Origin: an uncultured virus (IMG/VR IMGVR_UViG_3300008113_000027)
Lineage: Duplodnaviria; Heunggongvirae; Uroviricota; Caudoviricetes
Strand: one strand, 5' to 3'
IMG/VR virus record: IMGVR_UViG_3300008113_000027
Length of the DNA: 23,714 bases
Below are positions 1-23,714 of the stretch, piece after piece. Made by a program: the position numbers and the translations under genes. How positions within the stretch are numbered: position 1 is the stretch's first letter; every line of letters starts with the position of its first letter. The notes below the pieces were generated by a model. That model was not told the origin of the DNA. It worked only from the letters and a program-made list of their open reading frames with translations, and did no database searches.

Positions 1-3000
1 TAGATTCTAATGTTCTCTTTGTTTCTTTATCTAAACCTAATGAGAGAGCATTCATTATTGACTCTACTAACTCTTCACTTAATGTAGGAAACTTAGTATT
101 GTATATTTGATGACCTCCATCTTCTGACCAAGCTCTTACATCTAAAGTTGCTCCTAATTTTAATGCTTTTTGTATTCCATCTTCATTAGCATTTTTAATT
201 TTAAATTTAATATAAAATTCTGCAATAGGCATTATAACACTTTTGCTTCCATTACTTACATATACATGACTTACTTGATTATTATTATCTACAATACCCT
301 TAACAAGTACAGCATTTTTATCTATACTTCTAATTCTTTTAGTTTGGTTGTTAGGATATTTTTTAATCATCCCAGCAGTCTTACTTGTTATTTCAATTTT
401 TGGAGTACCACCTTTCTTTTCAGTATCTATAAGATACTTTCTTAAAGCTCTAAGGTCAGCAATTTGTTTTGTTTTTTGTTCAGCATTTAAACTATTATCT
501 GTACTTATTTTAGTTACATCGTGAATATAAGCAATAGGACTTCCATCAGGATGTTTAACAGTAAGAGGAGCAGCATCATAATATGCTTGAGAATTTAAAA
601 AATTCATTCCTTCTTTTTCTACATTTCTTTTTACCCATTCTCCAAATTGAATAAGTTTAGGTTTACCATTTTCATCAAAAAGAACTTGTCCATTTTCATC
701 TCTATCTTTAATAAGTATAGTGTTTAAATTGTTTACACCTAATTGTACAGATAATTGAGTACCAGGTTTAAACTTATCTCTTCTTAATAAGTCTTTAAAC
801 TTATCAATATTATCAATATCTTCTTCTTCAAATGTTTCAATTAATGTTACTATTTCTCCTTCTTCAGTTGTTACCTTTGTAAATCTTGCTGAAAGATTAG
901 TAGAGTTATAACCTAATCTAAATACTGCATCACCAAGAAGAGGTATAGGTACAAATACTGTATCACCAGATGCAGTTTCAACAGGTTTCTTACTTGTGTT
1001 ATTTTCTAAGTTTGATTTATTAACTTGTTCTTTAAATTCTTTTTCTACAAGTTGTTGTTCTTCAGCAAACTGCATTAATGAGTTTGCTATTTCTTTTCTA
1101 CTTTTAAATACTTTATCATATACTTCTTTGTAATTTTCAATAGGCATTCCATTTAATTCCCACCCAAGAGCTAATGTATCAAACAATATTTTTGCTTGCT
1201 CTTTACTTGAATTTACAATATAATCTCTGATAAACTTTTCAAAAGTAGGTTCAGAACCAAGTTCTTCTTCAAGTGCAATTATATAATCACCCACTTGTTC
1301 TTTAAGTTGATTCTTTGCTTCAGGACTAAGTCTATCACTTATTTCTTTAGGGTCAAAACTTTTAAGGTCATCTTCTACATAAGCATCACTATCTTCTTTA
1401 GGGTCATTACTTAATGGTATTGCAAACTTATATCTATTTGGAATTGACTTGTTTGGAATTACAACTAAATCAGTATTGTTTGAACCTTGTAGTCTTTTAA
1501 TTAATTCTAATTGTGCTTTAGCTTTTTCAGTTAATACTTCATCTACAACATTACCAAATTCATCTACAACTTCTTCAGTTTCAAGGTCAAAGTTTATTGA
1601 GTTCTGACCTGATGCATCTATTTGTTGTTTAATATCATTAGTAAAATTAATTAAGTCAGCATCAGTATTAGATTCAACAGCTTCTTCATTTAATTTATAC
1701 TGAGTTATTATTTCTTGAGCTACAGGTTTTTTAACTTTTAACAAACTTGCAATAAGATTCTCATTAGGTTTTTCTTTGTTAAGTTCTTTTTCTAATGTTG
1801 CTTTTTGTTGTTCATTAAGATTAGGATTATGTTTATCAATAAGAGTATCAAGTTTAGACTTAGTACCTACTAGAGGAATTTGAGGTTCAGGTTCTGACTC
1901 AATAATGTTATTTATATTTCCAGCAATTTGTGTTTTTTCATCAGTTACTGTACCTTCTTCATTTGCTGTTTCAGGAGTAACAACATCTGAAGTTTGGTCA
2001 TTAGCTTTTATTTTTTCAAGTTCAATTCTTTTATTTTCTACTTTAATAGAGTTAGAGTTTTTAAATCTTTCTTCTTCAGCAGATAAAGGTATTCCTTGAA
2101 CTAGTTTATTTGCAACTAATTCTATTTTAGTTTCTTTAGGGATATTAGCAAAAGGAATTTCTTTTTCAACTTCTTCTGTTTCTTGCCTTGCTTGTTCATC
2201 ACTTTTTAATCCTTCTTCTAATTGTGCTTTTTCTGCTAATTCTCTAACAGCTCTTTCTCTATTATTTTTATTTACAAAAGTCTTTTGTCTAAATAATTCA
2301 AAAGCTTTTGGATCCATTTTATTTTTATAATGATTGAGTATTTTTGAATCTACTTCATTCATATATTTATCAGTACCAAAAGATTCAACTAAATCTTTTT
2401 CTATAGATTTATATTCTTGAAGTATCATATTTTGATACTTTAAATTCTTTTGATTTTCTTTAGAAGTCATGTCAGCATAAGCTGCATTTGCTTCTGCTAT
2501 TCTTATTTCTGTTGCTTCAAGTTGTTCATTTAAATCTAAAAATTCTTGATATGGTTTAACTTGATTTTTAATTTGTTCTAATTGTTTAGAAGCATTTACT
2601 CCTTCAACAGTACTTACATATCCTTTAGGAGTAAGTTCTAATTCTATTTCTTTTTTTTCTGTTATAGCTGGAGTAACAACTTCTTTTATTGTACCATCTT
2701 TATTCCATTCTATTTCTTTAGTTTGCTCAATAATTTCATCATAACTTAAATCAAGCTTACCTGCTTGTTTTAAAAGTGCTACTTCACTTTGAGCTTCAAT
2801 CTTTTTCTCAGCAATTTTATTTTTTAATTCTTGTGCTAATTTAGTATCTTGTCTTTGATTAATTCTATTTTTAAATACATGACTACTGTTTTCATATTTT
2901 ATTGCTTCATTAAAATCATTTTCCATACCAATGATTTCTTGGATTGCTATTTTAGCAGCATTTCTTACTTCAGGTTTTAATGTTGAATCATCAGCTATTT

Positions 3001-4759
3001 TTTGCCAATTATCAATAAGTACTTTAGTAGTGCCTGATTTATATGCATCAAAAGCTTGAATAGCAAGTATCTTTTTACTTGCTGCTTTTGCTTCATCAGT
3101 TTTGCCTTCAGCTTCAAGTTTATTTACTTCTTGTAATATTTCATTTACTTTTTGTGCACTTTGTATTGGGGCAGTAAGTTGTTCTACTATATCAGGTTGT
3201 CCAATAGATGCACCTATTTTATTCCATTCTTTAATAAAAGCTTGTTGCTCATCATAATTTTTTTTATGCTCACCTCTTTTATAAAAATCTAAACCTCCTT
3301 TTATTCCAGTACCAACACCAAACCCTGTAATTCCCCCAACAATATTTTCCCAATTACTTAATGTATTCCACGCATCACTAATAGTATAATCTAAACCAGC
3401 ACCTGCTGCTTTACCCACATCTTCAGCTAAACTTTCAATTCCCCATTCTTCTATATACTCTTGTCCACCTTCAAAAAGCATTGCTCTTTTATTAAATGGA
3501 GATTTTTTTATTAACCCTCTAGTTACTGATTTTTTTATTGGTTCTCCTATAAATGTTTTTACAAATGCAGAAGACATTGTAAGGTTTAAAAGAAAAGCAG
3601 GAGTCATTGCTTTAATTGCAACCTCTGCTCCTTTACCTGCAGTTTTACTTGCTGATGAATGATATTCAGGATTTTCATTTGCAAACTTTCTAATATAATC
3701 TTTCTTTGCTTTTAATGCTGCTGCTTCTGCATCTCCTGCCCATGAACCTTCATTTAATAATTTTTGTTTTGTTTGTTCATAAGCTGATTGAGCTGCTGTT
3801 TCTAATTGAGGAGCTAAACTAAAAAGTTTATTTTGATATGATTCATTATATACTTCTTGAGCAATAGAAAATCCTGTAGATTCAGTCATTAGAAATGCTC
3901 CACCTAAAGTATTTAATGCTTGTTTTGCTTTACCTAATAAAGTACCTGCTGCTGCTTCAGCTCTAACTGCTTGTTGAATAGCAGTTAATCCTCTTAATCC
4001 ACCACCAAAAGCAGAAATTCCTTTGGCTGCAGTTCCTACAGCACCTCCACTTAAAAGCACAGAACCAACACTACCAAATATTTGTGGACCATAATTAGCA
4101 ATAGTACTTACCCAATTAAAATTTTCATTTTCATATTTAACAGTATTTACTGCTCTATCCCATTCTCTTACAAATGATGCTCTTCTTGTGGCAATGTTAC
4201 CAAACTCATCTCCATCACCAAATATAGTATAGTTATCTAAAAATTTAAATACTTCATTACTAAAAAATGTTGGTTCTACATATTTACTATAATCACCAAT
4301 ATTAGTTTCTGCACCAAATAAACTTGTAACAAAATCTACTCCCCCACCTATTGTTGGAAGTCTTATATCAGCAGGGTCAATTATTACACCAACTGTGTCC
4401 CATAAACCTGCTGCAACATTAGTATAAAATGAACTAGCTACTTTAAGTCCTGTACTTATTACACCATCATATTGTTGTTCTACAGCATTTTTTCTTAAAC
4501 TTTCATAAGTTTGCTCATAAGATTGTAACTTATCTATTGCTTCTGCTGACCAAGATGTTCCCCCTATTGACCTACCAGTTAAATTTGTATTTTCTATATC
4601 TATACCTTGTTCTTTTCTTTGTTTACTTTCAGTAAACACTTCATTAAGGTCAATTACTTTACCACTTTTAGTAGTAATTATATTTTTAGATGGAACATTA
4701 GTTGTTGTATTTACAGGTTCTGTATTTTGATTTACAACTTTATCATCTCCGTTTGCCAT
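1..4759 (-). CDS. Giant virion cargo/ejection protein, N-terminal part (>1586 aa, runs off the left edge); occupies the position of the crAss-like virion RNA polymerase-associated giant proteins
   Basis: Not in the ORF track. ATG at 4759, 4 nt after the stop of the 815-aa gene, reads MANGDDKVVNQNTEPVN... All stretches I translated (N-terminal ~500 aa and ~1500 down to 2) are open in one frame, ending ...LGLDKETKRTLES at the edge. Gly/Ala-rich hydrophobic segments, an EGGQEYIEE motif and long Glu/Lys-rich helical stretches. No RNAP catalytic motif noticed in the translated parts. Confidence 0.85.
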   Translation of the reverse strand, partial: MANGDDKVVNQNTEPVNTTTNVPSKNIITTKSGKVIDLNEVFTESKQRKEQGIDIENTNLTGRSIGGTSWSAEAIDKLQSYEQTYESLRKNAVEQQYDGVISTGLKVASSFYTNVAAGLWDTVGVIIDPADIRLPTIGGGVDFVTSLFGAETNIGDYSKYVEPTFFSNEVFKFLDNYTIFGDGDEFGNIATRRASFVREWDRAVNTVKYENENFNWVSTIANYGPQIFGSVGSVLLSGGAVGTAAKGISAFGGGLRGLTAIQQAVRAEAAAGTLLGKAKQALNTLGGAFLMTESTGFSIAQEVYNESYQNKLFSLAPQLETAAQSAYEQTKQKLLNEGSWAGDAEAAALKAKKDYIRKFANENPEYHSSASKTAGKGAEVAIKAMTPAFLLNLTMSSAFVKTFIGEPIKKSVTRGLIKKSPFNKRAMLFEGGQEYIEEWGIESLAEDVGKAAGAGLDYTISDAWNTLSNWENIVGGITGFGVGTGIKGGLDFYKRGEHKKNYDEQQAFIKEWNKIGASIGQPDIVEQLTAPIQSAQKVNEILQEVNKLEAEGKTDEAKAASKKILAIQAFDAYKSGTTKVLIDNWQKIADDSTLKPEVRNAAKIAIQEIIGMENDFNEAIKYENSSHVFKNRINQRQDTKLAQELKNKIAEKKIEAQSEVALLKQAGKLDLSYDEIIEQTKEIEWNKDGTIKEVVTPAITEKKEIELELTPKGYVSTVEGVNASKQLEQIKNQVKPYQEFLDLNEQLEATEIRIAEANAAYADMTSKENQKNLKYQNMILQEYKSIEKDLVESFGTDKYMNEVDSKILNHYKNKMDPKAFELFRQKTFVNKNNRERAVRELAEKAQLEEGLKSDEQARQETEEVEKEIPFANIPKETKIELVANKLVQGIPLSAEEERFKNSNSIKVENKRIELEKIKANDQTSDVVTPETANEEGTVTDEKTQIAGNINNIIESEPEPQIPLVGTKSKLDTLIDKHNPNLNEQQKATLEKELNKEKPNENLIASLLKVKKPVAQEIITQYKLNEEAVESNTDADLINFTNDIKQQIDASGQNSINFDLETEEVVDEFGNVVDEVLTEKAKAQLELIKRLQGSNNTDLVVIPNKSIPNRYKFAIPLSNDPKEDSDAYVEDDLKSFDPKEISDRLSPEAKNQLKEQVGDYIIALEEELGSEPTFEKFIRDYIVNSSKEQAKILFDTLALGWELNGMPIENYKEVYDKVFKSRKEIANSLMQFAEEQQLVEKEFKEQVNKSNLENNTSKKPVETASGDTVFVPIPLLGDAVFRLGYNSTNLSARFTKVTTEEGEIVTLIETFEEEDIDNIDKFKDLLRRDKFKPGTQLSVQLGVNNLNTILIKDRDENGQVLFDENGKPKLIQFGEWVKRNVEKEGMNFLNSQAYYDAAPLTVKHPDGSPIAYIHDVTKISTDNSLNAEQKTKQIADLRALRKYLIDTEKKGGTPKIEITSKTAGMIKKYPNNQTKRIRSIDKNAVLVKGIVDNNNQVSHVYVSNGSKSVIMPIAEFYIKFKIKNANEDGIQKALKLGATLDVRAWSEDGGHQIYNTKFPTLSEELVESIMNALSLGLDKETKRTLES

Positions 4760-4763
4760 ATAT

Positions 4764-7211
4764 TTATTGAGTATATTTTTTAAATAATCTTAATGCTTGG
4801 TCTGAAGTTTCAGCTATTTCAGGTTTATTAGGGTCACTAGTTAAAAAATACCATACTGCTTTACCTTTACCTTTACCATTAGGTGCAATATATATTTCAT
4901 CATTATATTTTATCATTCCTTTAAAATTATCAATGTTTTGAATTGAGGCTTCTGCATCTCTTTGAAAAGCAGTAAACTCTTGTTCTGCTTTAAATTTTTG
5001 TTGTATTTTATTAACATCAGTATTTCTTAATTCGTTACTTGGAATATATAAATCATAACTTACAGTATTTCCTTTTTCATCTTTTCCTAAAATTGTTGTA
5101 CTAATTGAGTTAGCTCCAACTTCTTCAAAATCATCAACAGCAATTTGATACTTTCCTATTTTTCCTTCAAAGACTATCTTATTATTTTCTTTTTTATTTA
5201 CAACTGTTATATTTCCAGCATCATCATAAGTAGTAGAGTATGTATCTTTATCTCTAAAATAATTAGCAAGTGTAGTACCACTAAAAGTAGTCATACTTGT
5301 ATTATCTGAACTTCTTGTTTTTGTATTTGTAGCACCACCTAATATATCAAAAATTTCTCTAGTTCCTAAATCATCAAGTGCTTTTTGAACTGTATTTGCT
5401 TCTTCATCAGTAGCTCCCCAAGACCTATATAATTCACCAGAAGTTTGTAAAGAACTTCTTGCTATTGTATTTTTATTTCCTTTTACTTTGGGGTCAAGAT
5501 TTAAATTTGCACCTATTATTTTTTTCTTATTTGCTTCAGAATAAGCAATTTGCTTTTCAAGGTATACTATTTCTGCTGCCAAAGAATCTTTTCTATCTTG
5601 AGAAGAAGATGCACTCATTTCTTCTTTCTTTTTTTCAATTTCTTTTTTAGCCATACTAATTAAGCTATTTTGAATTGAAACAAGATTTTTACTAACTGAA
5701 CTTAAGTTTTCTTCAGCTTCTTCATATAATGCATTATAAACAGTTTTTTGATTCTCTAAATCTGTTTTAGCTTTATTATAATTTTTTTCAAACTCATCTA
5801 CAGTAGTAAGATTAGGGTCTTGATTTAGTACTTTAGTACCTACAAATGATTTTAATCCTGTAAAGTCAATTTTGTCAGGTTTAAAATATGCATCTAATTG
5901 GTTTTTAATAGCTGTTATTTCTGTTTGAGTTTTGTCTTTACTTAAAATTGTAAGTAATCTTGTTTTATAATTTTCAGCATCTGTATTTAATTTATTTTCT
6001 AAAGTTGTAAAATTAGCTTCTACTTCTTCAACAGTTTTACCAGCAAAACTTTTTCCTTCAAATGAATTGTTATCACTATCCCATACTTTTTTCATTTTAT
6101 CAGCTTCTAATGCTCTAGCATTTGCTAATTCTAATGCTTTACCTGCTGCTTGTAAATCAAATGGGTCTGCATCATAATCTTCTTTTGTAGTAATGTTATT
6201 CTTATCTTTTTTATCTGCTGCTGCTTTAGCAATTCTATATAAGTTACCAGGATTTTTAAATTCAGTTATAGGTTTTTTTGTAATAGGGTCTATTGCTTGT
6301 TGATTTGTAGCAGGGTCTATTACTGGTTTTAATGCAAGTTGTCCTGTATCAGGGTCTATTTCTCCAAACTCTTGTTGATATAACTTATCAAAATACTGGT
6401 CATATAATGCCTTATAATCACCTCCTGTTCTTTTTATTTCTTCAATTGCTTTAATTTGTGCTTGATGTTGTATTCCTTGTACTAGTGGTTGAGTTACTTT
6501 TTCATCAAGTGTCATGGTATTTAATATACCCATAGTCAAATCATTTAATCCTAAGATTTCAGTTTTTGTCATTTCTGTTTTCCAATAAGCTCCTTCTTTT
6601 GTTTTTTTCCAATTTTCTGTAGTAGTTGGTTCCCAATTTTCAGCAGTCTTTTTAGCATACTCAGAATTATCCATATAGTCATACAATAACTCAGTACCAT
6701 AAGGATTAAACTTACCTGTTTCTTTATTAAACTGTGCACCTTTATTAAGCTCATATTGTAAATCATAAGCTCTCATTGCATTTTTAACTTGGTCAACATT
6801 TAATCTACCATCCTTACCTGTTGCATCTTCAATTGCTTTTTTTTCAAATTCTTTTCTTATTGCTGCATTAGTATTATATGCATACAATTCTCCTTCGGTC
6901 AAATCTTTAAAAATTTCTTGACCTAAATCTCTAATACCTTTTTGTTCTTTAATTGCAGCTAAAGGATTTTCCCAAATCTTTAAAGAATGTTCACTAATCT
7001 TTTTTTCAAGTTCAGCTACTCTTGCTTTTCTCTTTGCTTCATCAGGGTCTAATGCAGCAGTCTTTAACTGTTTTTGTAAATCAGTTAAGTAAGCTTCTTG
7101 TCCTTCAAGTTGAGCATCAGCACCTTTAACAGCAGTCATTATTGCTTGCTCAGGTAATTTAAACATGAAATCAATCATTTCAGGTTTTGATGTTTTATAA
7201 AATCTTCCCAT
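4764..7211 (-). CDS. Putative virion cargo/ejection protein (815 aa, largely helical)
   Basis: Long ORF between two giant cargo-like genes. The N-terminus (MGRFYKT...FMFKLPE) is followed by coiled-coil-like sequence. Function is inferred from position only. Confidence 0.7.
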   Translation of the reverse strand: MGRFYKTSKPEMIDFMFKLPEQAIMTAVKGADAQLEGQEAYLTDLQKQLKTAALDPDEAKRKARVAELEKKISEHSLKIWENPLAAIKEQKGIRDLGQEIFKDLTEGELYAYNTNAAIRKEFEKKAIEDATGKDGRLNVDQVKNAMRAYDLQYELNKGAQFNKETGKFNPYGTELLYDYMDNSEYAKKTAENWEPTTTENWKKTKEGAYWKTEMTKTEILGLNDLTMGILNTMTLDEKVTQPLVQGIQHQAQIKAIEEIKRTGGDYKALYDQYFDKLYQQEFGEIDPDTGQLALKPVIDPATNQQAIDPITKKPITEFKNPGNLYRIAKAAADKKDKNNITTKEDYDADPFDLQAAGKALELANARALEADKMKKVWDSDNNSFEGKSFAGKTVEEVEANFTTLENKLNTDAENYKTRLLTILSKDKTQTEITAIKNQLDAYFKPDKIDFTGLKSFVGTKVLNQDPNLTTVDEFEKNYNKAKTDLENQKTVYNALYEEAEENLSSVSKNLVSIQNSLISMAKKEIEKKKEEMSASSSQDRKDSLAAEIVYLEKQIAYSEANKKKIIGANLNLDPKVKGNKNTIARSSLQTSGELYRSWGATDEEANTVQKALDDLGTREIFDILGGATNTKTRSSDNTSMTTFSGTTLANYFRDKDTYSTTYDDAGNITVVNKKENNKIVFEGKIGKYQIAVDDFEEVGANSISTTILGKDEKGNTVSYDLYIPSNELRNTDVNKIQQKFKAEQEFTAFQRDAEASIQNIDNFKGMIKYNDEIYIAPNGKGKGKAVWYFLTSDPNKPEIAETSDQALRLFKKYTQ
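6285..6360 (-). repeat. Three copies of the 10-mer agggtctatt, encoding IDPxT repeats in the 815-aa protein
   Basis: Copies at 6285-6294, 6312-6321 and 6351-6360; protein EIDPDTGQLALKPVIDPATNQQAIDPITKK. Confidence 0.8.
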
Positions 7212-7217
7212 GATTAT

Positions 7218-10200
7218 TTACCTTCTTTTAGTTGTTGCTTTAATAAATGATTGGTCAGTTACACTTGGTAAATTTATATCTGTAAAAGTAGGATTAAAAT
7301 ATGGATTAATTCCAAAAGAATTAAATGTAGTAGGGTTAGTAGTTGTAACTGGAGTTTGTACTTTATTTTTTGCAGCTTCTTCTTTGTTTACTTTTTCTAT
7401 TAATAATTCTTTTTCTCTTTCACTAAGAGTTTTACCATTATGAGTAAAAACTACTTCACCATTTCTCATTGATACACCAATACCATATTTAGAAAACATT
7501 GGTGACATATTCAACAACATTTTATTGTATTGTGCAGTATTTAAATCTCTACCTGTTTTCTGCATTAGTTCAGATTGAGATGCAAGATTTTGTGAAAGAT
7601 TAGTATAGAATTGGTCAATGTCTTGTCTATCAGCCAAATCTCTATTGTACTCACCTTGCATTACCATTTGGTCTTGTTGATTTTCCATTTGTGCTTTTTG
7701 ACCTAACATCTGTGCCATTTGTTGAGCATACATATTGTAAGCTTGATTCTGTGCTTGGTTAGCTCCCATATCAGCAGCAATATCCATTGCTCTTAAAGTA
7801 TTAACACCTCTTGCAGAATTTCTACCTCTTTGTCTTGATGCTTCTTCTCCTAGTTTAATATCTCCTAATTGTTTATCTCTATTAATAGCAGCAAGTGCTT
7901 GAGCTTCTTGCATAGCTCTTAATCCTTCAGCACCATACTCTCTAAAGAAATTTACATTCTTAGGAGTTTCCATTCTATTAAGAAATGTACCCATCATTGG
8001 TCCAACACCACCAAATAGATTACCTGCTAATCCCATTAAGTCACCACGAGTAAAATCTAAATCTTCACCTGATTTAGTTTTATCTGATTTAGTACCTTTA
8101 TCTTTTTTAGGTTTACCATTCTTATCAAATAATCCACTAAAAAAATCACCTGTTTCATCTACTGCTTTATTTAAAAAGTTCATAAACTTATTAGGTTTTT
8201 TTCCTTTTTCTTCAGATAACATTTTATTACCAATCACTTCATTGTATAATGGATTAGGAATCATTCCACCTTTAGTATTAATATATGGGTCTTTTGAAAG
8301 AGCAATATTTCCAAATGTATTTCCCATTACATTATTCATTACATCATAAGGATTAACACCTGGAGAATCATAAGGATTTTCTACCCATTGCCCATTTATT
8401 TTTATAAGGTTATCCATTTCTTCAATTGGAGTTCCTTGTTGCATATATCTTTTTTTATCTTTTTGAAATCCAAAACCACCTAAATTTACTTTTTGAAATA
8501 AATCTGAACTTTCATCTGGTACAGTAATTGTTTTGTTTGGATTATAAGGTGTACTTGTTTTAATAGTAGTTGATACTTTTTCAGGTTCTGTTGTAGGAGT
8601 TTTAGTATTTAAATTTATTTCAGATTCTATTTTAGGAATTATATTTTTAGGTCGCAAAGGTTGGCTAAATAAATACATTTCAGCACTAGGTTCAATATTA
8701 GGATATTCATTAGGGTATTCTCTATCTATCCAATATTTTTGATAATCACTTGACAAATTAGTTTCTAATTCATTAAACGCAGGATGTTTAGAGTCAATAT
8801 TAACCCAATCAGTTCCTTTTCCTGCTGGATTAAAATAACTCCATTGATTATTATCACCTTTTTCATCATAAGTATTTCTATAAATATAAGATGGATATTT
8901 ACCATATCCAGAATACATATCATGATTTAAATTTTTATCACTTGAAGGTGTATATTTATAAGGATGTTGATAATTTTTTTCATTCAACATTTGTGCATAA
9001 TTTGCATCAGTCATTTGAGGATAAGCACCTGTTTGAGGAGCAGTATACTCAGGAATAAATGGATTAACTAATCCATAAGGAGGAGTACCATTATTAAGTT
9101 TACCACCATACATCATCATTCCCATTTGTTGCATCATAGCAGGGTCTTGCATTAACCCAGCCATTGCTTGTTCTTGCATCATAACCTGTTCTGCTTGTTG
9201 AGCCTGAGCTTGTTGTTGATTAGCTTGTTCTTGCATAGCCATATCACTCTGCTCTTCTAATGCAGCAGTTTCTTTTTGTCTTTCCAATGATTGTCTTAAA
9301 AACTTATCATGTGGAGATTTGCCTAATAGCTTTTCAAGTTTAGCAATATTTCTTTCTCTTTTATCTTTTCTGTCAGCCATAGTCTTACCATTTACTTTAA
9401 GTCTATCAGAATATACTTTAGTACCTTCAGGTAATGCAACAGGTATTCCTCCATTTTCATGACTTGGTCCTTCAAATTCTCCCATTTGTCCATTAGGCAT
9501 TTCATACATCTCTTGTCCTTCTACTTCAACAGGAATGTTTTGAGGTACTTGTCCACCTTGTGCATAAGAACCATACATCATTTGTTGCATATACATTGAT
9601 GGGTCAATCATACCACCATAAGCATGTTTCCATCCTGCTGCATTTTTTGCAAAGTTAGCTTTTTTAACCATAGCACTTGAATAATTATCTTTGTTAGCTA
9701 ATACCTTAGATGCAAATTCTTGCACTCCCATTCCTCTTTTTTTAGCAGCTGCTGTAAATGTACCTCTTTTAGAAGGTTTAATATGTATAGTTCCACCAGT
9801 TCCATACTCATCTACCATACCACCATAACCCATCATAAAACCTGTATTAGGTTTTGTAGGTCTTAATTCTGGTTCAGGTTCTCTAATAGCTTTAACCATA
9901 TCAGTTACAGCTTTACTTGTAAGGTTTACTAAAGCATTAGCACCTACATCAAAAAGCATAGGTGCAAGTGTAGCACCAAAACCTAATTTAGGAATTTTGT
10001 TATTTTTCATATTTGGAAAAGCTGCTTCACCTGATGACACTTCATCATCATTAATTAATTTTATTTCTTGCGGTTCTTTATCAGATTTAATATTTATAGG
10101 TTCAGTTTTTTGTTTTTTTCTTGTTCCAAGTTTATAATTAAGGTTAGCACTAATATTAGAATCTGTTGGAGAATACATTCCTGATACTCCAACATCATAA

Positions 10201-12491
10201 ACATCATTAGAATACCCAACATTGCCTGTTAGTCTATTACCATCACTATATTCATAATCTAATCCACCTCTAAAATTATTCTTATTAAAACCTACATTAG
10301 CATTTACATTAGGCATTCCTCCTGCATTAGAATAAGATGCACCTATATTTAAATTAGGAGTATTATATCCTGCTGAAAATCCAAACTCATTTCCTTGAGT
10401 ACCTCTTTTTAAATTACCACTTACATTGAATTTATCATTACTAAATCCTGCATTTAAATCAGTAGTATTTTCTCCTAACCCAATTCTTTTTTCTGCACCA
10501 AAATTAAATCCTTTTTTATTTAAATTTAATGCTCCATACAGTCCTGGCATGTTTGTCATTGGATTAAAATACATTCCTGCATCAAGTCCATTAGTTGATA
10601 ATCCATATTCTAATGGTGACCTTGCTGTAAACATATTTCTATATTCAGGAGATAAAGATAAAAACTGTTGAAGTCTATCTTTATAATTTGGTGGGTCAAC
10701 TGGATTAGGTTTTACTTCTCCACCAACAGCCATTTTCTTTTTAATCTTTCTTTCTTGTTCAAGCATTTCCTTAGTAGGTTTTTTACCTGAACCTTTATTT
10801 GCTCTAATGTTATCCCAAAGTCCTCTTTGAGAATATGAACCATCTGCTCTTTTAATCATACCCCCATTAGCTTTTTGTTCAGGACTCATTTGTTCTCCTG
10901 ACATTTGATTTAATATTGTTCCTGCTGCACCAGTAGCACCAACAACAGGAGCTACTGCCCATAATTCATTAAATAATTTTGCTAATTTTTTTGGGTCTTT
11001 ATCTATTTGATTTAAAAATTCTTCTTTACCACTTATTGGATTAACAAAAATTTTATTTAAATCTTTAATTATACTTGATGCTTTATTTTCATCTATTATG
11101 TCATCTGGTTTAATATTGTAATATTTTCTTAATTCCATAATTCTTGCGTGTACCTCAGTTGGATTAGCTATATAACCTTGATAAGCTTTATCTGGGTCCA
11201 TATTTTCATATGGATTTTTACCTTGTGAACGTAAATCATTCCATTGTTTATAAGAATCAGATGCTTCAGTATTTAATAAATCTATTACTTTTTGTTTTTG
11301 TCCTGAAACTTCTAATGTTTCAGCAGGTACCCAGTCATGTGTTCCTTCATGTATTGCTGTTGAAATTCTCTTTTTTTGACTTAATTTTGGTGACCTTGAA
11401 ATCCAACTACCATATTGTTCAAATGGTCTAATTTGATTATCACTATAATACATTCTTGACTCTGGACTTATTCCATGCATATAACTAGCACCATAATTTC
11501 CTTCATGAATGTTACCTTCAGTATGTTTTCCTAAATATTCATCTACATTTTCTTTTAATTGTTGTTTTAAACTATATTCAGAAGATAATGGTTTAAATGT
11601 ACGAGCTTGGTCTTTTCCAATAAATATTGGTTTTAACATTTCCATTTTTTCAGTAGCAGGTATTGATTGAGCTATAGTTTTATCTATAACTTTATTCATA
11701 TCATTATCTATTTTCTTCTGTGTTGTTGGATGTGTTATCCATTCTTCTAACCATTTATTACCTTCTGCTATAGATTTTCTATTTTTTTTACCTTGTAATA
11801 ATTCACCAATAACTTGTTCTGCTAAATTACTAGAACTTCTTAAACCTCTTATTATACTTAAAGGATTATATCCACTTTTTTTAGTTGATAATTCAGGTAT
11901 TAAGTTAGTTATTTGTTTTGTAAGTTTTGGTGCTTTAGTTAATGTTTTAAAACCTTTTCCTGTTAAAATATCTAATGGTATATCTACACCCATTTGTACT
12001 AAAGGATTATCAGACACTAATGCACCAGGAGTTAGTTGGTCATTACTAGGCAACCATTGTTTATCTTCAGGTCTTAGTTGACTTTCTAAACCCATGTCAG
12101 TCATAACCCTTGCTAAATTAGGTAATGCAGAATAATAATCATTTCTACCTGATAATAATTCACCTGCCATAGCTAATGGTGTATTCATAAGTTCACCTGC
12201 ATAACCTAGCATTGTACCTGTTCCTTGTGCAACACCTTTAGCAAAATCACCAGTACCTTTTCTAACTTTATCTTGAGCTTTACCTACTCTTTGATTTTTA
12301 TAAAGTTCATCCCAAGCATCATTCATACCTCTTGGAACACTTACCCATTCTTCTAATAAATTATCCCAAACTACATCTCCCCCTTCAAACTTATCTTCAT
12401 ACATTTGAGCATAACTAGGAGAATTGACATCATAGATTTTACTGTCAACTTGTATTTGATTTTTTTTGAGTTTTCTTTTTTGTTTACTCAT
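7218..12491 (-). CDS. Multidomain virion cargo protein (1757 aa): zincin metallopeptidase, small basic modules, beta-hairpin-repeat domain, EVEGxE/GPSHExGGI core, C-terminal coiled coil
   Basis: HEGTH at 11337-11351 with downstream NPTEVHAR. Amphipathic beta-repeats at 10125-10613. Core VEVEGQE...GPSHENGGIPVALPEGTKVYSDRLK at ~9394-9530. Lies directly after the muzzle gene, where crAss-like phages place the first cargo protein. Confidence 0.8.
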   Translation of the reverse strand: MSKQKRKLKKNQIQVDSKIYDVNSPSYAQMYEDKFEGGDVVWDNLLEEWVSVPRGMNDAWDELYKNQRVGKAQDKVRKGTGDFAKGVAQGTGTMLGYAGELMNTPLAMAGELLSGRNDYYSALPNLARVMTDMGLESQLRPEDKQWLPSNDQLTPGALVSDNPLVQMGVDIPLDILTGKGFKTLTKAPKLTKQITNLIPELSTKKSGYNPLSIIRGLRSSSNLAEQVIGELLQGKKNRKSIAEGNKWLEEWITHPTTQKKIDNDMNKVIDKTIAQSIPATEKMEMLKPIFIGKDQARTFKPLSSEYSLKQQLKENVDEYLGKHTEGNIHEGNYGASYMHGISPESRMYYSDNQIRPFEQYGSWISRSPKLSQKKRISTAIHEGTHDWVPAETLEVSGQKQKVIDLLNTEASDSYKQWNDLRSQGKNPYENMDPDKAYQGYIANPTEVHARIMELRKYYNIKPDDIIDENKASSIIKDLNKIFVNPISGKEEFLNQIDKDPKKLAKLFNELWAVAPVVGATGAAGTILNQMSGEQMSPEQKANGGMIKRADGSYSQRGLWDNIRANKGSGKKPTKEMLEQERKIKKKMAVGGEVKPNPVDPPNYKDRLQQFLSLSPEYRNMFTARSPLEYGLSTNGLDAGMYFNPMTNMPGLYGALNLNKKGFNFGAEKRIGLGENTTDLNAGFSNDKFNVSGNLKRGTQGNEFGFSAGYNTPNLNIGASYSNAGGMPNVNANVGFNKNNFRGGLDYEYSDGNRLTGNVGYSNDVYDVGVSGMYSPTDSNISANLNYKLGTRKKQKTEPINIKSDKEPQEIKLINDDEVSSGEAAFPNMKNNKIPKLGFGATLAPMLFDVGANALVNLTSKAVTDMVKAIREPEPELRPTKPNTGFMMGYGGMVDEYGTGGTIHIKPSKRGTFTAAAKKRGMGVQEFASKVLANKDNYSSAMVKKANFAKNAAGWKHAYGGMIDPSMYMQQMMYGSYAQGGQVPQNIPVEVEGQEMYEMPNGQMGEFEGPSHENGGIPVALPEGTKVYSDRLKVNGKTMADRKDKRERNIAKLEKLLGKSPHDKFLRQSLERQKETAALEEQSDMAMQEQANQQQAQAQQAEQVMMQEQAMAGLMQDPAMMQQMGMMMYGGKLNNGTPPYGLVNPFIPEYTAPQTGAYPQMTDANYAQMLNEKNYQHPYKYTPSSDKNLNHDMYSGYGKYPSYIYRNTYDEKGDNNQWSYFNPAGKGTDWVNIDSKHPAFNELETNLSSDYQKYWIDREYPNEYPNIEPSAEMYLFSQPLRPKNIIPKIESEINLNTKTPTTEPEKVSTTIKTSTPYNPNKTITVPDESSDLFQKVNLGGFGFQKDKKRYMQQGTPIEEMDNLIKINGQWVENPYDSPGVNPYDVMNNVMGNTFGNIALSKDPYINTKGGMIPNPLYNEVIGNKMLSEEKGKKPNKFMNFLNKAVDETGDFFSGLFDKNGKPKKDKGTKSDKTKSGEDLDFTRGDLMGLAGNLFGGVGPMMGTFLNRMETPKNVNFFREYGAEGLRAMQEAQALAAINRDKQLGDIKLGEEASRQRGRNSARGVNTLRAMDIAADMGANQAQNQAYNMYAQQMAQMLGQKAQMENQQDQMVMQGEYNRDLADRQDIDQFYTNLSQNLASQSELMQKTGRDLNTAQYNKMLLNMSPMFSKYGIGVSMRNGEVVFTHNGKTLSEREKELLIEKVNKEEAAKNKVQTPVTTTNPTTFNSFGINPYFNPTFTDINLPSVTDQSFIKATTKRR
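10125..10613 (-). repeat. Degenerate ~22-aa tandem beta-hairpin repeats (about 13 strands) within the 1757-aa protein
   Basis: Units GLYGALNLNKKGFNFGAEKRIG / TDLNAGFSNDKFNVSGNLKRG / EFGFSAGYNTPNLNIGASYSNA / NVNANVGFNKNNFRGGLDYEYS / RLTGNVGYSNDVYDVGVSGMYS / NISANLNYKL. Confidence 0.8.
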
Positions 12492-15400
12492 TATCTTATA
12501 GAATTTTGCTCTGTTTCTAATGTGAAGTTAGTAGTTAGTTCTACATCCTCAAAGGTAGTAAATCTTAATCTTATAATCAAATATTTATCTCTGAAGGATT
12601 CCTGGTCATACCAATTCTTATTAGTATTTATTACAGAAACATTGATTACTTTATCAATAGGATATGATGAACTTATTGCACTCCATTCTTTAGTAAACAT
12701 TGGAAGTGTATAATCAATTCTTAAATCTCTAAAGTCATTTATAGTCCAATCTCTTTCTGTTCTATTTATAACAATAGATGTAGCATTATTTACAGTTTGA
12801 TTTTCAAAATAATCTTGAGGATTAACTTGAGCATCTTTAGGAATCATTTGAACTTCACCTGATATTTGTCTATGATTATAAACAGTCAAATAATTAAATG
12901 TTACATTCTTTAACTCATAATAATCCTGACTAGTACTATTATATTTTTGAGCAATAGTTTGTAATTGTAAATCTTCCCAAAGTCTAGTATTCAATGGATT
13001 AGATACTGATACTGTTTCAATTATGTGTGAGTAAAGAGTACCATAATATTTTTGATGTAATCCTTGAATATTATGTTTCCACTCTGTTTCTCCATTAGCT
13101 GAATAAAAAGTATTTTGGTCTTGAGAATAGAATAGTGGAAGATAAGAATGGAATGATACCCAAGTTTTAGTTAGCAATGAAAATGAAATTGTAAATGATT
13201 TATTTTCAAAGAATGTAGGGTTATTAAAAGATATATTTGTAAAACTTGTACCTCCATTATATCTTACAAATCTATTAGTATCTGCATTAAAATAAATTTT
13301 ACCAGACACTAAATCTAAATATCCAGCATCAATACTTATAATTTTAAATTCACTTAAATAATCAGGTCTTAATAAATAATCTCTTTTAGTAAAAATAACT
13401 CTTTGATGTCTTGGGTCAAATACTGAATGAATACCTATACCATTAGGGTTATTAGGATTATCAGTATTAGGAAATACTTCACCTGTAAGGTCAAAAAATT
13501 GTTGAGCAAGATATGGTTTAAGATATTCTTGAAACCAATTATACATACCCTCACCACTTATTTTTGCTAATCCTCCTTCTCCACTACTAACAAGATATAA
13601 ACTCTTTTCATATTCAGAAGCATAAAATATACCAAGAGGTGATTTAAGAATACTCCATTTATGATTAGTACCTGCACTACCCATATCTGAATCTACCATT
13701 TTTCTTGGAGGTATTGAAAAATATTCTCCTGTACCTATGTATGTAACTATTTCATTAACAATACTTTGTTGTACATTTTGAGGTAGTAACCATAAGCACT
13801 CTTCAGTAAATACAAATAATGAATTATTCTTTCTTACTAATCCTGTAATACCACCATGCTCTGCTTCTATATCTCTATAATTGTTAGCTAAGAATGTTCT
13901 ATAGTTATCACTTAGTTCTTCTTGAAAACTTGTTTCAGAATAATATACTCTATCAGGAAAAGATTCTAAACAATCTGAACAACATTCATAATTTGATGGT
14001 AATGGAAAATAAACTTTTTGCTTATCCATTCTACTAAAGTCAACATTATAATGATATATCTCTGGACAACACAATCCTTTATATAACCACTTATCTTTAT
14101 CTTCATCATAATATAACCATCTTTCAACAAAGTAATCTATGATTTTAGGATATTGATAATTATAATAAACTCCACAACTATGATTTTCTACTTGTCTTAA
14201 AGCAGTATTAACTTCTGATTCTGTATACACACCTATAAGATGTTCATTTGCAAGTGCTATAAAATTACCAAAAACACCTACAAATAAACTATCTAACTCA
14301 GTATCTTTAACCGTTTTATCTAATTCAGTATCTTTAAAAGAATCTACAAATCCTTTAACTATTAATGCTGATACTCCAATAGAACCTAATGTAATTGCAG
14401 TAATAGCTATAATTGCAGGTAAAGTAGTAGGAATAAGTATACCTGCTGCACCAAGTACTGCTGATACTGCTAATCCTGATGCTCCTCCTGCTGTAAGTGC
14501 AATACCAACTGCTGCTGCAACAATTACTAAACCTAAAACTAATTCACCTATTATACCACTAAACATTTCTCTTAAAAGAGAATTAGAAAGATTATAATGT
14601 GTAATAGATACATCACCTGCATATAATCCAAAATCACTTCCTGTTGAAGGTGCAGTTAACATACAATTATGCATCTTATAATACTTAATTGAATTAAGAT
14701 TACAATGCACATCTCTTTCTACTCTTAAAGTTACATAAGGAATATGTCTATTATTTAAATCATCTCTTTTAGGAAGATTTTGACCTAACTTAATCATTTG
14801 CACTCTGTTAGACCAAGATACATTATATTGCCTATATCCTGTTTCATAGTTATCATCATATGACAAAGCATTTGATGAAAGTATTTTTAACTTTGCAAAA
14901 TTCCTATCACTATTAGTTGTAAATGTTCCTTTGTATACTTGAGTTCTTCTTTCTATAAGTGGGTCAACATCTACAAACATAGACCCTGCTCCATCAAATT
15001 TTTTACTTCCTAAATTTGTTTTATCATAATTAAATTCTCTTTCAAGTTTTAAATATTCAGGAATAAGCAAATTATTTTGATATTGAAATTTAGGATTTAA
15101 TAAATATGAATGTCCATCATCAGCATCATTACCTTTTGTAAAATAAGAAAATGTAAGATATTGAAATTTAGCATCAGTATATCTTGCTCTACCTGCTATA
15201 CCTGCATCAAGTATTTCAGCAGTATAAGTAGTTAATGTATTTGAATAACTAGTTATGGTAAATACATCAATTCCATCAGATGATGGTTGAGTATCTACTG
15301 TAAATGTAAAAACACCATTAGTTAAATCATCTTCATTAATAGTTTGAGTTACAGGAGTTTGAGGAGTTAAAGGAGGAATATTGTATTTATAATCAACAGT

Positions 15401-17122
15401 TAAATATAAAGGTAAACCAGGTGTAGGCCATACAAACCCTTCATTTAAAGTAACAGTCACAGTAAGACTATAAAATGTATTTAATGAGTTATCATTATCT
15501 ACATGAGTTTCTAATCCTCTTGATGGGAATCTATGATGTCTTATAGGTGTATTTACAATTGGATTACCACATATATCTTCTCCCCAATAATCTCCTGATG
15601 CACAAGAATCTATATCTTCATAGTTAGATTGACTACATTCCCAATATGCCATTTGACCTTCTAAATCAGAAGGATTATATTTATATGCAGTTTCATATAC
15701 TCTCCATTTTTCTACTTTGGGAATTAAATCATCATTATATGCAGTTTCTAATGATATTGGAACAATATGTTCTATATCATGATTCCAATCTTCTATAACT
15801 GAATCATCATCTGTAGGTTCACAAGAATTTGTATTCCAATCCCATCTTTGATTTTTAGGTGGTCCAGGAATATGATAAGCAGGGGATTCAAATCCATCAG
15901 CAAATACATATACTATACCCATAGCATATACTTCGCCACCCATAAATCCTATACACTCAAATGGAGATAAAGGATTTTTGGGATTACCTACTTCACTAAT
16001 ATCTTTATCACCTACTTCTTTTACAATATAACGAGAATGTATTTTAGATGCATATTTTTGAAATCCACAAAAGTTTACTTGTTTACCTTTTGTATTAGCA
16101 AGTAATAATTTATTTTCTAATTGTTCTATATGTCTAGCAACTTCAATATCAATTTTACCTGGTTTAATTTCTTCAGCAGAAATTTCTGTATAACCATTTA
16201 ACCCTCCATCATATACAAATGTAGTTTGACTTATGGGTATATTAGGGGATACAACAGTCTTATTTACTATTCCTGTAAATTGACTTGCTTTCATTACTGC
16301 TATTCTATAATAGCTAAAGTTATTATCTAAATTAGAAAGATTAAGTTGAATAGCTTTATTAGTAGGTGCAGGTGACCCAGCTAATCCATCATATTCTAAT
16401 TGAGATGAACCATCAATAAATTGATATGCAGAGTATATACTATCATGATAAATATTAATAGGTCTTGAAGTTACAATCCAATTAGTAGGATTACCATCCT
16501 CATTAAGTAATTGAATAGAGAAGTTATATGAGCCTGCTTCTAATTGACCACCATTAATTATTTCAGCTTCAGAAAAACATGGTATTTTAAAATCTTGAAT
16601 CAAATTAAATTTAACACAATTCCATTTCTCACCTGTAAATGGTGGAAGAGGTATAGGAGATTCAAGATAAGTTATATAAGCATCACTATAGTAATCTTCT
16701 AATTTAGCAAAATTAATTTGTCTTACAGAATTAAGATTGTCAGTAAAGTACACTACTGTTTCACAGCCTCTCCTTAATCTATATGTTGCATCTATTTGAT
16801 ATTCAATACTAAATCCTAAACATTCAGAATTTACTACAGAAGTATATTCACAATTTTTTACTGTACCTATTTCACTATTAGTTCCATTAGTACTAAAGAT
16901 AACTATCTCATTATCTTTAGTATAAACTTTACCTATTCTATAATATCCATTAGGAAGAGTGTAACATTCCTCATTTCCTTTTTCATTAGATAGCATTGTT
17001 CTGTTACCTTCATTGGTTTCATTAACAGCATTCAATGCATATCTATAAGATTCTTTAGGTTGGTCAACAGGATTAACATCCTGCATCATACCTTTATTTG
17101 GTCTGTTTACATTTTTATCCAT
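12491..17122 (-). CDS. Tail stabilisation / muzzle protein (P22 gp10-like crAss family), 1543 aa
   Basis: N-terminal KGMMQDVNPVDQPKESYRYALN, VYFTDNLNSVRQIN, IRHHRFP, RVYYSE...DNYRTFLANNY and C-terminal SFTISFS...WVSFHSYLP match my recollection of crAss-like stabiliser proteins. Directly follows the tail tubular gene. Confidence 0.82.
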   Translation of the reverse strand: MDKNVNRPNKGMMQDVNPVDQPKESYRYALNAVNETNEGNRTMLSNEKGNEECYTLPNGYYRIGKVYTKDNEIVIFSTNGTNSEIGTVKNCEYTSVVNSECLGFSIEYQIDATYRLRRGCETVVYFTDNLNSVRQINFAKLEDYYSDAYITYLESPIPLPPFTGEKWNCVKFNLIQDFKIPCFSEAEIINGGQLEAGSYNFSIQLLNEDGNPTNWIVTSRPINIYHDSIYSAYQFIDGSSQLEYDGLAGSPAPTNKAIQLNLSNLDNNFSYYRIAVMKASQFTGIVNKTVVSPNIPISQTTFVYDGGLNGYTEISAEEIKPGKIDIEVARHIEQLENKLLLANTKGKQVNFCGFQKYASKIHSRYIVKEVGDKDISEVGNPKNPLSPFECIGFMGGEVYAMGIVYVFADGFESPAYHIPGPPKNQRWDWNTNSCEPTDDDSVIEDWNHDIEHIVPISLETAYNDDLIPKVEKWRVYETAYKYNPSDLEGQMAYWECSQSNYEDIDSCASGDYWGEDICGNPIVNTPIRHHRFPSRGLETHVDNDNSLNTFYSLTVTVTLNEGFVWPTPGLPLYLTVDYKYNIPPLTPQTPVTQTINEDDLTNGVFTFTVDTQPSSDGIDVFTITSYSNTLTTYTAEILDAGIAGRARYTDAKFQYLTFSYFTKGNDADDGHSYLLNPKFQYQNNLLIPEYLKLEREFNYDKTNLGSKKFDGAGSMFVDVDPLIERRTQVYKGTFTTNSDRNFAKLKILSSNALSYDDNYETGYRQYNVSWSNRVQMIKLGQNLPKRDDLNNRHIPYVTLRVERDVHCNLNSIKYYKMHNCMLTAPSTGSDFGLYAGDVSITHYNLSNSLLREMFSGIIGELVLGLVIVAAAVGIALTAGGASGLAVSAVLGAAGILIPTTLPAIIAITAITLGSIGVSALIVKGFVDSFKDTELDKTVKDTELDSLFVGVFGNFIALANEHLIGVYTESEVNTALRQVENHSCGVYYNYQYPKIIDYFVERWLYYDEDKDKWLYKGLCCPEIYHYNVDFSRMDKQKVYFPLPSNYECCSDCLESFPDRVYYSETSFQEELSDNYRTFLANNYRDIEAEHGGITGLVRKNNSLFVFTEECLWLLPQNVQQSIVNEIVTYIGTGEYFSIPPRKMVDSDMGSAGTNHKWSILKSPLGIFYASEYEKSLYLVSSGEGGLAKISGEGMYNWFQEYLKPYLAQQFFDLTGEVFPNTDNPNNPNGIGIHSVFDPRHQRVIFTKRDYLLRPDYLSEFKIISIDAGYLDLVSGKIYFNADTNRFVRYNGGTSFTNISFNNPTFFENKSFTISFSLLTKTWVSFHSYLPLFYSQDQNTFYSANGETEWKHNIQGLHQKYYGTLYSHIIETVSVSNPLNTRLWEDLQLQTIAQKYNSTSQDYYELKNVTFNYLTVYNHRQISGEVQMIPKDAQVNPQDYFENQTVNNATSIVINRTERDWTINDFRDLRIDYTLPMFTKEWSAISSSYPIDKVINVSVINTNKNWYDQESFRDKYLIIRLRFTTFEDVELTTNFTLETEQNSIR
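14291..14337 (-). repeat. 20-bp direct repeat (1 mismatch, 27-bp period) encoding KDTELDKTVKDTELD
   Basis: atctaactcagtatctttaa (14291-14310) and atctaattcagtatctttaa (14318-14337). Confidence 0.85.
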
Positions 17123-18120
17123 TAGATATATGAGTTGTGATATCCTCTAAAATAATTTCTAAAGTCAGGGTCATTAAACTTACGAGATTCAGGTCTTGAC
17201 ATTTTACCAAAGAAACCATAGTATCTGTTAATACGAGGTAACATATAATTTCTTTGTTCAAGAATATTTTGCCATTGGTCAACACCTTTAGGCATCATAG
17301 CTCTATTACGAGCTTGTTTACAATACCATTGCCAATCTTGTTCTGCTTTTTGTAATTTACCTACTGAACCTTCTCTATTAGCATAAAACTCTCTTTCCAT
17401 TAACTTCATTACTACATATTTAGTAATAGCAGTAGTATAAGCATAGTGGTCAGGTATCATTGGATAACCTTGTTCATCTACTTGTTGTCTTACATAACTT
17501 AATACTATTTGAGTTTTCTCAAATGAAAACCTAAGAGTATCTCCATTGATAATTGTGTACTCATCAAACATACCAATGTGTTCACTATACAATTTAGCTT
17601 GTTCAGGATGATTACATACAATAGAATTAAAGAATGAGTGATTACTTAATCTTACAGTAGAAAAACAATTATTAAAAAGATATGATGAAGAGTAATAACC
17701 TGATTCACTTCTTAAGTCAAAGTAAGGTCTATAGTATGCTAAATCATACCCATCTATTGGCATTCCATTACAATCAATAGCAACAGGAATATCAGCAGGT
17801 ATATCAGAAGTAGCAGTTGCATCTGCAGCAGCTATTACATCTGATGGACATAATCCACATTGTTTTTTATCATCCCAACAAATGTTTCTTGCTATTTGAA
17901 TAATAGCATGTAGTCCATTAGGTAATTGACATTGATGGTCTTTAACTTCTATAAATGCTACTGCTTCTTCATAAAGTGTAATAGCACCAATAGCTTGTAA
18001 AGCTTCTGCTGCCCATTCAATAACATCAGATTCATTTACATTTTCAAGAGAACCAAAATCTCTTCTGAGTTTACCAAGAATCCTATTTACTGAAACATAA
18101 GGTGTAACTTCATTACTCAT
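17122..18120 (-). CDS. Tail tubular / ring protein (P22 gp4-like crAss family), 332 aa
   Basis: YVSVNRILGKLRRD...DVIEWAAEAL N-terminus, LSY...VDEQGYPMIPD and WQWYCKQAR C-terminal motifs. Lies between the HU/IHF-like and stabiliser genes. Confidence 0.78.
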   Translation of the reverse strand: MSNEVTPYVSVNRILGKLRRDFGSLENVNESDVIEWAAEALQAIGAITLYEEAVAFIEVKDHQCQLPNGLHAIIQIARNICWDDKKQCGLCPSDVIAAADATATSDIPADIPVAIDCNGMPIDGYDLAYYRPYFDLRSESGYYSSSYLFNNCFSTVRLSNHSFFNSIVCNHPEQAKLYSEHIGMFDEYTIINGDTLRFSFEKTQIVLSYVRQQVDEQGYPMIPDHYAYTTAITKYVVMKLMEREFYANREGSVGKLQKAEQDWQWYCKQARNRAMMPKGVDQWQNILEQRNYMLPRINRYYGFFGKMSRPESRKFNDPDFRNYFRGYHNSYI

Positions 18121-18653
18121 AGTTTGCGGTCTTTTAAAGCCTTTAATGATTTAGTATGTAAAGCATCTCTTCCTTCAAGTATAAGATATTCAGTTCCCTC
18201 TCTTATTCTTTTAGCCAATTCTCTTTTACTATTTCTATTAGGACAATAAGTATAAAAATATTTATTACCTAAAGTTACTGCTGTTCTTGACCACATAAAT
18301 CTATATCCTACACCATCACTATGCTCATTAAAATTATATATTTTTTTTTCTTGTTGCTTACATTCTTCACAAGATTTCCATAGTTTTTTAGTTTCAATCC
18401 AATCTATAGATAATCCTGATATTCCTTTTTCTGTTACTTTAATATTTTTCTTTTTACCTACTACTTGTACAACTCCTAATTTACCTGGTAAATAAACTGT
18501 TTCACCTTTTAATACACATTCCATTATATAATCATTAAATCCATTTAACAGTTTAAGGTATTCAGGTTTAGTAAGTTTTCTTTTAAATTCTGATTTTTTA
18601 AAATAATTTTTGTATGCTGTTTGTATTGATTCTAATATTTTTCCTTTACTCAT
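18117..18653 (-). CDS. HU/IHF-like DNA-binding protein (crAss-type), 178 aa
   Basis: Highly basic. A helix followed by GETVYLPGKLGVVQV resembles the HU/IHF beta-arm start; IDWxETKKLW...NEHSDG...FMW...RELAKRI. Canonical crAss position upstream of the tail tubular gene. Confidence 0.78.
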   Translation of the reverse strand: MSKGKILESIQTAYKNYFKKSEFKRKLTKPEYLKLLNGFNDYIMECVLKGETVYLPGKLGVVQVVGKKKNIKVTEKGISGLSIDWIETKKLWKSCEECKQQEKKIYNFNEHSDGVGYRFMWSRTAVTLGNKYFYTYCPNRNSKRELAKRIREGTEYLILEGRDALHTKSLKALKDRKL

Positions 18654-18654
18654 A

Positions 18655-19347
18655 TTACTTAGTTGTCTGTTCTGGGTTATCCTTACTGTTATTAGATGAA
18701 TCTTCTTGTGCTTGATTAAATATTGCTATTAATTCTTGTACACTTAATTCTATTGCAGCATCTATCATAGAATTATCTAAGTGAAACTCTCTATCAAATA
18801 CTGATAAACAATCATCTACTGTAGGACAATACATTGGATAATTGTACCCTTCAACTGGGTCTTCTAATAATATTTCTATTCTTATTACTTCAGTATCATT
18901 TTTAGCAGTAACATAAAGATACTCACCTGATATAAAGTAATCAGGTTTTTGAGAAGTATATTTATCAAACTGTTTATATTTTTTATCTTGCCAAGTTAAT
19001 TCAGAAAATACTATATTGCCATCTAAAGAGGTAACACTTTTAATAATGTGCCCATTCATTCCTGACAATGGTTTTGGAAGTGGATATTTAGTTTTATAAA
19101 TACAACATCCTAATGGAGGAATACAAGGACATTCAGTTATTGGTGCTACAACAAGTTCAACACAAGGCAATACTTGATAGTTAATGTTTGCTATAAATTG
19201 TTTTTTGTTTACTCTTTCATAAAGTAATCTTCCTCTTATAGTTTTAAGCTTACTATATATATGTCTTGAATTTAATCTACTATCATCAGACTTTACACCT
19301 TTAGAATATAAAGCTTGTATTCGTTGTATAATTTCTTTAATAGTCAT
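18655..19347 (-). CDS. Putative tail ring / head-tail connector protein, 230 aa
   Basis: N-terminal MTIKEIIQRI...SDDSRLNSRHI, central beta region (YFISGEYLYV...LEDP) and C-terminal helix plus D-x-x-N-N tail resemble crAss ring proteins. Position is consistent. Confidence 0.65.
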   Translation of the reverse strand: MTIKEIIQRIQALYSKGVKSDDSRLNSRHIYSKLKTIRGRLLYERVNKKQFIANINYQVLPCVELVVAPITECPCIPPLGCCIYKTKYPLPKPLSGMNGHIIKSVTSLDGNIVFSELTWQDKKYKQFDKYTSQKPDYFISGEYLYVTAKNDTEVIRIEILLEDPVEGYNYPMYCPTVDDCLSVFDREFHLDNSMIDAAIELSVQELIAIFNQAQEDSSNNSKDNPEQTTK

Positions 19348-19360
19348 CTTAAGTTATTAA

Positions 19361-20074
19361 TTATGATGTTAAGAATTCTTTTAATTGAATTGTAAAGTCA
19401 TTACATTTTCTTACTTCATAAGTACCATTCTCTTTTAACCAAATTACAATTCTTTCTTTTGGTTCTAATCCTAATTGTTCTAACAGGATTTGATAATAAG
19501 ATAATTGAATTTGATATTTACAATAAGGTGTGTTGGGAGTATATTCAAAAGGATATAACAAATTACCATACTGTTTATCTAAATCAATATTAGTTTTATA
19601 GTCAGCTATTACTAAATGATTTTCTTTATTATTCCATAACAACAAATCAGCAGTTCCTGCATACTCATATTCTAATGAATACATTTTTAATTCAGTAGCT
19701 ATTACACTATAATCATTAGATAAAATATAATCATTTATAAATTGCTTACCTGCAAGTTCTTGTTTACAAGATGGTTCAATACTATTGTCTTCAATATAAT
19801 TTTCATTAAACAAATGTACTCTAGTTCCTTTAGTTGTAGAGTATTCTCTTTTATCTTCCCATTGTTTTAGTATAGTATTTGTTTTTACATTTTTCTTTCT
19901 TGCAACATTTGCAGCTACTTCTACTTCTTTAAATTCATGAACGTGTTTCTTAATCATTGAAGATACTGAGTTAAGTATTTTATTATTTACTTTATACAAA
20001 TGTCTTCCTTCTTCAAATTCTAAATCTAAAAATGCATTGTTAATAATTTCTTGAACTTCTTGTAACTTTAACAT
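19361..20074 (-). CDS. PD-(D/E)XK (RecB-like) nuclease, ~237 aa
   Basis: Motifs SVS, GTRVH, E-x-K-M...AGTADLL...IADYKT and YQIQLSYY. The track start at 20128 is a TTG that reads through the hairpin, so ATG at 20074 (MLKLQEV) is preferred. Confidence 0.85.
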   Translation of the reverse strand: MLKLQEVQEIINNAFLDLEFEEGRHLYKVNNKILNSVSSMIKKHVHEFKEVEVAANVARKKNVKTNTILKQWEDKREYSTTKGTRVHLFNENYIEDNSIEPSCKQELAGKQFINDYILSNDYSVIATELKMYSLEYEYAGTADLLLWNNKENHLVIADYKTNIDLDKQYGNLLYPFEYTPNTPYCKYQIQLSYYQILLEQLGLEPKERIVIWLKENGTYEVRKCNDFTIQLKEFLTS

Positions 20075-20107
20075 AAAAAAGATATTTGTTTGAGTAACAA
20101 ATATCTT
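20075..20107 (-). terminator. Perfect 12-bp inverted repeat followed by a T run; terminator-like or regulatory hairpin
   Basis: aagatatttgtt (20079-20090) - tgagt loop - aacaaatatctt (20096-20107). On the minus strand it is followed by TTTT and then the ATG. The stem is AT-rich, so terminator strength is uncertain. Confidence 0.55.
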
Positions 20108-20135
20108 AATTTTTATTGAGAGTTTCAATTTAATC

Positions 20136-20444
20136 TTAATTATTCTTTTCTAATCTTTCAACTAAATTAAGAAGTTTTTTCATTAATGCAGTATTATTTT
20201 CTATAACATGATTATTAGAATTAACTGTTTCTAATAATGTAGTTCTATCTTCTGCAACATATTTTAATAACTGGTCTTCTATTTCTTTAAGTCTAGTTTC
20301 ATTTTTCTTATGAAGTGCAAAAAATTGTTTTCCCATAAAATAAATAATTGCAATCATAATTATAGCAAAAATACCAAGAACACCATAATTAACTAAATTT
20401 GATATAGCATTAGTTTCTGAAATTTGTAAGAATAAATGTTTCAT
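20136..20444 (-). CDS. Holin-like membrane protein (single TM plus coiled coil), 102 aa
   Basis: TM segment YGVLGIFAIIMIAIIYFMG followed by a charged coiled coil (BhlA/UviB-like layout); two genes from the lysin. Confidence 0.65.
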   Translation of the reverse strand: MKHLFLQISETNAISNLVNYGVLGIFAIIMIAIIYFMGKQFFALHKKNETRLKEIEDQLLKYVAEDRTTLLETVNSNNHVIENNTALMKKLLNLVERLEKNN

Positions 20445-20461
20445 TTTGTGGAGATTTTTAT

Positions 20462-20650
20462 TTATTTGTATTCAATTATAGGTAAATATTTGACCCACCA
20501 ACAGTCTATGTTTTCATTGTAATAAATCTGATACAAAGGTAATATCCAAATTCCATTTGTCATTCTTAATGGAGTAAAAATATGACCTTCGGTATAATAT
20601 TTATTTAATAAGTATTTTCTTTCGTCTTCATCAAGTAGTCCACCAAGCAT
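20462..20650 (-). CDS. Small hypothetical phage protein, 62 aa
   Basis: Coupled to the lysin by a TAATG overlap and fills the gap to the holin-like gene; aromatic-rich (WWVKYLPIIEY). Confidence 0.7.
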   Translation of the reverse strand: MLGGLLDEDERKYLLNKYYTEGHIFTPLRMTNGIWILPLYQIYYNENIDCWWVKYLPIIEYK

Positions 20651-21276
20651 TATATTTTAAATAGTGTAAGGTTACAAAGTTGTTTATTAGTAAAAATTTT
20701 AATCATTTCAAACCAATATTTATCAGGAACAACATTACATCCTGCACTCCAGTTATCAACCCATGAACCAAATCCTCCTTTATGCCAATTCATACCATAT
20801 AATCCAGTAGTAATAATAGCAGTATCAATATTTCTATCTTTATTACCATCTCTATATATTTTTATAGGACTAGTTTGCATAAAATAAGGAGCACCTAACC
20901 ACAAAGATTTCCAATTAGCACTAGTTACAAAAGTATGAGAACCTATTACTTGTTGTTCACAAGCTATAGCTGTACCAGTTATACCACCTACAGTTAAAGG
21001 ATTAAATACATAAAAGTCACCTGCTGTTGTACTACAAGGTACAACCATATCTGCTTTGCTATTATTAAATCTAACAGCATAGTCAGAAAACTTATTATCA
21101 AGTACTTGGTCAGTTCTAATAAAAACTATATCATTTTTAGGATGTACCCAACTACGTTTATTGAGTTCATCAAGTACAAAGTAATGAGCACCTTCTAATG
21201 ATTTAGGTCCTATTATACCATCAATAGTTAAACTATAGTAACCTCTATCTTTGAGTATCTGTTGAAATTGTTTCAC
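20650..21276 (-). CDS. Putative endolysin: peptidoglycan-binding N-terminus plus YkuD/L,D-transpeptidase-like catalytic domain, 208 aa
   Basis: FQQILKDRGYY...IDGIIGPKS is a PG_binding_1-like DGxxG motif. GMNWHKGG...WSAGCNV gives an H...SxGC motif (20737-20784). GTG start overlaps the upstream TAG. Confidence 0.72.
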   Translation of the reverse strand: MKQFQQILKDRGYYSLTIDGIIGPKSLEGAHYFVLDELNKRSWVHPKNDIVFIRTDQVLDNKFSDYAVRFNNSKADMVVPCSTTAGDFYVFNPLTVGGITGTAIACEQQVIGSHTFVTSANWKSLWLGAPYFMQTSPIKIYRDGNKDRNIDTAIITTGLYGMNWHKGGFGSWVDNWSAGCNVVPDKYWFEMIKIFTNKQLCNLTLFKI

Positions 21277-22088
21277 TATGCTTGTCTATTTAATAATGTT
21301 TGATATGCTTGTATAACATTGTAAAAGTTTGCCATTTCCGTAGTTGTTAAATTAGAATTTGCTATATAAAATAAACTATATTGTCGGTTATCGTATGAGT
21401 TAATAGTTGATGTACCTACTCTTCTTGCAGAAAATAGCATACTATTAGTTGGAACAACTCCTGTACTTTTTGCAGTTGTTGCTATTAGTGTACTGTCTTT
21501 ATATATAACTTTTTGCGCTGTATTTGTTGAATTAACTCCAATAGACCACAAACCTTTTAATGTATTATTATTGACAAATACACCTTGTGATTGATTATCG
21601 TGTACAGCCCAATAACATTGATTATCGCCTGAAAATTTTATTACTAATCCATATCCTTCATATATAGCATCTACTACTCCAAATGCAGAACCTGTTGTAG
21701 CTGTTGTTGTAGTTGTATATGCCCCCATCATACCAGTATTAGCTGTAAGATGTGCTGAAGGTACAAAAAATGTATCAGCATACCCTGTTGTTCCATTAGC
21801 TTGTACACCAAGAGAAGAATGTGTCCAACCTCCAACAAAGTTAAGTCTGAAAGCTGCATTAGTATCTAAAGGAGTTTTTAAGTTCCATTTGTGGCTTGAT
21901 GCAGTACCACCAACAAAAGGATATAAAGCAGATAGTTTAGTCCACACTCCAATGATTTTAGTATAAACAACTAAAAAGTTAATAGCTGTTTTTTGAATAT
22001 CATTTGTTATTCCTGCTGCCGTAATAAAAGCCTGCGCATCGGCATCAAAAGTAGGACCACTTACTCTTGCTTTAATATAAATACCCAT
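21276..22088 (-). CDS. LamG/concanavalin-A-like beta-sandwich virion accessory/adhesin protein, ~270 aa
   Basis: DADAQAFITAAGIT N-terminal helix, LYPFVGG...NL, beta-rich Thr/Asn/Gly body, and C-terminal LTTTEMANFY helix typical of LamG-like ends. The ATG at 22088 lies just past the upstream stop and is preferred over the track start at 22115. Confidence 0.6.
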   Translation of the reverse strand: MGIYIKARVSGPTFDADAQAFITAAGITNDIQKTAINFLVVYTKIIGVWTKLSALYPFVGGTASSHKWNLKTPLDTNAAFRLNFVGGWTHSSLGVQANGTTGYADTFFVPSAHLTANTGMMGAYTTTTTATTGSAFGVVDAIYEGYGLVIKFSGDNQCYWAVHDNQSQGVFVNNNTLKGLWSIGVNSTNTAQKVIYKDSTLIATTAKSTGVVPTNSMLFSARRVGTSTINSYDNRQYSLFYIANSNLTTTEMANFYNVIQAYQTLLNRQA

Positions 22089-22090
22089 TA

Positions 22091-22327
22091 TTAAACTACA
22101 AATTGATTTAACCAATTATTTACCATATTAGGTACATCTGTATCTTCCCAAGTATCTACATAAGGCATATCTTCTGCTCTCAATCCAAATGTAGCATCAT
22201 TAGCAATTAACTTAATATCAACAGACAAAAGTTTATCTACTGCTTTATCTGATATAGTATTTAGATTTACTTCCATAATGTCAGTAGTAATTTCTACTTG
22301 AAACTGAGGAAATTTATATGTAGCCAT
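22091..22327 (-). CDS. Small acidic hypothetical protein, 78 aa (possible fibre/adhesin companion)
   Basis: Fills the gap between the two lectin-like genes, with an A-rich leader. Function is inferred from position only. Confidence 0.7.
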   Translation of the reverse strand: MATYKFPQFQVEITTDIMEVNLNTISDKAVDKLLSVDIKLIANDATFGLRAEDMPYVDTWEDTDVPNMVNNWLNQFVV

Positions 22328-22344
22328 TGTATTATTTTTTTATG

Positions 22345-22938
22345 TTATGAAAGTGTTGTTCCTGTTACGGTGAAAGTACGGCAGGGGATGTATTGTAATA
22401 CTGATAATTGAGATGTAGAAATAAATAAATTACTTGTACCTGAACTTAAATGAAATGATTGATTTGTGACAGCTGGATTTGTTGTAGATGTCCATAAATC
22501 AAAACCAGCAGCTGTTGTAAATGGAGTATAATTTAATTTCCCAGAACCTCCAAAAATTTGAATACTAAATAATTCTTGTACATTAGGCAATCTCCAACCA
22601 CTTGTAAATGGCGCAATACTAACAATTAAAGCGCCATCAATTGCGCTTGCCCAATTGCTTGAACTTCTTGTCCTTCTCCATCCTAAAACCGTACTACCGT
22701 CATATGTTGACCAATCAATCACAATATTTTTTGTGTATGTTTGACCACCTAACTCATCGGTAAAACGATTTGTGTTGCCAAAAACATTGTTTTCAGCAAG
22801 AAGAAAAAAACTAACATTTCTACCACGTTCCAAATCACCATCATCACCTGTACGATAACTTGTAGTTTGTCCAGTTTTCATTAACTGCGCTGTGCTTCTG
22901 CTACTACTTGGTGGCACTGCTTTTATATATGTATCCAT
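22345..22938 (-). CDS. DUF1566 (Lcl C-terminal, C-type-lectin fold) protein, 197 aa
   Basis: KTGQTTSY...DDG, RFTD, VID...LGW, WASA, GWRLPNVQELFSI, WTST and terminal CR are the DUF1566 signature. Confidence 0.85.
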   Translation of the reverse strand: MDTYIKAVPPSSSRSTAQLMKTGQTTSYRTGDDGDLERGRNVSFFLLAENNVFGNTNRFTDELGGQTYTKNIVIDWSTYDGSTVLGWRRTRSSSNWASAIDGALIVSIAPFTSGWRLPNVQELFSIQIFGGSGKLNYTPFTTAAGFDLWTSTTNPAVTNQSFHLSSGTSNLFISTSQLSVLQYIPCRTFTVTGTTLS

Positions 22939-22940
22939 AG

Positions 22941-23714
22941 TTATGCTTTAGTAATGTTTAAGTTAATAACTGCTGCTGTGCTTACTGTAACTGTTATCTT
23001 ACTACCTTTTATAATAGTATTAGTTAAAGTATAAGCTGCACCATCATCAAGTATTGTAGTAGTAGGACTATTTAATACAGTTGTTACAGTATTTATTTTT
23101 AAATCATAAGGAGCATAAAAATCAACAGTAAGTGTATCAATCAACTCTATTGTATAAACTATACCACTATTAACCCAAAGGCTACCATCATATTCTAAAC
23201 TATCTCCTTTTTGTAAGTTTGTTATTTTTACATCATGAAGTTCATCAATCTCATATCCATTCTGTACTCTTACATACATTCTACCAGAACTACCATTACT
23301 TGCAGTTGTAACTACACCAAGATAAACTAAATGATTTGGAGCAGATGGTTTTACCTTAGTAATACTTCCATCAGTTGCACCTAAATATACAGGGTCACCA
23401 TCAGACCAAGTTGCAGTTGGAAGAATACTCAATCCATCCAACAAACCTTGCATCATTATAATGCCTTTTTGATTTGCTGCAATAGATGTAGACATTACTA
23501 TGCCAACAGTTTGTGCTGAAGTTGCATCACTTGAATTATTTGCCCTTTTAACAGTCATTCTGTCACCTGTACCACCAAAAGCATAAACAGGCATCCCTTT
23601 AGTTAATGTAACACTATCGGCATTTGTAACATAAGAAAATAAACTATTTGATGTAGTACCTATACATTGAAATCCGTTAGTAGTAGAATTATAAACGCAT
23701 AGCATTTCAGAGCC
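22941..23714 (-). CDS. Tail-fibre-like structural protein, C-terminal part (5' truncated by the window)
   Basis: The frame stays open to the edge (GGC TCT GAA ATG...), so the track's Met at 23705 is probably internal. Contains a TLTKGMPVY...GDPVYL beta domain and an IDELHDVKIT...GDSLEYDGSLWVN fibre repeat. Confidence 0.7.
   Translation of the reverse strand, partial: GSEMLCVYNSTTNGFQCIGTTSNSLFSYVTNADSVTLTKGMPVYAFGGTGDRMTVKRANNSSDATSAQTVGIVMSTSIAANQKGIIMMQGLLDGLSILPTATWSDGDPVYLGATDGSITKVKPSAPNHLVYLGVVTTASNGSSGRMYVRVQNGYEIDELHDVKITNLQKGDSLEYDGSLWVNSGIVYTIELIDTLTVDFYAPYDLKINTVTTVLNSPTTTILDDGAAYTLTNTIIKGSKITVTVSTAAVINLNITKA

Follow-up and report, generated by a model that had tools for sequence, protein, structure and literature searches.

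It is an open question how crassviruses get across the envelope of Bacteroidota: the podovirus outer-membrane channels described so far are helical, and the structures of crassvirus ejected cargo are given as unsolved in PMC13434306. A preliminary description of the window (the whole stretch of 23,714 nucleotides analyzed here, from an uncultured Caudoviricetes virus) had placed an outer-membrane-type beta sheet inside a virion cargo protein, at 10125 to 10613 on the minus strand, and these positions correspond to residues 627 to 789 of a 1757-aa ORF (7218 to 12491, minus strand). The domain is real and unannotated, and it lies in a crassvirus-like phage protein that is probably injected into the bacterial host.

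The 1757-aa cargo protein and its operon

On its minus strand the window encodes a structural operon of the crassvirus type: ring proteins and a muzzle gene (12491 to 17122, minus strand; PF25731, E value 2e-39) come first, and three ORFs follow, with lengths of 1757, 815, and at least 1586 aa. The first of these, a modular cargo protein, starts directly after the muzzle gene, in the position of crassvirus C1 (gp45). By pairwise BLASTP, its residues 899 to 1142 (9066 to 9797, minus strand) aligned with residues 373 to 571 of crAss001 gp45 at 27% identity over 246 columns (pairwise E value, 2e-5); residues 425 to 552 of gp45 form its portal-bound domain, as described in PMC10172136. Two profile comparisons of the ORF with gp45 (0.5% and 2.5%) did not recover this weak alignment, so the C1 identity rests on gene order and the weak alignment, the same two observations that agree with the virion cargo context proposed earlier. 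A PDB sequence search for likeness to C1/gp45 returned no match. The conserved C-terminal core of the ORF (phrog_15413; 7386 to 8048, minus strand) is 42% identical to gp30 of the Flavobacterium phages Fpv3/FpV4 (37 to 42% over these phages, with 29 records matched), in which the gene with this core likewise comes after a large virion gene. Among 60 loci sharing the C1 core, a muzzle match was present in 51, and fusion to the portal-binding core and a site between the muzzle and cargo genes were found in every lineage with context.

crAss001 gp45 resembles the window protein in lying right after the muzzle gene, in its weakly aligned portal-binding region, and in xGG-type motifs recognized by eye. 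At 842 aa, gp45 has half the length of the window protein, which is assembled from exchangeable cassettes; gp45 has a predicted transmembrane helix, and tblastn found no counterpart of the beta module in it. PMC10172136 estimates some 12 copies of C1 in each virion, has it leave first and in a partly unfolded state in its infection model, and proposes that it helps to form a trans-envelope channel.

Several other features of the window were recorded. Between 19361 and 23705 (minus strand) lie a PD-(D/E)XK exonuclease (phrog_298) and other ORFs, among them a weakly lipoprotein-like ORF of 102 aa that is a separate gene (20136 to 20444, minus strand), an Lcl_C protein (22345 to 22938, minus strand), and a cement-like protein (22941 to 23705, minus strand). 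Within the 1757-aa ORF, residues ~230 to 510 (window ~10960 to 11800, minus strand) form an exchangeable cassette that contains an HExxH motif and looks zincin-like by eye; in P0008, P0014, L018, and L019, comparable slots are filled by other HExxH cassettes. A mini-cassette of about 45 residues (residues ~541 to 590; window 10755 to 10870, minus strand) recurs nearly unchanged at varied positions in relatives, residues 541 to 601 being shared with residues 621 to 682 of P0009.

The beta-meander and its length variants

Residues 621 to 788 (10128 to 10631, minus strand) form a 14-strand amphipathic beta-meander, modeled as an open arc. It is preceded by a cassette leader with a short helix (residues 592 to 620; 10632 to 10718, minus strand), which falls in a segment (536 to 630) shared with L018, L019, and L023 and has similar counterparts before the strands of P0010, P0014, and the long forms described below. 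A charged cassette tail follows (residues 789 to 835; 9987 to 10127, minus strand), with similar tails, by eye, in P0010, P0011, P0014, and the long forms. In the AlphaFold2 model of the domain (12 sequences; pLDDT 84.5, pTM 0.67), DSSP assigned 13 strands within residues 627 to 789, the number expected from the preliminary description, plus a short first strand at residues 621 to 625 (10617 to 10631, minus strand); the expected strand length of 9 to 11 residues gives way to 5 to 6 residues for the first two strands and 8 to 12 for the other twelve.

The alternation of hydrophobic and small or polar residues was confirmed, with a score of 1.23 against 0.75 ± 0.10 for shuffled sequences (z = 4.7; none of 2,000 shuffles reached 1.23), and the best 163-aa stretch elsewhere among five large ORFs scored only 1.17. 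The hydrophobic face (65 residues) consists of 74% FILVMWYA, including 29% F/W/Y, and the polar face (64 residues) of 69% G/S/N/T; glycine occupies 15 of the 64 polar-face positions versus 5 of the 65 hydrophobic-face positions, and glycines on the polar face are as found in barrel lumens. Turns are tight, as had been noted, with 2 to 4 residues on one side of the sheet and 2 to 6 on the opposite side (means of 2.0 and 4.3 by the strand counter). The periodicity of about 22 residues did not hold: alternate strands start at residues 636, 662, 688, 714, 740, and 765, the autocorrelation is strongest at lag 26 (z = 4.1, compared with 1.7 for lag 21), and the hairpin period is thus about 26 residues. 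The strand height of 18 to 26 Å fits the outer membrane. With dN/dS values of 0.19 to 0.28 against three relatives, the domain is under purifying selection.

The ORF has no signal peptide, the best 19-residue hydropathy within its first 45 residues being -0.43, in line with the earlier observation; the best 19-residue hydropathy values of the ORF are 1.32 (residues 510 to 528) and 1.26 (residues 837 to 855). The domain had no match in Pfam or PHROGs at an E value of 0.1, and its four matches among PDB sequences (E values, 0.04 to 0.84) were judged to be due to chance.

In seven near relatives the domain is kept at 89 to 97% identity and the neighboring segments swap; the record nearest to the window, a 19-kb fragment, also carries it. 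Distant forms at about 40% identity occur within the long proteins P0010, P0011, and P0014, and a 27% form (L016 and L017) lies in an extra gene upstream of a C1-like gene. Across lineages 27 to 41% identical, 13 to 14 strands are retained, with 13 in P0011 and, by DSSP, in L017. The orthologous C1 proteins of L018, L019 (identical to L020), and L023 contain, between the same flanks, a meander of about 390 residues, in which 26 to 28 strands were counted from the sequence (alternation z = 7.7 to 8.3); by eye, the loops on one of its sides are long. Judged by profile comparison (93.9%; E value, 1.5e-7), this long form is homologous to the short form. We rejected the idea that a linker connects two halves in the long form, as the 20-residue loop sits inside a hairpin. 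A third lineage (L055, L058, L064, and L065) has about 12 strands; its match to the window form is weak (10.9%; E value, 0.003), leaving kinship unproven, and a profile comparison with the long form gave no match. The strand counter agreed with DSSP for the window (14 strands) and overcounted L017 (15 versus 13) and L055 (14 versus 12 by eye).

In the survey of the 60 IMG/VR loci with the C1 core, several of which are incomplete at their ends, the module was found inside C1 in 8 (five distinct proteins, two short and three long), and in 4 a small gene located upstream of C1 encodes the ~12-strand form; 12 loci thus carry some form, and the other 48 show none. The domain is an optional, mobile cassette of C1. 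By tblastn, the beta module matched none of 50,697 GenBank phage records, crAss001 included, and the Fpv3 group of cultured phages showed no such domain. None of 13 candidate stand-alone proteins of 89 to 286 aa from a word index, none of 17 candidates from IMG/VR searched with the L017 form, and none of 27 stretches retrieved from GTDB genomes with a single pattern, a weak test, proved to be a further copy. The long forms had no Pfam match. ORFs of L062, L067, L068, L069, L073, and L079 passed the thresholds of a composition screen and were rejected by eye, and a 27-residue match in P0013, a 3848-aa repeat protein, was dropped as spurious. A 174-aa ORF (L015:407-931) containing the first ~10 strands of the module lies on the strand opposite unrelated genes and is possibly a broken copy or a chimeric assembly.

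Curvature of the modeled sheet and candidate functions

Foldseek ranked OmpU, KdgM, and VDAC first for the window model, with TM-scores reaching 0.44 in one search and at most 0.47 overall, and in a VIA search of 48,161 chains all 50 of the 50 matches listed were outer-membrane or mitochondrial/plastid barrels, which supports the outer-membrane-type sheet of the preliminary description. The top VIA match listed (Z = 12.5) superposed with an rmsd of 6.9 Å over 176 residues. The fit depended on barrel size: the rmsd was 12.0 to 12.6 Å on OmpG, CymA, FadL, and Omp33 and 4.4 to 4.8 Å over ~180 residues on the 26-strand LptD/MtrB. A second model, of the 27% identical relative L017 (13 strands by DSSP; pLDDT 71.0), again had membrane barrels as all 50 of the 50 VIA matches listed (top Z = 13.3) and superposed on LptD at 3.1 Å over 179 residues. 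With nominal strand numbers for the targets, the rmsd fell from 12.2 Å at 14 strands to 4.6 Å at 26 for the window model and from 13.3 to 3.4 Å for the L017 model (Spearman coefficients of -0.74, with 41 of the 50 listed rows used, and -0.90, with 39 of 50). Because the rmsd falls steadily to 26 strands, both models appear to be open arcs equivalent to about half of a large barrel or flatter, and as the trend is still falling at 26 strands, the sheet may be flatter still. By this indirect reading, the modeled monomer has an open curvature. Both models were built from 10 to 12 sequences, half of them near-identical, and shallow alignments can leave true barrels unclosed in models.

The self-contained barrel expected from the preliminary description was not upheld by these fits, nor by the spread of ~12, 13 to 14, and 26 to 28 strands among relatives. 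If each chain closed on itself, it would make a monomeric 14-strand barrel of ~26 to 29 Å (C-alpha), with 12- and 26- to 28-strand barrels in relatives, and would act as a small porin or as the membrane anchor of ejected cargo. The even count of strands, both termini being on the short-turn side, the short turns on one side and longer loops on the other, the retention of 13 to 14 strands in diverged lineages, the first ranks of OmpU, KdgM, and VDAC, and a match of 1 of the 12 module members to OMP_b-brl (PF13505; E value, 6e-4) are as such a barrel would have them. Nonetheless we regard it as unlikely, as barrels of 12 to 14 strands are the worst fit of both models (rmsd, 12 to 13 Å), the Foldseek TM-scores are low, and strands one and two have just 5 to 6 residues.

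A sheet that does not span the membrane at all, either soluble or surface bound, could also be open; it might form a lipid groove, bind LPS, or act like a carpet, as proposed for some antimicrobial proteins. The open model, the roughly twofold variation in strand number, and the repeat-like hairpins would suit it, as would the proximity of attacin and gloverin clusters in Atlas language-model features (0.82 to 0.89, under the lead line of 0.9). The facing of the sheet argues against it. Mean identities in the structural alignments were 9.7% and 10.2%, whereas about 9% would be expected with the hydrophobic face on the convex side and about 5% with it on the concave side, given assumed face frequencies; this rough estimate favors a convex hydrophobic face in the models, so that a fold with its hydrophobic face buried inward was not seen. 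The glycine-rich polar face and the membrane-matching strand length also speak for a membrane sheet, and lipid-groove chains of the AsmA/VPS13 type were absent among the matches listed in either VIA search (best 50 each), which counts as absence only. We consider a nonspanning sheet improbable. The best BFVD match was A0A6J5KVK6 (168 aa; E value, 4.5e-5; TM-score, 0.39 to 0.43); this protein and unnamed viral clusters in the Atlas (109 to 189 aa; 0.88 to 0.89) may be stand-alone phage beta-sheet proteins.

An open sheet could instead act as a decoy for BAM, its last strand pairing with BamA, stalling OMP assembly, and reducing receptor supply or envelope defense. An open-sheet EspP intermediate on BAM was among the lowest-rmsd Foldseek rows (6.7 Å). 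The ~12-strand form begins directly after one boundary motif ([FYM]xxGG, discussed below) and its terminal F also serves as the opening residue of the following one; the L017 form ends in like manner, so that L017, L055, L058, L064, and L065 would have a terminal aromatic beta-signal if cut there. In the window, the last strand partly resembles the BAM-type beta-signal that had been proposed for it, and it ends in L, is internal, and is followed by a tail of ~46 residues before the next motif-like site, which makes the signal weak and nonterminal; P0011 lacks an aromatic residue at its strand end, and the long forms end in P. A decoy would have no need for 28 strands, and the ~12 copies of C1 per virion are few against the cell's BAM pool. 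We hold this role to be rather improbable.

We tentatively prefer a reading that we judge plausible, if somewhat short of probable: a virion-delivered sheet that, lacking a signal peptide, inserts in the outer membrane and closes by pairing into a wide pore. Together with the self-closing monomer it gives membrane barrels about two thirds of the weight. The C1-type cargo polyprotein would enter the virion by means of its portal-binding core and, at infection, be driven out via the tail in an unfolded state, which would bring the cassette to the host envelope independently of a signal peptide. There the 14 strands would lay their hydrophobic, aromatic face on outer-membrane lipid, and edge-to-edge pairing would close the sheet, most simply as two copies in a 28-strand ring of ~50 Å C-alpha diameter, the size that sister phages would encode in one chain of 26 to 28 strands. 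The resulting pore might ease the later passage of cargo or DNA, or permeabilize the envelope, in hosts where this is helpful. Sister payloads are likewise of envelope-acting kinds, namely PG_binding_1 in L017 (E value, 3e-11) and a YkuD-like domain in P0011 (E value 0.002, below the cutoff), and were counted in favor of this reading. Against it, 12 strands (third lineage) or 13 (P0011 and L017) are not neat halves of 26 to 28, variable length is also seen in open repeat sheets, and the barrel would have to insert from a tail tip without chaperones. The patchy spread makes the cassette an accessory entry aid or permeabilizing payload rather than the required channel of the family, and an obligate DNA conduit is unlikely, because no such domain was seen in 48 of the 60 C1 loci or in the Fpv3 group of cultured phages.

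Known systems resemble the domain in part. LptD, MtrB, porins, KdgM, and VDAC/Tom40 share its amphipathic next-neighbor strands, aromatic outer face, glycine-rich inner face, and short turns on one side (Z = 9 to 13). Unlike bacterial barrels, the domain has no signal peptide, terminal beta-signal, or family match above the cutoff; it is embedded in a phage protein, and its monomer model is open. Phage genomes do encode beta-barrel folds, such as Phage_OMP (PF24653), porin-like BFVD entries, and the outer-membrane protein Lom of lambda. Phage-encoded OMPs are stand-alone genes whose products leave the cell interior through the host's export pathway, whereas the window domain is fused into virion cargo. 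According to PMC13434306, T7 gp14, DEV gp73, and N4 gp52 are likewise stored in the virion and expelled to open the outer membrane; DEV gp73 and gp72 consist of alpha-helices throughout, and N4 gp51/gp52 are predicted to be helical. These podovirus channels are helical parts of an ejection operon, in contrast to the all-beta, optional window module. Insect attacins, as described in the text of PMC10690985, are glycine-rich amphipathic open sheets predicted to form a barrel by oligomerizing; they are secreted by animals, have five strands per chain, and damage the outer membrane from outside. None of the 12 module members matched the attacin/gloverin families PF03769, PF03768, and PF10793, and an attacin-type oligomerizing sheet or half of LptD serves as a working analogy, the domain being a member of neither.

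In the papers searched, from a collection with few subscription journals, neither the domain and its motif nor a virion-delivered use of a porin-like sheet was found. The ~12-, 14-, and 26- to 28-strand sizes in one gene slot offer a natural test of virion-based barrel delivery that dispenses with Sec and a terminal beta-signal, and of evolution from half barrel to full barrel; if the preferred reading is true, nanopore applications would be a further reason for interest in a 28-strand pore made by a monomer of 170 residues.

Cassette boundaries and possible release of the payload

The flanks named in the preliminary description, KMAVGG (residues 586 to 591) and KLGFGA (residues 835 to 840), are present and lie 30 and 46 residues from the strands. 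The upstream [FYM]xxGG motif (residues 587 to 591; 10719 to 10733, minus strand) adjoins the start, at residue 584, of a segment shared with P0009, and the downstream site (residues 836 to 840; 9972 to 9986, minus strand) is a degenerate, motif-like boundary near which shared segments end or start (829 to 833). Segments shared among orthologues often start or end at motifs (543, 584, 833, 894, 896, 949 to 957, 964, and 1133). In 14 C1-type proteins, which are related so that counts are nonindependent, [FYM]xxGG occurred 81 times versus 19.9 ± 4.0 in shuffled sequences; in 11 neighboring structural proteins it occurred 5 times, with 5.6 in shuffles. crAss001 gp45 (L026:13988-16513) has xGG-type motifs, by eye, at about 209, 263, 332, 373, 427, 562, and 828, and its segments resolved by cryo-EM, 214 to 245 and 425 to 552, begin at or just past motifs; the strict motif in gp45 alone is not significant (3 observed, 1.26 expected; 123 of 1,000 shuffles). 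The motifs lie at the ends of the cassette and, as a lead only, could be sites of cleavage; they could alternatively be a packaging or recombination signal. DNA repeats were looked for at the cassette ends, and none were found.

JAB proteases cut after GG. In a 92% complete relative carrying the module (G002), a four-gene cassette (L089:11915-15637, minus strand) consists of a 215-aa ORF that looks ubiquitin-like by eye and has a GG within it, some 77 residues in, a 407-aa ORF, a JAB-like gene (PF14464; E value, 0.008), and a ThiF gene (E value, 4e-16). ThiF and JAB homologues are also encoded by crAss001 and Fpv3. The link between JAB and the motif is imperfect, because four records, two of them more than 90% complete, fail one or both searches: neither ThiF nor JAB was found in G003 and G005, no ThiF in G004, and no JAB in G006. 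A wider proposal joins these leads, with C1 as a GG-motif polyprotein whose menu of envelope-acting payloads would be cut apart by a phage protease, for which the JAB enzyme from the ubiquitin-like gene cassette is the candidate, and with a self-inserting half-barrel that would dimerize in the host outer membrane to a 26- to 28-strand pore wide enough for dsDNA; this all-beta entry channel would be made of two halves in some phages and of one chain in others. We consider it doubtful as a whole. From the motif-bounded C1 design, visible in crAss001 gp45 too, follows a prediction for proteomics that applies directly to a phage in culture.

Cleavage could also serve a late function, in which the cassette would be released within the cell during infection and would target the outer membrane when the host lyses, rather than from the virion. 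Motif-bounded cassettes would be releasable in the cytoplasm, where the JAB-type and ThiF-type genes of the close relative would fit. The fusion to a portal-binding core and the muzzle/cargo gene location in every lineage with context point the other way, as does the existence of a separate, weakly lipoprotein-like gene in the window, and we regard late action as highly improbable.

Two further observations concern related loci. In L054 to L069, the interval from muzzle to C1 contains small variable genes with the same GG motifs, as if the cassettes of the polyprotein had been split into separate ORFs. The virion region of G002 also encodes a 5990-aa protein (L088:42-18011) whose latter half carries NADAR, AAA_30, and UvrD_C_2 domains.
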